Shown here one piece after another: positions 1-64,000 of a stretch of 64,000 nt of DNA (position 1 is its first letter; each line of letters starts with the position of its first letter). The DNA comes from Desulfobacteraceae bacterium (GTDB taxonomy: Bacteria; Desulfobacterota; Desulfobacteria; Desulfobacterales; Desulfosarcinaceae), in assembly GCA_050302315.1 (NCBI GenBank), contig JBNLAV010000087.1, forward strand, positions 1,357 to 65,356, read 5' to 3'. The notes beneath the pieces were generated by a model that saw only the letters and a list, made by a program, of their open reading frames with translations, searched no databases and had not been told where the DNA came from. Both the position numbers and the translations under genes were made by a program.

Positions 1-693
1 GGTATCGGTTTCAAGCGGATTGCCGGCCGGCTGCCCGGAATCCGAAAGCTGTTCAGTGGTTTTATTGAAATACAGGTAAAAGCTGAGGACGGTAATCAGC
101 GTAGAGGCCAATAAAACGGCCATCAGCCTGAAGCCTCTGGCGGTTGGTGCTTTCCGTGCAGGTATCTCAGCACGGCGAGCGCGCCACTTTGCTGCGGGTA
201 AAGGGCTCGAACCAAATCCCCGTTTCAGCATCACCCTGCCGATGAAGATGAGAACGGCTCCCAACCCGCCAAATATCCCGATGAAGCCCCAAGGTGTTTT
301 GTGTTCAAGTACCGAATCGTATGGATTGTCAGGGTTGTAATACACCATGACTTTTCTGCCCACAGGATACCGATGCGCCTCCTGCACGGCATGTGAAGCG
401 CTGCTTGATCCATACTGGCCAAGCGATATGGCATCGTTGCGATACTCAACACCGGCTACAACGAATTTGTACCGGACATCGGCAATGGTTGTCGGTGCGC
501 CGCTGTTATCAGGACTGTCCTGGATCCGGGTGCCGGACTTGGTGATCACACCTTCAACCGCCGGCCAGCTTCTGGCGTCCTGGTCTTTCAAATAAAAATA
601 TCCCGCGCAGGCGATGGCGCCGATGGCGACCAACAGAACCATCAGTCCGACGATCTTTTCAACCCATCGATTGTTTATTTTGCTTTGCATCAT
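1..693 (-). CDS. DUF3592-like membrane protein (partial; 3' end runs off the window)
   Basis: Hand-translated minus-strand frame is open from ATG at 693 to position 1. It is absent from the ORF track because it is open-ended. Sequence: MMQSKINNRWVEKIVGLMVLLVAIGAIACAGYFYL..WPAVEGVITKS..VRYKFVVAGVEYRND..GRKVMVYYNPDNPYDSVLE, then TM WGFIGIFGGLGAVLIFI. The TM / beta-rich / TM layout is typical of DUF3592. Confidence 0.6.
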   Translation of the reverse strand, partial: MMQSKINNRWVEKIVGLMVLLVAIGAIACAGYFYLKDQDARSWPAVEGVITKSGTRIQDSPDNSGAPTTIADVRYKFVVAGVEYRNDAISLGQYGSSSASHAVQEAHRYPVGRKVMVYYNPDNPYDSVLEHKTPWGFIGIFGGLGAVLIFIGRVMLKRGFGSSPLPAAKWRARRAEIPARKAPTARGFRLMAVLLASTLITVLSFYLYFNKTTEQLSDSGQPAGNPLETDT

Positions 694-978
694 CCAGGTT
701 CCCATCCGGTTCGGCGGCAAGAACATGTCTATCACATTATACGGATGGACGCATATCAGAATAACGGCAGGAGGATTGATAGGGCGGGAGCGGAACGGAC
801 GCGGCGATGGCTTTGGCCCAACCCGTCATTCAGGCTTGCCGTGGCATTCAGGTTGCTGTTATCATGGGCGAACGTTTTCCGAAGTCCGGTCCGTCATCGG
901 CACAGGCACCCTGGGTTGCCCGGTGAACCGGGCGCCACGATGGCCTGTGAAACGACCTATCCAAAGGAACCCGATGCC

Positions 979-2553
979 ATGCAGCACACTTTTCGCACGT
1001 TTACCGTTCTCTGCGCGCTTATGCTTACCTTTTCCCTGGTCACCATCGCCCCGCACAGGCTGCACGCCGACCTTCTCGACAAGACGGAACGCCGGGCCAT
1101 CGTCGATGCCTATGATGAGGATCTGGCGGCTTTCAAACGGCTGCGGACCAGTTTGTTCCGGCTGGCCCGCCAGGTGGAGACGCGCACCGATCTGTTCGGT
1201 CCCAAACCGGTCGACGACACCTCCCTGCTGAGGCCGGACCTTCGCGGCGAAATTCTCGACCTGTGGTATCCCATGGTGGACATCTACCTGGCCCTGGACA
1301 ATTTGTCGGAAAAGCACATGCAGTTCTACCAGCTCAAACAGCGCCCGGACCGCAAACGCTCTTTTCACCTGGCGCGCGCCGTCTTTTTGACCCAATACCG
1401 CGTGGCGCTGGATGTCATCGCCGTCTTCGAGCAGAATCCCATGGTGGACACCATTCTCAACGAAGAACACCCCTCCCTGGGCCTGCCGAAGGGGGTCTAT
1501 GCCCAATTTAAATACCAATACCTCAACGTGATCAAGGCCAGCCGGTACGCGGCCGTGGAGGCGGTGGCAAAGGTCTATTCGGCGCCGTCGGACGGCCGTA
1601 TCGCCCAGTGGTCGGATGCGGACCGCCGCATCATCCTGGCCGCCGGAAAAGGTCCCGGCCCGAAAATGACTTTCAAAAACGGCCTGGCCATCGTCAAGCG
1701 CCTCAAAAACCGGGCGTGGTTTCCGGTGCAAAAAGGGGTGGCCGAATGGATGGGACATACCAAGGTATGGCGCCCCCACCGCTATCTGATTGCGCCGGAC
1801 CAGGTCGATGCGCTGGCGGGCCGCCTCGAACCGGGGGACATCCTGCTCGAACGGCGGGAGTGGTACCTGACCAATGTGGGCATTCCCGGGTTCTGGACCC
1901 ACGCGGCCCTCTATATCGGCAATGCCGATCAAAGAGCGGCCCTGTCCGCCCGTCCCGAGGTCAAACAATGGCTCGATGCGCAGAAAGCGGCCAGCCTGGA
2001 CGCCTTGATCCAACGGCGGTATCCCCGGGCGCATAAGGGCCTCAGGACGCCTTACACGGACGGCCGGCTGCCCAGCGTGATCGAAGCCATATCCCCGGGC
2101 GTCACGTTGACCTCCCTGCGCCATTCGGCCACCTGCGACTCACTGGCCGTGCTGCGGCCGAGGCTCTCCAGCAGGGATCGTGCGGCTGCCGTGGTTCGCG
2201 CCATGCGCTACTACAAGCGCCCTTATGACTATCGTTTCGATTTTGGAAGCGATACCAGCCTGGTGTGCACCGAACTGGTGGTCAAGTCCTACCTGTCCGA
2301 CAGCGCCAAACAAGGCCTCGATCTGCCTATTGAACGCCTGATGGGGCACATGATCACCCCGGCCAATGCATTTGCCCGCCATTTCGATCAGACGTGGGGC
2401 AGCAGCGACCAGCAGATGGACCTGGTGCTTTTCCTGGACGGCGACGAAAAAATGAAGCAGGCGGCGGCGTCAGACGTGGCGTCCTTCCGCAATACATGGA
2501 ACCGGCCCAAGTGGCATATTCTGGTGCAGGTCGCCCGTCCCGCTCAGGAATAG
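979..2553 (+). CDS. Secreted YiiX-like permuted-papain (NlpC/P60 superfamily) hydrolase with a long helical N-terminal region
   Basis: ATG at 979 gives signal-like MQHTFRTFTVLCALMLTFSLVTIAPHRLHA. C-terminal half contains GDILLERREWYLTNVGIPGFWTHAALYIG and SLVCTELVVKSY (candidate catalytic Cys), as in the YiiX/DUF830 family. The upstream part of the tracked ORF (685-978) has no support. Confidence 0.6.
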   Translation: MQHTFRTFTVLCALMLTFSLVTIAPHRLHADLLDKTERRAIVDAYDEDLAAFKRLRTSLFRLARQVETRTDLFGPKPVDDTSLLRPDLRGEILDLWYPMVDIYLALDNLSEKHMQFYQLKQRPDRKRSFHLARAVFLTQYRVALDVIAVFEQNPMVDTILNEEHPSLGLPKGVYAQFKYQYLNVIKASRYAAVEAVAKVYSAPSDGRIAQWSDADRRIILAAGKGPGPKMTFKNGLAIVKRLKNRAWFPVQKGVAEWMGHTKVWRPHRYLIAPDQVDALAGRLEPGDILLERREWYLTNVGIPGFWTHAALYIGNADQRAALSARPEVKQWLDAQKAASLDALIQRRYPRAHKGLRTPYTDGRLPSVIEAISPGVTLTSLRHSATCDSLAVLRPRLSSRDRAAAVVRAMRYYKRPYDYRFDFGSDTSLVCTELVVKSYLSDSAKQGLDLPIERLMGHMITPANAFARHFDQTWGSSDQQMDLVLFLDGDEKMKQAAASDVASFRNTWNRPKWHILVQVARPAQE

Positions 2554-2617
2554 ATTGTCGGACCGATTACCCAAACCAAGGTGGATGTCCTTGGACCGAT
2601 AATATCCTCGACATGAG

Positions 2618-2799
2618 GTCAGTGGGCCGGCCGGCCCGGCGCACATTGGGCAAGGATGGCAACCGTTAGATGCAGCGGAGGATCAGCGGGTCGCACTGTT
2701 TGACCCCGCTGTAAAGCGGGGGAGTTTGCGGCCCGCCCGCAGCGCATCTTACGGTTGCTTGCCATCCTTGTCGTGCGACGGGTCGGCCGGCCCACTGAC
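2618..2799. repeat. Long imperfect palindromic element between convergent genes
   Basis: Arm 2618-2666 (gtcagtgggccggccggccc..caaggatggcaaccgt) is the near reverse complement of arm 2751-2799 (acggttgcttgccatccttg..gggtcggccggcccactgac). Smaller hairpins lie in between. Confidence 0.7.
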
Positions 2800-2863
2800 C
2801 GGCTCTAATGCGCTTTGCTTTATTTCGGCTTATAGATCCGTAGATTTTACCATCGCTGTGCGA

Positions 2864-3637
2864 CTAACGCTTTTCCATGGTCACTTTGCTGCGCGAGAAG
2901 GTTTCCGCGCCGGCGCCCATCCCCTGTTCGACGGTGCTTTTGGTGACGGTTTCGTGTTCGATCCACATGCCCTCTTTCAGATCAAACAACGCTTCGCTCT
3001 TGCCGCCGGTTTTCATATCCATGCCGGAGCCCTTCATCTTCACGCGCTGCCGGATGGTGAAGGTGGCCAGACCGTCGCTGATATCTTCCAGGGTATAGGT
3101 CATCTTGATGATGCTCTTCATGCCCCCCATCCCCATCACGCCCGGCATTTCGTAGCGGATCAGCGCGTCGAACTCGTCGCCGGGCTCCAGCGCTTCCTCG
3201 GGAAACTCGGGGAAGAAGAAGATGGCCGGCTTCATCGCCGGGCCGATCATTTTCGCCATCATGGGATCGCCTCCGGTAAATTTATAGTTTTTGAGGACGC
3301 CGCTGCGGTGGACCTCCGCGCTGAACTGCATGCCGGCCAGCGCGTTCATCTCGTTTGCCTTTCCGGTGTGGTCCCAGTTTTTCTGGGCGGTCACCTGGGC
3401 GGCGATGCGGAACCACCCCTTGCCCAGATCGCGGGCGATCTTGTAGACGGTGAGCCGTTTGGTCCGCTGTGTCGTCTTGTTGCCCATCATCTCGGTGGTC
3501 GTTTCGGACCGGTCGCTCATCTTCCAGGTGTCCCCCTCTTCCAACCGGTATCGAAACCGCTGCCCCGCCCACGCCGGCAAGACCAGCACAAGCGTCATGA
3601 CCACAACCAGCCCGAATTGCATGGCATTCCTTTGCAT
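2864..3637 (-). CDS. Secreted hypothetical protein (257 aa)
   Basis: ATG at 3637 gives MQRNAMQFGLVVVMTLVLVLPAWAGQ (signal peptide). The start overlaps the stop of the upstream M48 gene (TGATG). No recognised family. Confidence 0.6.
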   Translation of the reverse strand: MQRNAMQFGLVVVMTLVLVLPAWAGQRFRYRLEEGDTWKMSDRSETTTEMMGNKTTQRTKRLTVYKIARDLGKGWFRIAAQVTAQKNWDHTGKANEMNALAGMQFSAEVHRSGVLKNYKFTGGDPMMAKMIGPAMKPAIFFFPEFPEEALEPGDEFDALIRYEMPGVMGMGGMKSIIKMTYTLEDISDGLATFTIRQRVKMKGSGMDMKTGGKSEALFDLKEGMWIEHETVTKSTVEQGMGAGAETFSRSKVTMEKR

Positions 3638-5079
3638 CACAGTTCCGCCTTTCGTTTCAGAGATTTGATCTTTCGCTGGATCTTCTTCCGGTCCCGCGCG
3701 GATGGCGCGCTTTTCAGATATCCATTGTAGGCCGCCACGGCGTCGTCGTAGCGCTCCCAATCCTCATACAGCTCTCCCAGCGCCTTCCAGGGGGCGGCGT
3801 ATTTACGGTCCTTTCGGGTGGCCTCGATATAGAGTTTTTCCGCCTCTTTCTTCTCCCCTTCCGAGGCGGCAAAGGCAAAATCACCCAGGGCGCACTTTGC
3901 CACGCCGTACAGCACCGGGGCGTCCCGAAACCCTTTGCGATACAGGTTCCGGTAATCGGCTTCGGCCTGCTGGTAGCGCTCCTCGTCCATCAGCCGCTCG
4001 GCCCGGGGCAGGAGGACTTTGCTGATAAATCCCCGGTACGGTTTGGCGCCCTGGTTCCCCTTTCCCCCTTTAAGCGCCTCGCGCACCTCCTTCAATCCCA
4101 CATAGCCCGCCACCAGCTCGGGCCTCGACGGCGGCGTGTCTCCGATGGTGCGTGTCAGACCGCTCTGCCCCAGGGATGTCTGCATCTGCTGCTGCATCAT
4201 GCGCATCATGGCCTGGATCTGTTTGAGCTGCTCGGCCATATCGCCCATGGCCTGTTCCTTTTCGGCGATCCGGCTGCTGGTCAGATTCCGGACATTTTTC
4301 CAGGCGCCCGACGCCTGGGAAGGGTCGTACCCGGCTTTGGCCAGCAGCACCATGGCCTGGATGTCGGCGACGACTTCGAACCGCTGCCTCGGGTCGATGC
4401 GATCGCCCGTGTTGTCTTTTTCCGGGATATTGGCGATGGCCTCCTTCACCCCGTAATACGCGCTTTGGGCCGCGCCGATTTTCGCCTGGGACTCCATGGC
4501 GGACAGATAGGTTTCCTCGCCTTTCATGACGCGGTCCATCTGTTTGGCCGATTCAACCTCGGCCGCATAGTCCACCGCCGAATCCAGCACCGCCCCGAAA
4601 ATGGCGCCGGCAGTGGCCAGAAAGCGCTGCTTTCGCTCCGCCGCCTTTATTTTCTGATAGAGCAGGATATAGTGCCCGTCCATGATGTGCGCCATTTCAT
4701 GGGCCAGCAGCGCAGCCAGCTGGGCTTCGTTGTCGGCCGAGAGCACCGCCGCCGAGGTGATGACCATATTGCCGTCGGGATAGGAATAGACCTGCGGCGC
4801 CGGTGCGTTGATCACCGTTATGCGGGGCACGACGCCGGCGGGCGGCTTGTCGCTGCCCTGCAGCTTTTTCATCACCTTCTGCAGGTACGACACATAAGCC
4901 TCGTCCGTAACCACTGGACGATCGCGCATCTCTTCGGCATAGGCTTGCGCCGCCTGTGCGATCAACGCCCGGCCGTCTTCGTTGACTTCAATCACCGACG
5001 CCTGCATCTTCCCCGCACAGAGCAGCGAAAGGACACCGATAAGGACGCTCAGGACTGAGACGCGATATTGCCTTTTCAT
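3637..5079 (-). CDS. M48-family zinc metalloprotease with C-terminal TPR repeats (BepA-like architecture)
   Basis: HEMAHIMDGH (HExxH) motif. N-terminal signal MKRQYRVSVLSVLIGVLSLLCAG after a GAAGGGGGG SD. C-terminal TPR-like repeats (YRNLYRKGF..ALGDFAFAASEGEKKEAEKLYIEATRKD..AVAAYNGYLK). Confidence 0.8.
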   Translation of the reverse strand: MKRQYRVSVLSVLIGVLSLLCAGKMQASVIEVNEDGRALIAQAAQAYAEEMRDRPVVTDEAYVSYLQKVMKKLQGSDKPPAGVVPRITVINAPAPQVYSYPDGNMVITSAAVLSADNEAQLAALLAHEMAHIMDGHYILLYQKIKAAERKQRFLATAGAIFGAVLDSAVDYAAEVESAKQMDRVMKGEETYLSAMESQAKIGAAQSAYYGVKEAIANIPEKDNTGDRIDPRQRFEVVADIQAMVLLAKAGYDPSQASGAWKNVRNLTSSRIAEKEQAMGDMAEQLKQIQAMMRMMQQQMQTSLGQSGLTRTIGDTPPSRPELVAGYVGLKEVREALKGGKGNQGAKPYRGFISKVLLPRAERLMDEERYQQAEADYRNLYRKGFRDAPVLYGVAKCALGDFAFAASEGEKKEAEKLYIEATRKDRKYAAPWKALGELYEDWERYDDAVAAYNGYLKSAPSARDRKKIQRKIKSLKRKAEL

Positions 5080-5189
5080 TTGCCCCCCTTCGAAATAGTG
5101 TGCTATTTTCACTGGTTATGAATAGATGTATTTCTTTATAACCGAAAACAGTCCAGGTTTCAATCCAGACGGGATTTGGAGCATCCAAC

Positions 5190-6302
5190 ATGGCACGTAT
5201 TGTATACGGCGTATCCGGTGAAGGATCCGGCCACTCTTCACGGGCGCGCGTGGTGCTGGAGCACCTGGCCGCAAGCGGACACGAGGTCAAAGTGGTCACC
5301 TACGACCGGGGCGTGCGCCACCTGGAAGACGACTTCGATCTTTTCGAGACCGTGGGGCTGCACATCGAAAGCGTCAACAACCGGGTAGCGCCCATCAAGA
5401 CCCTGCTCACCAACCTGGGCCGCCTGCCCGGCGGCCATAAAAAGCTTCAGCAGTTGAAAAAGGAGATTTTCAAGGACTTTGACCCCCAGGCGGTGATCAC
5501 CGATTTCGAACCCATGTGCGCCTACCTGGCCCATCACTACGACCTCCCGCTGATCACCATCGACAACCAGCACCGCCTCCGGTACATGCAATATGATTAT
5601 CCGCAGCGCCTGAAAGGCGACCGCCAACTCACCGTGCACATCATCCGGGCCATGGTCCCCAAGCCCGATGTCAGCCTGGTCACCACCTTCTATTTCGGCG
5701 CCGTTAAAAACCAGCGGACGTTTCTCTTTCCTCCCCTGCTGCGCTCCCAGGTGCTGCAGCTCGAACCGGAGCGTAAAGGCCATATCCTGGTCTACCTGAC
5801 CAGCGGCTTTGAAGCTTTTGTGGAGCTGCTCGGCGACTGTCCCGGGGAGCATTTCATTGTCTACGGCCAGGGCGATCACGGAACAAAGGGCAACCTGACC
5901 TTCAAGCCGCCCAGCAAAGCGGGCTTCCTGAAAGATCTGGCCGACAGCAAAGCGGTGATGGCCACGGCCGGCTTCACCCTGATCACCGAATCCCTGCACC
6001 TGAAAAAACCTTACCTGGCCCTGCCCATGACCGGACAGTTCGAGCAGGCGATCAACGCCGTGTTTCTGGAGAAGCTGGGCTGTGGGGTGAACATGGAGCG
6101 CATCGACAGGGCCGGTATCGATGCCTTCCTTGGAAGATTGCCGGAACTGGAAGCCCAAACCGCCGGACTCCATGCATTCGACAACCGGCCGCTGCTGGAC
6201 CAACTCGACGCCCTGCTGGCCGACGACGCGCGAAAGGCCCGGTGGTTTCACGAGAACCGCAAGCCGCTGAGCGCACCGCCGGACCAGGTCGAGCCACGTT
6301 AA
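5190..6302 (+). CDS. Glycosyltransferase, MJ1255/VC2487-like (GT-B fold, MurG/GT28-like)
   Basis: N-terminus MARIVYGVSGEGSGHSSRARVVLEHL is the G-rich motif of this uncharacterised glycosyltransferase family. 370 aa. Confidence 0.6.
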   Translation: MARIVYGVSGEGSGHSSRARVVLEHLAASGHEVKVVTYDRGVRHLEDDFDLFETVGLHIESVNNRVAPIKTLLTNLGRLPGGHKKLQQLKKEIFKDFDPQAVITDFEPMCAYLAHHYDLPLITIDNQHRLRYMQYDYPQRLKGDRQLTVHIIRAMVPKPDVSLVTTFYFGAVKNQRTFLFPPLLRSQVLQLEPERKGHILVYLTSGFEAFVELLGDCPGEHFIVYGQGDHGTKGNLTFKPPSKAGFLKDLADSKAVMATAGFTLITESLHLKKPYLALPMTGQFEQAINAVFLEKLGCGVNMERIDRAGIDAFLGRLPELEAQTAGLHAFDNRPLLDQLDALLADDARKARWFHENRKPLSAPPDQVEPR

Positions 6303-6332
6303 CCGCCTAAAATTGCAGGGTATGAACTTTGC

Positions 6333-6361
6333 TTGACTAAAGCAGGGCTTTTGCCTAATCT
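6333..6361 (+). promoter_or_regulatory. Candidate sigma70-type promoter for the ABC importer operon
   Basis: TTGACT (6333-6338), 17-nt spacer, TAATCT (6356-6361), about 75 nt upstream of the ATG at 6436. Confidence 0.35.
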
Positions 6362-6435
6362 ATCCGTAATTCATTTCGTTGCGGGCAAACACTAACCGCC
6401 GGGCCGACCGGCTTTCCATAGACAGATCATCCCTT

Positions 6436-8541
6436 ATGACCATACGACGCTTCCTCATCATCGCACCGGCCATCGTCACCCTGGTGCTGTTGATTTCATA
6501 CTTCTGGGTGCCCACCTACGAGGAGCAGACCAAGGGCAACCCGGATAGGCTGGTGCAGTATATCACCGCATCGATCGGCGATGCCGCCATGCTCAATCCC
6601 ATCCTTTCGGCCGACAGCGCCAGCAGCCAGATCGAAAGCAGGGTGTTTGAAGGATTGATCGACCGGGACGAAGACCTTCAATACCGCGGTCGCATCGCTC
6701 ACAGCTGGAAGATCTATGAGGAAGCTTACTTTTATATCAATGAAAAGGCGGCCACCCGTTTGTGGGGCAAGATCGATCCGGAGGCTATGGTAGCGAAGCT
6801 CAAAACGGCCCTCGATCCAACCACGCCGGCGTGGCGGCATGTCGAGAACATCGAACTGCTGCCGCCCGAACCCATCGAGCACGCCTTCACGATCAAAGAG
6901 GGGGAAAACGATACACCCTACACGCTGAAAGGCACTTCGCCGCCTCGGGTTCGCATCTCATTGGCCAAGGTCGATCAAACCCTGTTCGACCGGCTTTCCG
7001 ACCTGTTGGGAGGAGATTATTTCAAGGGTTTCGATCCGCTTCCGTTTTTTGCGGTCACCCCCGCCCTGCCGCAGGACAAGCTCACCGCCAAAGCAGGTGA
7101 AATACTGCCATCGGTTACCCACAATCCGATCATCGAGTTCTATCTGCGTCCCGGCATCCTGTTTCACGACGGCCATGAGGTGACGGCCGAAGATGTGAAA
7201 TTCACCTACGAATCCATTATGAATCCAAAGAACCTGTCGCCGCGGATTCCTGATTACGAACCGGTACAGCAGGTGGAGATCATCGATCCCCTCACCGTGC
7301 GGATCGTTTACAAGCGGCTCTATTCGCCCGCCTTCGGGACGTGGGGCATGGGGATACTCCCGTCCCACCTGCTCAATGACAAAGCCCTGGCCAAAGAGGC
7401 CGCTGAATCCGGCCAGTCTTCCGCGAAATTCACCATGCGCCAGAGCCGGTTCAACCGCACACCGGTGGGCTGCGGCCCCTTTGTCTTCGAGGAGTGGAAA
7501 TCCGACCAGTACATCCGCCTGAAGCGCTTCGACAGGTATTGGGAAGGTCCTCCCAATTACCGCGAATTCGTGATGCGCATCATCCCCAACCCGCTCACCC
7601 AGGAGATGGAATTCTACGCCGGCACCGTGGACGACTACAGCGTGCAGCCCCATCAGGTGGAGCGCCTGAGCCAGGATGACCGCTTCCAGAATTTTTCCGG
7701 AACCGCTTTCGGCTATACCTACATCGGCTATAATCTGCGGCGGGAACCGTTCAATGACGTCCGGGTGCGCCGGGCGTTGGGAATGGCCATCGACAAGCAG
7801 AAGATCATCGACTATCTGCTGTACGGCCAGGGGGAAAGCATCACCGGCCCGTTCGTCAAGCAAACCGATTACTACAATCACGACATCCCGGCGCTTGCCT
7901 ATGATCCGGAAGGCGCCCTGGCGATTCTGGAACAGGCCGGATGGAAGCGCGGCAGCGACGGCTATCTTCAGAAAAACGGCAAACGGCTGGCCTTTACCCT
8001 GATCACCAACAACGGCAATGCGCTGCGCAAGGCAATTCTGGCCATCGCACAGGATGCCTGGAAAAAAATCGGCATCCAGGTGGAAACCGATCTGCTGGAG
8101 TGGTCGGTCTTCATCCAGAAGCGGGTCAATCAGCTCGATTTCGACGCGTTGATCCTCGGCTGGTCCATGGGCATCGAACCCGACCTCTACCAGATCTGGC
8201 ACTCCAGTCAGAGCGGCCCCTTTCAGCTGAATTTCGTCGGATTCTCCAATCCGGAAGCCGACGACCTTATCCTGAAGATCCGCCGGGAATACGATCACGA
8301 GCGCCAAGTAGAGTACTGTCACCGGCTGCATGAGATTATCGCCGGGGAGCAGCCCTACACTTTTCTTTACGTCAGCCGGTGGACCGCCCTGCTGGACAAG
8401 CGCATCGTACGCGCAATTGCAGGGGCCGACGGAAATACGACCTACCAGCCCATCGTGCCGACCAAAACCGGCGGCTATACCTTTCACTTCAATCAGTGGA
8501 TCAAGTTGAACCGGCCGCCCGTATTTTCGGCAGACGGTTAG
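6436..8541 (+). CDS. ABC transporter substrate-binding protein, family 5 (peptide/nickel, OppA/DppA-like), unusually long (701 aa)
   Basis: ATG at 6436 gives membrane-anchor/signal MTIRRFLIIAPAIVTLVLLISY. Family-5 hallmarks are LRPGILFHDGHEVTAEDVKFTYE, RFDRYWEG and YIGYNLRREPFNDVRVRRALGMAIDK. Confidence 0.85.
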   Translation: MTIRRFLIIAPAIVTLVLLISYFWVPTYEEQTKGNPDRLVQYITASIGDAAMLNPILSADSASSQIESRVFEGLIDRDEDLQYRGRIAHSWKIYEEAYFYINEKAATRLWGKIDPEAMVAKLKTALDPTTPAWRHVENIELLPPEPIEHAFTIKEGENDTPYTLKGTSPPRVRISLAKVDQTLFDRLSDLLGGDYFKGFDPLPFFAVTPALPQDKLTAKAGEILPSVTHNPIIEFYLRPGILFHDGHEVTAEDVKFTYESIMNPKNLSPRIPDYEPVQQVEIIDPLTVRIVYKRLYSPAFGTWGMGILPSHLLNDKALAKEAAESGQSSAKFTMRQSRFNRTPVGCGPFVFEEWKSDQYIRLKRFDRYWEGPPNYREFVMRIIPNPLTQEMEFYAGTVDDYSVQPHQVERLSQDDRFQNFSGTAFGYTYIGYNLRREPFNDVRVRRALGMAIDKQKIIDYLLYGQGESITGPFVKQTDYYNHDIPALAYDPEGALAILEQAGWKRGSDGYLQKNGKRLAFTLITNNGNALRKAILAIAQDAWKKIGIQVETDLLEWSVFIQKRVNQLDFDALILGWSMGIEPDLYQIWHSSQSGPFQLNFVGFSNPEADDLILKIRREYDHERQVEYCHRLHEIIAGEQPYTFLYVSRWTALLDKRIVRAIAGADGNTTYQPIVPTKTGGYTFHFNQWIKLNRPPVFSADG

Positions 8542-8547
8542 GGAGAC

Positions 8548-9510
8548 GTGATGCTGGCATTTCTGGGAAGAAGCGTTGTCCAAAAATTAATCACCCTCTT
8601 TTTCGTATCGGTGGTCTCGTTCCTGATCATCAAGCTGGCGCCGGGCGAGCCCAGCCAGATCGATCCCCTCAACCCCAAATTCACGCCGGAAATCGTCGAG
8701 CGCATGCGCAAGGAATTCAACCTGGACAAACCGCTGCATGTCCAATACTTGCTTTTCTACAAAAATCTCTTCACCGGTAAAACCGTATCGTGGCGGGACA
8801 ACCTGCCGGTGCTGTCGAAGATATGGGAGCGCTTTCTCAACAGCCTGCCGTTGTTTATCGTGGGCACGATCCTGACATGGACATTTTCTTTTCCGGTGGG
8901 GATACGATCCGCTATCGCGCGGGACGGCATCTATGACAAGAGCACCACATTTTTGTCCTACTTCCTGATCTCCATCCCCGGATTCTTCTTCGCTTATATC
9001 CTGATCATCATCGTTGTGACCCAATTCCACGTGCCGGTGATCGGCATGAAGAGTTTCGGGGTGACGGCCGCATCGCCCCTGGTGAACTTCATGGACCGCA
9101 CCTGGCACCTCGTCCTGCCTTCCATTCTCGGCGCCACCGGCGGCGTGGCGGTGCTCTCCAGGTATGTGCGCAGCCAGATGCTGGAGATTATCGGACAAGA
9201 CTATGTGCGCACCGCCCGGGCCAAGGGGCTTCCTGCGGAAACCGTCTACTACAAGCATGCGCTGCGAAACGCCCTGCTGCCATTTGTCACCATGTTCGGG
9301 CTGATCCTGCCGGGCCTCATCGGTGGGTCGGTCATCATCGAATCGATCTTCTCATGGCCCGGCATGGGGCGTATGGCCTATGAAGCGATCCTGGCCAGGG
9401 ACTACCCGGTCATCTTAACCGTCAACTTCATTACCGCCGTTCTGGTGCTGGTGGGCACCTTGATATCGGACTTGCTCTACATGGCGGTGGACCCGAGGAT
9501 AAAACTCTGA
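8548..9510 (+). CDS. ABC transporter permease (OppB/DppB-like)
   Basis: Multi-TM protein with the EAA-type loop YVRTARAKGLPAETVYYKHALRNALLP. Follows the SBP gene. Confidence 0.9.
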   Translation: MMLAFLGRSVVQKLITLFFVSVVSFLIIKLAPGEPSQIDPLNPKFTPEIVERMRKEFNLDKPLHVQYLLFYKNLFTGKTVSWRDNLPVLSKIWERFLNSLPLFIVGTILTWTFSFPVGIRSAIARDGIYDKSTTFLSYFLISIPGFFFAYILIIIVVTQFHVPVIGMKSFGVTAASPLVNFMDRTWHLVLPSILGATGGVAVLSRYVRSQMLEIIGQDYVRTARAKGLPAETVYYKHALRNALLPFVTMFGLILPGLIGGSVIIESIFSWPGMGRMAYEAILARDYPVILTVNFITAVLVLVGTLISDLLYMAVDPRIKL

Positions 9511-10676
9511 TGCCGGAAAACGCCCAGCATATCGCACGCCAAGCGGCCGACGAGACCCTGATGCCGCCTTCGCGCTCCCCATGGGCCGAGACCTGGTACC
9601 TGCTGCGCAAAAACCGCATGGCCCTCACCGGGCTGGTCATCTTCCTGATCTTCTTTGCCGTGGCGATGGCGGGTTTGGCGGTCACCTCCGGCACCGATCC
9701 CATCCTGGACCCGGCCCGGGTGCGCCTTCAGGAAAAACTGCGCCCTCCCCTGTCCACCCCCAAGACCGACGCCCTGCGGCCCGAAGAACTGCCGACGCTG
9801 GGCATCTATCTGCTCGGCACGGACGATCTGGGACGGGATGTGTTCGCCCGCATGCTGCAAGGTGCCTGGGTTTCCCTGACCGTCGGATTCGTCGCCGTCG
9901 GCATCGCCATAACCATCGGCATCATTTTGGGCGGTATCGCCGGTTACTATGGCCGCCGCTACATTCAGACCGTTCATATCCTGATATGGTTCCTGCTTAT
10001 CGCCGCCATAGCAGTGGCTTTTACGCCTGCCAAAACAATTGCCGCGATCTTATTCCTTTTGGCGGCAGCCGGGATGGTATGGAAAAGGCGCCAGGACCAT
10101 AAAAAATCGCCTCTGCCGGTCTTTCTGAAATGGACGGTATGGCCGTTCCTGCAGGTCGATACACTGATCATGCGGGCAGTGGATATCATGCTCTGCTTCC
10201 CGTCCTTTTTTTTGATTCTGACGGTGGTCGCCCTGCTGCCGCCCAGCATTTACAACATCATGGTGGTCATCGGCCTGACCAGCTGGATGGGGACCACCCG
10301 CTTTGTCCGTGCTGAATTCCTCTCTCTGAGAGAACAGGATTTCGTGGCCGCGGCCCGGGCGCTGGGCATCAGTGATGCGCGCATCATTTTTCGCCACATC
10401 ATGCCCAACGCAGTGGCCCCCGTTCTGGTATCCGCCACCCTTGGCATCGCCACGGCGATGCTAACCGAGGCGGGCTTGAGTTTTTTGGGCTTCGGCGTAC
10501 CGCCCCCCCATGCGACATGGGGCAATATCCTCTCGGATGGGCAGGCCTTCATCTTCGACGCCCCCTGGCTGACCTTCGCCCCGGGCATCGTGATCCTGGT
10601 GGTGGTCCTGGCCTTCAACCTCTTCGGTGAAGGCTTGAGAGATATCCTGAACCCGAAATTGAGGGAGCGAAATTAG
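9510..10676 (+). CDS. ABC transporter permease (OppC/DppC-like) with an internal ~67-aa hydrophobic insertion
   Basis: LGTDDLGRDVFARML, MRAVDIMLCFPSFFL and FVAAARALGISDARIIFRHIMPNA are typical of DppC. The start overlaps the stop of the upstream gene. Confidence 0.9.
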   Translation: MPENAQHIARQAADETLMPPSRSPWAETWYLLRKNRMALTGLVIFLIFFAVAMAGLAVTSGTDPILDPARVRLQEKLRPPLSTPKTDALRPEELPTLGIYLLGTDDLGRDVFARMLQGAWVSLTVGFVAVGIAITIGIILGGIAGYYGRRYIQTVHILIWFLLIAAIAVAFTPAKTIAAILFLLAAAGMVWKRRQDHKKSPLPVFLKWTVWPFLQVDTLIMRAVDIMLCFPSFFLILTVVALLPPSIYNIMVVIGLTSWMGTTRFVRAEFLSLREQDFVAAARALGISDARIIFRHIMPNAVAPVLVSATLGIATAMLTEAGLSFLGFGVPPPHATWGNILSDGQAFIFDAPWLTFAPGIVILVVVLAFNLFGEGLRDILNPKLRERN

Positions 10677-10771
10677 TCTTTTGTGTTTTCTCTTACATAA
10701 AAAGGGTGTCAAAAAGTGCATTGAAAAAAATAGACAGGATACCTTAACTTAACACTTAACTTTCGGTGTTC

Positions 10772-10846
10772 ATGTAGGAGCGGCTTTCAGCCGCGATCCG
10801 AATGCCTGTTCAGGACCCTTTTCGCGGCTAAAAGCCGCTCCTACAT
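10772..10846. repeat. REP-like palindromic element inside the ABC operon (between permease and ATPase genes)
   Basis: 25-nt arms atgtaggagcggctttcagccgcga (10772-10796) and tcgcggctaaaagccgctcctacat (10822-10846) are reverse complements with one mismatch. The spacer is 25 nt. Confidence 0.8.
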
Positions 10847-10915
10847 CGTGTTTCAAGATGAATTTGAGTGGAACCCGAAACTTAAGCTGAAAAGAAAAAA
10901 GCATCTGTTCATAAT

Positions 10916-11932
10916 ATGGATATAAACGAAAATAACATCCTGCTCTCGGTTGAAAACCTTCAAGTCCATTTCGTCGGCGACGGCCCCGTGGCCCGCGCCG
11001 TGGACGGGGTTGATTTCCTGGTGCGCCGCCAGCAGACGGTCTGCATCGTGGGGGAATCGGGATGCGGAAAAACCGTAACCGCCCTGGCCATTCTGGGGCT
11101 GCTCAAACAACCCCCGGCCCGGATCGCAGGCGGGAAGATCACCTTCGACGGAAAGTCGCTGCTGGAGCTTTCACGCAGCGAAATGCGCGCCCTGAGGGGC
11201 AAGCGCATCGGCATGGTGTTCCAGGAGCCCATGACTTCCCTCAACCCGGTCTTCACCATCGGCGATCAGATCGGCGAAGCCGTTCTGGCCCATGAGCGGG
11301 TGCCGGAGGAAGAAGTTCGGCGCAGAACGATCCGTCTGCTCGACGACGTCGGCATTCCGGACGCGCAGCAGCGCATCCACGACTATCCGCACCAGCTCAG
11401 CGGCGGCCAGCGTCAGCGGGTGATGATCGCAATGGCCCTGGCGTGCGAGCCCGACCTGATCATCGCGGACGAACCCACAACGGCGCTGGACGTGACCGTT
11501 CAGGCCCAGATCCTCACCCTGCTCAGAGAACTCAAAGAGCAAAAGAAAATGGCCATTCAGTACATCACCCACGACCTGGGAGTGGTGTCGGCCATTGCCG
11601 ACCAGGTGTATGTCATGTATGCCGGCGTGGTGGTGGAACAGGGCGCCACCGCCCACATTTTCAGGCAAGCCAGCCACCCCTATACCATGGCCCTGCTCGA
11701 GGCGCTGCCCACCAAGGAAAAGCGCGGCCGCCGGCTTTACAGCATCCCGGGCAGCGTACCGCACCCGGCCTACAAGCCCAAAGGGTGCCCTTTTCACCCG
11801 CGCTGCGAACACCGGCTGCCCGCCTGCGAGGAGCAATTCCCGGATCTGTGCGACTATGGCCAGGGACACATGGCGCGCTGTCCTGTTCTCTTTGACAGCC
11901 GCCAAACGACCGCCGGGGAGGTACGGCCATGA
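10916..11932 (+). CDS. ABC transporter ATP-binding protein (OppD/DppD-like)
   Basis: Walker A GESGCGKT, signature LSGGQRQR, Walker B LIIADEPTTALD, and the C-terminal oligopeptide-type extension. Confidence 0.92.
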   Translation: MDINENNILLSVENLQVHFVGDGPVARAVDGVDFLVRRQQTVCIVGESGCGKTVTALAILGLLKQPPARIAGGKITFDGKSLLELSRSEMRALRGKRIGMVFQEPMTSLNPVFTIGDQIGEAVLAHERVPEEEVRRRTIRLLDDVGIPDAQQRIHDYPHQLSGGQRQRVMIAMALACEPDLIIADEPTTALDVTVQAQILTLLRELKEQKKMAIQYITHDLGVVSAIADQVYVMYAGVVVEQGATAHIFRQASHPYTMALLEALPTKEKRGRRLYSIPGSVPHPAYKPKGCPFHPRCEHRLPACEEQFPDLCDYGQGHMARCPVLFDSRQTTAGEVRP

Positions 11933-12894
11933 ACCCACCCACAGCGCCATTGCTCACTGTTGAAGCATTGAAAAAATACTTCCCGGTGCGCCGCGGTTTT
12001 CTTCAACGCGTGGGCAGTTACGTGCGCGCCGTGGACAGCGTGGACCTTGCCATACCACCGAACCGGACCCTGGGGCTGGTCGGCGAGAGCGGCTGCGGCA
12101 AATCGACGGTGGCGCGCCTGATTCTGCGGCTTCTCGACCCGGACGGCGGCTCCATCCGGTTCGACGGCCGGGAGATCTCATCCCTTGGCGAAAGTGAATT
12201 CAAGCCCATGCGCACCAAGATCCAGATGATCTTCCAGGATCCTTACAGCTCCTTGAATCCCCGCATGACGGTGGCCCAGTCCATTGCCGACGGTGTGCGC
12301 ATGGCCGGCATAAAGGAAAAATCGGAGCAGCAGAAGCGCATCAAAGCCCTTCTGGACATGGTGGGCATGCCGGCGGCCAGCGCCGGCCGATACCCACACG
12401 AATTCAGCGGCGGACAGCGCCAACGGGTCGGCATCGCCCGCGCGTTGAGCGTCTCGCCCCAGTTGATTCTCTGCGACGAACCGATTTCGGCGTTGGACGT
12501 ATCGATTCAGGCCCAGATCATCAACCTGCTCAAAGACCTTCAGGACGAACTGGGATTGAGTTACCTCTTTATCTCCCACGATCTCAATGTGGTCTCATAC
12601 ATCTGCGACCATGTCTGCGTGATGTACCGGGGCCGCATCGTCGAGTCCGCTCCGGCGGACGAACTGTTCGATCACCCCCGCCATCCCTATACCCTCAAGC
12701 TGCTGTCAGCCGTCCCCGAAACCACGGAAGCCGGCTGGTCCCCCAAGGTCGAAGATGAACCCGGCGGCGCGGTACCCCCTGACGGGTGCCCGTTCGGCAA
12801 TCAATGCCCCCATACCGATGAACGATGCGATAGCCGGGCGCCGGCCATGGTCCGGGTGGCCGACAACCACCTGGTGCGCTGCTGGAATTTCTAA
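11929..12894 (+). CDS. ABC transporter ATP-binding protein (OppF/DppF-like)
   Basis: Walker A GESGCGKST, FSGGQRQRVGIARAL, LILCDEPISALD. 4-nt overlap with the upstream ATPase gene. Confidence 0.92.
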   Translation: MNPPTAPLLTVEALKKYFPVRRGFLQRVGSYVRAVDSVDLAIPPNRTLGLVGESGCGKSTVARLILRLLDPDGGSIRFDGREISSLGESEFKPMRTKIQMIFQDPYSSLNPRMTVAQSIADGVRMAGIKEKSEQQKRIKALLDMVGMPAASAGRYPHEFSGGQRQRVGIARALSVSPQLILCDEPISALDVSIQAQIINLLKDLQDELGLSYLFISHDLNVVSYICDHVCVMYRGRIVESAPADELFDHPRHPYTLKLLSAVPETTEAGWSPKVEDEPGGAVPPDGCPFGNQCPHTDERCDSRAPAMVRVADNHLVRCWNF

Positions 12895-13023
12895 CCGCCG
12901 GCCGGCGGTCGCGCCGCGATGTTGACACGGCCGCATGGCCGTCCCTATAGTCATTGAAGGCGAGGCCGCATGCGGTAATGCAATGGTGCCAAACCCTCTT
13001 TGTCCCCCCAGGAAAGGTGTGTC

Positions 13024-14223
13024 ATGTTCAAAACCGACGCCAACGTCCCGCAAGACGAGATCGGCTCGCGTATCGAGCGGCTGCAGGCGGTGCTGCAGGA
13101 TCGGCAGCACGACGGAGCGCTCATCGTGCAGAATACAGATCTCTACTATTTTGCCGGAACGATCCAGCAATGCCATCTTTACATCCCGGCCGTGGGCAAC
13201 CCTTTGCTCATGGTGCGCAAAAGCCTGGAACGGGCCAGGGCCGAATCGCCCATCGCGGATATCGTCCCCCTGAACTCGCCCAAGCAGATCCCGGCCCTTT
13301 TGAAAGACCGCGGGCTGCCCCTGCCGCGACGCCTCGGCATGGAGCTCGACGTGCTCCCGGTGAACCTTTTCCGTCAATACGAGCTGGTCTTCGAAGGCCC
13401 TGACATGGTGGATATCTCCCCGGCCGTCCGCACCTTGCGTTCGGTCAAGTCATCCTACGAGATCGGGATCATTACCGCGGCAGCCGAACGCTCAGACCAG
13501 GTGGCGGCCTACATGAAAGAAATCGTCGCTGAGGGCATGACCGAACTGGAGCTGGCGGGCCTGGTGGAGGCGCATGCCCGCAAGCTGGGCCATCAGGGCA
13601 TTATCCGCATGCGCATATTCGGCGGCGAGCTGTTTTACGGCCACCTGATGTGCGGCGCGTCGGCCGCCGTCCCCAGCTACCTGTCCTCGCCCACCGGCGG
13701 CAGCGCCCCCAACCCCGCGGTGGCACAGGGCGCCGGGTTCACGCGCATCACCCGCAACACGCCGATTCTGCTGGATTACGCGTTTGCCATGAACGGCTAC
13801 ATATCCGACCACACCCGCATCTTCGCATTGGGAGATCTGCCCGATGATCTGACGGCGGCGCATTCGTCCATGCTGGCATTGCAAGACAGGATCGCCGCAA
13901 CTGCCAGACCCGGCGTGCCGTCGGGCCGTCTTTACGATATGGCGGTGAAAGCGGCCGCCGAGGCAGGATACGCAGCCCATTTCATGGGCGCCGAGTCGAA
14001 GCGCATCCAGTTCATCGGGCACGGCGTGGGGCTGGAGCTGGATGAATACCCCTTCCTGGCAAAGGGCCAGGAAACGCCCATTGCCGAAAACATGACCATC
14101 GCCCTGGAGCCCAAGCTGATTTTCCCGGGCAAGGGGGTGGTGGGGATCGAAAACACCCATCTGGTCACACCGGACGGAATGAAACAGCTGGGGCGGTATC
14201 CCAACGAGATAACGGTCGTCTGA
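13024..14223 (+). CDS. M24-family Xaa-Pro aminopeptidase / creatinase-like peptidase
   Basis: ATG at 13024 after GGAAAGG. Pita-bread metal-site motifs: DYAFAMNGYISDHTRIF, GHGVGLELDEYP, ALEPKLIF..GIENTHLVT. Confidence 0.8.
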   Translation: MFKTDANVPQDEIGSRIERLQAVLQDRQHDGALIVQNTDLYYFAGTIQQCHLYIPAVGNPLLMVRKSLERARAESPIADIVPLNSPKQIPALLKDRGLPLPRRLGMELDVLPVNLFRQYELVFEGPDMVDISPAVRTLRSVKSSYEIGIITAAAERSDQVAAYMKEIVAEGMTELELAGLVEAHARKLGHQGIIRMRIFGGELFYGHLMCGASAAVPSYLSSPTGGSAPNPAVAQGAGFTRITRNTPILLDYAFAMNGYISDHTRIFALGDLPDDLTAAHSSMLALQDRIAATARPGVPSGRLYDMAVKAAAEAGYAAHFMGAESKRIQFIGHGVGLELDEYPFLAKGQETPIAENMTIALEPKLIFPGKGVVGIENTHLVTPDGMKQLGRYPNEITVV

Positions 14224-14340
14224 TCGTTTTTAATTGTTATGTCAGCGGTGAGTGCGGGAATTCAGGATAATTGCAATGCGGGCAGCGGGTAATTTGACCG
14301 ATCCCTTGGTAACGGTTGATAAGCAGCTGATGATGGATAC

Positions 14341-15957
14341 ATGTTGAAGCGTGGATACCAGATCAAAGCCGTGCTTTTTGATTTTGACGGCACCTTGACC
14401 CGTCCCGGGTCCATTGATTTCAAGGTGATTAAAAAGAGTTTGGGCTGCCCGCCGGACCAACCGGTGTTGGAGTTTATCCACTCCATGGCATCCGTGCAGG
14501 ATCGACGGCTGGCCATGGACAAGCTGGAAAGGTTTGAAGTCGATGCTGCCCGAAGATCGGTGCCCAATGCAGGAGCCCAGGAAATCGTCCGATGGATTAA
14601 AAAACAACGGTTGCCGGTGGGCATTATCACCCGCAACAGCCGTAATTCAGTGATGCGGTCTTTGGAAAATTTCGACAACCTGAGTGCAGCCGACTTTGAT
14701 CTGATCGTAACGCGGGATGATCCCCATCCCCCCAAACCCAGCGGGGACGGCATTGTCTGGGCTGCCAAACACTTTCATATCACGCCGACAGAGATGATGG
14801 TGGTGGGTGATTTTATCTTTGACCTCCAGGCTGGACAGGCGGCCGGCGCATGGACGGCCCTGCTCGATCCCGGAGAAGATGAACGGCTTCGATCCGCTGA
14901 TTGCGATTTTCGCATTGGCCGGTTGGAAGAACTACAGGCCGTCATCCAGGCCGGCATGCCGTTGCCCGCTGGGAAACTGCCCAATGACCTGCTGCAAAGC
15001 TATCTGTCGGAGTTCAATTTCGAAGATTCTTCTGTTTTGATTCAACCGGGGGTGGGAGAAGATGTCACCGCCATCCAATGGGACGGGGATGATCTGTTGG
15101 TGCTCAAAACCGATCCCATCACCTTTGCCACCGAAGCCATCGGCCGATATGCGGTTTCGGTCAACGCCAACGATATTGCCACGGCCGGGGCGATACCCCG
15201 ATGGTTTCTGACCACGTTGCTGTTGCCGTGCGGTATGACACCGTCACAGGTTTACGCCACTATGAAGGAGCTGGCCTTCGAATCGAAACAATGGGGCGTA
15301 ACGCTGTGCGGGGGTCACACGGAAATCACCGATGCCGTTCGTCGCCCTGTGGTGGTGGGACAGATGGTGGGTACGGTCAGACGCCGCGACCTGGTGGAAA
15401 AGAAAAACATGCGCCAGGGAGATTCGGTGTTGTTGACCAAAGGCGTGGCTGTCGAAGGCACCGCAATTATCGCCAGAGAGTTCGAAGCACGACTTGTCGA
15501 GCTGGGCATCACCGGGAAGCAGATTCAAAAAAGCCGTAAATTATTAGAGCAGATCAGTGTGCTTCCCGAGGCCAGGGCGGCGGCCGAAGAAGGGCTTGCC
15601 ACGGCCATGCATGACGTAACCGAAGGCGGTCTGGCGACGGCGCTGATGGAGTTGAGCACTGCCGGTGGCCACCAGATCCGCATCGATATGGATCAGATCC
15701 CGGTTTACGACCTCACCCAAAGCATATGCACGGCCTTGGGATTGAATCCTCTGGGGTTGATCGGTTCCGGAAGCCTTTTGATCTGCTGCCGCTCAGCACA
15801 TCGGGATCAATTGATCCACAAACTTAAAGCGCGCAGCATAGCGGTGTCCTTCATCGGCGTTGTCATGGATGAAGGACAGGGCATTCGAGCATTTGATCAT
15901 GGCAAAACACGCCCCTGGCCCCAATTTGAAACCGATGAAATCGCCCGACTCTACTGA
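14341..15957 (+). CDS. Fusion protein: N-terminal HAD-superfamily phosphatase plus C-terminal AIR-synthase-related (PurM/HypE/ThiL-like) domain
   Basis: HAD motif I VLFDFDGTLT, motif II ITRNS and motif IV VVGDFIFDLQAG. From about residue 215: GEDVTAI..LKTDPITF..AVSVNANDIATAGA..CGGHTE..MHDVTEGGLATAL, typical of the PurM-like ATP-binding superfamily. Confidence 0.7.
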   Translation: MLKRGYQIKAVLFDFDGTLTRPGSIDFKVIKKSLGCPPDQPVLEFIHSMASVQDRRLAMDKLERFEVDAARRSVPNAGAQEIVRWIKKQRLPVGIITRNSRNSVMRSLENFDNLSAADFDLIVTRDDPHPPKPSGDGIVWAAKHFHITPTEMMVVGDFIFDLQAGQAAGAWTALLDPGEDERLRSADCDFRIGRLEELQAVIQAGMPLPAGKLPNDLLQSYLSEFNFEDSSVLIQPGVGEDVTAIQWDGDDLLVLKTDPITFATEAIGRYAVSVNANDIATAGAIPRWFLTTLLLPCGMTPSQVYATMKELAFESKQWGVTLCGGHTEITDAVRRPVVVGQMVGTVRRRDLVEKKNMRQGDSVLLTKGVAVEGTAIIAREFEARLVELGITGKQIQKSRKLLEQISVLPEARAAAEEGLATAMHDVTEGGLATALMELSTAGGHQIRIDMDQIPVYDLTQSICTALGLNPLGLIGSGSLLICCRSAHRDQLIHKLKARSIAVSFIGVVMDEGQGIRAFDHGKTRPWPQFETDEIARLY

Positions 15958-16055
15958 AATACAGATCAAAAACAGCGTGGCTTGGCCGCGCCACCTGAAA
16001 TGCGTGTTATGCCTGTGCGTGGACGAACAACCACGCCCATTTTCCACTTTCATCC

Positions 16056-16847
16056 CTACTTGATCAGACGCCGCTTCATGGCCCGCAGGGCGAGATAACC
16101 GAAAAGCAAAGTAAACGCCGCCAGGTAAGTTAAATTGAAGAGCGCGTTGGATTCCATGGCCCCGATGCAAAAGTAGCGTGTCAGCTCCACCAGATGGTAG
16201 AGCGGAAAGATCAGTGTGAAAATGCCCGCCCAGTCGGGTATGCCCGACACCGGAAAAAAGGTGCCAGAGAACAAAAACATGGGCGTGATAAAAAGAAATA
16301 TGGGCAGGTTGAACATATCGATGGTGGGAATGACCCCTGTGAAGTACATACCGATGGCGCCGAAGGCCAACCCGGCCAGGAATGCAAGCGGAATGCACAT
16401 CAGGGCCCCTGGAAACGCGGCGTATCCGATGGGAATCAGCACCGCCAGCATTACCGTCACCGCGGCCGCGGACTTGGAGGCCGCCCAGACGATCTCGGCC
16501 ACGATCATTTCTTCCAGGCTCACCGGGGTGGCCAGAATACCATCAAAGGTCTTCTGGTAGTACATGCGCACAAAGGAGGCATAGGTGGTCTCGAAAAAAG
16601 CGTTCCACATGCAGGCCGTGGCCACCAGAGCCGGGGCCATAAACCGGGTGTAAGGCAGCGACAAGCCGGCGTAGTCCACAGCGCCGATCAACCCCGAAAA
16701 ACCCAGGCCGAATGCCAGGATATAGAACCCGGGCTCCATCAGCGGCACCAGGAAATTCACGCGCCAGATACGCCGATAGGTCACCAGGTTGCGCATCCAC
16801 ACATGGCGGAAGCGAAAGGATATGGCCTGAAGGTCCACCGTGCTCAT
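16056..16847 (-). CDS. ABC-2 type exporter permease (NodJ-like)
   Basis: 263-aa six-TM protein. 4-nt overlap with the upstream ATPase gene. Confidence 0.8.
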   Translation of the reverse strand: MSTVDLQAISFRFRHVWMRNLVTYRRIWRVNFLVPLMEPGFYILAFGLGFSGLIGAVDYAGLSLPYTRFMAPALVATACMWNAFFETTYASFVRMYYQKTFDGILATPVSLEEMIVAEIVWAASKSAAAVTVMLAVLIPIGYAAFPGALMCIPLAFLAGLAFGAIGMYFTGVIPTIDMFNLPIFLFITPMFLFSGTFFPVSGIPDWAGIFTLIFPLYHLVELTRYFCIGAMESNALFNLTYLAAFTLLFGYLALRAMKRRLIK

Positions 16848-17830
16848 TCGCGCAACTCCCTTCCGGTCAGGCGCAGAAAAACATCCTCCAGGTTACCCGT
16901 TCGAAAGAGGCACGCGGCCGAGCAGAACTTCTCCCGCACCTCCTTCTCCAGCGCCCCGTTGGCCCGGGTATAGATGATGATACGCCCGCCAAGATCGTCA
17001 TGCTTCACCTTGCGATCCTGGATGTAGGTTTTAAGGTCCTCGTCCGGCGACTCTATCTCGATGACGCTTTCGGCCGCGTGCTCTGCGATCAGATCCCGGG
17101 GCCGGCCCTGGGCGATGATCCGGCCGTGGTCCATGATCAGCAACCGGTCGCACAGGCTCTCGGCTTCGTCCATGTAGTGGGTGGTCAGCAGCATGGTCAG
17201 ACCGCGCTTTTTCAGTTCGAACAGCCGGTTCCACAATTGGTGCCGGGACTGGGGGTCCAGGCCCGTGGTGGGCTCGTCCAAAATGAGCAGTTCGGGATCC
17301 GACACCAGGGCCCGCGCAAGCTGCAGCCGCCGGGCCAGCCCGCCGGAGAGCTCCGCGACCTTGGCATGGCGCTTTTGGGTCAGTGCGAAAAAAGCCAGCA
17401 ATTCTTCGGTCCGCTCCCCGGCACGGGACCGGTCCATTTCAAAGTAACGCGCATAGAGCCGCAGGTTCTGCTCCACGGTCAAGTCCGGGTCCAGGGTATT
17501 CTCCTGCTGGCACACCCCCAGCCGGCTGCGGATCGCACGCCAATGGCTGACGACATCCAGGCCGAAGATTTTCATGCAGCCGCTGGAGACCGGCGAAAAA
17601 CCGTACATCATGCGGATAGCCGAGGTTTTACCGGCGCCGTTGGGTCCCAGCAGCCCGAAAAACTCACCGTTCTCCACCTCGAAGCGCACGCCGTCCACGG
17701 CCACGAAATCGCCGTAGCGCTTGACCACGTCCAGGGCCTCAATGATCTTATAGTCCCGGATCCGGCCGCGATCCACGGCGCCGGAATGTGCATGGGCATC
17801 GATAACCGCGTTTGCCTGCATTTCAACCAT
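16844..17830 (-). CDS. ABC exporter ATP-binding protein (NodI/DrrA-like)
   Basis: Walker A GPNGAGKTS, signature LSGGLARRLQLARAL, Walker B LLILDEPTTGLD. The start is uncertain (ATG at 17830, 17821 or 17866). Confidence 0.85.
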   Translation of the reverse strand: MVEMQANAVIDAHAHSGAVDRGRIRDYKIIEALDVVKRYGDFVAVDGVRFEVENGEFFGLLGPNGAGKTSAIRMMYGFSPVSSGCMKIFGLDVVSHWRAIRSRLGVCQQENTLDPDLTVEQNLRLYARYFEMDRSRAGERTEELLAFFALTQKRHAKVAELSGGLARRLQLARALVSDPELLILDEPTTGLDPQSRHQLWNRLFELKKRGLTMLLTTHYMDEAESLCDRLLIMDHGRIIAQGRPRDLIAEHAAESVIEIESPDEDLKTYIQDRKVKHDDLGGRIIIYTRANGALEKEVREKFCSAACLFRTGNLEDVFLRLTGRELRE

Positions 17831-18084
17831 GTCCGTCGCTCCTGGAAAAGTTTTAACCATTTCCATGTTTTCAATTTTGGACAGTATACGCGCAACTTCG
17901 TGATTGCACGAACCCAATTAGAGCTCGTAACTATAGTGGAGCATTTTATCTTACGTCACCAGAGACATAAATAAGTCTAAGTTCAATCGCTCATTCGTAG
18001 TTACTTATATGTTTATAGACGTTCCTTTGGGTACAATAGCCAGCAGATAATCAATAATCAAGGTTTGCCCCTCAATCAGACCCG

Positions 18085-18564
18085 TCAGGAAATCTTTACG
18101 GGAATATAAATATCGACTTCCGCATTCACTCCTTGTTGGCAGCGATCATCATAGAGTTCAAATTCAGCGGTTTCAGCACGCGTATATTTTGAATTTGGGA
18201 GCCACTGCTGATAGATATATTTTGAAGTTTCCTGGATCGAGCGAGGCATCTCGCCGCGGGCTGTGAATACGGCATATGCGGCGGAAGGGATCGACCTGCA
18301 GACCATGTTCTTTGGTATATTCTCGCTACTTGTCACCTCTGCCCCTATCAGGTACACAAAGCTTCCATCCGACTGAAAATCCATACTAATTCCTAAAACA
18401 GTATCAGGAACCTTTTTATTGGGGATGTTGCCTAAAGTGCCGTTTTGCAAAACTTCCCCCCAAAACTTGGGAATCTCACCGAAATCCGCTTCATTGGACA
18501 AAGTTGTTTTCAATTCCACCCCGATGACGGTAAATGGTTCTTTTTCAATGATTCGATGCTCCAT
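18085..18564 (-). CDS. GyrI-like small-molecule-binding domain protein (AraC effector-binding / SOUL-like fold)
   Basis: MEHRIIEKEPFTVIGVELKTT..FGEIPKFWGE..YAVFTARG..IQETSKYIYQQWLPNS..ELYD is the usual GyrI-like pattern. Lies in the AT-rich island. Confidence 0.7.
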   Translation of the reverse strand: MEHRIIEKEPFTVIGVELKTTLSNEADFGEIPKFWGEVLQNGTLGNIPNKKVPDTVLGISMDFQSDGSFVYLIGAEVTSSENIPKNMVCRSIPSAAYAVFTARGEMPRSIQETSKYIYQQWLPNSKYTRAETAEFELYDDRCQQGVNAEVDIYIPVKIS

Positions 18565-18781
18565 AACATTCTCCTCCTGGCAGTGGCCTCAGGCGCAAGT
18601 GGACCGGGTCGCCTGCAGGCGGATTAACCTTCGAATTCTTCATTGAATAATTTAACTCAATAAATAGCTCCGATTGTTAGGGCAGCACTTCATTAATTGT
18701 TTGAGCAGTCGAAACCGCTTCATGTCAGGGGCAACAGAACCCTCACCGCCCTTGAACATGTTTGTCCTGAAGCTTATTCGT

Positions 18782-19081
18782 TCATGCGACCTTAAATATG
18801 GAACAGGTACTGACGCCATGGGCATATAACAATCCGTTTTTATCTTTCAGTTTACCTTCAACTGAAGCAATCTTCTTACCCACATGTAAGGGACTTGCTT
18901 CGCATTTCAATATGCCGGTGTCGGCTGTTACTGGTTTTATAAAATTCACCTTGATCTCGATTGTCGTGCAGCTGACGCCCGATGGAAGCGTTGATAAAAC
19001 TGAAGACGTCATAGCAGTATCAAGCAAGGTAGAAAGAATTCCGCCATGAACTGTTGCAATTAGTTCTTTCCATTTTACATC
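18782..19081 (-). pseudogene. 5'-truncated PaaI/hotdog-fold thioesterase fragment
   Basis: The frame reads DVKWKELIATVHGGILSTLLDTAMTSS..GKKIASVEGKLKDKNGLLYAHGVSTCSIF. An in-frame TAG at 19082-19084 sits only 11 codons upstream of the VHGG motif, and no ATG/GTG start lies before it. The usual ~45-60 N-terminal residues are missing. Confidence 0.55.
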
Positions 19082-19188
19082 CTAAGACCACTAATCGTCC
19101 CGCATTATTTGAGCTGTCAAAACACTGACGTATTTCTCACCTGACGGTGTGTAGCGGCAGCGGAACACCGCCTATGCGCAGAATATGA

Positions 19189-19551
19189 TTAAGTGATTTT
19201 TTGTGGTTGTTTATTATAACCCTTCTCACCATATGGTTTTAGCCTATCGGTCCATAGCTCCTCAAGAAACCGGAGATCCTCAGCGGGATCATAACTCGGA
19301 TCATCCAATGGTTTAAGTATTTCAAGCTCTTCAAAAACAAACGCCTCAGGGCCGAATTCCTTCCATTCTTCCTGTAACACAACATTTCGGCAGTTACCCA
19401 TCTTCAACTCAGTTTTAAAGCGATTCAGTATTGCCGGTAAATTGGAACTTGAACCAATTAGCATTTTACCATTGACCTTGTTGATAATCTGGAAGATACC
19501 CATTGGACGTGGAGTATCTTTGTATTCCTTTATCTTGGCTTTCCTATCCAT
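19189..19551 (-). CDS. Small GIY-YIG nuclease-superfamily protein
   Basis: GIFQIINKVNGKMLIGSSSNLPAILNRFK..FVFEELE fits the GIY..YIG..R/N..E pattern. ATG at 19551 lies 6 nt after AAAGGA. Confidence 0.6.
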   Translation of the reverse strand: MDRKAKIKEYKDTPRPMGIFQIINKVNGKMLIGSSSNLPAILNRFKTELKMGNCRNVVLQEEWKEFGPEAFVFEELEILKPLDDPSYDPAEDLRFLEELWTDRLKPYGEKGYNKQPQKIT

Positions 19552-19643
19552 TTTCATTCCTTTGGTAATTGTAACACTTAGCGCTGCGAATAGCCGGGGC
19601 AAATGAATCGCAGCGGAATCTGCATCCGGGTTAGTTTTCTATG

Positions 19644-20489
19644 TCAGGCTTTCTTTGCCATAAAAATCGCGGCTCGTTCCAACCCGGCATCACGATGGAC
19701 TTCGCCTTTGTGAAATTCCTCGCTTTCAATCGTTGCCAAAAGGTTACGCCGCTGAGGATAGCGGACAAATATAAAGTGATCCCAGCTGTCTGTGAGCATA
19801 CAATCCTCGCGACTGCCAAATAGGCAAATGGGGTTTCCGCCATAAACGGGGTATGCACCTCTACGCAGCAGTTCAAATCCAGCAATCTTGGAATAGCGCT
19901 GATAGGCTTCCCTGCCGCTGATCTTTTTGGCGTCATCGCCAAAATCCTTATATTCTGCAACTGGCTTGTATTTATTCAGGTTGTAGACAAAAAGCGGCTC
20001 GTCAAGATCTTGATCTCTTGCCACTGCCATTTGACTTTCATCAGGCCAAACAGCGACATTGTCAGCTTTCCAAGTAGCCGCCGGTATGCCTCTATCGATG
20101 ATACCTTTGAACAACCGAACAATCCATGAGATACGCTTTATCAAATGAAAAGTAATCGATGGTTCCGGCGTAATCGCAAGAACAAAATACTCAGTGCAAA
20201 CCTTCTTTAGTGCATCATCGAAGGCCGAAATAAAGTCGAAAGCCGCTTGGATCGATGAAAATTGGTCGATGACAATTTCATCTACCTGCATCCCCTCCCG
20301 AGCGACAGGATCGGCTTTAACTCGAAACAACCTTTTGCAACCAAAACTATCTTTGCTCTCCTTTAACCAGTTGTCATAGCCCTTTGAATCACTAATTTTG
20401 AGGTGATAGACAAAGGCCAGCCTTCTTACACCTGCATCTTCTGCGGCTTTGCGGCAGAACTCTTTATCTATTGAGAGGGGCATATACAT
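19644..20489 (-). CDS. Hypothetical protein, possibly tandem DUF1330-like (dimeric alpha/beta-barrel) domains
   Basis: 281-aa ORF in the AT-rich island. C-terminal WDHFIFVRYPQRRNLLATIESEEFHKGEVHRDAGLERAAIFMA resembles DUF1330. Weak assignment. Confidence 0.35.
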   Translation of the reverse strand: MYMPLSIDKEFCRKAAEDAGVRRLAFVYHLKISDSKGYDNWLKESKDSFGCKRLFRVKADPVAREGMQVDEIVIDQFSSIQAAFDFISAFDDALKKVCTEYFVLAITPEPSITFHLIKRISWIVRLFKGIIDRGIPAATWKADNVAVWPDESQMAVARDQDLDEPLFVYNLNKYKPVAEYKDFGDDAKKISGREAYQRYSKIAGFELLRRGAYPVYGGNPICLFGSREDCMLTDSWDHFIFVRYPQRRNLLATIESEEFHKGEVHRDAGLERAAIFMAKKA

Positions 20490-20637
20490 TTCAATTCTTT
20501 ATTGAGGCCTGAACGTTCGCCCTCTCAGGAGAGCAGGGGATGACGACCTTGCCTGAGGCTGGTTATCACCAAACTGTGCATACGATACAGTGGCTCGACC
20601 CGGCGAATCTTGTGCATCGTGTTGTTCGGTGATTCTC

Positions 20638-20997
20638 TTATTCCTCGAGCCATTTATATGCTTGTTCCAAATTGTCAAAATACGCTTCAGCCTCTGATTT
20701 GATATTTGGCGTCATAAACTTTGCCGGTGCAACAAGCGCTGTCCTATAAAAGGAGGATTTGAGAACCTTATTATCTGTCAAATATTTCCTCAAAATCTTC
20801 AAACACTGAATTGATTCAAAATTGTGCTTATTCGTATCGAATATTAAAGCCAATTTATTTGAACTTCGAATCGTTTTCAATTCTTTATTAAACCTATCTT
20901 TCCACTTTTCAATCATATCTAAAGTTACAAAGTCGGGCATGGTTACCACATACCCGTTAATTCTTTTGTCGAAAATAAATTTTATTCTATTTTGCAT
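20638..20997 (-). CDS. Hypothetical protein (119 aa), possibly STAS/SpoIIAA-like fold
   Basis: ATG at 20997 (the tracked TTG at 21018 is less likely). Very AT-rich codon usage. No firm family. Confidence 0.4.
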   Translation of the reverse strand: MQNRIKFIFDKRINGYVVTMPDFVTLDMIEKWKDRFNKELKTIRSSNKLALIFDTNKHNFESIQCLKILRKYLTDNKVLKSSFYRTALVAPAKFMTPNIKSEAEAYFDNLEQAYKWLEE

Positions 20998-21118
20998 GTC
21001 AAGGTAACCGAACGGCAAGCATCATAGGTTGCATCAAACACAGCGGAATGCAATCCTATGAAAGACAGGATATATTTTTGCCTTATTTACAGGTTTATCG
21101 AATAGACCTGACAAAAGG

Positions 21119-21838
21119 TCAATCCCTGGATCCCCCGATCAGATTTTCGACGGCGTCGGTCACCCGTTCCAATTCATGCATCGATCCGATCTGCACGACC
21201 TGGATATCGCGAACGAGCTCGGGAATTTCTACGGAGCCCAGCAGCACCGGCAGGAGTTTTTTCGCGATGCTTTCATCGGTGGACAGCACGCGTGATAACA
21301 GGGCGCCCATGTACTCGGATATCCCGCTGGAAATGATGACGATGATCAGATCGGCGAAGGCAACGCTTTTTCCGATCTCATTCTGCCAATCGATGTCTGC
21401 GGACAAGCCCATCATGGCCGAAGCGGTGACACGATAGCCTTTGGCGATCAGCTGCGCCGCCAGGCGGCTGGCAACCATGCCGTCGGCGGTGGAGTGCGAT
21501 AGAAGTATGTTTCCTTTGGCGTTTGCCATTGCGGCTCTTTTTTCTTCGGTGTCGAATGTCAGCCAGTGGTTGAGGACCACCCGCTCCCCGTTCGCCATGT
21601 ACACTTCCGCCTTGATATTGAACTCGCCCCATCCGCTGCCTGAGAGTTTGAATTTGGAGTTTATGTCGGCAACGGAATGCTCGGGGTTCCGAAAGGTCGG
21701 GTGAAGGTGGTAGGTGACCGACTCGACCCGGCCGTCCTCGACAGCAGCGCCTTCCAGCCAGACGTTCCAGCCCCAAACGCGTTTGCCGCGGTATTCCGAA
21801 TTATTGACCAGCCTGATATCTTCCGGTGGATGTGCCAT
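21119..21838 (-). CDS. Prokaryotic YEATS-like (pYEATS) domain fused to a C-terminal TIR-like domain
   Basis: ATG at 21838 follows GAGGAAGG and lies 1 nt after the upstream stop. N-terminal RVWGWNVWLEG..VESVTYHLHPTFRNPEHSV..KFKLSGSGWGEFNIKAEVYMANGERVVLNHWLTF matches my recollection of the pYEATS motif (V.Y.LHP.F...GWG.F.I). C-terminal ILLSHSTADG..LAAQLIAKGYRV..ADLIIVIISSG..LLPVLLGSVEIPE is TIR/flavodoxin-like. Confidence 0.65.
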   Translation of the reverse strand: MAHPPEDIRLVNNSEYRGKRVWGWNVWLEGAAVEDGRVESVTYHLHPTFRNPEHSVADINSKFKLSGSGWGEFNIKAEVYMANGERVVLNHWLTFDTEEKRAAMANAKGNILLSHSTADGMVASRLAAQLIAKGYRVTASAMMGLSADIDWQNEIGKSVAFADLIIVIISSGISEYMGALLSRVLSTDESIAKKLLPVLLGSVEIPELVRDIQVVQIGSMHELERVTDAVENLIGGSRD

Positions 21839-21839
21839 T

Positions 21840-22529
21840 TTAACCTTCCTCAAGATCGACGGAAACCCACTGCGGGGTGTTGATGGATTCCGCCCGACCG
21901 GCGTTGGAGTGTGTCTGGACCTGGATCAGCGCCCCATCGGGAACATTGGGCAAATCCAGAAAGCACCCCCCGGGCTCACGGGAGAGAGCGGTTTCCTGCC
22001 AGTCCGAATAGGCCCCGTTGCTGTAAAAGCGATAGCGCCATTCTGCGTTGGTGCCGTAATCCAGGGCGATCTGGTCGGGCTGAATTTTCAATTTGAGCTG
22101 GCGTCCCGACTCCTTTTTCCAAATGCCCAACGTGGCCGAAAGACGGAGAAAGGCCGTCAGGCTGTCTCCGGGGTCGTAGGGGATGTATTCATTTTGCTGG
22201 TACATGCCGCCGGTTTCAACGCCGGATTCGATCAGGGCAATGGCGCGCATGTTGCGCCCCCTGGCGTGCCCGTATTCGTCCTGCACCCACTGGTGGGTGG
22301 TCCAGCCACCGTTGGCCAATTGTTCCCGGCGGGTCATCAGGGCGATGAGCGCGTCGCTCTCCTCGATCAGCCTTCTGACTTCATCCGTCAGCGGACCGCC
22401 CCCCAAAGCTGCACCGGTGGCAAATTCGAGGCCGTGGCTGCGAAGCAGTCCTTCGACACGATTGGCCAGGTGTCGATCAGGGGAATCAAAATCATCCGAA
22501 AAATGATAGGAGACGAAGATTTTTTGCAT
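21840..22529 (-). CDS. TIR-domain protein with unassigned beta-rich C-terminal domain
   Basis: ATG at 22529. KIFVSYHFSDD..LLRSHGLEF..LIEESDALIALMT..HQWVQDEYGHA..RAIALIE matches bacterial TIR/TIR_2 core motifs, including a W...E candidate catalytic Glu. The last ~85 aa (RQLKLKIQPDQIALDYG..VQTHSNAGRAESINTPQWVSVDLEEG) are unassigned. Confidence 0.7.
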   Translation of the reverse strand: MQKIFVSYHFSDDFDSPDRHLANRVEGLLRSHGLEFATGAALGGGPLTDEVRRLIEESDALIALMTRREQLANGGWTTHQWVQDEYGHARGRNMRAIALIESGVETGGMYQQNEYIPYDPGDSLTAFLRLSATLGIWKKESGRQLKLKIQPDQIALDYGTNAEWRYRFYSNGAYSDWQETALSREPGGCFLDLPNVPDGALIQVQTHSNAGRAESINTPQWVSVDLEEG

Positions 22530-22614
22530 AGCTTTTCTCAGATTCGGATTTGCATTTAAAATAAAAGAATGGGTGCGCAACGCCTGAGTATCAGGAAACC
22601 GGCGTTTGACTCTA

Positions 22615-22644
22615 AAAATACGGCAAACCAAAGGGTTGTGTCAA
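22615..22644 (-). promoter_or_regulatory. Candidate sigma70-type promoter of the TIR operon
   Basis: Minus strand: TTGACA (22644-22639), 18-nt spacer, TATTTT (22620-22615), about 85 nt upstream of the ATG at 22529. Confidence 0.35.
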
Positions 22645-22787
22645 TCCCCCTGATGGTTCGGCAGTAATTCTGACTGAACAGGTTCATTAAACCCGGCCTT
22701 GAACGTGCAGGCTGTCGGTAAGGCGGGATGCACCTTATCGCACGGTTGGAGGACAACGCCTGGATCCCCACGCCGGGAAACACCGAC

Positions 22788-22823
22788 AATAAAAAAGGGA
22801 ACCGCCAACCGGACGGTTCCCTT
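22788..22823 (-). terminator. Rho-independent terminator after rpsI
   Basis: Minus strand: GGGAACCG / 9-nt loop / CGGTTCCC, followed by TTTTTTATT. Begins about 25 nt after the rpsI stop. Confidence 0.8.
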
Positions 22824-22848
22824 GTATAGGCTGATAGGATGTATCGAA

Positions 22849-23244
22849 TTAACGCTTGGAGAACTGGAAGCGCGCGCGGGCGCCTTTCTGACCGTACTTT
22901 TTACGTTCTTTCTGACGCGGGTCGCGGCGGACGAACCCGGCCTTCTTCAATGCAGAGCGCAGGTCCGGATCGAATTCCATCAATGCCCGGGTAATGCCGT
23001 GACGAATGGCTCCGGCTTGTCCCATGATACCGCCGCCAACCACCTGAACCTTGATATCGAACTTTTCCTGGTTGTTGGTCAGCATGAGGGGCTGGGAGAT
23101 GATGGTTTTGGCCGTATAGACGCGGAAATAGTCTTCCAGGGGCCGGCCGTTGATGCTGATCTGGCCGTTGCCCGGGGTGATCCAGGTCCTGGCGATGGCG
23201 TTTTTGCGTTTTCCGGTTGCGTAGAAAGTATTTTCTTGAGCCAT
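22849..23244 (-). CDS. rpsI: 30S ribosomal protein S9
   Basis: [48 protein letters not shown]. Confidence 0.97.
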
Positions 23245-23278
23245 TTAAATCCCCAAAAATGTTTTGCGTTGAAATGGT

Positions 23279-23713
23279 TTAAATTTTAAGCGTTTCAGGC
23301 AGTTGGGCGCTGTGTGGATGATCGGCGCCGGCATACACTTTAAGCTTTTTGAAAAGCTGACGGCCGAGGCGATTCTTGGGCAGCATGCCTTTGACGGCAT
23401 GGCTGACCACGTCCTCGGGACGTTTTTCCAGTAGTTTTTTGGCGTTGATGGTCTTGAGACCGCCCATGTATCCGCTGTGACGATAGTAATTTTTCTGTTC
23501 CATTTTCCGGCCGGTGAGTTTGATTTTGGCGGCGTTGATCACCACCACGGTGTCACCGGTGTCCACATGGGGAGTGTACATGGGATTGAATTTGCCTTTG
23601 AGACGGGCGGCAACCTGGGTGGCCAGCCTTCCGAGAACGGCGCCTTCCGCATCCACGACATACCACTTATTGGGATTGTCGCTCTTTTTAGCGCTAACGG
23701 TATATTTTTTCAC
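23279..23713 (-). CDS. rplM: 50S ribosomal protein L13
   Basis: [55 protein letters not shown] start after AGGAG. Confidence 0.97.
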
Positions 23714-23749
23714 AGCATTTATCTCCTGTTCGTGATTCAGAATCGGGAA

Positions 23750-23778
23750 TTACTAAAGGAAATATCATTCCAAGTCAA
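23750..23778 (-). promoter_or_regulatory. Candidate sigma70-type promoter for rplM-rpsI
   Basis: Minus strand: TTGACT (23778-23773), 17-nt spacer, TAGTAA (23755-23750). Confidence 0.35.
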
Positions 23779-23955
23779 GGGAAAAATACGAGATTTGGGC
23801 GAATTTTCCTTGCGGTCTGCTCCTGCCGGTCCCATCTGAAGCGCGGCGATACGGTGACTATCTTTTTGACATCGCGGGCCAAAAATGATTTGTGGATGCC
23901 AGCGCACCGGTTGTACCGGTGTATGACAAACAAAACGAAAATTCAAGAACGGATC

Positions 23956-24573
23956 ATGGATCAATCTGCGGACCATCTTGAAATCGAGGTCAAATTCCAC
24001 TTGAAGCAGCCCGGAGCGCTGCACCGGCACCTCATGGACCTGGGGGCGACAGCCCGGCCTGAACGCTTTGAGCGCAACTTACGGTTCGAAGACGCGGACC
24101 ACTCCCTCAAAGCGGGCCGGAAGCTCTTGCGCCTGCGCCACGACGATACCTGCCGTCTCACGTTTAAATCCAGGCCTTCGCCCATGAAAACGGAATGCAA
24201 GGTGTACCGCGAATTGGAGGTCACGGTCAGCGACTTCGACACCATGCAGGGCATTCTCAACGGGTTGGGATTCAAAGCGGTGCAAACCTATGAAAAACGT
24301 CGGCGGATCTTGTCCTGGAACCGTGTGGAATTGTGCATCGACACCATGCCCTATGGCACTTTTCTCGAGATTGAGGGGGCCGAGGCCGATATCAGGGCGG
24401 CGGCCGCGCTGTTGGGCCTGCCCTGGGAGAAGCGCATCCTGGCCAACTACCTGGCGATCTTCGAGGTGCTGCGATCGCGGTACAACCTGCCCTTTAACGA
24501 CGTGACGTTTGAGAACTTCGCACAATATCCCGCCGACATCACCCCCCTGCTGGACGAATTGGAGGCGGGTTGA
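23956..24573 (+). CDS. CYTH-domain protein (class IV adenylate cyclase / triphosphate tunnel metalloenzyme family)
   Basis: LEIEVKFHL (the ExExK motif), LRLRHDD..LTFK, ELEVTVSD, ELCIDTMPYGTFLEIEG. The start is uncertain (23956 or 23923). Confidence 0.75.
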   Translation: MDQSADHLEIEVKFHLKQPGALHRHLMDLGATARPERFERNLRFEDADHSLKAGRKLLRLRHDDTCRLTFKSRPSPMKTECKVYRELEVTVSDFDTMQGILNGLGFKAVQTYEKRRRILSWNRVELCIDTMPYGTFLEIEGAEADIRAAAALLGLPWEKRILANYLAIFEVLRSRYNLPFNDVTFENFAQYPADITPLLDELEAG

Positions 24574-24583
24574 CCGGATCGCC

Positions 24584-25351
24584 ATGCCCCATGCGACCAT
24601 CAAATCGATCCGTTTCTTTTGCCTGAATCTGCGCTTCGGCCTGGCCGATGACGGCCCGGACGGCTGGACCCATCGGAAGCGGTGCTACCCTGCCCTGCTC
24701 GAACAGTACCCCTGCGACTTTTACGGCTTTCAGGAGGCCAATGATTTCCAGGTCACCTATCTTCAGGAGTTGCTGCCCGATCATGGCGTGATCGGCCGTC
24801 GATCCCCTGCGCCTGACCGCTGGCAGCACAATGTGATTTTCCATCACCGGCGCTGGAAGTGTATGCACAGCGATCATTTCTACCTCAGCCGCACGCCGGA
24901 TGTGCCCAGCAAGTTTCCCCGGTCCAAATGGCCGCGCCAGTGCACCATCGGTGTCTTCCAAAGCGACGACACGCAGGTCACCGCCATCAATACCCATTTT
25001 GATTTCGAACCGGATATTCAGCGCAAGAGCGCTTTGTTGATTGTCAAACGCCTGCAGGATGTGGCGCCCGAAGGTCCCGCGGTGCTCATGGGCGACCTCA
25101 ACGCCGGCCCCGGGTCCAGTTGCATTGAAGCGCTCACCAGCCCGGCTTCGGGTTTCAAGAGTGCATTCGGGGCATCGTCCCGGGGCACTTTTCATGGATT
25201 CAGCGGCGTCGCCCGGGGGCCTAATATCGATTGGATTCTGTATCGCGGCGCTTTGGAAAGGCGTGATGCGGTCGTGGCGACGGATCGATACGACGGACGG
25301 TACCCGTCGGACCATTTTCCGCTGACCGCTTCGTTCAGGCCGGTCGCGTAG
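24584..25351 (+). CDS. Endonuclease/exonuclease/phosphatase (EEP) family protein
   Basis: FFCLNLRFG, GFQEAN, NTHFDF, LMGDLNA and the terminal SDHFPLTASF, the EEP catalytic motifs. Confidence 0.8.
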   Translation: MPHATIKSIRFFCLNLRFGLADDGPDGWTHRKRCYPALLEQYPCDFYGFQEANDFQVTYLQELLPDHGVIGRRSPAPDRWQHNVIFHHRRWKCMHSDHFYLSRTPDVPSKFPRSKWPRQCTIGVFQSDDTQVTAINTHFDFEPDIQRKSALLIVKRLQDVAPEGPAVLMGDLNAGPGSSCIEALTSPASGFKSAFGASSRGTFHGFSGVARGPNIDWILYRGALERRDAVVATDRYDGRYPSDHFPLTASFRPVA

Positions 25352-25406
25352 CACGATATCCGGAGGATCCGCGGGTTTTCAGAGCGCAGCGGCGTACCGC
25401 CGCTCA

Positions 25407-25742
25407 CTATTTCATTCGCTTGCAGCTCACATTGGCATTGAGGGCGCCGCCGGCCTCCACCACCAGATCGTGGCATTTCACCTCACCGGAGCATTTGCCG
25501 GTGGAGAGGATGACCAATGCCTTATCCGCTTCCACCTGTCCGTCGAACACCCCGCCGATGGTGATTTCGTTGGCGTGGGCATCCGCATAGACCGCCCCTT
25601 CTTCGGCGATGACCACGTTGTCGCCGGTCACGGCGCCTTTGACGATTCCCTTGATAACCAACCGGCCCTTTCCGGTAACCGTGCCGTCGACGGTAAACCC
25701 TTCATCGATGATCGAGAATTTCTTGGGCGTTTCTTTTTTCAC
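25407..25742 (-). CDS. Bactofilin (polymer-forming cytoskeletal protein)
   Basis: Beta-helix repeat pattern DGTVTGKGRLVIKGIVKGAVTGDNVVIAEEGAVYADAHANEITIGGVFDGQVEADKALVILSTGKCSGEVKCHDLVVEAGG. The GTG start overlaps the upstream stop (GTGA). Confidence 0.85.
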   Translation of the reverse strand: MKKETPKKFSIIDEGFTVDGTVTGKGRLVIKGIVKGAVTGDNVVIAEEGAVYADAHANEITIGGVFDGQVEADKALVILSTGKCSGEVKCHDLVVEAGGALNANVSCKRMK

Positions 25743-26998
25743 CTTGTATCTCCTTCGACTTTCGGTTGCGGTGCAGTGGCCGGTGTTTCAGTTTCCGGTG
25801 GCGTTTCGGTTTGGGTCGGGATATCGGATGCACCGTCCTCCGGAGTACCGGCGGGGGGTGAATCAACGATATCGGGCGGCGTGTCCGCCTGAGGCGCTTC
25901 TGCCGGTGCCTCGGCCGGTTGAACTGCGGGGGGTTTTTCCGCCGGGGTCGGACCGCTCTCCGGCGCAGGCACGACGGGCACAGCGCCCGGCTTGCCCTGG
26001 GTGTCGGACACCGCCGGCTCAGCCCCCTGGGTCGGCTGCGCCGCATCCTGTGCCGGTTCCACGGCTGGCGCCGTCGCCGGTGTTGCCGGCGCCTTTGTTT
26101 CAGCGGGCGGGGCCGGTTGGGGCGCAGGCTCTTTTTTCGGCGGCGGTGGCGGCGGAGTTTCGATTTTGAAGGCGAAATCTTTGCTGGCCAGCATTTTTCC
26201 ATCTTCGGAAAAGATGTAAACGGTCGCCGTATTGAATTGTACCGGCGCTTTCTGACGGTAAGCCCTGAAGGTCATGGTGAGGTAGTTGCGTACCCTGAAG
26301 GTCTGCCCCTGCTTTCCGCCGGGTTCGCCGCTGTTGAGCTGCACCCGGGGTACCGGCATCCACTTGACGGGGGGCTCGTCCTGCACCTTGAAGACGACGA
26401 CGCTGCGGCCCGCAAGCCGTTTTTTCGGATTGGATGTGTTGTAGATCCGGAACTGGGCTTTCAATACTTCCTGCTTGGCATCATATTCGGCGGAGAACCG
26501 GCGGATATCCGCATTCCAGTTCACCTCGGGCTCGGGCGGCTTGGCCGGCGCTTCTTTCTTTTTGACGGGCTCGGCGGCTTCCGCTTTGACGCTGGTGTCG
26601 ACTTCGGGTGCGCCCTTGTCGCCGTCCATTTTCGCTGCGGCCGCCGGTTCTTCGGATTTGGAGTCCTCTTCCGGTGTGTTTTTCGCGGCGGCATTCTCCT
26701 GGGTCTGGGTCACCATCAGCTTTGTCAGGTAAAGATCTTTTTCATCCCGCAGCTTGCTGATCTGTGCCTGGGCGTCCTTCAACTCACTCTTCAAGCGCAC
26801 AAGTTCCGGTCCCTGGCTGATGTAGAGGATTGCCAAAACGATGGCGGCCGCAAGCAGAAGGATCGACAGGCAGCAAACGCTCAATGCGATCCCTTTAAAA
26901 TGCCTGAAAGGAATAACACGGCCTCGATCCCCTACCAGCATGACGCTCCAGTAGCGATCCTTTTTGGGTGCAAGTTTTCCGTTCTCTTCTTTGCTCAC
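25739..26998 (-). CDS. Membrane-anchored coiled-coil protein with a long Pro/Ala/Glu-rich low-complexity C-terminus
   Basis: TM IALSVCCLSILLLAAAIVLAILYI, then a coiled coil (LKSELKDAQAQISKLRDEKDLYLTKL), a beta-rich middle domain, and ~140 aa of PAPQPAPPAETKAPATPATAP..-type sequence. Confidence 0.6.
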   Translation of the reverse strand: MSKEENGKLAPKKDRYWSVMLVGDRGRVIPFRHFKGIALSVCCLSILLLAAAIVLAILYISQGPELVRLKSELKDAQAQISKLRDEKDLYLTKLMVTQTQENAAAKNTPEEDSKSEEPAAAAKMDGDKGAPEVDTSVKAEAAEPVKKKEAPAKPPEPEVNWNADIRRFSAEYDAKQEVLKAQFRIYNTSNPKKRLAGRSVVVFKVQDEPPVKWMPVPRVQLNSGEPGGKQGQTFRVRNYLTMTFRAYRQKAPVQFNTATVYIFSEDGKMLASKDFAFKIETPPPPPPKKEPAPQPAPPAETKAPATPATAPAVEPAQDAAQPTQGAEPAVSDTQGKPGAVPVVPAPESGPTPAEKPPAVQPAEAPAEAPQADTPPDIVDSPPAGTPEDGASDIPTQTETPPETETPATAPQPKVEGDTR

Positions 26999-27053
26999 GA
27001 TGTTAACTGCTCTCCGTAGTAAGAATTCCAGATGGAACGATGCGTTGATAGGA

Positions 27054-28136
27054 TCAGGATTTTTTATCGCCGTTCAACGTAGCGGCCATTCTACTACGTT
27101 GTTCGCTTTTTTGCCATAACTTTTGCCAGGCGTAAAACAATGGATTATCGCCTGTTTTCGGTGAAGCCTGAAAGACATCCGCCATGATGGACACGCGATC
27201 TTCTTCTACGTTGAGATAGAGCTTGCGGTATCCGGCCCACTGCTCCTGTGTCCCCCTCTTCAGGATATGGTCGAACAAGAGCACAAAATAGCAGCCGCTG
27301 CGGTAGATGGTGCGCCGCCGCACAACGCTTTCCAGTGCATCCCCGTTGCCTTGTTTCCCGCGACAGCGGCGCCATTGCCGCCACCATCTCATCGAGGGTT
27401 TCGCACCCGTGTCGTAAAAGCGGCAATAATCCTGATAGCCGCCCTTCATCATGGTGTCGTTCCATCGGCGCGCGGTAGACAAAACGCGATCCGCCAGCGA
27501 CCTGGCTCTCTTCTCGGGCCATAAACCGATCCGCTCGACGATGATCACAGGGGTGCGATTCAGGCGGATGTTGCGGGCCAATCGATCGATGACACGGTTC
27601 TCCAACACCACGCAACCGTTGCTGTCCCTGGGCTGAAGTGTTTTGTCGGTACCGTGCAGCCAGATAGCGCTGCCGGTGCGCGCATGGCGCCGGTCCAGTT
27701 CATTGGGATAGTCGAGGGGCAGCGCACGGCTGCCGTAGGTATCGCTCAAAAACTGCTGTTCGATCTGCCGGACGGCAAAGTAAATGCCGTTCGGGGTCTT
27801 TCGGTCTCCCTCCATTTCTTTGGGGCCGGATTGTTTGCCCGTGGAGCAGGCCCATTTGGCGATGGTGCGCCATCTATCCCGGTACCCGTACAATCGCAGC
27901 TGCTGGCGCGCCTTGTCGACGATGACCACGTTCAGCGGCAGGGTGTCTTTCCCCACATCAGGATCGACGTGAACCAGTACATCCGGGATTGCGATTACGG
28001 CGCCGTCGGTGCGCTCCCCGGCCCGTAGGGCCTGCGGCGGAGTTGCGATCAGCCAGACGATCACTCCGATGACACACAGATGCACGCGTGCCATGTTCAG
28101 TGTGCTTTGCGTGGTCTTCATACGATCCCGATCCAT
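27054..28136 (-). CDS. L,D-transpeptidase/carboxypeptidase (YkuD fold) with C-terminal NTF2-like-looking domain (Csd6/Pgp2-like architecture)
   Basis: GDRKTPNGIY..LPLDYPNELD..GSAIWLHGTDK..DSNGCVVLEN is the YkuD catalytic His/Cys motif. Signal-like N-terminus. An alternative ATG lies at 28121. Confidence 0.75.
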   Translation of the reverse strand: MDRDRMKTTQSTLNMARVHLCVIGVIVWLIATPPQALRAGERTDGAVIAIPDVLVHVDPDVGKDTLPLNVVIVDKARQQLRLYGYRDRWRTIAKWACSTGKQSGPKEMEGDRKTPNGIYFAVRQIEQQFLSDTYGSRALPLDYPNELDRRHARTGSAIWLHGTDKTLQPRDSNGCVVLENRVIDRLARNIRLNRTPVIIVERIGLWPEKRARSLADRVLSTARRWNDTMMKGGYQDYCRFYDTGAKPSMRWWRQWRRCRGKQGNGDALESVVRRRTIYRSGCYFVLLFDHILKRGTQEQWAGYRKLYLNVEEDRVSIMADVFQASPKTGDNPLFYAWQKLWQKSEQRSRMAATLNGDKKS

Positions 28137-28158
28137 GATGCGCGGGCGGGAGCCCGGC

Positions 28159-28956
28159 TCATTTCCGACGGGCTTTTACCCGCACGACGGCTCCTTTTTC
28201 CAGGTTGAGCAGGTCTGCCGCGCTGGCCTCCTTGACGGCGATTTCCAGTGTATCGCGGCTGCTCCACAACGCCATGGGCTTGCCGGGTAAGCCCTGGGCG
28301 TAAGTTTGCCGCAAACCGGCGATCTCGGTCTCGCCAACGACAATCCGGGGCTCGCCCGGCCCCACGCCGGTCAAGTCCGTCGCACGGATGTTGGTGAGCA
28401 GGTTTCCAAACCGATCGATGCCGATGACCCGTCCTTCGAGCTCACATGAACTGATCCACCTGGCGTCCAGGTCGTCCAGCGCGACGATGTCCTTCAGCGC
28501 CACGGCAGGCCCGACATCGGCCAGCGGGAACCCGGCCGCCAGATGGGCCGCTACCGGCGCGATAATATCCCGTCCGTGAAAGGTGCCGCTGACCGGATGC
28601 CGGTACAGTTTCTCGTTTTCAACCCGATGGATGACCGGGCTGTCGCTGGTCCGTAAAACAGGCCACAGCAGGCCATTGTCCGGGGCGACGAATCGATGAC
28701 CGCCGGCCTGTGCGCAAATGATGCTGCGCCGGGTTCCCACGCCGGGATCGACAACCGCCGCGTGCACCGTGCCTCCGGGAAAGAAGGGATATGCGGCGTC
28801 CAGCATGTGGGCGGCCCCGGCGATGTCCTGGGGCGCAATGGCGTGGCAGATGTCCACGATTGCGGCCGCGGGGGCGGTTGCGAGGATGACCCCTTTGAGC
28901 ACGCCGACATATTCGTCCCGGAGGCCGAAATCCGTTATCAAGGTCATAATGGTCAT
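28159..28956 (-). CDS. SAM hydroxide adenosyltransferase (DUF62, fluorinase/chlorinase-like)
   Basis: MTLITDFGLRDEYVGVLKGVI..VVDPGVGTRR..APDNGLL is characteristic of the DUF62 family. Confidence 0.8.
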   Translation of the reverse strand: MTIMTLITDFGLRDEYVGVLKGVILATAPAAAIVDICHAIAPQDIAGAAHMLDAAYPFFPGGTVHAAVVDPGVGTRRSIICAQAGGHRFVAPDNGLLWPVLRTSDSPVIHRVENEKLYRHPVSGTFHGRDIIAPVAAHLAAGFPLADVGPAVALKDIVALDDLDARWISSCELEGRVIGIDRFGNLLTNIRATDLTGVGPGEPRIVVGETEIAGLRQTYAQGLPGKPMALWSSRDTLEIAVKEASAADLLNLEKGAVVRVKARRK

Positions 28957-29029
28957 GGCATCCCGTTCAATGGCGCCGGTCCTTACAGGCTGCTGTCACC
29001 GGCCCATTCCCCATCGATACCGACGGACT

Positions 29030-30070
29030 TTAAAAGAGCTTTTCCTGAATGCAATATCCGAGGTGCCGGTACGCGGTCTCGGATGCCTTGCGCCCGGCAG
29101 AGGTCCGGACCACCATGCCGATGTTCAACAGATAGGGCTCCACCACATCCACCAGAGTGTCGGCCTCCTCCTGCAGGGTGGCGGCGATGGCCTCGATCCC
29201 CACAGGACCGCCATGGTAGTAGTCGATGATGGTTTTAAGGTAGCGACGGTCCAGCCGCGTCAATCCTTTTTCATCCACACCTTCCAGGGTCAGGGCCGCT
29301 TCCACGGTTTCCTTGTTGATGCTTCCGTCGGCCCGCACCTGGGTATAATCCCGCACCCGTTTGAGCAAGCGGTTGGTGATCCGCGGCGTGCCCCGCGAAC
29401 GCTGCGCCAGCGAGCGCGCCCCTTCATCGTCCACCGCCACATCCAGTATCTGAGCGGATCGTTTGATGATCTGAACCAGATCTTCCAATCCGTAAAAATC
29501 GAGGTTTCGGAACAACCCGAACCGATCCCGCAACGGCGCCGACAGCAAACCGACGCGCGTGGTGGCGCCCACAAGGGTAAAGCGGTTCAACCGGTAGCGA
29601 TGGCTGCGCGCGTGAATGCCTTTATCGAAAACGAAGTCGACGGCATAGTCCTCCATGGCCGGGTAAAGGAACTCCTCCACCTGCTTCGGCGTCCGGTGGA
29701 TCTCATCGACGAAGAAGACATCGCCTTCTTCCAGATGCGTCAGGATGCCGATCAGGTCGCCCCCCTTTTCAAGCGCCGGTCCGGAGGTAACCGTCAACCG
29801 CCCTCCCATCTCCGTGGCAATGATATGGGCCAGGGTGGTCTTGCCGAGACCGGGCGGGCCGTGAAACAACACGTGCTCGAGCGGTTCCTGGCGTTTCAAG
29901 GCGGCTTCGATGGCAATGGTCAAGGTATCGACCACTTCGCGCTGCCCCACGTATTCGTCCAGCCGCTCGGGCCGCAACGACTGAATGTCCGGCTCTTCGT
30001 CGATGTCGAGGCAGTCCCGGTCAATGATGCCTGTGGTTCCCGGGCGATGCAGTTTGATCTTGTCACTCAT
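29030..30070 (-). CDS. ruvB: Holliday junction branch-migration helicase RuvB
   Basis: [40 protein letters not shown]. Confidence 0.97.
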
Positions 30071-30084
30071 GGGGCTTACCTTTT

Positions 30085-30699
30085 TTAGGGCCGCTCGCCT
30101 TTGTAGACTTCATCGAACAGCGCTTCCGGCGTTGCGATATCGGGCTTTCGCTCCAGGGCCTGGGCGACCATGCGTTTGGCGTCCGCCGGCCGGTGTCCGA
30201 GCTGGTTGACCAGAACGTCCAATACCGGTTGCGCCACGTCTTGTTCTTCTACCCGAGAAACGGCGTCGGCTTTTCGGATCAGGGCGAATTTGGTGGCTTT
30301 TCCCTGCAGGGTGGCCACTATTTTCTGGGCGGTCCGCGCGCCGATGCCTTTGAGCCCCTTGAGCAGGGCCACATCTCCCAGCTCGATGGCATTGGCGATG
30401 TCCCGGATGGGGACATGCAGCGCTTTGACCGCCTTCATGGGGCCGATGGCTTCCACCGTAATGAACAGCTGAAAAAACGCTTTTTCAGCCTCGAGATTGA
30501 ATCCGATCAGCACCGGTTTCGGTTGCCGTTCGGTCATGTGGTAGTAAATATAAAACGCCGCCTCATCTCCGACCTGTTTGCCCTCCAGGGTCTGCCGGAC
30601 AAACGCGGGACAGATCACCTCGTAGCCCACATGGTTCACCAGCAGGAGGATTCTCTCTTCTTCGATGTTGAGCAGGCGGCCCTCTAAATATCCAATCAT
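30085..30699 (-). CDS. ruvA: Holliday junction DNA-binding protein RuvA
   Basis: ATG at 30699 gives [10 protein letters not shown]. HhH motifs [16 protein letters not shown]. Confidence 0.93.
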
Positions 30700-30770
30700 T
30701 GCGCCCTGGCTTCGGTTCACCGGCGCAGCATATGCGCTTGCGGTGCATCCGTTTCTTTGATTTTGGTTGC

Positions 30771-30806
30771 ATCGAAATCCAAATCGGGATCGGGATCGAA
30801 ATCGAT
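30771..30806. repeat. Six tandem hexamers (ATCGRR)n in the ruvA-ruvC spacer
   Basis: atcgaa atccaa atcggg atcggg atcgaa atcgat. Confidence 0.8.
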
Positions 30807-30816
30807 CAGGATTATC

Positions 30817-31308
30817 CTAAATCTGTGCGTGAGCATATCGAAACAGCCCTATTATCGCAAGCCCCAAGGCGTCTGAAGCGTGATAGGGGTGGATGGCCTC
30901 CGGACATTTGAGGGTGCGCCGGACGGCTTTTTCGAGCTGCTGCTTATCGGCGTTGCCATTGCCGGTAAGGACTTGCTTGGCTTCCCGGACGGGAATTTCG
31001 ATCACACGAATCCCGCTTTGCTCGGCAGCCAGAAGGATGACACCGCATACCTTACCCAGCGTGATACCTGATTTGGGGTATTTCTTGAGGGAGAATACGT
31101 CCTCTACGACAATAAGATCAGGGGATTCGCGCTTGAACAGGTCTGAGATGCTGGAATAGATTTTTTCCAGCCGGTGAGGGGTCGACGCCTCCTGTCCGGT
31201 CTGGATGACACCGTAGGCGAAGTCTTCGATGGTGTGGCGGTTGCCGGAGACGATACCAATGCCGGTTGCCGCCAGTCCGGGGTCGATACCGATCAGTTTG
31301 CGCGCCAT
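30817..31308 (-). CDS. ruvC: Holliday junction resolvase RuvC
   Basis: MARKLIGIDPGLAATGIGIV..VVEDVF..ASDALGLAI. Confidence 0.95.
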   Translation of the reverse strand: MARKLIGIDPGLAATGIGIVSGNRHTIEDFAYGVIQTGQEASTPHRLEKIYSSISDLFKRESPDLIVVEDVFSLKKYPKSGITLGKVCGVILLAAEQSGIRVIEIPVREAKQVLTGNGNADKQQLEKAVRRTLKCPEAIHPYHASDALGLAIIGLFRYAHAQI

Positions 31309-31321
31309 TGGCCTGTGTGGG

Positions 31322-32179
31322 TTAAAACTCTTTCAGTTTTTTGGCAGCGATTTCAGATTCCGGTGCCTTGGGGTACTTCTTCACCAGCTCTTGGAGTATC
31401 AGGCGGGCACTCGATTTTTCGTTGATCTGCAATAGCGCCAATCCTTGTTTCAGCATCGCCGCCGGGACCTTGTTGCCTTTGGGGTATTTTTCGAGGACCG
31501 TCTGATATTCCAGGATGGCACGCTCGTACCACTTTTCCCGGTAATAGCTCTCTCCGATCCAGAACTGGGCGTTGTCCGCGTTCCCCGACTTGGGATATTT
31601 CTGGATCAGTTGCTTGAACTGCTGGCGGGCCTTGTCCCATTCGCCATTGTCGTATGCCTGGCGTCCCGTTTCATAGATGGCTTTCTCGTCGTCGGCCGGT
31701 GCATCCGTTTTGGCTGCATCCGGCTGGTCGCCGGCAGGGACGCGCGGTCGACCGCTTTTACTTTCGACATTCAGGTATTGTTCCAGCTGGATGAGGCGCT
31801 GATCCATCTTGGCCACCGAGAGACCCATTTCATCCAACCGTTCGGCGTTCTTTTTATCGGTGTCGGAGACTTTTCGGTTGATCAAATACTCCAGCTCTTC
31901 CACGCGTCCCCTGAGCAACCGCACTTCCTGCTGCAGGCCCTCCATGTTGGCGTTCATCCCGGCCACCTGGGTGCGCAGATTCCGCTCGCTGCTCTTGCTG
32001 GTTTTCCCGAAGGCGTCGAGGTCGCTCTTCATTTGCTTCTGGAGTTCCATGTTCTGGACCTCGAGGGCCAATAGCCGATCTTCCATCAGGACCATGTCTT
32101 GTTGCAGGGCGACACAGCCGTTCAGGAGAAACAGGCAACTGCATAAGGTCAAAATGGATAATCTCATGGCGGCACACAT
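31322..32179 (-). CDS. cpoB: Tol-Pal system protein CpoB/YbgF (coiled coil plus TPR)
   Basis: Lipoprotein-like signal LFLLNGC, an N-terminal coiled coil and a C-terminal TPR (AQFWIGESYYREKWYERAILEYQTVLEKYPK). Positioned after pal. An alternative ATG lies at 32167. Confidence 0.85.
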   Translation of the reverse strand: MCAAMRLSILTLCSCLFLLNGCVALQQDMVLMEDRLLALEVQNMELQKQMKSDLDAFGKTSKSSERNLRTQVAGMNANMEGLQQEVRLLRGRVEELEYLINRKVSDTDKKNAERLDEMGLSVAKMDQRLIQLEQYLNVESKSGRPRVPAGDQPDAAKTDAPADDEKAIYETGRQAYDNGEWDKARQQFKQLIQKYPKSGNADNAQFWIGESYYREKWYERAILEYQTVLEKYPKGNKVPAAMLKQGLALLQINEKSSARLILQELVKKYPKAPESEIAAKKLKEF

Positions 32180-32287
32180 GCTTTGGGGTTGTTGTTGAGC
32201 GCGCTGGCGAGTGAGGCAATAGAAGCGTCAAAGCCTGCCGGGCGGAACTCCGCCCGGCAGGCCGAACCGATTGAGTCGATCGAAACC

Positions 32288-32845
32288 TTAGTTGATTTCG
32301 AAGTGGGCGCGTCTGTTCTTGGCCCAGGAGGCTTCGTTTTTGCCCATATCGACCGGACGTTCTTCACCATAGCTGATGGTGGTGATCTGGGATGGATTGA
32401 CGCCCAGATTCGTCAGGAATGCCTTGGCCGCTTCGGCACGACGCTCACCCAGCGCCATGTTGTAGGCGTCGGTTCCGCGCTCGTCGCAATGGCCTTCGAT
32501 GGTCACGCTCAGGCCGGACATGGCCAGCATGTACCCGGCTTTCTTGCTCAGCATATCTTGAGCTGCGGGCAGCAGTGAGGCGCTGTCGAATTCGAAATAG
32601 ATGTCTTCGTTGGTGAATGCTTCCCTGGCTGCAGCGCGGGCACGCTCCTCTTCTTCGGCTTTAATGCGTTCTGCTTCCATCCGTGCCTTTTCGGCGGCAT
32701 CGTCATCTGCCGTATCGGTGGAAGTCGGTTCAGGCTGGGTCGTCGACTGTCCGGAGTCGACTGCCTGCTTAGCGCAAGAAGTAGCGAAAAGCATCGCGGG
32801 CACTACGATTAACAGAGCCAACACCATCCAGATATGTTTCCTCAT
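32288..32845 (-). CDS. pal: Peptidoglycan-associated lipoprotein Pal (OmpA-like)
   Basis: Lipobox MLFATSCA. OmpA-like IYFEFDSASL..IEGHCDERGTDAYNMALGERRA. Confidence 0.93.
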   Translation of the reverse strand: MRKHIWMVLALLIVVPAMLFATSCAKQAVDSGQSTTQPEPTSTDTADDDAAEKARMEAERIKAEEEERARAAAREAFTNEDIYFEFDSASLLPAAQDMLSKKAGYMLAMSGLSVTIEGHCDERGTDAYNMALGERRAEAAKAFLTNLGVNPSQITTISYGEERPVDMGKNEASWAKNRRAHFEIN

Positions 32846-32876
32846 TTTTTCCTCCTTTTTAGGGTACCGCTCAATC

Positions 32877-34202
32877 TTATTGCGGAATATTGGGTGACCA
32901 CCTGGGATGGAATTGCTCGCCGGGCATCGACAACAGGCGGCGTTGATCCGTTCCGTAAGCAGTCATTACATAAATACGCGATTTTCCCTCACGGGTGGTA
33001 CTGAACGCTATCAGGCTTCCATCAGGCGACCACGAAGGCGCCTCATTGTCGCCCTGGTTGAAGGTTAGCTGGATCGGGTCGTTCCCCTCGATATCAATCA
33101 CAAAAATGTTGATCTCTCCCTGGGCCATGGACGAATAAGCGATCATGTTGCCTTTAGGAGACCAGTTGGGTTGGGTGTTGTAATTTCCCTCAAAGGTCAG
33201 TCGCATTACACGCCCCGAGTCTATCTCTTTGATGTAGATTTGGGGTCTGCCTGACCGCTTGGAGACAAAGGCAATTTTTTTGCCGTCCGGTGACCAGGCC
33301 GCATCGACATCGATGCCTCGACTTTTGGTCAATCTTTTAATCATTTTGCCTTTTCCGGTCAACAGATAAATTTCCTGGTCACCGCCATGCGACAGTGTCG
33401 CCGTTAGTTCGAATCTGTTGGGAACCCATGCAGGGGCGATCTGCACGCCTTTGTAACGGACCCGGTTCTCCACGTTCGTTTTCAGGTCCTTGATGACAAC
33501 CTGGACCGGCCCGCGGTCAAAGGAGGTAAAGGCCAGGTACCGTCCATTGGATGACCATGCGGGAAAGGAGCTGATGCTGCGTTTCTGGGTCACCTGGCGA
33601 ATATGTTTTCCGTCAAATTCACACCTGAAGATCTCCTTGTTGCCGGTTCCGTTGGATACGAAGGCCATCTGACTGTTGAAAAACCCGGGTTGACCGGTGA
33701 GCGCCAGAAGCACTTCGGAACAAAACCGTTTCACCGCTTCACGGCGGTCCTCTACGCTTCCGCGGTATCGCTTGCCGATCAACAACTTGGCTTTAAAGGT
33801 GTCGAACAGCCGGAGTTCGGAGACCAGTTGCCCGCCCTCCATGCGCACGCCGCCGGTAATGAGCAGTTCAGCGCCCACCGTGGTCCAATTCCGGAAATTA
33901 ATGGTCGCCTGGGTAATGCCGGACCCCTGCGGGTCGTGCAGAAAGCTCCCCCTGTCAAGCATCTTGAAGTAGCCGCTGAAGGCCAACATTTCCTGGAGCT
34001 CATTCGAGAAAGGAACGACCTGCTCCATTTCGGAGGGATGCCTGGTCATGGACTGAAAAACGGGAATCGCCATGGGAATCTTTCGCAGGAACGGATTCGT
34101 CAGGTCAATGTACTTCAGATCGGCGTTCGCCGCCCGGGGGGCCTGAACCAGGATCAGCAGGCACACCGACAGAGCCAACAATCGTGCAATTTTAATCGTC
34201 AT
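32877..34202 (-). CDS. tolB: Tol-Pal system beta-propeller protein TolB
   Basis: ATG at 34202 gives signal MTIKIARLLALSVCLLILVQAPRAANA. Repeated PAWSPDG/PSWSPDG propeller motifs. The 73 upstream codons of the tracked ORF are unsupported. Confidence 0.93.
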   Translation of the reverse strand: MTIKIARLLALSVCLLILVQAPRAANADLKYIDLTNPFLRKIPMAIPVFQSMTRHPSEMEQVVPFSNELQEMLAFSGYFKMLDRGSFLHDPQGSGITQATINFRNWTTVGAELLITGGVRMEGGQLVSELRLFDTFKAKLLIGKRYRGSVEDRREAVKRFCSEVLLALTGQPGFFNSQMAFVSNGTGNKEIFRCEFDGKHIRQVTQKRSISSFPAWSSNGRYLAFTSFDRGPVQVVIKDLKTNVENRVRYKGVQIAPAWVPNRFELTATLSHGGDQEIYLLTGKGKMIKRLTKSRGIDVDAAWSPDGKKIAFVSKRSGRPQIYIKEIDSGRVMRLTFEGNYNTQPNWSPKGNMIAYSSMAQGEINIFVIDIEGNDPIQLTFNQGDNEAPSWSPDGSLIAFSTTREGKSRIYVMTAYGTDQRRLLSMPGEQFHPRWSPNIPQ

Positions 34203-34263
34203 CTTCCATTCCATCCAAATCTTATATGACTGCGATGCCGGCCTGCCGACCGGCACGGCCGAT

Positions 34264-35127
34264 CTAATGCACCCCTTCCGGCGTAAACCGCAATCCCATT
34301 TCCACATAGGGCCTGGACAGCTTTTCCGGATGCGGCTGTACCGGGCTCGACTTTTGAATCGCTTTAAGTGCGGAATCATCCAGATATTGATTGCCGGATC
34401 GATCGGTGAAAAAGACGTCAACGATCGTACCGTCCGGCATCACTTTGAAGGCGATGCTGGCCATCAACTTTTGCCCGCCTCCGGACAATTGCTCGGCATA
34501 GGCCCAGTTTTTGTTGATCGCATATGCGACTTCCAGCCTGTAGAGATCGATCATCTCGATTTCTTTCCGGGTGCCGCGTCCGAACACGCCGCTTTTTCCG
34601 ACTTTGTCGCTCTGGGTCTGGGCGCCTCCCGCAGGACCGGGCCGCCCTTCCTTGGCCACCTTCTCCCTTAGCTTTTTGATGGTGTCCTCCAACGGCTTGG
34701 GCGGTTGGGCCTGCAACTGCTTTTCGACGCGTTTGAGGGCGTTTTTGACAACCTTTTTTGTTTTGAAGGTTTTGTATTTCAGCGCCTTCTTGGTTGACTT
34801 TCGGGGTTTGGCAACCGAAACCTCGGGCTTGACTTCCGAGTTGCTTTCCAGTACCGGCGCCTCGGAAGCCTCACTCTTCTTCTCCTCTACCACAGGGGCT
34901 TCTTCCTTCGGAGCGACCTCCTTGCTGGCAGGCGCCGCCCCCACGTCGGACAGATCGACCATCTGTACGTCGATCACCTGCGGCAGGTAGCTGGACTCCG
35001 AGTCCCATGAAGGCGTCCAGATAATGGCCACCAGCAGGACAAAATGCGCGGTAAAGGAGATAGCGAACGGCCAGAAATGCGGTCCGCCGCGACTTTTTGC
35101 CGCATATGACAGGGTAGGTGCGTTCAT
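34264..35127 (-). CDS. tolA: TolA/TonB-family energy-transducer protein
   Basis: N-terminal TM, a charged Lys/Glu/Pro-rich linker and a C-terminal TonB_C-like domain (FKVMPDGTIVDVFFTDRSGNQYLDDSALKAI). Sits between tolR and tolB. Confidence 0.8.
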   Translation of the reverse strand: MNAPTLSYAAKSRGGPHFWPFAISFTAHFVLLVAIIWTPSWDSESSYLPQVIDVQMVDLSDVGAAPASKEVAPKEEAPVVEEKKSEASEAPVLESNSEVKPEVSVAKPRKSTKKALKYKTFKTKKVVKNALKRVEKQLQAQPPKPLEDTIKKLREKVAKEGRPGPAGGAQTQSDKVGKSGVFGRGTRKEIEMIDLYRLEVAYAINKNWAYAEQLSGGGQKLMASIAFKVMPDGTIVDVFFTDRSGNQYLDDSALKAIQKSSPVQPHPEKLSRPYVEMGLRFTPEGVH

Positions 35128-35134
35128 CTTGCGT

Positions 35135-35566
35135 TTATTGCCGGCGCCTTTTGCGCTGTTCCTCTTCCATTGGAACCGTCACCATGCCGATCTTGGTTAC
35201 GCCGGCGCCCTTGATTTCTGCCAGCACCCTGACCGCGACCCCGTATGGAACCGCCTGGTCGCCTCTGAAATAAACTTCCCGGTCGGCCCGGTTTTCTAAA
35301 ATCTTCTTCAGTTTCTCGCGCAGGTAATCGATTTCAACGGCAAAATCATTGATGTGCACCTGCTGGTCCTGATCGATGGTGACGATCAGGTTCTCTTTTT
35401 GGGATGTCAGCGGCTTTGCCGTGGCTTCCGGCAGCGACACATCCACTCCCTGCATCATCATGGGCGCCGTCACCATGAAAATGATGAGCAGCACCAGCAT
35501 GACATCGACAAAGGGGGTGACGTTGATATCCGACATCAACCGGTCGGTATTGGATTCAATGGCCAT
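35135..35566 (-). CDS. tolR: Biopolymer transport protein TolR/ExbD
   Basis: INVTPFVDVMLVLLIIFMVTAP motif. 143 aa. Confidence 0.9.
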   Translation of the reverse strand: MAIESNTDRLMSDINVTPFVDVMLVLLIIFMVTAPMMMQGVDVSLPEATAKPLTSQKENLIVTIDQDQQVHINDFAVEIDYLREKLKKILENRADREVYFRGDQAVPYGVAVRVLAEIKGAGVTKIGMVTVPMEEEQRKRRRQ

Positions 35567-35568
35567 GA

Positions 35569-36297
35569 TCAGGATCCTTTGGTCGGCAGAATATCGCGTT
35601 CAATGATGTTCAGGAAATCAGCCGAAAAGCTGATCAATTCAGATTCAACCACCCTGATTTTCTGCATAAAATGATTGAAGGCGATTACGGCGGGAATGGC
35701 CACGGCCAGACCGGCTGCGGTGGCCACCAGCGCTTCCGATATACCGGGTGCCACGACGGCCAGACTGGCAGATCCGCGTTCGCCGATGCCGTGGAAGGAG
35801 TTCATGATACCCCAGACGGTGCCGAACAAACCGATGAACGGCGCTGTGTTGCCGGTGGTGGCCAGAAACGGCACCATTTGGGTCATCCGGGTGGTTTCGG
35901 TGTTGATGGCGCGGCGCAAGGCGCGTTTCACGTTTTCGGCGCCGGATATGCGCCCTTTGAGCTCATTGGCGCCTTTGGGCGCCGCCGGTCCGTCGCCATG
36001 TGTGCCGCCGGGTTGGCTGACCCTTTTGAGCTCGACATAACCGATGCGAAAAATCCTTGCGATGGGGCATCCGGCCAGCTGTTTGGCCTTGGTGTAGGCG
36101 CTGGCGAGGTCCCGGCTCTTCCAGAAATACTCGATGAACCGGTTGGACTCCCGGTAGGCCTTGCGAATATATCGCCATTTGATGATGATGATCGCCCATG
36201 AGGTTACTGAAAAAAACAGCAACAGCAGCAGCACGAAACGCACCATCATGCCGGCATTTCCCAGAAGTTGAATGAGATCAATCTCGGATTGGGTCAT
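35569..36297 (-). CDS. tolQ: Proton-channel protein TolQ/ExbB (MotA/TolQ/ExbB family)
   Basis: LATTGNTAPFIGLFGTVWGIM..APGISEALVATAAGLAVAIPA. Confidence 0.92.
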   Translation of the reverse strand: MTQSEIDLIQLLGNAGMMVRFVLLLLLFFSVTSWAIIIIKWRYIRKAYRESNRFIEYFWKSRDLASAYTKAKQLAGCPIARIFRIGYVELKRVSQPGGTHGDGPAAPKGANELKGRISGAENVKRALRRAINTETTRMTQMVPFLATTGNTAPFIGLFGTVWGIMNSFHGIGERGSASLAVVAPGISEALVATAAGLAVAIPAVIAFNHFMQKIRVVESELISFSADFLNIIERDILPTKGS

Positions 36298-36862
36298 CGC
36301 TTTGTTCTCCTAACCAGATATGACTTGCAGCTGTGTTCGCCTTTGACCTTGGCTTATTTATTCTGATTTGATCATGTAGCCGGGATAACGCATCTTCAGG
36401 GTGTGCAAAGGGTTTAGCTGGCTGCAAATCCTTTTGTAAGGATTAGGTGCGCTCGCACCGTGGACAAGCTATCGCGAACGGCGATAGGAATTGTGGATTC
36501 AGTTCGCGACCAAACCTATACAAACCCGTGCTCATTGTCAAGCGGATTACTTCCGCATACCGACGAAATGTTGCTCCTTGCATACCACATATAGTAAGCT
36601 TTTAAAAGCTCTATACCCTCTATTGTATACAGTCCACTGCACGCCGCAGACGTTGCCGCCACAGCGGCGTCGGTTCGCCAACGCGGCAACGATGGCGTCA
36701 TAAGGAAAAGTTCAGATTGCTGCCGGCCGCCGACAATGGATGACTTTCCTGCGCCGCTCTGGTAGGGTGACGCTGCCGGTCCCGTACCGTCGAAGCGGAT
36801 GGGCCCGTTGGACGCCTGAAAGTGGCCGTATGCCGTTATAGCCCTGTCGCCAAGGAGTGCCG

Positions 36863-37411
36863 ATGAAACGTATTGCCGAGTTCATGATGGAAGCCTGTTT
36901 TTTGAAACATCTGCCGCGCAGCGGGTACCAGTATCTGGGCGCGGGTCGTGAATCGGTGGCTGAACATGTCTATGCCGCCACGATGTTTGCCTTTGTCCTG
37001 GCCCAGCTGACCCCCGATGCCGACCTGCAGCGGCTGATGACCATGTGTCTGCTCCACGACCTGCCGGAAGCACGGGTGGGCGATCTGAACTATGTGCAAA
37101 AGCGTTACGTCGAGGCAGACGAGAAAAAAGCCCTGGCCGACACCGTTGAAAATTTACCGTTCAAACAAGCCGTGGTCGCTGCGATCGAAGAGTACAACGC
37201 CGCCGAAACGCTTGAAGCGAAGCTGGCCCACGACGCCGACCAGCTCGCGCTGATCATCGATCTCAAGTCCATCAAAGATGCTGGACACCCGCCTGCCGAT
37301 ACCTGGCTCCCCCACGTACGAGAGCGCCTCAAGACCGATGTGGCCATCCAATTGGCCGAAGCGATCCTGTCCCAACCATGGGATGGCTGGTGGCGCAAAA
37401 TTTTTTGTTGA
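36863..37411 (+). CDS. HD-domain hydrolase (YfbR-like 5'-nucleotidase family)
   Basis: ATG at 36863 after AAGGAG. ESVAEHVY..LLHDLPEARVGDL..HDADQL. Confidence 0.75.
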   Translation: MKRIAEFMMEACFLKHLPRSGYQYLGAGRESVAEHVYAATMFAFVLAQLTPDADLQRLMTMCLLHDLPEARVGDLNYVQKRYVEADEKKALADTVENLPFKQAVVAAIEEYNAAETLEAKLAHDADQLALIIDLKSIKDAGHPPADTWLPHVRERLKTDVAIQLAEAILSQPWDGWWRKIFC

Positions 37412-37629
37412 CAGTAACATTGTTATACCTTAGGTCACTTTAGTTTGAGGGATAATAGTCACGCGAATACAGAGAATTTTCATTCAGTATGAATAAAGGT
37501 CTTTGTAGCGACCGATCGTCAAAACTCAATTTGTGTAACAATGATTTTTGTTTCCCGACTCGGGTCGGGGACAGGTGAATCATTCCCGGCATTGTGCCGA
37601 AAATTCTTTGGATATCTTTGGAGGAGCGT

Positions 37630-38271
37630 ATGAACTGGCTTTTCAGGACCTTAAAGTCATCGGTGGGCAAGAAACTGCTCATGTCCATCACCGGGCTTTG
37701 TTTCTGTGGCTTCCTGGCAGGACACCTGGGCGGAAACCTGACCATCTACGGCGGCAAGGAGATGTTTAACAGCTACGCCGAGCATCTGCACGGACTGGGC
37801 TTTCTTCTGACCATCGCCGAATGGGGGTTGCTCACCTTTGCCTTGATCCATGTCCTTACCGGATTGACCCTGTTTTACCAAAACTACAAGGCGCGGCCGG
37901 TGCGATACCGTGTGAACAAAAGCGGCGGCGGCCGGACCCTGGGTTCCTCCACCATGCCCTACACGGGGATCATTTTGCTGGCTTTTGTGATCTTTCACCT
38001 GGCCAATTTCCATTTTGTGGACAAGACCGACACGACCATCTACGCCATCGTCTCGGATGCATTCGGCAATCCGCTCTACGTATTGATCTATATCGCCGCC
38101 ATGGTTGTGGCGGCCGTCCACGTCAGCCATGGATTCTGGAGCGCGTTTCAAACCCTGGGTGCCAACCACCCCAAATACATGCCCCTGATACAAAAGGTGG
38201 GACTGATCTTTTCCCTTGTTGTCGGCATCGGCTTCGGTGCTCTGCCCATCTTTATCTCGATTAGCGCATAG
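37630..38271 (+). CDS. sdhC: Succinate dehydrogenase/fumarate reductase cytochrome b subunit (single-subunit b558-type anchor)
   Basis: ATG at 37630 after GGAGGAG. Five-TM protein with conserved His residues, directly upstream of the flavoprotein gene. Confidence 0.8.
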   Translation: MNWLFRTLKSSVGKKLLMSITGLCFCGFLAGHLGGNLTIYGGKEMFNSYAEHLHGLGFLLTIAEWGLLTFALIHVLTGLTLFYQNYKARPVRYRVNKSGGGRTLGSSTMPYTGIILLAFVIFHLANFHFVDKTDTTIYAIVSDAFGNPLYVLIYIAAMVVAAVHVSHGFWSAFQTLGANHPKYMPLIQKVGLIFSLVVGIGFGALPIFISISA

Positions 38272-38283
38272 AAAGGAATCGAT

Positions 38284-40193
<1,910 letters not shown>

Positions 40194-40197
<4 letters not shown>

Positions 40198-40958
40198 CGA
40201 AGACCATCAATTTAAAACTCAAAGTCTGGCGTCAATCCGGCCCCAATAAAAAAGGACGTTTTGAGACCTATAACGCCCACAACATTTCCACCGACATGTC
40301 TTTTCTGGAAATGCTGGATGTGGTCAACGAGCAATTGACGCTGGAGGGCAAAGAACCCATCGCCTTCGACCATGACTGTCGCGAAGGTATTTGCGGAATG
40401 TGCGGATGCGTGGTGAACGGGCGCGCCCACGGACCGGAGAAGGGAACCACGCTGTGCCAGCTGCACATGCGCCATTTCGACGATGGCGACGTAATCGCCA
40501 TCGAACCCTTTCGGGCCATGGCGTTCAAGATCATCAAAGACCTTGCCGTGGACCGCAGCGCCATGGACAAGGTGATCCAGGCCGGCGGTTACATCTCGGT
40601 CAATGCCGGCGGGGCGCCGGACGGTAATTCACTGCCCATCGCCCAGGAGACCGCCGAACTCTCCATGGATGCCGCCCAATGCATCGGCTGCGGCGCCTGC
40701 GTTGCGTCGTGCCCCAATGCGTCGGCCATGCTGTTCACCAGCGCCAAGGTCTCCCAGTTTGCCCTGCTGCCTCAGGGGCGGCCCGAAGCGGCCAAACGTG
40801 CCATCAACATGGTGCGCACCATGGATGCGCTTGGATTCGGCAATTGCACCAACGAACGTGAATGCGAAGCCGAGTGCCCCAAAGAGATCAATATCACCAA
40901 CATCGCGCGTCTCAACCGGGAATTCGTCAAGGCCAGCTTGGGATCGACAGTAGAATAA
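40194..40958 (+). CDS. sdhB: Succinate dehydrogenase/fumarate reductase iron-sulfur subunit
   Basis: [36 protein letters not shown] cluster motifs. Confidence 0.95.
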
Positions 40959-40977
40959 CCATCTGATTTCCTCACCG

Positions 40978-41012
40978 GGCGGTCTCCCATTCATGGGGGG
41001 CCGCCTTTTTTT
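40978..41012 (+). terminator. Rho-independent terminator after sdhB
   Basis: GGCGGTCTCCC / loop / GGGGGGCCGCC followed by TTTTTTT. Confidence 0.75.
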
Positions 41013-41053
41013 CGGCCTTATAGCCCAAATCAAGGTTGCTTAAACCGTACAGC

Positions 41054-41175
41054 GGGTGGCCCTGGTACCGCTGCAAACGGGATTGCCAAAGTTGCGAAGC
41101 AACAAGAGGTATACGCCATCCTGGTCAAACCCCTCCTGGCCTCCGGCCACCGGCAACAAGTTGCCGATGCCACCC
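41054..41175. repeat. Copy of a GC-rich hairpin repeat family (second copy at 63659-63823)
   Basis: gttgcgaagcaacaagagg (41091-41109) and cctcctggcctccggccaccggcaacaagttgccgatgccaccc (41132-41175) match gttgcgaagcgacaagagg and cctcctggccttcggccaccggcaacaagttgccggtgccaccc near 63.7-63.8 kb. The core caccggcaacaagttgccg is self-complementary. Confidence 0.75.
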
Positions 41176-41227
41176 GCGGGGCTTCATTGCATTCAGCCTA
41201 ACCTGCGACGGCTTGTTGGCGATTTAT

Positions 41228-41410
41228 TCGTACGCGTACGCGTACTCGTAAGCGTAATCGATCCCCCATGTATTCGCATCGGTGCTGATGACATTTTTAT
41301 CAGCTTGAGCCGATGCGAACAGGAAGACGTGCACCATCACGGTCGAACAGCTTGTGCCATTTCGAGTACGCGTACGAGAACCGTCCCTTCGGGACTGAGT
41401 ACGAGTAAGA
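41228..41410. repeat. Structured element flanked by inverted (CGTACG)n-type hexamer repeats
   Basis: The left run tcgtacgcgtacgcgtactcgtaagcgtaatcg and the right run ttcgagtacgcgtacgagaac..gagtacgagtaag are in inverted orientation. Internal hairpins are gcatcggtgctgat..atcagcttgagccgatgc and gtcccttcgggac. Confidence 0.6.
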
Positions 41411-41577
41411 TTCTTTTCGTTCTCCAACCAACGCCGGCAGATAATCGCTTTTTAAAGACCGGATTCTTACACACCCGCGTACATAAGGCCTCCCCTTTAT
41501 CCGGCTTCGCTAAAGTCCCCATTTTCATGGTCGATAATGGAGATAGGCACTTTTTGCTGCCGACACGGAGGCTTGGC

Positions 41578-42327
41578 ATGAGCTATAAAATATTGACGGT
41601 GGATGACAGCCGTACCATCCGCTTGATTGTGAAGAAGGCGTTTGAGCCTTACGATTGCGAACTGGCTGAAGCCGAAAATGGAAAAGAGGGTCTGGCTGCC
41701 GCCCGGGAGATGCATCCCGACCTGATCGTACTGGATATCACCATGCCGGTGATGAACGGCATCGAAATGCTCACCAAACTCAAAGCGTCCGAAGACCTGA
41801 AAGATACGCCGGTCATCATGTTGTCCGCCGAATCCGGCAAAGACCATGTCATGCAGATCGTAAAAATGGGCGTCAAGGACTATATCGTCAAACCGTTTCG
41901 TGGTGATCAGTTGATCGACAGGGCCAGCAAGGTGCTAGACCTGGTGAAAGACGGTGAAACGGCATCGACCGGCAAAAAGCTCAACCCCTCTGATTTTATC
42001 ATCGATGAAGGCGACATGGTCATCCTGACATTCCCTGCCAAGATTACACGAAGCGTCGGCGCCCAGGTCGACAGCGCCATAAAGCGCAAAATCAAGGAAA
42101 TGATCGCCTCCGATTGCAAAAGAATGATCATCGATCTGAGCAAAGTGAATGATGTCAACATGGTGGCCATCCAGGTCCTCATCGCGCTGGCCAACAATTG
42201 TATCAGCAATAAGATATCGGCTCGCATCGTTGCAGGTGACGAACAGGCGCAAGCACTCAAAGGCTTTCAGGAAACCAGCCAATACCCCACCCAGCCGTCC
42301 ATCGAGCACGCCCGAGCGGCCTTTTAG
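41578..42327 (+). CDS. Response-regulator receiver fused to a STAS (anti-sigma-antagonist-like) domain
   Basis: ATG at 41578 after GGAGG. REC: KILTVDDS..DLIVLDITMPVMNG..VIMLSAE..DYIVKPF. STAS: MVILTFPAKITRSVGAQV..RMIIDLSKVNDVNMVAIQVLIAL..ARIVAGDEQAQALKGF. The upstream 174 codons of the tracked ORF cover repeats and are rejected. Confidence 0.8.
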   Translation: MSYKILTVDDSRTIRLIVKKAFEPYDCELAEAENGKEGLAAAREMHPDLIVLDITMPVMNGIEMLTKLKASEDLKDTPVIMLSAESGKDHVMQIVKMGVKDYIVKPFRGDQLIDRASKVLDLVKDGETASTGKKLNPSDFIIDEGDMVILTFPAKITRSVGAQVDSAIKRKIKEMIASDCKRMIIDLSKVNDVNMVAIQVLIALANNCISNKISARIVAGDEQAQALKGFQETSQYPTQPSIEHARAAF

Positions 42328-42617
42328 CCTGTTTCACCTCTATCCGGACCCTGCCGCCAGGAATTTTCACGGCTTATCCGACCGGCCCCCTTTCCATGGG
42401 CAATCCGCAAAAAGGTCTAAAGTTTGACGACGAAAAGCGGATAAAAAAGGTTAGGAAAATACAGATGCGATGGTCACGCGCATCAGCGTGATGCACTGTA
42501 TTACCGGCCAAGGACAACTGAGCGATGCTCACGGGTACTGCGTCAATGCATCCTAACAGGATTGTCAAGCTCGACTCGTGATGAAGTTCAAACCAAACGG
42601 ATCCAAAGGAGTGCCGC

Positions 42618-45600
42618 ATGTCCATTCAAGACGACGAAACCTTGCAGATGTACCTTGAGGAATCGCTGGATCACCTCTCCGACATCGAAAACGATTTTTT
42701 GGCCATCGAAGAGGATGGCGCCGATATCAATGAGGACCTGGTCAACAAGGTATACCGTGCGGCGCACTCGATTAAAGGCGGTGCCGGATTCATGGGGCTA
42801 ACCAACATCAAGAACCTCACCCATGAAATGGAAAATATCCTGGGCAAGATCCGCAGCCGGGAAATGATTCCAACACCGGATATCGTCAATATTCTGCTCA
42901 ACGCATCAGATGCCCTCAAGGACCTCATGGATGACATCCTCAACAGCAATGAGGTCGATATCAGCGAGCATATTCACGCCTTGCAGGCGGTCCTCGAGGC
43001 CGGAGGCGCGACTGCGTCCCCGAAAGTACCCGATACACCGGCGGCTCCCACTGCAGCGGCTGCGCCGGTGGTCCAGGCGTCTTCTGCTGCGAACGCCGAT
43101 GGTCAATTGTCCCTCGCTCTGCCGGATGGGAGTCTGGCCATCACCGTTTCAAAGGACAATGTTCAGCCGATGTTCGATCAGGGCAAGTGCGTCTATCTCG
43201 TCAAGATGGATGTGGGCCGCGATATTCAAGCCAAAGGGAAAACCTGTCAGGGGGTGCTGGAAGAGATGGAGCAGACCGGCTCCCTCATCAGCGCCAATTT
43301 CAACCTGAAACCGTCCGGCCAACTGGATGCCGATTGGGTCCCCGATGTGCCGACCATGCTTTTCCTGTTCGCTTCCATTCTCAAACCGGATGATATCAAT
43401 GTTCTGTTTGAAATACCGATGGATCAGATCCTGCACCTCAGAGAAGACTGCGCGCTCTACAATCTTAACGGATCGCCCATGGGAAGCGGCGGCGAAAAGG
43501 CAGCGCCGCCACAGCAAGACACAGCGCAGCAAACCGCAACGGCGCCAGTTGCCGACGCCCCGGAAGAGCAACCGGCGGAACCCGTCCCTCAAGAAGTCGA
43601 GGCGCCGGATCCCGATCCTGTTGCGGAGATGACGCCTGATCCTGTCCAGGAAGACTCCCTTGCGACACAGAATGAGAAAAACAAACCGCAGAAGAAGCAG
43701 GCCAAGGTCGAACACGAAACCAGCTTGCGCGTGCATGTGAGCCTTCTGGATCAACTGATGACGTTGGCCGGTGAACTTGTCCTGAGCCGCAATCAATTGC
43801 TCCAGTCCATCACCTCCGGTGACCAGCGCGGGTCGGAGATTGCCGGACAGCGCATCGATCTTATCACCTCGGAGCTCCAGGAAGCGATCATGCTCACCCG
43901 CATGCAATCCATCGGAAACGTCTTTAACAAATTTCCCCGGGTGGTTCGGGATCTGGCCCAGAGCCTTGGCAAGCAAATCGAGCTGACCCTGGAAGGCAAA
44001 GACGTCGAACTGGATAAGACCATCATCGAGGCCATTGGGGATCCCCTCACCCACCTGGTTCGCAACTCGGTGGACCACGGTATTGAGCCGCCATCGGTGA
44101 GACAGCAGAACGGAAAAAGTCCCACCGGGCAGATCTATCTCAAGGCCTACCATGAAGCCGGACAGGTCAATATTGAAATCGCCGATGACGGTAAAGGACT
44201 GGATGGCGATAAGCTGGCGGCCAAAGCGATTCAAAAGGGATTGATTTCCGAAGATCAGGCCAAGTTGATGTCGGCCAGGGAGAAGACCAACCTGATCTTT
44301 CTGCCCGGTTTTTCCACAGCGGAAAAGATTACGGATGTCTCCGGTCGAGGCGTCGGAATGGATGTGGTGAAAACCAATCTCGATCAACTGGGCGGTATCA
44401 TCGATATCGACTCCGAACCGGGAAAAGGAACCACCATCCGCATCAAGCTGCCGCTGACCCTTGCCATCATTCCATGCCAGATCGTCCTGACCGGAGGCGA
44501 GCGCTATGCCATACCCCAGGTCAACCTGGAAGAGTTGTTGCGCATCCCGGCGGATCAGGTCCAGCATCGCATCGAAAGAGTGGGCGATGCCGATGTGGTC
44601 AGGCTGCGCGGAAATCTGCTGCCTTTGATCCGTCTGTCCGATGTCATTGGTGTCGAGCCGCAGTACATCGATCTCAAAACAGGAAAATCCCACCCCGACC
44701 GCCGCAAATCCCTTGCGGACCGTCGATCGAAGAAGAGCCCGCTTTTCGGCGAACAAGGGGAGGCATCGGCCGACACGGCGGAAGCCGCCGCGGAAGAACA
44801 TGCACCCCGCCAGACCCGGGAGCGACGCTTCCATGCCAGCAGCGCATTGAATGTGGTCGTGGTCTCCACAGGCGCCATGAAATACGGCCTGGTGGTGGAT
44901 GAGCTCAACGACTCGGAAGAAATCGTGGTCAAACCCCTGGGCCGCGATCTCAAGAAATGCAAAGGCTACGCCGGCGCAACCATCATGGGAGACGGCCGGG
45001 TGGCATTGATCCTGGATGTCTCCAATATCGCGCAGATGGCTGGTTTAACCTCCATCGAAGGCTCTGCACGGGCCGCTGAAATCGCACGGGCCGAGCTGGA
45101 AGCCGTACGGGAGGGACAGGACAAACAGGCACTGCTGATCTTCCGCAGCGCAGAAGACGAACAATTTGCGGCGCCGCTGAACCTGGTGGAACGCATCGAG
45201 AAGATCAAGCGCACCGATGTCGAAAACCTCGGCGGCAAGCGCGTCATCAAATACCGCGGCGGCAGCCTGCCGCTGTTCAGCATCGATGAGGTGGCCATGG
45301 TGAACCCGCTGGCGGATTCGGAGAACATGCTCGTGGTGGTTTTCAATGTCGCCAAGCGCGAAGTGGGGCTGCTCGCCATGGGACCGGTGGATGCCCAGGA
45401 GGTGAAACTCGACATCGATGGCGTCACATTGCGCCAGGACGGCATCATGGGATCGGCCATCATCAACGACACCACCACCATGCTGGTGGATATCTACGAA
45501 ATCGTAAAGGCACTCAATCCGCAGTGGTTCGAAGAGCCCAAGCTTCCGGCATCCGCGGAAGGTGAAGCACCCACCATCCTTTTTGCGGAGGATTCCAGCT

Positions 45601-45944
45601 TCTTCCGCAGCCAGGTGAAGACCTCCATGGAGAAGGAGGGATTCAACATCCTCGAAGCCGAGGACGGTGTTATCGCATGGGATCTGCTGCTGGAAAATGC
45701 CGACGAGGTCGATTTGGTGGTGACCGATATCGAAATGCCAAACATGGACGGGTTCGAACTGACCCGCAAGATCAAGGGGCATGCATCCTTTTCTCACCTT
45801 CCGGTGATCGCGCTGACCACCCTGGCAGGGGAAGAGGACATCGCCAGAGGCAAGCAGGTCGGCATCGATGATTATCAGATCAAACTCGACCGTGAGAAAC
45901 TGCTGAACAGCATCCACGACTTCATGAAGGCGATTGCCGCCTGA
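42618..45944 (+). CDS. cheA: Hybrid chemotaxis histidine kinase CheA (Hpt, dimerisation, HATPase, two CheW-like domains, C-terminal receiver)
   Basis: Hpt YRAAHSIKGGAGFMGL. Kinase DPLTHLVRNSVDHGIE, DDGKGLD, GRGVGMDVV. Two CheW-like segments (IVLTGGERYAIP.. and ALLIFRSAEDEQFAAP..). REC ILFAEDSSF..LVVTDIEMPNMDGF..IALTT..DYQIKL. Confidence 0.92.
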   Translation: MSIQDDETLQMYLEESLDHLSDIENDFLAIEEDGADINEDLVNKVYRAAHSIKGGAGFMGLTNIKNLTHEMENILGKIRSREMIPTPDIVNILLNASDALKDLMDDILNSNEVDISEHIHALQAVLEAGGATASPKVPDTPAAPTAAAAPVVQASSAANADGQLSLALPDGSLAITVSKDNVQPMFDQGKCVYLVKMDVGRDIQAKGKTCQGVLEEMEQTGSLISANFNLKPSGQLDADWVPDVPTMLFLFASILKPDDINVLFEIPMDQILHLREDCALYNLNGSPMGSGGEKAAPPQQDTAQQTATAPVADAPEEQPAEPVPQEVEAPDPDPVAEMTPDPVQEDSLATQNEKNKPQKKQAKVEHETSLRVHVSLLDQLMTLAGELVLSRNQLLQSITSGDQRGSEIAGQRIDLITSELQEAIMLTRMQSIGNVFNKFPRVVRDLAQSLGKQIELTLEGKDVELDKTIIEAIGDPLTHLVRNSVDHGIEPPSVRQQNGKSPTGQIYLKAYHEAGQVNIEIADDGKGLDGDKLAAKAIQKGLISEDQAKLMSAREKTNLIFLPGFSTAEKITDVSGRGVGMDVVKTNLDQLGGIIDIDSEPGKGTTIRIKLPLTLAIIPCQIVLTGGERYAIPQVNLEELLRIPADQVQHRIERVGDADVVRLRGNLLPLIRLSDVIGVEPQYIDLKTGKSHPDRRKSLADRRSKKSPLFGEQGEASADTAEAAAEEHAPRQTRERRFHASSALNVVVVSTGAMKYGLVVDELNDSEEIVVKPLGRDLKKCKGYAGATIMGDGRVALILDVSNIAQMAGLTSIEGSARAAEIARAELEAVREGQDKQALLIFRSAEDEQFAAPLNLVERIEKIKRTDVENLGGKRVIKYRGGSLPLFSIDEVAMVNPLADSENMLVVVFNVAKREVGLLAMGPVDAQEVKLDIDGVTLRQDGIMGSAIINDTTTMLVDIYEIVKALNPQWFEEPKLPASAEGEAPTILFAEDSSFFRSQVKTSMEKEGFNILEAEDGVIAWDLLLENADEVDLVVTDIEMPNMDGFELTRKIKGHASFSHLPVIALTTLAGEEDIARGKQVGIDDYQIKLDREKLLNSIHDFMKAIAA

Positions 45945-46008
45945 TCAACGGATGGTGTTGACGGCATCCTTCCATGCATCAATGCAGGACAGAAAGGACA
46001 TCATATAA

Positions 46009-46458
46009 ATGAGCGCAGCGACGGAACAAATTCAATCGGTGGAACTTGCGACCTTCTATGTGGGAGAGGCGCTTTGCGGAATGGACATTCTCAATGTGCA
46101 GGAAATCAACAAGCTGATGGACATGACCAAAGTTCCGCAATCCCCCGAATATGTCACCGGTATATTGAACCTTCGCGGCCAGATCGTTACGGTGATTGAC
46201 CTGGGAAAAAAACTGGGATTGACCTCAACGGATCTGAACGATGCCACGCGCAATATCATCGTCAATGCCGAAAACGAGTATATCGGATTGCTGGTATCGC
46301 GCATCAGCGATGTGGTGGAAGCCAAATGGGATAAGGTCGAAGAGCCCCCGGCAAACATCGGAGGGGTTCAAGGAGCTTATTTTAAAGGCGTTTTTAAAAC
46401 CAAGAACCGGCTCATCGGCATCCTCGATGTAACCAAAGTCCTAGCGGAAGAGAATTAA
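46009..46458 (+). CDS. cheW: Chemotaxis coupling protein CheW
   Basis: LATFYVGEALCGMDILNVQEI..VTGILNLRGQIVTVIDL..IGLLVSRISDV. Confidence 0.92.
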   Translation: MSAATEQIQSVELATFYVGEALCGMDILNVQEINKLMDMTKVPQSPEYVTGILNLRGQIVTVIDLGKKLGLTSTDLNDATRNIIVNAENEYIGLLVSRISDVVEAKWDKVEEPPANIGGVQGAYFKGVFKTKNRLIGILDVTKVLAEEN

Positions 46459-46461
46459 TCC

Positions 46462-47583
46462 ATGAGCCTGCCCCCCCCGCTCCGCGTGCTGGTGGTCGAT
46501 GATACGGTGGTCTACCGAAAGATCGTCAGCGACGTGCTGGCCGAGATTCCCGGTGTCGAAGTTGTGGGTTCCGCCCACAACGGCAAGGCCGCGCTTCTGA
46601 AAATCCGGACGCTGCGCCCCAACCTGCTCACCCTTGACATCGAAATGCCGGAAATGAACGGCTTGGAGCTGCTCGAACACATGCGCACCGAGGCGCCGGA
46701 CGTGGGCGCGGTTATGCTGAGCACGCTGACCCATGAAGGCGGCGCCATGACCATGCGGGCCCTTGAGTTGGGCGCGTTCGATTTCATTCCCAAACCGCAA
46801 TCCGGCACCATGGACAGCAACAAATCTGCGGTCACGGATGCCTTGAAGCCCATATTGAAAGCATTCCAGCGCAGCCGCTGCATTCGCAGCGTTTTGCGCA
46901 GTCATAAGGCGCCTGTGCCGAACAAGAAGGTCGCACCGGTGCCGCGTAAACCATTCGTTGCCGGCAAAACAGCGCATAAACATACCGGTTCGTCGTCCAT
47001 CGTCGGCATCGGTATCTCCACAGGCGGCCCCAATGCGCTGGCCCATGCCCTGCCCCAGCTGCCGGCGGATATCGGGGTTCCGGTGGTTATCGTACAGCAC
47101 ATGCCGGCCATGTTTACCCAGTCCCTTGCCAGAAGCCTGGACAGCAAATGCGCCCTGGAAGTTCATGAAGCCGTTAATGGTGAGCCATTGAAGCCGAACA
47201 CGGTCTACATCGCACCCGGCGGAAAACAGATGAAAATTGTGGCCGGCGCGGACGGTCGTCAACGGGTGATCAAGATTACCGACGATCCGCCTGAAAACAG
47301 CTGCAAACCGTCTGTCGATTATCTCTTCCGGTCCATCGCCGAACTTTACGTGGGAAGGGCCACAGGGGTCATCATGACAGGCATGGGTTCTGACGGTACG
47401 TCCGGCCTGATGCAGATGAAAAACAGCGGCGCGTTCATCATTGCCCAAAATGAGGAGACCTGCGTTGTCTTCGGCATGCCCAAAGAACCGATTGATAAAG
47501 GAATCGTCGACAAGGTTGTGCCGTTGAGCCAGATTTCCAAAGCGATCGTCACCACGCTCTCCAACAAAGGAGTCAGGCGATAG
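46462..47583 (+). CDS. cheB: Protein-glutamate methylesterase/response regulator CheB
   Basis: REC LRVLVVDD..LLTLDIEMPEMNG. Esterase GISTGGPNAL..VQHMP..GMGSDG. Confidence 0.93.
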   Translation: MSLPPPLRVLVVDDTVVYRKIVSDVLAEIPGVEVVGSAHNGKAALLKIRTLRPNLLTLDIEMPEMNGLELLEHMRTEAPDVGAVMLSTLTHEGGAMTMRALELGAFDFIPKPQSGTMDSNKSAVTDALKPILKAFQRSRCIRSVLRSHKAPVPNKKVAPVPRKPFVAGKTAHKHTGSSSIVGIGISTGGPNALAHALPQLPADIGVPVVIVQHMPAMFTQSLARSLDSKCALEVHEAVNGEPLKPNTVYIAPGGKQMKIVAGADGRQRVIKITDDPPENSCKPSVDYLFRSIAELYVGRATGVIMTGMGSDGTSGLMQMKNSGAFIIAQNEETCVVFGMPKEPIDKGIVDKVVPLSQISKAIVTTLSNKGVRR

Positions 47584-48503
47584 TGAACACGCCGGGATCA
47601 GCAATAAACAAGATGAGCTCTCCCCAGGCAAACAAGGCTGGCGCTACCGGTGCGCTGGCGGTGGGGTTGGCCAAGACCATCAAGATAAAACCCGATGAAA
47701 TTCAGCTCATCTCCAAATATATCTATAGCATATCCGGCATTCACATCGAAGCATCCAAAGCGTATCTTCTGGAAACGCGCCTGGGGAGGCTTCTGGAAGC
47801 CGAAGACTGTGCTTCCTATGGAGAGTTCTATCACAAAGCCAAGGCAGATGGCACCAGATCCCTGGAGAAGAAGATCGTCGATGCCATCACTACCAATGAG
47901 ACCCTCTTTTTCAGAGACAGCAATCCCTTTGAACTGTTGAAGCATAAGATCCTGCCGGAGGTCATCGACAAGCACGCCGGCAAACCCAATGCCCCGCCGG
48001 TCCGCATATGGAGTGCCGCCTGTTCGACCGGCCAGGAGGTCTACAGCATCGCCATCGTCCTCAAAGAACTGCTCGGCAACCTGCCGGTCAAATTCAAATT
48101 GACGGGCACCGACCTTTCCGATGCCGCAATCAAACAAGCCAGTTATGGATCTTACAATAAATTCGAGATTGAGCGCGGACTTCCGCGGGAACGTCTCCAA
48201 CAGTATTTCACGCCGGACGGCGCCAACTGGAAGATCAAGGATCAAATCCGGGCCATGGCCTCTTTCAGAAAATTCAACCTGATGCACCCATTCGCCGGCC
48301 TGGGAAAGTTTGATATTATTTTTTGTCGGAATGTCGCCATCTATTTCACCCTTGAGGATCGCAAAAAGTTATTCTCCAAAATCGCTGAGGTTTTGGAGCC
48401 GGATGGCTTTCTGATCATTGGTGCAACTGAATCGCTCACCGGGGTATGCCCGCGATTCGTTCCCAAAAGGCATTTAAAGTCAATTTTCTACCAATTGCGG
48501 TAG
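47583..48503 (+). CDS. cheR: Chemotaxis protein methyltransferase CheR
   Basis: TTNETLFFRD, IWSAACSTGQEVYSIAI, DIIFCRNVAIYF. GTG at 47583 overlaps the cheB stop. An alternative ATG lies at 47613. Confidence 0.9.
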   Translation: MNTPGSAINKMSSPQANKAGATGALAVGLAKTIKIKPDEIQLISKYIYSISGIHIEASKAYLLETRLGRLLEAEDCASYGEFYHKAKADGTRSLEKKIVDAITTNETLFFRDSNPFELLKHKILPEVIDKHAGKPNAPPVRIWSAACSTGQEVYSIAIVLKELLGNLPVKFKLTGTDLSDAAIKQASYGSYNKFEIERGLPRERLQQYFTPDGANWKIKDQIRAMASFRKFNLMHPFAGLGKFDIIFCRNVAIYFTLEDRKKLFSKIAEVLEPDGFLIIGATESLTGVCPRFVPKRHLKSIFYQLR

Positions 48504-48544
48504 GACCGAAACACCGCCGACATTGGTATCATGGAGGTTAATCA

Positions 48545-49102
48545 ATGCAGTCTCTTAAAATCTTGGTCGTTGATGACGATCCGGTCACCCGTGGCCTGTT
48601 GACCAAGCGACTCGACAAAGCCGAATACGAAGTGGAGGAGGCCGAAAACGGTATCGAGGCGGTCCGCAAAATCGCCACAACGCATTATGATGTGGTGCTT
48701 ACCGACCTGATGATGCCGGGCGGCGTGGATGGTATCGGCGTCCTGGAATCGGCCAAGGAGAAAGATCTGAAAACCGAAGTGGTGCTGATTACCGCCCACG
48801 GATCCATCGACAACGCCATCGTTGCCATGAAAAAGGGGGCGGTGGATTATCTTCAAAAACCGATCAATTTCGATGAATTGTTCATTCGCCTGGAGAAGAT
48901 CCAAAACATCAAACACCTGATGAAGAACGCCAATGATTTGCGGGAAGCGATGGATGTCACCGAACAAACCTCTTCTGAAACCATCCAATCCCTGGAACTG
49001 GCGGTGGCGGATTTGGAAGATCGGTTGTCCCAGATCAAAGCGATCCTTTCGCAACAGGAGCTGGCCGCGGAGGAGCGAATCCAGAGAGCCCTGGATCAGT
49101 AA
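48545..49102 (+). CDS. Response regulator: receiver domain plus short C-terminal coiled coil (no DNA-binding domain)
   Basis: KILVVDDD..DVVLTDLMMPG..VVLITAHG..DYLQKP, then ~65 aa of helical/coiled-coil sequence. Confidence 0.85.
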   Translation: MQSLKILVVDDDPVTRGLLTKRLDKAEYEVEEAENGIEAVRKIATTHYDVVLTDLMMPGGVDGIGVLESAKEKDLKTEVVLITAHGSIDNAIVAMKKGAVDYLQKPINFDELFIRLEKIQNIKHLMKNANDLREAMDVTEQTSSETIQSLELAVADLEDRLSQIKAILSQQELAAEERIQRALDQ

Positions 49103-49548
49103 TCGACAGTTCCGTTTCATCAGCACGCTTTCGCTCCATCCGGTACACAGTCTTCATCCCCCTTCGTTGAGCCGAATTGAGTTCCTTTGGCAACCAATCG
49201 ACGGCAAGCTATCCTCCAAAATCATGCTCCATCCGAAACAATTGATGGACGACGCCGGTATCCGATTTCGCGGGTGGCACCGGCCCCGCTGCAAGCAATG
49301 CACACGGCATCACACAGCCCGGTGACGGTGCCCAGCCCCGCGGCAGACCTGATCAGGATCATTTCAGAATGAAATAAATAATGTAAGACGCCGGTAACCG
49401 CTTGCACTATTCGTCCCAACCATTTAATACTCGACATTCGGTCGTAACCCGATATGCCCTCCGCCAAAACGGTATTCGATTGTTTGCCGTCGGGTCTTGC
49501 CGTCCCGATAGGGGGCAACGCTGTTGAACATTGCCTGGGAGAGGATGA

Positions 49549-50637
49549 ATGGATCGGTTGATAGCCTTAATGAATCGAATCACCGGTATCGTCGAAAGCG
49601 ACAGCTTGCCGGCCCTGGCCATCAAAGCCGGCATTGCCGTCATCCTGGCGGTTGTGGCCTGGTTCGTGGTTAAAACCATTTTACGGATCGTCCAAAAGCG
49701 ATTGACGTCCTTCGAGTGGTTCACGGATAACAAAGCGCTCTTCGACCTGATCCGCCGGGCGCTGGGGCTGGGAATGGTGCTGTTTCTCGGAATGTACCTG
49801 ATCCAGCTCTTCCGCCTTCAAATGATCGAAAAGCTCTATCTTGCCCTGTTTGTCATACTGATCGCCGCACCGGTCAAAGGCTTTCTAGTGGTGGTCCTGA
49901 ACTACTTTGAAAAGAAGTGGGTGGCCAAGTCCGAAACCAAAGTCGACAATATTGTTTTCGATTTGCTGAACCGGTTTTCCGGAGCCATTATCTACGCCGT
50001 GGCCGTCGTCCTGGCGCTGGACATCATGGGGATCAATGTGATGCCTTTCGTTGCCGGTGCCGGTGTTTTGGGCGTGGCCATCGGTTTTGCCGCCAAGGAC
50101 ACCCTCTCCAATCTGATTGCCGGTATCCTGTTGATCATCGATCGACCGTTCGAAATCGGTGATCGCATAGAGGTGTGGAGCGCTCCGGCCGGCAGCGCCA
50201 GTTGGGGGGATGTCATCGACATCGGCCTGCGCGCCACCAAAATCAAAACCACCGATAACATCATCATCGTCATTCCCAATAACGAGATCATGAAACGCGA
50301 TATCGTCAACTACACCTTGATTTCCACCAGCATCCGCGTTCGCGTCAATATTGGCGTGGCCTATGACGCCGATATCGATCTGGCCAAAAAAATCGTCCTG
50401 AAAGTAGCCGACGGTGTGGAGTGGGTACAGGACCAACCGGCTCCCAAAGTCGTGGTGCGCAATTTCGGCGAATCATCGGTGGATCTGCAATTGCGAGTGT
50501 GGATAAAGGATGCACGGCAGCGGATGAATACCATTTCCACCATCACGGACGGCGTCAAGACCGCATTTGACAAGGCCAATATTGAAATCCCCTATCCCAA
50601 ACGCGATATTCACATCACCCAGGCTGACAAAGCGTGA
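49549..50637 (+). CDS. Mechanosensitive ion channel (MscS family)
   Basis: GVLGVAIGFAAKDTLSNLIAGILLIIDRPFEIGDRIEV is the MscS TM3/beta-domain signature. Confidence 0.9.
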   Translation: MDRLIALMNRITGIVESDSLPALAIKAGIAVILAVVAWFVVKTILRIVQKRLTSFEWFTDNKALFDLIRRALGLGMVLFLGMYLIQLFRLQMIEKLYLALFVILIAAPVKGFLVVVLNYFEKKWVAKSETKVDNIVFDLLNRFSGAIIYAVAVVLALDIMGINVMPFVAGAGVLGVAIGFAAKDTLSNLIAGILLIIDRPFEIGDRIEVWSAPAGSASWGDVIDIGLRATKIKTTDNIIIVIPNNEIMKRDIVNYTLISTSIRVRVNIGVAYDADIDLAKKIVLKVADGVEWVQDQPAPKVVVRNFGESSVDLQLRVWIKDARQRMNTISTITDGVKTAFDKANIEIPYPKRDIHITQADKA

Positions 50638-50657
50638 CAAAGCGCCTTCGCTGAATG

Positions 50658-51455
50658 CTATGCGCCCTTAATGTCGGCGAGTTCAATGTCCACCGGTTTT
50701 CGGAGGATTATCTGTGCGGTCTTTTTGAATTGATCGGCGGTATCGGTGACATAGATCCGGCAAGGTCCGCCGTCCGAAGCCGATGTATGCGACTCGCAGC
50801 GTTGGGAAGAAAGGTGGTGGCGGACCTGTGCGGCAATCGCCTCGGCAGAGTCCACCAGCCGAACCCGGTTCCCGATCTTGCGTTGGATGACGCTGCGCAA
50901 AACCGGGTAGTGGGTGCATCCCAGGATCAGGGTATCGATTTGCCGGTTTTTAAGCGGCGCCAGATATTTGCGAACGATCATTGCCGTTTCCGGCCTTTTC
51001 AGCCATCCCTCTTCCACCAGAGGAACCAGCATGGGACAGGCAGCCGCCACCACCTTGGCGTCGGGCCGCAGCTCCCGTATTTTTTTCTCGTAACTCCCGC
51101 TGGAAATCGTCGCCCGCGTTCCGATGACGCCGATACGCATCTTCCGGGAGCGTTCAAGCGCCAATCGCGCGCCGGGTCCGATTACTTCGAACACCGGTAT
51201 CTGCAGCCTGGACCGCAGCGCATCGTAGGCATAGCTGGACGCAGAGTTACAGGCAATCACAATCATGTCCGCACCGCGTCGTATCAGAAATTCCACATTG
51301 TTGAGTGAGTATTGGATGATGGTATCGCGGCTTTTACTTCCATATGGGGTACGGGCCGTATCTCCAAGGTAGATGATCTGCCGATCGGGCAGCAGATCCA
51401 TCAATGCGCGAACCACGGTCAGCCCGCCTATACCCGAATCAAACACGCCGATCAT
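50658..51455 (-). CDS. murI: Glutamate racemase
   Basis: IGVFDSGIGGLTV..YLGDTARTPYG..VIACNSAS..LILGCTHYP. Confidence 0.95.
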   Translation of the reverse strand: MIGVFDSGIGGLTVVRALMDLLPDRQIIYLGDTARTPYGSKSRDTIIQYSLNNVEFLIRRGADMIVIACNSASSYAYDALRSRLQIPVFEVIGPGARLALERSRKMRIGVIGTRATISSGSYEKKIRELRPDAKVVAAACPMLVPLVEEGWLKRPETAMIVRKYLAPLKNRQIDTLILGCTHYPVLRSVIQRKIGNRVRLVDSAEAIAAQVRHHLSSQRCESHTSASDGGPCRIYVTDTADQFKKTAQIILRKPVDIELADIKGA

Positions 51456-51477
51456 GAGGTTTCCAAATCTTCTCGGA

Positions 51478-51876
51478 TTATCCGCAGGACATTTTGCCCA
51501 GGGATTTGCAGACGAAGTCCTTCAGCTTCCGCTTGTCGATTTCCGTCCGGATCCCGGGGCAGACGCTGGACATGATTTGCCAGTTGCCGATGTCCTTGAG
51601 CAGGCTGTCGATGAACGGCCACTTGCGGCACATGGCGGGTTTAATGGCGTGGATGGTGCAATTGCGGTCAAAGAAGATGCAAAATCCGTCTTCCCGCTGG
51701 GCGAGCACATGTCGTTTGCCCGACGGCGCGCAGTAGCGCTGCTTGAACGTCGCCAGCGGGATGTCCAGGTGGGCGGCAATGGCCGCCATATCCTCTTGGG
51801 TCAGATAGGTTCCGCCAAACCCTTTGCAGCAATCTCCGCACTGGGTGCATTGGAAAAAATCGCGATCAGATCCCAT
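51478..51876 (-). CDS. YkgJ-family cysteine-cluster protein (UPF0153)
   Basis: FQCTQCGDCCKGFGG..CIFFD..C.IH..KPAMCRKWPF pattern. Confidence 0.75.
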   Translation of the reverse strand: MGSDRDFFQCTQCGDCCKGFGGTYLTQEDMAAIAAHLDIPLATFKQRYCAPSGKRHVLAQREDGFCIFFDRNCTIHAIKPAMCRKWPFIDSLLKDIGNWQIMSSVCPGIRTEIDKRKLKDFVCKSLGKMSCG

Positions 51877-52465
51877 GCCGGCTCTCCATTGCGCATTTGA
51901 GCGTCATCTGATCGATATACTTCAAATCGCCGCCCACCGGCACACCGGTGGCGATGCGCGATACTTTGACGCCGGACGGCACGATCTGCCGTGCGATATA
52001 GTCTGCCGTGGACTCTCCTTCCACGCCGGTCCCGGTGGCAAGGATGACCTCCTCGACCACGCCTTTGGCCAGTCGCTGTCGAAGCTCATTCATCCGCAAC
52101 TCCTGGGGACCGATGCCCTCCATTGGAGAGAGCACGCCACCGAGAATGTGGTAAAGCCCGCTGAAGGCGCCCGATTTTTCTATGGAGACCATATCGGCCG
52201 GTTGTTCGACAACGCAAAGCAGATGTTGATCCCGGGATTCGTCCTGACAGATGTGACACCGCGGCGTATCGCTCAGCGCGTAGCACATGTCGCACAGCTT
52301 GATCTTCTCTTTCACCGCCAGAATACTGTTGGCCAGTTGCTCGGCCTCGGCAAGGGGCTTACGCAGGATATGGATGGCCAGCCTTTCGGCCGTCTTTTCT
52401 CCCACCCCCGGCAGTCTGGCCAGATTTCGAATCAGGGTGCGAATGGACGGTGGATAGTGGTGCAT
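51866..52465 (-). CDS. recR: Recombination protein RecR
   Basis: LPGVGEKTAERLA, zinc finger CDMCYALSDTPRCHIC, Toprim VVEQPADM..ATGTGVEGESTA. Confidence 0.96.
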   Translation of the reverse strand: MHHYPPSIRTLIRNLARLPGVGEKTAERLAIHILRKPLAEAEQLANSILAVKEKIKLCDMCYALSDTPRCHICQDESRDQHLLCVVEQPADMVSIEKSGAFSGLYHILGGVLSPMEGIGPQELRMNELRQRLAKGVVEEVILATGTGVEGESTADYIARQIVPSGVKVSRIATGVPVGGDLKYIDQMTLKCAMESRHGI

Positions 52466-52474
52466 GGCGCGTCC

Positions 52475-52786
52475 TTACATCAAACCGGGAATGTTCATAC
52501 CGCCGGTCAGCTTTCCCATTTCTGCGGCAACCATTTCCTGGGCTTTGTTGAGGGCATCATTGACAGCGGCCAGCACCAAGTCCTGCAGCATCTCCACATC
52601 TTCAGGATCGACGACCTCTTTGTCGATGGTGATGGAAATAATTTGCTGGCGCCCGTTGGCCACCACACTGATCATGCCGCCGCCGGCGGTTGTTTCAACC
52701 GTCCTTTCGGCCAGTTCTTCCTGCATCTTGAGCATTTTGGATTGAAGCTTCTGCGCCTGCTTCATCATGTTTCCCATACCCTTCAT
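52475..52786 (-). CDS. ybaB: Nucleoid-associated protein YbaB/EbfC
   Basis: [51 protein letters not shown]. Confidence 0.93.
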
Positions 52787-52798
52787 AGGTCACTCCTC

Positions 52799-54436
52799 CT
52801 AAGACACTTTAATGTCAATCACCCTGCCGTCAAACAGCTCAAGAGCCTCCATCACAAGGGGATGGCCCATGGCCTCTTGCTTCAGCTGGCTGATCTTTTG
52901 TTTCTTTTTTTTTTTCACGGCCTGATCTTCGAAATTGGCCTTTATCTTCAACGAAACGGGTTGATCCATGTAGGCGCTGCATTGCGCTTCGATGGCCTTT
53001 TGGTGCTTTTTGATATTTTTGAGTGTGAACGCATTGCCCCTGACCTCGAGTTCCAGCTGTCCCTCTGCTCCGTAGCGCAGCGAACACTTGCCGAGGAACC
53101 CGGCAAGGGACGGTTTCTGATCGGAAATCTCCCGCACGATGCTGCTCCAGACCGCACCGATATCTTCGACCGGACGGGTGCCCTTGTCGGGCTTCGCTTC
53201 CATCTGTGCCTGGGGAGCGCTTTGAGCCGCCTCTTTCCGGACACTGACCTCAGACGGATGTTCAACACGATCCGAAAGGGCTGGATGCCTTCCCACTTTG
53301 TCCTGCAGCTGGTCAAGATGCTCGATGAGGCTATCGATCGGCAAGGTGGGGGCTGTCTGGAAGAGTTTCATGAACACCATCTCCAGTCCCAGTCTCGGTT
53401 GACTGGAAAATTTGATGGTCGCTTCGGCGTGAAACAGCGCATCAAAGACCTGCAGGAGATAACTGGCCGATACCGGTTCCACCTGTTCGCGCATCTGGTC
53501 TATCTCGTGCTTGGGCAGGTCCGCCAGTTGGGCGGTCTGGGGCCCCTGCTTCACCAGTGTCAGGTGGTGAAAATGGACCACCAGATCTGAGTAGAAGCGT
53601 TTGATCTCATAGCCGTTGCGCCACACCGCGTCGATACCCTCCAGAACCTTCTGCAGATTTCCTTCGAACACCGCCTGGGAGAGATCGAACAGATGCTTCG
53701 CGTCCACCACGCCAAGCAGCTCGCTGATCAGGTCGGCGGTCACAGGCCCCTTTGCGCACGCCAGTACATGATCCAGCAGGCTCAAACTGTCCCGCATGCT
53801 CCCGCCGGCCTCCCTGGCGATCAGGGAAAGGCTCACATCGTCAATCTCCACCGATTCCGACGCACAGATGAATTTGAGATGATCGGCAATGGCCTGCCCA
53901 TCGATTCTCCTCAAATCGTGCCGCTGGCAGCGCGATAAAATGGTGATGGGAATTTTGTGCACCTCGGTGGTGGCGAACATGAACATGATATGCTCGGGGG
54001 GTTCCTCCAACGTCTTCAAAAGCGCATTGAAAGCCGCCAGACTGAGCATGTGCACTTCGTCGATGATATATATCTTGTAGCGGCTGTGCACCGGCATGTA
54101 CTTCAGATTTTCACGCAGCTCCCGCACCTGATCCACACTGTTGTTGGATGCGCCGTCAATTTCGAAGACATCCGCCGAACTGCCGGCGGTGATCTCCTCG
54201 CATGACTGGCACGCATTGCACGGCTGGGCTGTCGGCCCCTGAGCACAGTTCATCGCCTTGGCCAGGATCCGAGCCACGGTGGTTTTCCCGGTTCCGCGAG
54301 GTCCGGAGAAAAGCATGGCATGCGCCACTCGCCCGGCCGCGATAGCGTTGGCCAACGTTCGCGTCACGTGGGACTGCTGTACCACCTGATCGAATGTCTG
54401 GGGCCTGTATTTACGTGCAAAAACGAGATAACTCAT
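52799..54436 (-). CDS. dnaX: DNA polymerase III subunit gamma/tau
   Basis: ATG at 54436 gives MSYLVFARKYRPQTFDQVVQQSHV. GPRGTGKTT, zinc module CNACQSC, IIDEVHML. Confidence 0.95.
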   Translation of the reverse strand: MSYLVFARKYRPQTFDQVVQQSHVTRTLANAIAAGRVAHAMLFSGPRGTGKTTVARILAKAMNCAQGPTAQPCNACQSCEEITAGSSADVFEIDGASNNSVDQVRELRENLKYMPVHSRYKIYIIDEVHMLSLAAFNALLKTLEEPPEHIMFMFATTEVHKIPITILSRCQRHDLRRIDGQAIADHLKFICASESVEIDDVSLSLIAREAGGSMRDSLSLLDHVLACAKGPVTADLISELLGVVDAKHLFDLSQAVFEGNLQKVLEGIDAVWRNGYEIKRFYSDLVVHFHHLTLVKQGPQTAQLADLPKHEIDQMREQVEPVSASYLLQVFDALFHAEATIKFSSQPRLGLEMVFMKLFQTAPTLPIDSLIEHLDQLQDKVGRHPALSDRVEHPSEVSVRKEAAQSAPQAQMEAKPDKGTRPVEDIGAVWSSIVREISDQKPSLAGFLGKCSLRYGAEGQLELEVRGNAFTLKNIKKHQKAIEAQCSAYMDQPVSLKIKANFEDQAVKKKKKQKISQLKQEAMGHPLVMEALELFDGRVIDIKVS

Positions 54437-54569
54437 CACCGGTTCCTCGGGGACCATTGTTCCGCCCCTTATAGCGCACCTGCGCCATCGGCGCAAGAAA
54501 GGCTGATGCCCTACCCGGCATCTTCAAACCAGGCGGTGAACAGACTGGGGATTGCACACTGAGGGAAGG

Positions 54570-54663
54570 TGGCGGAGAGAGAGGGATTCGAACCCTCGGT
54601 GCCGCTATAAACGACACACACGATTTCCAGTCGTGCTCCTTCAGCCAACTCGGACATCTCTCC
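54570..54663 (-). tRNA. tRNA-Ser (anticodon GGA), CCA encoded
   Basis: Minus strand GGAGAGATGTCCGAGTTGGCTGAAGGAGCACGACTGGAAATCGTG..long variable arm..GGTTCGAATCCCTCTCTCTCCGCCA. The acceptor stem pairs, the T-loop is GGTTCGAATCC and the anticodon loop is CT-GGA-AA. Confidence 0.9.
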
Positions 54664-54738
54664 GCATGGGTGAAACCTTTCAACACGGATGATCGGAAAG
54701 TCTCCAGCGCTTTCTTCGGGTGGCGTTCTGCCGAAAAG

Positions 54739-54830
54739 TGGCGGAGAGGGTGGGATTCGAACCCACGATCCCGGGTAAACGGGATACCGCTTTTCGAGAG
54801 CGGGGCCTTCAGCCACTCGGCAACCTCTCC
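54739..54830 (-). tRNA. tRNA-Ser (anticodon CGA), CCA encoded
   Basis: Minus strand GGAGAGGTTGCCGAGTGGCTGAAGGCCCCGCTCTCGAAAAGCGG..variable arm..GGTTCGAATCCCACCCTCTCCGCCA. The anticodon loop is CT-CGA-AA. Confidence 0.9.
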
Positions 54831-54911
54831 ATACCCGGTCCTTGTCCAACATCCAGTTGGAATTGGGCTACATACCGCGTTTGGTTATGGGTGTCAATAT
54901 GGATAGTTTAA

Positions 54912-55210
54912 AGATTCACCAGCGCCCCCGGGTTTGCACCCGGGGCTATATTCATCGGCCCCTTCAGGGCCGTAAGGATTAAGCACCGTAGGTTAAGTTG
55001 AACACAGCGAAGCCCAACATCATTGACTTGCTGGAACAGGTCGGCACGGAGGCCGACCCTACGCTTGGCCTGGCCAGCATTGCTGCCGATCCGAAAAGGC
55101 CAATGCATCAACCCATTGCCCCATGCCTCCGAAGGAGGCACAGATTACAGCCCCGGGTGTCAACCCGGGGAATCTTGTGCACCAAAGATCAAGCTCCGAA
55201 GGAGCGACAG
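54912..55210. repeat. Intergenic element bounded by inverted copies of a CCCCGGGT-N4-ACCCGGGG hairpin, next to tRNA-Ser
   Basis: Hairpins at 54926-54945 (ccccgggtttgcacccgggg) and 55151-55170 (ccccgggtgtcaacccgggg), whose flanks are in inverted orientation. Two ctccgaaggag mini-hairpins lie at 55125-55139 and 55193-55205. Confidence 0.65.
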
Positions 55211-55219
55211 AACTGAAAA

Positions 55220-55951
55220 TTAAGGTTCCACCATCTCCTCCACCGCCTTTGTATACCGGCCGTCGGATTCATAGATCGCCAGGGGCGCCGCAACCACAAG
55301 CCCCGGCCGGCCGCGCATCTTCCCTTTCACTACCGCCAGTTTAGCTGTTTCGCCGGCGCGGGAATGGATGCTCTGAAGCCATTTGGGTTCTATGCCGGCG
55401 GAGCGCATTTCGCCGAACAGATCCACCATCCGCTGCGCCGGATAGATAATGGCGAATCGGCCGCCGGTTTTCAAGAAACGGCGGCAGACCGACATGAGAT
55501 CACGCAGTCGCAAATGGATTTCGTGGCGCGCCACAGCGCGCTGCCGATTGGGATTCATCCGTCCGCTGTTGGCCGATCGATACGGCGGATTGCTGACGAT
55601 CCAATCGACAGGACTTTCGATGACGCCGGGTTGCAGGGTGCGCATGTCCTGGTGATGGATCTCCACCCTCTTTTGCATCTGATTGGCGGCCACATTCCGG
55701 ACCGCGAGCCTGGCCAACGCCTCCTGCAGTTCAACCCCCACGAAATTGGTGTCGGGATGACGGTAGGCCATCAGAATCGGTACCACGCCGCATCCGGTCC
55801 CCAAATCCATGACGACCTCTCCGGGTTTGGGATGGACCGCGGCCGCAAGAAGGATGGCATCGATGGAGAAGCGATAGCCATGCCGGCTCTGGCAAACCTC
55901 GACCCGACCGTTGAAGAAGGTATCAGTGGTCGTGTCGTTTTCACAGCGCAA
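55220..55951 (-). CDS. SAM-dependent methyltransferase, tRNA (adenine-N6)-methyltransferase TrmN6/YfiC-like
   Basis: GYRFSIDAILLAA, VMDLGTGCGVVPI, IVSNPPYR (N6-adenine MTase motif IV). No in-frame ATG lies nearby, so I propose TTG at 55951, 9 nt after AAGGGGG. The start is uncertain. Confidence 0.7.
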   Translation of the reverse strand: MRCENDTTTDTFFNGRVEVCQSRHGYRFSIDAILLAAAVHPKPGEVVMDLGTGCGVVPILMAYRHPDTNFVGVELQEALARLAVRNVAANQMQKRVEIHHQDMRTLQPGVIESPVDWIVSNPPYRSANSGRMNPNRQRAVARHEIHLRLRDLMSVCRRFLKTGGRFAIIYPAQRMVDLFGEMRSAGIEPKWLQSIHSRAGETAKLAVVKGKMRGRPGLVVAAPLAIYESDGRYTKAVEEMVEP

Positions 55952-55992
55952 TGCCCTCAGCCCCCTTTCCGAGTCTGGTCCTCCGTGGTTGT

Positions 55993-56310
55993 CTACACCG
56001 GTCCAATTTTGAATTGGAGTTTCTGGACCTCGCCCTGGCCGCCCATCGCGTCGTTCAATTTGGCCATCAGGTCCATCTCCATGAACCGCAGATGGTGCAG
56101 CCAGGTGGAGTTGGAGACATGCACCAGCAAGGTCTTCCCTTTGAAAGCCGCCGGGCTCGCATTGGCGGCGATACGATCGCCCACCGCGTCTTTCCACAAA
56201 TCCCACACCCGCAGCAAAGATGGATCGCTCATGGGACGATATTGGGGGAGCACCGTGTTGAGGACATCGCCGATATTGGAAAAATTCTTGTTTTGTCTAC
56301 GTTTTTTCAT
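55993..56310 (-). CDS. DUF721/DciA-family protein
   Basis: 105 aa. GDVLNTVL..LLRVWDLWKDAVGDRIAANASPAAFKGKTLLVHVSNSTWLHHLRFMEMDLMAKLN is the typical DUF721 pattern. Confidence 0.7.
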   Translation of the reverse strand: MKKRRQNKNFSNIGDVLNTVLPQYRPMSDPSLLRVWDLWKDAVGDRIAANASPAAFKGKTLLVHVSNSTWLHHLRFMEMDLMAKLNDAMGGQGEVQKLQFKIGPV

Positions 56311-56400
56311 TTTTTTTGATCAGCCGCAGCCAGTGCCATCCACCGATGAATGGGACGTATCGGCCGGGCGCTGCTCTGTCCAATGCGCACCTGAATTTCC

Positions 56401-56429
56401 TTGACTTCACATACCCTCCGACTTAGAGT
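56401..56429 (+). promoter_or_regulatory. Candidate sigma70-type promoter for hflKC
   Basis: TTGACT (56401-56406), 17-nt spacer, TAGAGT (56424-56429). Confidence 0.3.
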
Positions 56430-56588
56430 ATAGCCGAATTAAAAACAAGTTGATTTTACAGAAAATCAGAGCGACAACCACGAAAAACGCCATTCTTGAG
56501 CCCACCAACCGATAGCGGCACGACGTCGGGGGCTTTCACGAGTTGTTTTCCAGATGAACCATAAAAAAGAGAAACAGGTGAAAAAACT

Positions 56589-57623
56589 ATGGCATGGGAT
56601 TGGGAAAAGCTGAACCAGCAGCAGCGACAGCAAAAAGGTGGACCGCCGCCTCAGGTAGATGAAATTTTGAAGCAATTTAAAAATCTTAAGTTCCCCGGAG
56701 GGCCACTGATTGTCATCATCGTTCTGGTATTGATGATATCCGTAACGATGGTCTACAAGATCGCCCAGGACGAAGTCGGTGTGGTCCAGCGCTTTGGCGC
56801 CTATGTCCGTTTGGAGCAGCCAGGCCTGAATTTCAAACTTCCGATCGGCATCGAAAAGGTGACCAAAGTCAATGTGCTCGGTGTCCGAACGGCCGAATTC
56901 GGTTTCAAGTCCGCACCGCAGAATGCACGCTCCAGGTTTTCCGGAGAGCAGGATATTCCGGACGTTTCATTGATGCTCACTGGCGATCTGAACATCGCCA
57001 TAGTGCCGTGGATCGTCCAGTATCGTGTCAAGTCTCCGGAGGATTACCTCTTTAATGTGCGTAAAGTCGATCTGCTGCTGATCGACATGGCTGAAGCTTC
57101 CATGCGCCTGGTGGTTGGAGATCGCAGCGTCGACGAGGTTATCAACCGGCGCGAGGAGATCGCCGACGAAGCCAAGGTGATCCTTCAGAAAGAGCTGGAC
57201 GAAGCCAAGGCGGGTATCAACATCGTCAACATCGAGATGAAGAGAACCAACGTCCCAAGGCCGGTGCAACCCTCGCTCAACGAGGTCAACCAGGCCACTC
57301 AGGAAAAGGAGCAGATGATTTACAAGGCCAATGAGGAGTACAACAAAGCGATTCCGGCGGCACGGGGAGAGGCCGAGCAGATCATAAAGGGGGCCGAGGG
57401 GTATGCCCTGGACCGCGTCAACCGCGCCAAAGGTGACGCCTCCCGCTTCAATGCCATTTATATGGAGTATGTCAAGGCAAAGGATGTCACCAAGCGCCGA
57501 TTGTACCTGGAGGCGATGGCCGAGTTGCTGCCCAAACTGGGGCAAAAGTATATCGTGGATTCGGACATGAACAATCTGTTGCCCATGCTCAACCTGGGAA
57601 AGGAGTTCGGTGTAACCAAATGA
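56589..57623 (+). CDS. hflK: FtsH protease modulator HflK
   Basis: SPFH/band-7 domain with a Gln-rich N-terminus and a TM. Followed by overlapping hflC. Confidence 0.9.
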   Translation: MAWDWEKLNQQQRQQKGGPPPQVDEILKQFKNLKFPGGPLIVIIVLVLMISVTMVYKIAQDEVGVVQRFGAYVRLEQPGLNFKLPIGIEKVTKVNVLGVRTAEFGFKSAPQNARSRFSGEQDIPDVSLMLTGDLNIAIVPWIVQYRVKSPEDYLFNVRKVDLLLIDMAEASMRLVVGDRSVDEVINRREEIADEAKVILQKELDEAKAGINIVNIEMKRTNVPRPVQPSLNEVNQATQEKEQMIYKANEEYNKAIPAARGEAEQIIKGAEGYALDRVNRAKGDASRFNAIYMEYVKAKDVTKRRLYLEAMAELLPKLGQKYIVDSDMNNLLPMLNLGKEFGVTK

Positions 57624-58564
57624 AATTAACCAGTATTTTCATTATCGCTATAGCAATTCTGGCATTCGCCGGTTACAATTCTCTATACACCATCGATGAG
57701 ACTGAGCAGGTGGTCATCACCCAGTTTGGGAAAATTGTGGGGGAAGCCAAGAAAGATCCGGGCCTTCATCCCAAAGTCCCCTTTATCCAAAAGGTGAATG
57801 TTTTCAAAAAAAATCTGCTGGATTGGGATGGTGAGAAAGGTCAGATTCCCACCGAAGAGAAAACCTTTATATGGGTGGATTCGTTTGCCCGCTGGCGCAT
57901 AGAAGATCCCATCAGGTTTTTCCAGACGGTCAACAATGACATCAACGCCTTGGGCAAACTGAACGACATTATCGACCCTGCGGTGCGCAACGCGATCTCG
58001 TCCAATCGACTGATCGAAGCGGTTCGCAGAAGCAACCGCGCCATGGAGGTCTCGGATACCGACCTGGAAAAGCCGGGGCTGGAAAAGCGCGCTTTCTTCA
58101 CTGTTGAAACCGGCCGGGAGAAACTTACCCGACAGATTCTGCAGGCAGCCCAACCCAAGCTGAAAGCGTTCGGCATCACCCTCGAGGACGTCAAGATAAA
58201 GCGCATCAACTACGTCGATAAGGTACGCGATTCGGTTTATCAACGCATGATCGCCGAGCGGAATCAGATCGCCGAGAAATTCCGCTCGGAAGGAAAAGGC
58301 GAGGCCGCTAAGATCCTTGGTGACAAGGAGCGTGAATTGAAGCGCATTCAATCAGGGGCGTATCGCAGGGCCCAGGAGATCAAAGGTAAAGCGGATGCCG
58401 AAGCCACGGCGCTGTATGCCGCCGCTTTCGGCAAAGATCCGGAGTTTTATTCCTTTATCCAGTCACTTGAAATTTACAACCAATCGTTGGATCAGAATAA
58501 CTCCCTGATCATGTCAACGGATTCGGATCTGCTGAAATACCTCAAAGGTTTTTCCGAAGAGTAA
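57620..58564 (+). CDS. hflC: FtsH protease modulator HflC
   Basis: SPFH domain. N-terminal TM. 4-nt overlap with hflK. Confidence 0.9.
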   Translation: MKLTSIFIIAIAILAFAGYNSLYTIDETEQVVITQFGKIVGEAKKDPGLHPKVPFIQKVNVFKKNLLDWDGEKGQIPTEEKTFIWVDSFARWRIEDPIRFFQTVNNDINALGKLNDIIDPAVRNAISSNRLIEAVRRSNRAMEVSDTDLEKPGLEKRAFFTVETGREKLTRQILQAAQPKLKAFGITLEDVKIKRINYVDKVRDSVYQRMIAERNQIAEKFRSEGKGEAAKILGDKERELKRIQSGAYRRAQEIKGKADAEATALYAAAFGKDPEFYSFIQSLEIYNQSLDQNNSLIMSTDSDLLKYLKGFSEE

Positions 58565-58644
58565 CCCGATGGGGACGCAAACCAAGGCCGGATGAGTCGG
58601 CGGAAATACCGTATCGATCCGGCCTGGGCCATTTTTATAATATG

Positions 58645-58683
58645 AAAAAGCACCGTTGCCATTCAAGCGCCGGTGCTTTTTTA
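58645..58683. terminator. Bidirectional rho-independent terminator between hflC and the convergent microprotein gene
   Basis: AAAAAGCACCG / 15-nt loop / CGGTGCTTTTTT. An A-run and a T-run flank the stem. Confidence 0.65.
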
Positions 58684-58715
58684 TGTCCAATAATTGAACC
58701 CCATCGCAGGTGTCA

Positions 58716-58835
58716 TTATTTACCCTTTCTGCGCTGGTGCCGCGTGCGAGCTAATAGCTTGCGGTGTTTATGTTTACGCATTTTCTTTCTGCGTTTTTTG
58801 ATGACACTGCCCAAGATCCCACCTCCTTTCAACAT
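58716..58835 (-). CDS. Arg/Lys-rich 39-aa microprotein (AURKAIP1/COX24-like motif)
   Basis: MLKGGGILGSVIKKRRKKMRKHKHRKLLARTRHQRRKGK. The SVIKKRRKKM.KHKHRK..K.TR.QRR motif is one I recall being annotated this way in Desulfobacterota and related bacteria. Confidence 0.55.
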   Translation of the reverse strand: MLKGGGILGSVIKKRRKKMRKHKHRKLLARTRHQRRKGK

Positions 58836-59011
58836 TCTCCATTTTTGCAATCCGAGATACATAACACCAATGAAATGCCTTTGTCCAACGCTTTTTGTGA
58901 TAAGGCCGGCCAACGCGTCCATCTTCAAAAAGCCAAGCGGGTAGATCGGTGGCCAACCATATATGATGTTATCCGCTTGATATTGTTGTAATTGTATGCT
59001 ATTGGCCCCAT

Positions 59012-59533
59012 ATGGCAACGCAACACAACAGACTGAGGTTCAGCGACGATCAAATTCAGGAGATCAACCATGCGGTCACCATGAGCGAAGAACTGGTGAG
59101 CAATCACTATAAGATGTCGCCCAACGAATGGCTGCGCCCCAGGTATGACGTCAAAACACTGGCCGAGTTGCATCCGACGGAAATCGTCGACGAACCATTT
59201 GCCCAGGTGATCCGGTATCAAGGCAGACCCATTGACGCCGCGCTGGAATCGGATGCCTATGATTTTTATAAAATCTGTCTTCAGGATCACAACATCCTGA
59301 AAGTTATCGAGCAGCACCCCGAAATGCCGCTTCTGGCCTTCAGCGTTTACATCGTGACGCACGAATTGATCCACATTGTCCGCTTCAGCAAATTTTTACA
59401 AAATTTTGATGCCAACTCCGCTGAAAAAATGGCCGAAGAGCGGCGCGTCCACACCTTGACGCATGATATTTTATCCAAAGTCCAGCTTCCGGAAATGGCC
59501 CACGTGCTCGCCTTTTACGAGCGTTGGCGTTAG
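59012..59533 (+). CDS. Hypothetical protein with an HExxH motif
   Basis: 173-aa ORF. VYIVTHELIHIVRFSKF contains HELIH. No other recognisable family features. Confidence 0.5.
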   Translation: MATQHNRLRFSDDQIQEINHAVTMSEELVSNHYKMSPNEWLRPRYDVKTLAELHPTEIVDEPFAQVIRYQGRPIDAALESDAYDFYKICLQDHNILKVIEQHPEMPLLAFSVYIVTHELIHIVRFSKFLQNFDANSAEKMAEERRVHTLTHDILSKVQLPEMAHVLAFYERWR

Positions 59534-59670
59534 TGTGGGAACAAAATCTAACCACGTTGAAATTTATCAAAAAAAGCGCCTTGACAACAGAAAATCACAC
59601 ACTATATTAGACCAGTTTTTTAGACAGGTGCGTGATTTTGACCAGGAATAATAAGGAGGTAGGCCGGCAA

Positions 59671-59955
59671 ATGCCCATCTACGAATACCAATGTGAGCAA
59701 TGCGGAAAACTGGATGAGGTGCTGCAGAAATTTTCCGACAAGCCGTTGACCAAGTGCAAACATTGTTCGGGCAAACTGCACAAGCTCATTTCCCAAAGCG
59801 CTTTCCACCTAAAGGGATCCGGATGGTATGTTACGGACTACGCCGGAAAATCCCAAAAAGATACGAAAAACAAACCGGAGTCGGCGTCCGCCAAAAGCGC
59901 AGACTCGAGCGAAACACCATCCGCTGCCAAGAGCGCGAAAGCCGACAGCGCCTAA
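59671..59955 (+). CDS. FmdB-family zinc-ribbon protein
   Basis: MPIYEYQCEQCGK..CKHCSGKLHKLIS; CxxC..CxxC zinc ribbon with a low-complexity tail. Confidence 0.85.
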   Translation: MPIYEYQCEQCGKLDEVLQKFSDKPLTKCKHCSGKLHKLISQSAFHLKGSGWYVTDYAGKSQKDTKNKPESASAKSADSSETPSAAKSAKADSA

Positions 59956-60214
59956 GCGCCGTCGAGCAACGCAAAGCGGATCGGCAGATGCCGGGTCGAT
60001 CAGGAGTTGGCCCGGCGTATAGGACGATTGCTTATTGATTCGATACGCCAGTACTCGCAATTACGGACTTTCCTAAACATAATGAGAGCGTTGAAAGGGG
60101 GTGACGTCGGAGCCTACGGCGGGTTGCTTGGCGGAATTTGACATTTAAACAGCAATACAAACATAACACTACTTTTCCTGTACCAAGATTACTACTAAAA
60201 GGAGAGATGGAACG

Positions 60215-60502
60215 ATGAAACTTAGACCATTGCAGGACCGCATTCTGGTACAACGCGTTGAGGAAGAAACCACCACCAAAGGTGGCATCATTATTCCCGA
60301 CACTGCCAAGGAAAAACCAGCTGAGGGAAAGGTCGTCGCCGTCGGCAACGGCAAGCTCGGCGATGATGGCAAACGCGTTGCGCTGGAAGTAAAAAAATGC
60401 GATCGCATTCTTTTTGGCAAATATGCGGGCACTGAGGTTAAGATCGAAGGTGACGAGTATTTAATTATGCGTGAAGACGACGTTCTGGGCATAATCGACT
60501 AA
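60215..60502 (+). CDS. groES: Co-chaperonin GroES
   Basis: [35 protein letters not shown]. Confidence 0.97.
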
Positions 60503-60516
60503 GCATACCAATTTGA

Positions 60517-62193
<1,677 letters not shown>

Positions 62194-62224
62194 CCCTCCA
62201 CTTGCCCAAACCAACGTACAGTAG

Positions 62225-62260
62225 AAGCCTCCGGGGCAACGTGCCCCGGAGGCTTTTTTT
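62225..62260 (+). terminator. Rho-independent terminator after groEL
   Basis: GCCTCCGGGG / 7-nt loop / CCCCGGAGGC followed by TTTTTTT. Confidence 0.85.
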
Positions 62261-62375
62261 ATTTCATGCCTAACGCCCGAAAACCTTGACAAATTCACGC
62301 TAATTAGGTTACTGAAATCAATAAAAAAGCTTTTTTATCACCCGATAACAACACAAATCAGTGGGGATCATCGTG

Positions 62376-63425
62376 ATGAAAATCAAAGCGTACATGCAGA
62401 AATGCTTACCGATGTATTTTACGATCGGGCTGTCTTTGTTGGCCATATGGATCACTCCGGCACTTTCCGACGGACTTCAGAAAAATGCAAAAATCGAGAC
62501 CGGATTCTACTATACGGTAAAAAAAGGCGACACCCTCTGGGACATCTCCCAACGCTTTAACGACACACCCTGGCAGTGGCCCGAACTGTGGAAGGAAAAC
62601 GACCAACTGCCCAACCCCCACTGGATCTACCCCGGCGAACGGATCCGCCTTTTCAGAAAAAGCGACAAGGACAAAGTAAAGATGGCCGCCCCCACGGTAG
62701 TCCCGCAGGTATCGGTCGGTACATCCGAGCCTGCCCCCCAGGTGGACTTCTATTACGGCCGCATGGATCGTATCGGATTTATTCGAAAACCGGCTGTCCA
62801 GGAACTGGGATTCATTTTCAATGTGAAGCATGACAAAAAATTGGTAAGTGCCGGTGATATCGTGTACATTCGTCCACCTGCATCCGGGTCCGTTGTCGAA
62901 TTCGCCCCTGGATCCAGGTTTACCGTCTTTCGAAAATTGAAACCCACCAGTGAGAGAAAATCGGAACAGACCATCGGTACCCAGCATTACCTTCTCGGGG
63001 TAGTGGAAGTGATCCAAAAAGAGCCCGAATACGCCATTGCCGAAGTGACCGAAGCTTTTCGCGCCATCGAACCCGGCGACCTTCTGATGGAGTACAAAAT
63101 GCGCGCCCCGGAACTCGCGGTTACCGAAAGCAGCCCTGACATACAGGGTTCGCTGATCGGAACAGAGGAACATAACGAGCTTATTGGCACGCATATGGTC
63201 GCCTTTATCGACAAAGGCGAAGAAGACAACATCCTCCCCGGACAGCAATACCAGATCTACTTCCAGGAAACCAAAGAGGGCGTGGACGGCAAAGTCATGA
63301 CGCTTGCCCCTATAGACGTGGGTTCCCTGCTGGTACTGCACACCGAGAAATCCACCTCAACGGTATTTGTTACCGAAAGCTACGGCAACATTTTCCCGGG
63401 GCACCTTATCCGCACACCGCAATAA
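62376..63425 (+). CDS. LysM-domain peptidoglycan-binding protein
   Basis: Signal/TM MKIKAYMQKCLPMYFTIGLSLLAIWITPALS. LysM YYTVKKGDTLWDISQRFNDTPWQWPELWKENDQLPNPHWIYPGERIRL. Confidence 0.8.
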   Translation: MKIKAYMQKCLPMYFTIGLSLLAIWITPALSDGLQKNAKIETGFYYTVKKGDTLWDISQRFNDTPWQWPELWKENDQLPNPHWIYPGERIRLFRKSDKDKVKMAAPTVVPQVSVGTSEPAPQVDFYYGRMDRIGFIRKPAVQELGFIFNVKHDKKLVSAGDIVYIRPPASGSVVEFAPGSRFTVFRKLKPTSERKSEQTIGTQHYLLGVVEVIQKEPEYAIAEVTEAFRAIEPGDLLMEYKMRAPELAVTESSPDIQGSLIGTEEHNELIGTHMVAFIDKGEEDNILPGQQYQIYFQETKEGVDGKVMTLAPIDVGSLLVLHTEKSTSTVFVTESYGNIFPGHLIRTPQ

Positions 63426-63536
63426 AGCGCCCATCCGCATAAGACCCGATATACAAAAGGCGACGCTCGATCTAATAACCGAGCGCCGCCTTTTTCGTCT
63501 CCACCACAGTCGAGGGTATAAATTCCACACCCGGTC

Positions 63537-63986
63537 GGCACAGAGGCCGTCCCTACGCATAGCCAGTACTTCAAGTCCCAACGACGGTCTTAATCGGGCG
63601 GGTCGCCGTACCCGCCGAAAACCTTGCACCATTCCATGAAGGAAAAACGCCGGAGGGCGGGTGGCACCGGCAACTTGTTGCCGGTGTTGCGAAGCGACAA
63701 GAGGCCATGGGCAACTGACCGTAGACTTCCTTTCAATCTGATCCCGGGCATGTAATTGCCCGCCCTGTCTTCGGAAAAACCTCCTGGCCTTCGGCCACCG
63801 GCAACAAGTTGCCGGTGCCACCCGAACTGCCGTCCGACAACGGTATTCATTGCTCACGCGGCCGGCACAGAGGCCAGCTCTACGCTTAGCCAGAATTTCA
63901 GGTCCCAGCGACGGTCTTGGCAGGGCGGGCCGCCGTGCCCGCCGAAAACCAAAAACCACTCCATGAAGCGAAAACGCCGGAGGGCG
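63537..63986. repeat. Composite repeat block: two direct ~123-nt repeats flanking an inverted pair of GC hairpins
   Basis: Unit A 63537-63659 and unit B 63863-63986 both run cggcacagaggcc..ctacgc.tagccag..cgacggtctt..gggcgggtcgccgt.cccgccgaaaacc..ccatgaag..aaaacgccggagggcg and are visibly similar. Arms 63659-63686 (gggtggcaccggcaacttgttgccggtg) and 63796-63823 (caccggcaacaagttgccggtgccaccc) are reverse complements. Confidence 0.8.
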
Positions 63987-64000
63987 CCATAGCCAAGGCG

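Follow-up and report, generated by a model that had tools for sequence, protein, structure and literature searches.

TIR enzymes play a central part in the immunity of bacteria, plants and animals alike, and new Thoeris types are being described at a fast pace. Here, we ask what is done by a pair of bacterial genes in which a TIR-type protein is encoded next to a protein with a prokaryotic YEATS-like (pYEATS) domain, a partner domain that is unused by the tested TIR systems compared below and that would add a new logic to TIR systems. We establish which domains the pair encodes, which residues are conserved, how strictly the two genes are linked and what genomic company they keep. From this we propose, with moderate confidence, a TIR-based conflict module that is self-contained and moves horizontally, and that is most likely directed against phages.

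Layout of the gene pair and its surroundings

The locus consists of two minus-strand genes within the window, by which we mean the whole 64-kb stretch of DNA that was analysed. The co-directional arrangement, the 1-nt gap and the Shine-Dalgarno sequence before gene 2 that the original prediction described are all borne out. The junction reads GAGGAAGGT-TAA-A-ATG, which places the GAGGA Shine-Dalgarno of gene 2 within the end of gene 1, and the two genes are apparently translationally coupled. The features are as follows:

21840..22529, minus strand: gene 1, from ATG at 22529 to TAA at 21840; 229 aa, MQKIFVSY...; TIR plus C-terminal beta-sandwich
22119..22529, minus strand: N-terminal TIR-type domain of gene 1, aa 1-137, assigned from TIR_2 relatives, hhalign and Foldseek
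22275..22277, minus strand: predicted catalytic Glu85, codon GAA, in the WVQDE motif, from conservation and TIR_2 alignment
21843..22106, minus strand: C-terminal domain of gene 1, aa 142-229, a predicted eight-strand beta-sandwich (DSSP on the AF2 model)
21119..21838, minus strand: gene 2, from ATG at 21838 to TGA at 21119; 239 aa, MAHPPED...; pYEATS-TIR fusion
21554..21814, minus strand: pYEATS domain of gene 2, aa 9-95, with the conserved aromatic cage H46, T48, F49, W70, G71, F73
21134..21514, minus strand: C-terminal TIR_2 domain of gene 2, aa 109-235, predicted to be non-catalytic in the window's lineage
21299..21301, minus strand: Leu180, codon CTG, at the position of the TIR catalytic Glu, opposite Glu85 of gene 1 in hhalign
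22615..22644, minus strand: sigma-70-like promoter candidate TTGACA-18-TATTTT, 86 nt 5' of the gene 1 ATG
22795..22823, minus strand: intrinsic terminator (12-bp stem, 7 GC pairs, T-run) that ends the upstream rplM-rpsI operon

All sequence motifs quoted earlier were located, namely KIFVSYHFSDD, ALIALMT and WVQDE in gene 1, and WGWNVWLEG, YHLHPTF, GWGEFNIKAEV and SEYMGALL in gene 2. The TTGACA-18-TATTTT element is also present, at 22644-22615 with 10 of 12 positions matched, and is weak evidence for a promoter, since the 3-kb region holds 5 such sites versus 2.3 +/- 1.5 in shuffles. The terminator at 22795..22823 is the 5' boundary of the cassette, and the pair thus bounded lies directly downstream of rplM-rpsI. 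Its GC content is 55-58%, compared with 41-46% in the downstream 17.5-21 kb stretch and 55-63% in the rest, which agrees with the earlier description of a pair at the edge of an accessory island yet of host-like composition.

No defence genes lie near the pair in the window, only the low-GC accessory stretch, and an effector or signal-receptor gene was found neither within the conserved pair nor in the window. PADLOC and NCBIfam models gave no meaningful match to gene 1 or gene 2, and the same searches were empty for a ThsA-type effector, whose absence next to the pair had been predicted. The 126-aa open reading frame after the window's pYEATS gene is shared only with an identical contig (L015). 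A conserved third gene at this place was considered and rejected: genes of 226-245 aa follow at several loci and are unrelated across clades. An integron cassette, considered because of Cass2 at 18085-18564, 2.5 kb away, was likewise rejected, with no attC-like repeats in 17.9-21.2 kb and no integrase among the ORFs scanned.

Linkage of the two genes and their genomic company

In every one of the 29 distinct pairs examined, which lie on unrelated contigs from at least 7 phyla, the gene directly after gene 1 encodes pYEATS on the same strand, and the two reading frames overlap or abut. This pairing is far beyond chance. The two proteins also co-diverge (Mantel r = 0.65; none of 2000 permutations as high), and the families are of similar size, with 210 representatives of the gene 1 C-terminal domain and 318 pYEATS clusters. 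Most partners of gene 1 consist of pYEATS alone and are about 100 aa long. The original prediction of a two-gene operon is upheld as to adjacency. What is conserved across the family is [TIR + beta-sandwich] + [pYEATS], and the TIR on gene 2 is dispensable.

In about half of the related loci, the pair sits amid MAP3K_TRAF_bd/TPR-S, TIR-sensor, SLATT, patatin and CHAT genes. Among 124 neighbour proteins from 20 genome loci, in a context sample drawn chiefly from metagenome-assembled genomes, there were 18 matches to TPR-S, 14 to MAP3K_TRAF_bd, 14 to TIR_2, 6 to patatin, 3 to CHAT and 2 to nSTAND1, so that MAP3K_TRAF_bd/TPR-S genes are the commonest neighbours at these 20 loci. In this the pair resembles systems built on the TPR-S scaffold (Pfam PF20308), for which Burroughs and Aravind, writing in 2020, are reportedly the reference. 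PADLOC run on the neighbours from the 20 loci returned TIR, phospholipase, PycTIR and ThsB effector matches, and one further locus is flanked by restriction-modification, SIR2 and ThsB genes. The genes near the pair in its relatives are strongly enriched for conflict systems. On the other hand, stand-alone pairs occur among housekeeping genes (the window, L008, L010, L012, L042 and the P0007 contig), and the pair has no separate effector in roughly one out of two contexts observed.

The flanking genes vary from locus to locus, and the distribution across phyla is patchy. Carriage by phages or plasmids was considered and rejected: gene 1 relatives were found neither in IMG/VR nor in PLSDB, and pYEATS was not found in INPHARED. 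The lone plasmid match, from Stanieria, is to a pYEATS gene that lies against an IS element. Because the pair is missing from these plasmid and phage collections, its mobility is argued from genomic context alone.

With such company, the earlier statement that the pair is not canonical Thoeris holds for the window but not for the family's usual neighbourhoods, about half of which are Thoeris VII/VIII-like, with SLATT, TPR-S and TIR genes. A TIR gene together with a dedicated signal-binding effector in its operon, as in Thoeris, is absent from the window and present near some relatives. Thoeris VII (TIR + SLATT) and VIII (TIR + CMP hydrolase/TPR, ThsI) respond to cADPR made by the TIR protein (Yirmiya et al., 2025, bioRxiv 10.64898/2025.12.03.692087), which lends some weight to a reading in which the pair does no more than act as a ThsB-like sensor and signal generator. 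Effectors whose genes lie elsewhere (TPR-S, SLATT, patatin, CHAT) would then respond to an NAD+-derived messenger made by the pair, and the window's copy would be an orphan, or would rely on an unlinked effector and lack an output of its own. A MAP3K_TRAF_bd/TPR-S gene of 441-456 aa directly upstream of gene 1 at seven loci (L017, L018, L020, L021, L029, L035, L037), TPR-S genes no further than 6 kb from roughly half of the pairs, and TIR-FGE-sulfatase, TIR-nSTAND1, TIR-WD40 and TIR-TPR fusions in the same operons, as multiple ThsB genes would be, are all consistent with this. However, the pair is also solitary in the unrelated housekeeping contexts listed above, and the 64-kb window holds no TPR-S gene; we regard a role as signal generator only as rather unlikely, and keep to that of a self-contained module.

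Domains and conserved residues

Gene 2 (36 homologues in the homologue search; AF2 pLDDT of 81 overall and about 90 over aa 11-95) begins with a pYEATS domain, as had been proposed from its motifs. It matches Pfam pYEATS (PF20305) with E = 2.3e-22 and 79.1 bits versus a cut-off of 26.9, as well as the eukaryotic YEATS family PF03366 (E = 8.7e-13, 48.5 bits versus a cut-off of 22), and its AF2 model has the YEATS fold. Foldseek with this model retrieved GAS41, Yaf9, AF9 and Taf14 at E = 1e-7 to 3e-6, with target-normalised TM of at most 0.67, and in phmmer each residue of the YHLHPTF and GWGEF motifs has its aligned counterpart in Taf14 and Sas5. The cage residues H46, T48, F49, W70, G71 and F73 are unchanged in 60 of 60 unique pYEATS sequences; the acyl-lysine pocket of Taf14 is formed by H59, T61, F62, W81 and G82. 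A full-text literature search on pYEATS or prokaryotic YEATS found no relevant paper. Burroughs and Aravind are said to have placed prokaryotic YEATS domains among predicted signal-sensing components in 2020, in a work that is probably also the source of the Pfam pYEATS family.

One use of such a pocket would be that of a true reader, whose binding activates the TIR NADase. It would recognise either a protein of phage or host that is marked with an acyl-lysine or a similar planar amide, or else nicotinamide or a nucleotide derived from NAD+. We put this forward tentatively, as a rather unlikely reading. The domain could instead be a brake or buffer rather than a trigger sensor, that is, it could inhibit the gene 1 TIR in the manner of an antitoxin or soak up the NAD+-derived product of that TIR like a sponge, in either case setting the threshold of activation. 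Such a role would be in keeping with partners that are mostly bare 100-aa pYEATS proteins lacking an output domain, with the apparent translational coupling of the genes, with the signal-sensing role reportedly predicted by Burroughs and Aravind in 2020, and with a pocket that is invariant across phyla, as is more readily explained by a small-molecule ligand that stays the same than by phage proteins, which evolve fast. Nevertheless, many lineages have pYEATS in fusion with a TIR whose Glu is retained, which suggests an active signalling or effector role over pure inhibition, and we consider a brake unlikely.

The second half of gene 2 is a TIR domain that departs from the usual Glu motif, as predicted earlier. 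It matches TIR_2 over aa 111-219 (E = 4.5e-12, 46.9 bits versus a cut-off of 28), and Leu180 aligns with Glu85 of gene 1. The catalytic Glu is retained in about 30 of 48 pYEATS-TIR proteins and is replaced by V, L or M in the clade closest to the window's gene 2, so the loss appears, from the proteins compared, to be specific to the window's lineage.

For gene 1 (39 homologues in the homologue search; AF2 pLDDT of 89), the assignment as a TIR is carried by its relatives. The window's own protein scores 20.6 bits against Pfam TIR_2, under the cut-off of 28, but 19 of 23 family members match TIR_2 at E <= 0.01, the best at 1.8e-6, and hhalign pairs its N-terminal domain with the TIR of gene 2 at 95% probability (E = 2.7e-8). 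In hhalign, Glu85 is in register with the Glu of the TIR_2 S-x-W-x-x-x-E motif. It is kept in 175 of 177 unique homologues, a count that is biased for the loci from the genome collection, which were retrieved by a motif spanning the catalytic region; a search of 1.84 billion proteins with the C-terminal domain only as query gave the same outcome. Both homologues that lack Glu85 bear an extra canonical TIR_2 domain. Gene 1 is thus the TIR with a conserved Glu that was originally proposed, and we infer a divergent one, predicted to be an NAD+-cleaving enzyme.

The fold itself is less selective. The top Foldseek matches of the N-terminal domain were the SARM1 TIR and nucleoside 2-deoxyribosyltransferases (NDT), and the fold fits NDT and CMP-hydrolase enzymes about equally well as TIR. 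Given this, and the score below the TIR_2 cut-off, the substrate could be a nucleotide instead of NAD+: gene 1 would then be an NDT- or CMP-hydrolase-type nucleoside/nucleotide N-glycosidase that depletes or alters the nucleotide pool. In line with this, one family member hits Pfam Nuc_deoxyrib_tr, if weakly (E = 0.0026). That the NDT family is matched by this single member and TIR_2 by 19 of 23, together with the hhalign match to a bona fide TIR_2 with the catalytic Glu in register, makes such an N-glycosidase quite improbable, and NAD+ stays the preferred substrate.

The C-terminal domain of gene 1 had been called beta-rich and unassignable. It is indeed beta-rich, but the eight strands of the model and the profile matches to multi-fn3 proteins speak against the second part. 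Against Pfam, nothing significant was found, with one weak Y_Y_Y and one weak BACON match among family members, and there was no match to PDB sequences; whole-protein fold searches of gene 1 (PDB, BFVD) were dominated by the N-terminal domain. A profile of the domain, searched against the 1.84 billion proteins, returned the 210 representatives, nearly all of TIR-sandwich architecture, and, weakly and in multiple stretches, proteins that contain 7-12 fn3 repeats (E = 1e-11 to 6e-8). The domain is probably an fn3/Ig-like sandwich, as judged by model and profile.

Fusions of gene 1 with TIR_2 (gene1-linker-TIR_2 in P0088; TIR_2-gene1 in P0134, P0140, P0156, P0184 and P0185) indicate that an extra TIR is tied to gene 1. 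One further protein, P0210, combines TIR-nSTAND1 with the gene 1 C-terminal domain; a metagenome scan for its locus yielded 65 TIR-nSTAND1 relatives, none with this domain or pYEATS.

Proposed mechanism and comparison with known systems

What the pair catalyses, how its two proteins associate, what they bind, what triggers them and which phenotype follows are our inferences from the above, and may be put together as follows. Gene 1 would be the enzyme, whose TIR domain cleaves NAD+ by means of Glu85, and its C-terminal sandwich would serve as a docking or target-binding domain, with the pYEATS protein as its most likely binding partner. Gene 2 would be the regulatory partner, in which pYEATS binds a ligand through the aromatic cage of eukaryotic acyl-lysine readers. 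For the ligand, we expect a planar amide or an aromatic group whose chemistry does not vary, with acyl-lysine on a protein, nicotinamide and an NAD+-derived nucleotide as candidates. The TIR of gene 2, with Leu180 in place of Glu, may be a pseudo-enzyme in the window's lineage and act as a partner in TIR-TIR assembly. Ligand binding would lead to TIR assembly, presumably through TIR-TIR and sandwich-pYEATS contacts, and thereby switch on gene 1. Since no effector gene is linked in the window, the output there would be NAD+ depletion (abortive infection). Where TPR-S, SLATT, patatin or CHAT genes adjoin, the TIR could supply these effectors with an ADP-ribose-derived signal.

A non-defence regulator, for example one of metabolic or stress signalling that couples protein acylation state to NAD+ turnover, would suit the acyl-lysine type of pocket, the loci amid housekeeping genes and the window pair's place just after rplM-rpsI at host-like GC, but is very improbable in view of the patchy phyletic spread, the flanking genes that are never alike and the strong enrichment of conflict-system genes nearby.

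As a conflict module, the pair resembles several known systems in part. SARM1, TIR-STING, SPARTA TIR-APAZ and plant RRS1/RPS4 are assembly-activated TIR NADases or mixed active/inactive TIR pairs, and share with the gene pair the TIR catalytic Glu, a probable activation by oligomerisation and a dead TIR beside an active one. None of SARM1, TIR-STING, SPARTA and RRS1/RPS4 is known to have the fn3-like sandwich and pYEATS sensors or the two-gene split. With Thoeris, the pair has in common a TIR with a conserved Glu in a small operon, and its relatives often share islands, sometimes operons, with SLATT and TPR-S genes. It differs in that the gene 1 TIR bears its own beta-sandwich, that no PADLOC Thoeris model fits, and that its obligate partner is pYEATS, which is absent from the text and the searched supplements of Yirmiya et al. 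(2025). Like BcTir/Tpr (Liu et al., 2023, bioRxiv 10.1101/2023.05.26.542521), it is a two-protein TIR module thought to act as a complex via NAD+ chemistry; unlike the TIR/TPR systems, the pair in the window lacks a TPR protein and has the beta-sandwich reader fold of pYEATS in the partner's place.

The eukaryotic YEATS readers (Taf14, AF9, Yaf9, GAS41/YEATS4) share the fold and the LHPTF/GWGEF cage motifs with pYEATS, whereas pYEATS has an additional invariant W-x-W-x-x-W strand, is bacterial without a chromatin context, and is genetically locked to a TIR enzyme. Because a bacterial protein that is locked to a predicted NAD+-cleaving enzyme has the acyl-lysine cage of eukaryotes in invariant form, the ligand of pYEATS is directly testable, and it may reveal where the eukaryotic chromatin reader came from. 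If a pYEATS reader does gate a TIR NADase, the pair would be the first bacterial immune sensor gated by a post-translational mark or metabolite via a chromatin-reader fold, and would point to a prokaryotic immune origin of the eukaryotic YEATS domain. The pair is small (1.4 kb), is autonomous in several genomes and has a version in the cultured isolate Chitinophaga tropicalis ysch24 (L034), which makes it tractable.

A conserved two-gene unit

The original prediction described a TIR gene followed by a pYEATS/divergent-TIR gene and read them as a sensor/effector or signal-producer/receiver pair; both open reading frames were confirmed at the positions proposed, and the interpretation was supported in part.

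Features of the pair and its surroundings in the window
22823-22795, minus strand: strong terminator, closes the upstream rplM-rpsI operon
22644-22615, minus strand: TTGACA-18-TATTTT promoter candidate (sequence motif)
22529 (ATG) to 21840 (TAA), minus strand: gene 1, TIR plus C-terminal beta-sandwich, 229 aa
21838 (ATG) to 21119 (TGA), minus strand: gene 2, pYEATS-TIR, 239 aa
20638-21018, minus strand: 126-aa ORF
19644-20489, minus strand: 281-aa ORF, weak DUF1330 match
19189-19602, minus strand: 137-aa ORF, N-terminus GIY-YIG-like in appearance, without Pfam match
18085-18564, minus strand: Cass2/GyrI-like effector-binding protein (Pfam E = 6.8e-37)

The two genes meet at a TAA-A-ATG junction, with a GAGGA ribosome-binding site within the 3' end of gene 1. 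Five sites resembling the promoter candidate occur in the region against 2.3 expected, which makes the motif weak evidence for a promoter. The GC content of the pair (55-58%) matches the surrounding genome, while that of the 17.5-21 kb stretch downstream is 41-46%. This low-GC run of small minus-strand ORFs (17500-21050) adjoins the pair on its downstream side and has the look of an accessory insertion; neither attC-like repeats nor an integrase were detected in it. A CYTH-domain protein (23854-24573) and then an Exo_endo_phos family protein (24509-25351) are encoded on the plus strand, divergent from rplM-rpsI.

The homologue lists of gene 1 and gene 2 have contigs in common, and at every locus retrieved, apart from the exceptions given below, a pYEATS gene comes straight after gene 1 in the same orientation. 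These loci amount to 29 distinct pairs, with reading frames that overlap or abut. Hosts are found in Planctomycetota, Nitrospira, several Proteobacteria, Verrucomicrobiota, Acidobacteriota and Bacteroidota, among others; for the window proteins, relatives carry the annotation Desulfosarcina. Furthermore, pairwise identities of gene 1 and pYEATS are correlated (Mantel r = 0.65; 0 of 2000 permutations as high). The exception to the pairing is a Geobacter locus (L027) without a pYEATS gene; one further locus (L037) holds a fragment of gene 1 only, and another (L030) ends at a contig edge.

Domains of the two proteins

The pYEATS domain of gene 2 (aa 24-94, E = 2.3e-22, 79.1 bits) and the match to the eukaryotic YEATS profile (8.7e-13) both exceed the curated Pfam cut-offs. 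An AlphaFold2 model built from 34 homologues (mean pLDDT 81, about 90 in the YEATS part) has only eukaryotic YEATS domains as its top Foldseek matches in the PDB, namely GAS41, Yaf9, YEATS2, AF9 and Taf14 (E = 1e-7 to 3e-6). In a PDB sequence search, YHLHPTF and GWGEF align with the same motifs in Taf14 and Sas5 (E = 7.5e-8 to 1e-6); in Taf14 and AF9 these motifs supply the residues between which the amide of acyl-lysine is sandwiched and to which it is hydrogen-bonded. W22, W24, W27, Y43, L45, H46, F49, F63, G69, W70, G71 and F73 are invariant in 60/60 unique bacterial pYEATS sequences, and position 48 is T or S. A pocket that does not vary favours a ligand of constant chemistry over a phage protein that evolves fast, and the greater conservation of pYEATS than of gene 1 (mean pairwise identity 44% vs 35%) is consistent with this.

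The second domain of gene 2 is a TIR_2 domain above the curated Pfam cut-off (aa 111-219, E = 4.5e-12, 46.9 bits), with Leu180 at the catalytic position and V, L or M there in the closest relatives. Its description as divergent therefore holds in the window lineage but not as a family trait, since Glu is retained in about 30 of 48 pYEATS-TIR proteins, with Q, K, N, A or Y among the rest. In a Gammaproteobacteria MAG (L023:6030-7401), the pYEATS-TIR gene is broken across two reading frames, the cause being a frameshift (pseudogene) or faulty assembly.

Gene 1 itself scores 20.6 bits against TIR_2, below the cut-off of 28, but further results favour its assignment as a TIR. TIR_2 is matched at E <= 0.01 by 19 of 23 family members and the NDT (nucleoside 2-deoxyribosyltransferase) family by only one. 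Profile-profile comparison aligns its N-domain with the gene 2 TIR (95% probability, E = 2.7e-8) and sets Glu85, within WVQDE, opposite the TIR catalytic position. The gene 1 model (pLDDT 89) matches the SARM1 TIR, and NDT and CMP-hydrolase enzymes match it to a similar degree; these folds are related, so the fold does not settle substrate specificity. Glu85 is conserved in 175 of 177 unique homologues, the genome scan for related loci having used a motif that takes in the catalytic region; the two homologues without it (P0184, P0185) have gained an extra canonical TIR_2 domain at the N-terminus. A 320-aa protein, P0073, shares 73% identity with gene 1 across its ~105 N-terminal residues, with an unrelated remainder that carries a precomputed PF18318 match; chimeric assembly or disruption of the gene may account for it.

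Residues 142-229 of gene 1 are modelled as an eight-strand beta domain, for which neither a significant match in Pfam nor a sequence match in the PDB turned up. Its profile retrieves 210 representatives from 1.84 billion proteins, nearly all of 225-240 aa and the same architecture, and gives weak multi-stretch matches to proteins built of fn3 repeats; an fn3/Ig-like assignment has moderate support. The domain also closes a 676-aa TIR_2-nSTAND1 NTPase (P0210), at the place where STAND NTPases have their sensor, and none of 65 metagenomic TIR-nSTAND1 relatives of that protein has the domain or a pYEATS neighbour.

In a more distant clade, the partner of gene 1 is a bare pYEATS protein of ~100 aa. 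No other form is as common in a profile search, where the best 120 of 318 matches all have lengths of 96-124 aa. Rare fusions join gene 1 to TIR_2, as gene1-linker-TIR_2 (P0088) or TIR_2-gene1 (P0134, P0140, P0156, P0184, P0185). The bare partners, these fusions and P0210 indicate a core of TIR-sandwich plus pYEATS, with the second TIR an add-on. On the conjugative plasmid pSTA7437.01 of Stanieria cyanosphaera PCC 7437 (L108:5812-7415), a gene for a 144-aa "pYEATS domain-containing protein", with an ISAs1 transposase 41 nt on, has no gene 1 homologue beside it and may be the remnant of a disrupted system.

Genomic company in relatives

Flanking genes vary between loci, which indicates mobility. 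In the window and at several other loci the pair is on its own, with ordinary genes around it; the 64-kb window has no TPR-S gene and no further TIR gene. Across 124 neighbouring proteins in 20 genome loci, contexts that come mostly from metagenome assemblies, the Pfam families counted were TPR-S (18), MAP3K_TRAF_bd (14), TIR_2 (14), Patatin (6), CHAT (3), nSTAND1 (2), CAP12/Pycsar TIR (2) and ThsB_TIR (2); PADLOC effector models match within the same set. In seven loci the gene just upstream of gene 1 is a well-conserved MAP3K_TRAF_bd/TPR-S gene of 441-456 aa, with 49-62% identity across phyla, adjoined by TIR-FGE-sulfatase, TIR-nSTAND1-FGE, TIR-TPR or TIR-WD40 genes. SLATT genes are present in two loci (L004, L014), and one further locus has SIR2-TIR, ThsB-like and type I restriction genes on its flanks.

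Multi-TIR operons on the same strand as the pair (L017:1671-5924, L020:3328-5920, L040:2357-8410) contain TIR_2-nSTAND1-FGE-sulfatase, TIR_2-FGE-sulfatase or TIR_2-WD40 genes together with the 441-456 aa gene; at L040 the TIR-WD40 gene overlaps the start of gene 1 by 4 nt. At L010:4130-9755 the pair lies between two CobN/Mg-chelatase-type genes (580 and 749 aa) and may be inserted into, or beside, a cobalt or magnesium chelatase cluster.

Proposed mechanism and known systems

Gene 1 is very probably catalytic, as a TIR in which Glu85 is near-universal and lost only where another TIR is fused. pYEATS would be its obligate partner, and regulation through the canonical pocket is somewhat favoured. 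The sandwich would be the likeliest docking site, as it is found almost only where a pYEATS gene comes next. TIR enzymes such as SARM1, TIR-STING and SPARTA need assembly, which the gene 2 TIR, predicted to be dead, would help to nucleate. NAD+ depletion would be the simplest output in the window, where no effector is linked; where the pair lies in islands with TPR-S, SLATT or patatin genes, its product may serve as a messenger. We give this whole picture about an even chance, and consider it likely that the pair is a conflict or defence module, one that is coherent and widespread and offers a direct test of the bacterial YEATS pocket ligand.

A pure ThsB-like generator dependent on an unlinked effector is unlikely. 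An inhibitory or signal-buffering role for pYEATS is doubtful. NDT-like nucleotide chemistry for gene 1 is improbable. A non-defence regulatory role is very improbable.

Full-text searches of the literature turned up no study of prokaryotic YEATS domains. The 2020 abstract of Burroughs and Aravind reportedly counts "prokaryotic YEATS domains" as one of the sensor components newly recognised there; in that case comparative genomics already knows the domain, with a predicted role. The pYEATS-TIR association has probably been noted before. Thoeris types V-XI are validated in a preprint (Yirmiya et al., 2025, bioRxiv 10.64898/2025.12.03.692087), with type VII being TIR + SLATT and type VIII TIR + "CMP hydrolase and TPR", both answering cADPR; it credits the prediction of TPR as TIR-signal sensor to Burroughs and Aravind (2020), and YEATS occurs neither in its text nor in the supplements searched. 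A TIR/TPR defence pair works as a complex (Liu et al., 2023, bioRxiv 10.1101/2023.05.26.542521). The pair has no effector in the window and so falls outside Thoeris as defined; elsewhere, Thoeris VII/VIII-like genes are often near it. It appears to be a TIR-based conflict system, set apart by its obligate pYEATS partner and TIR-linked beta-sandwich.
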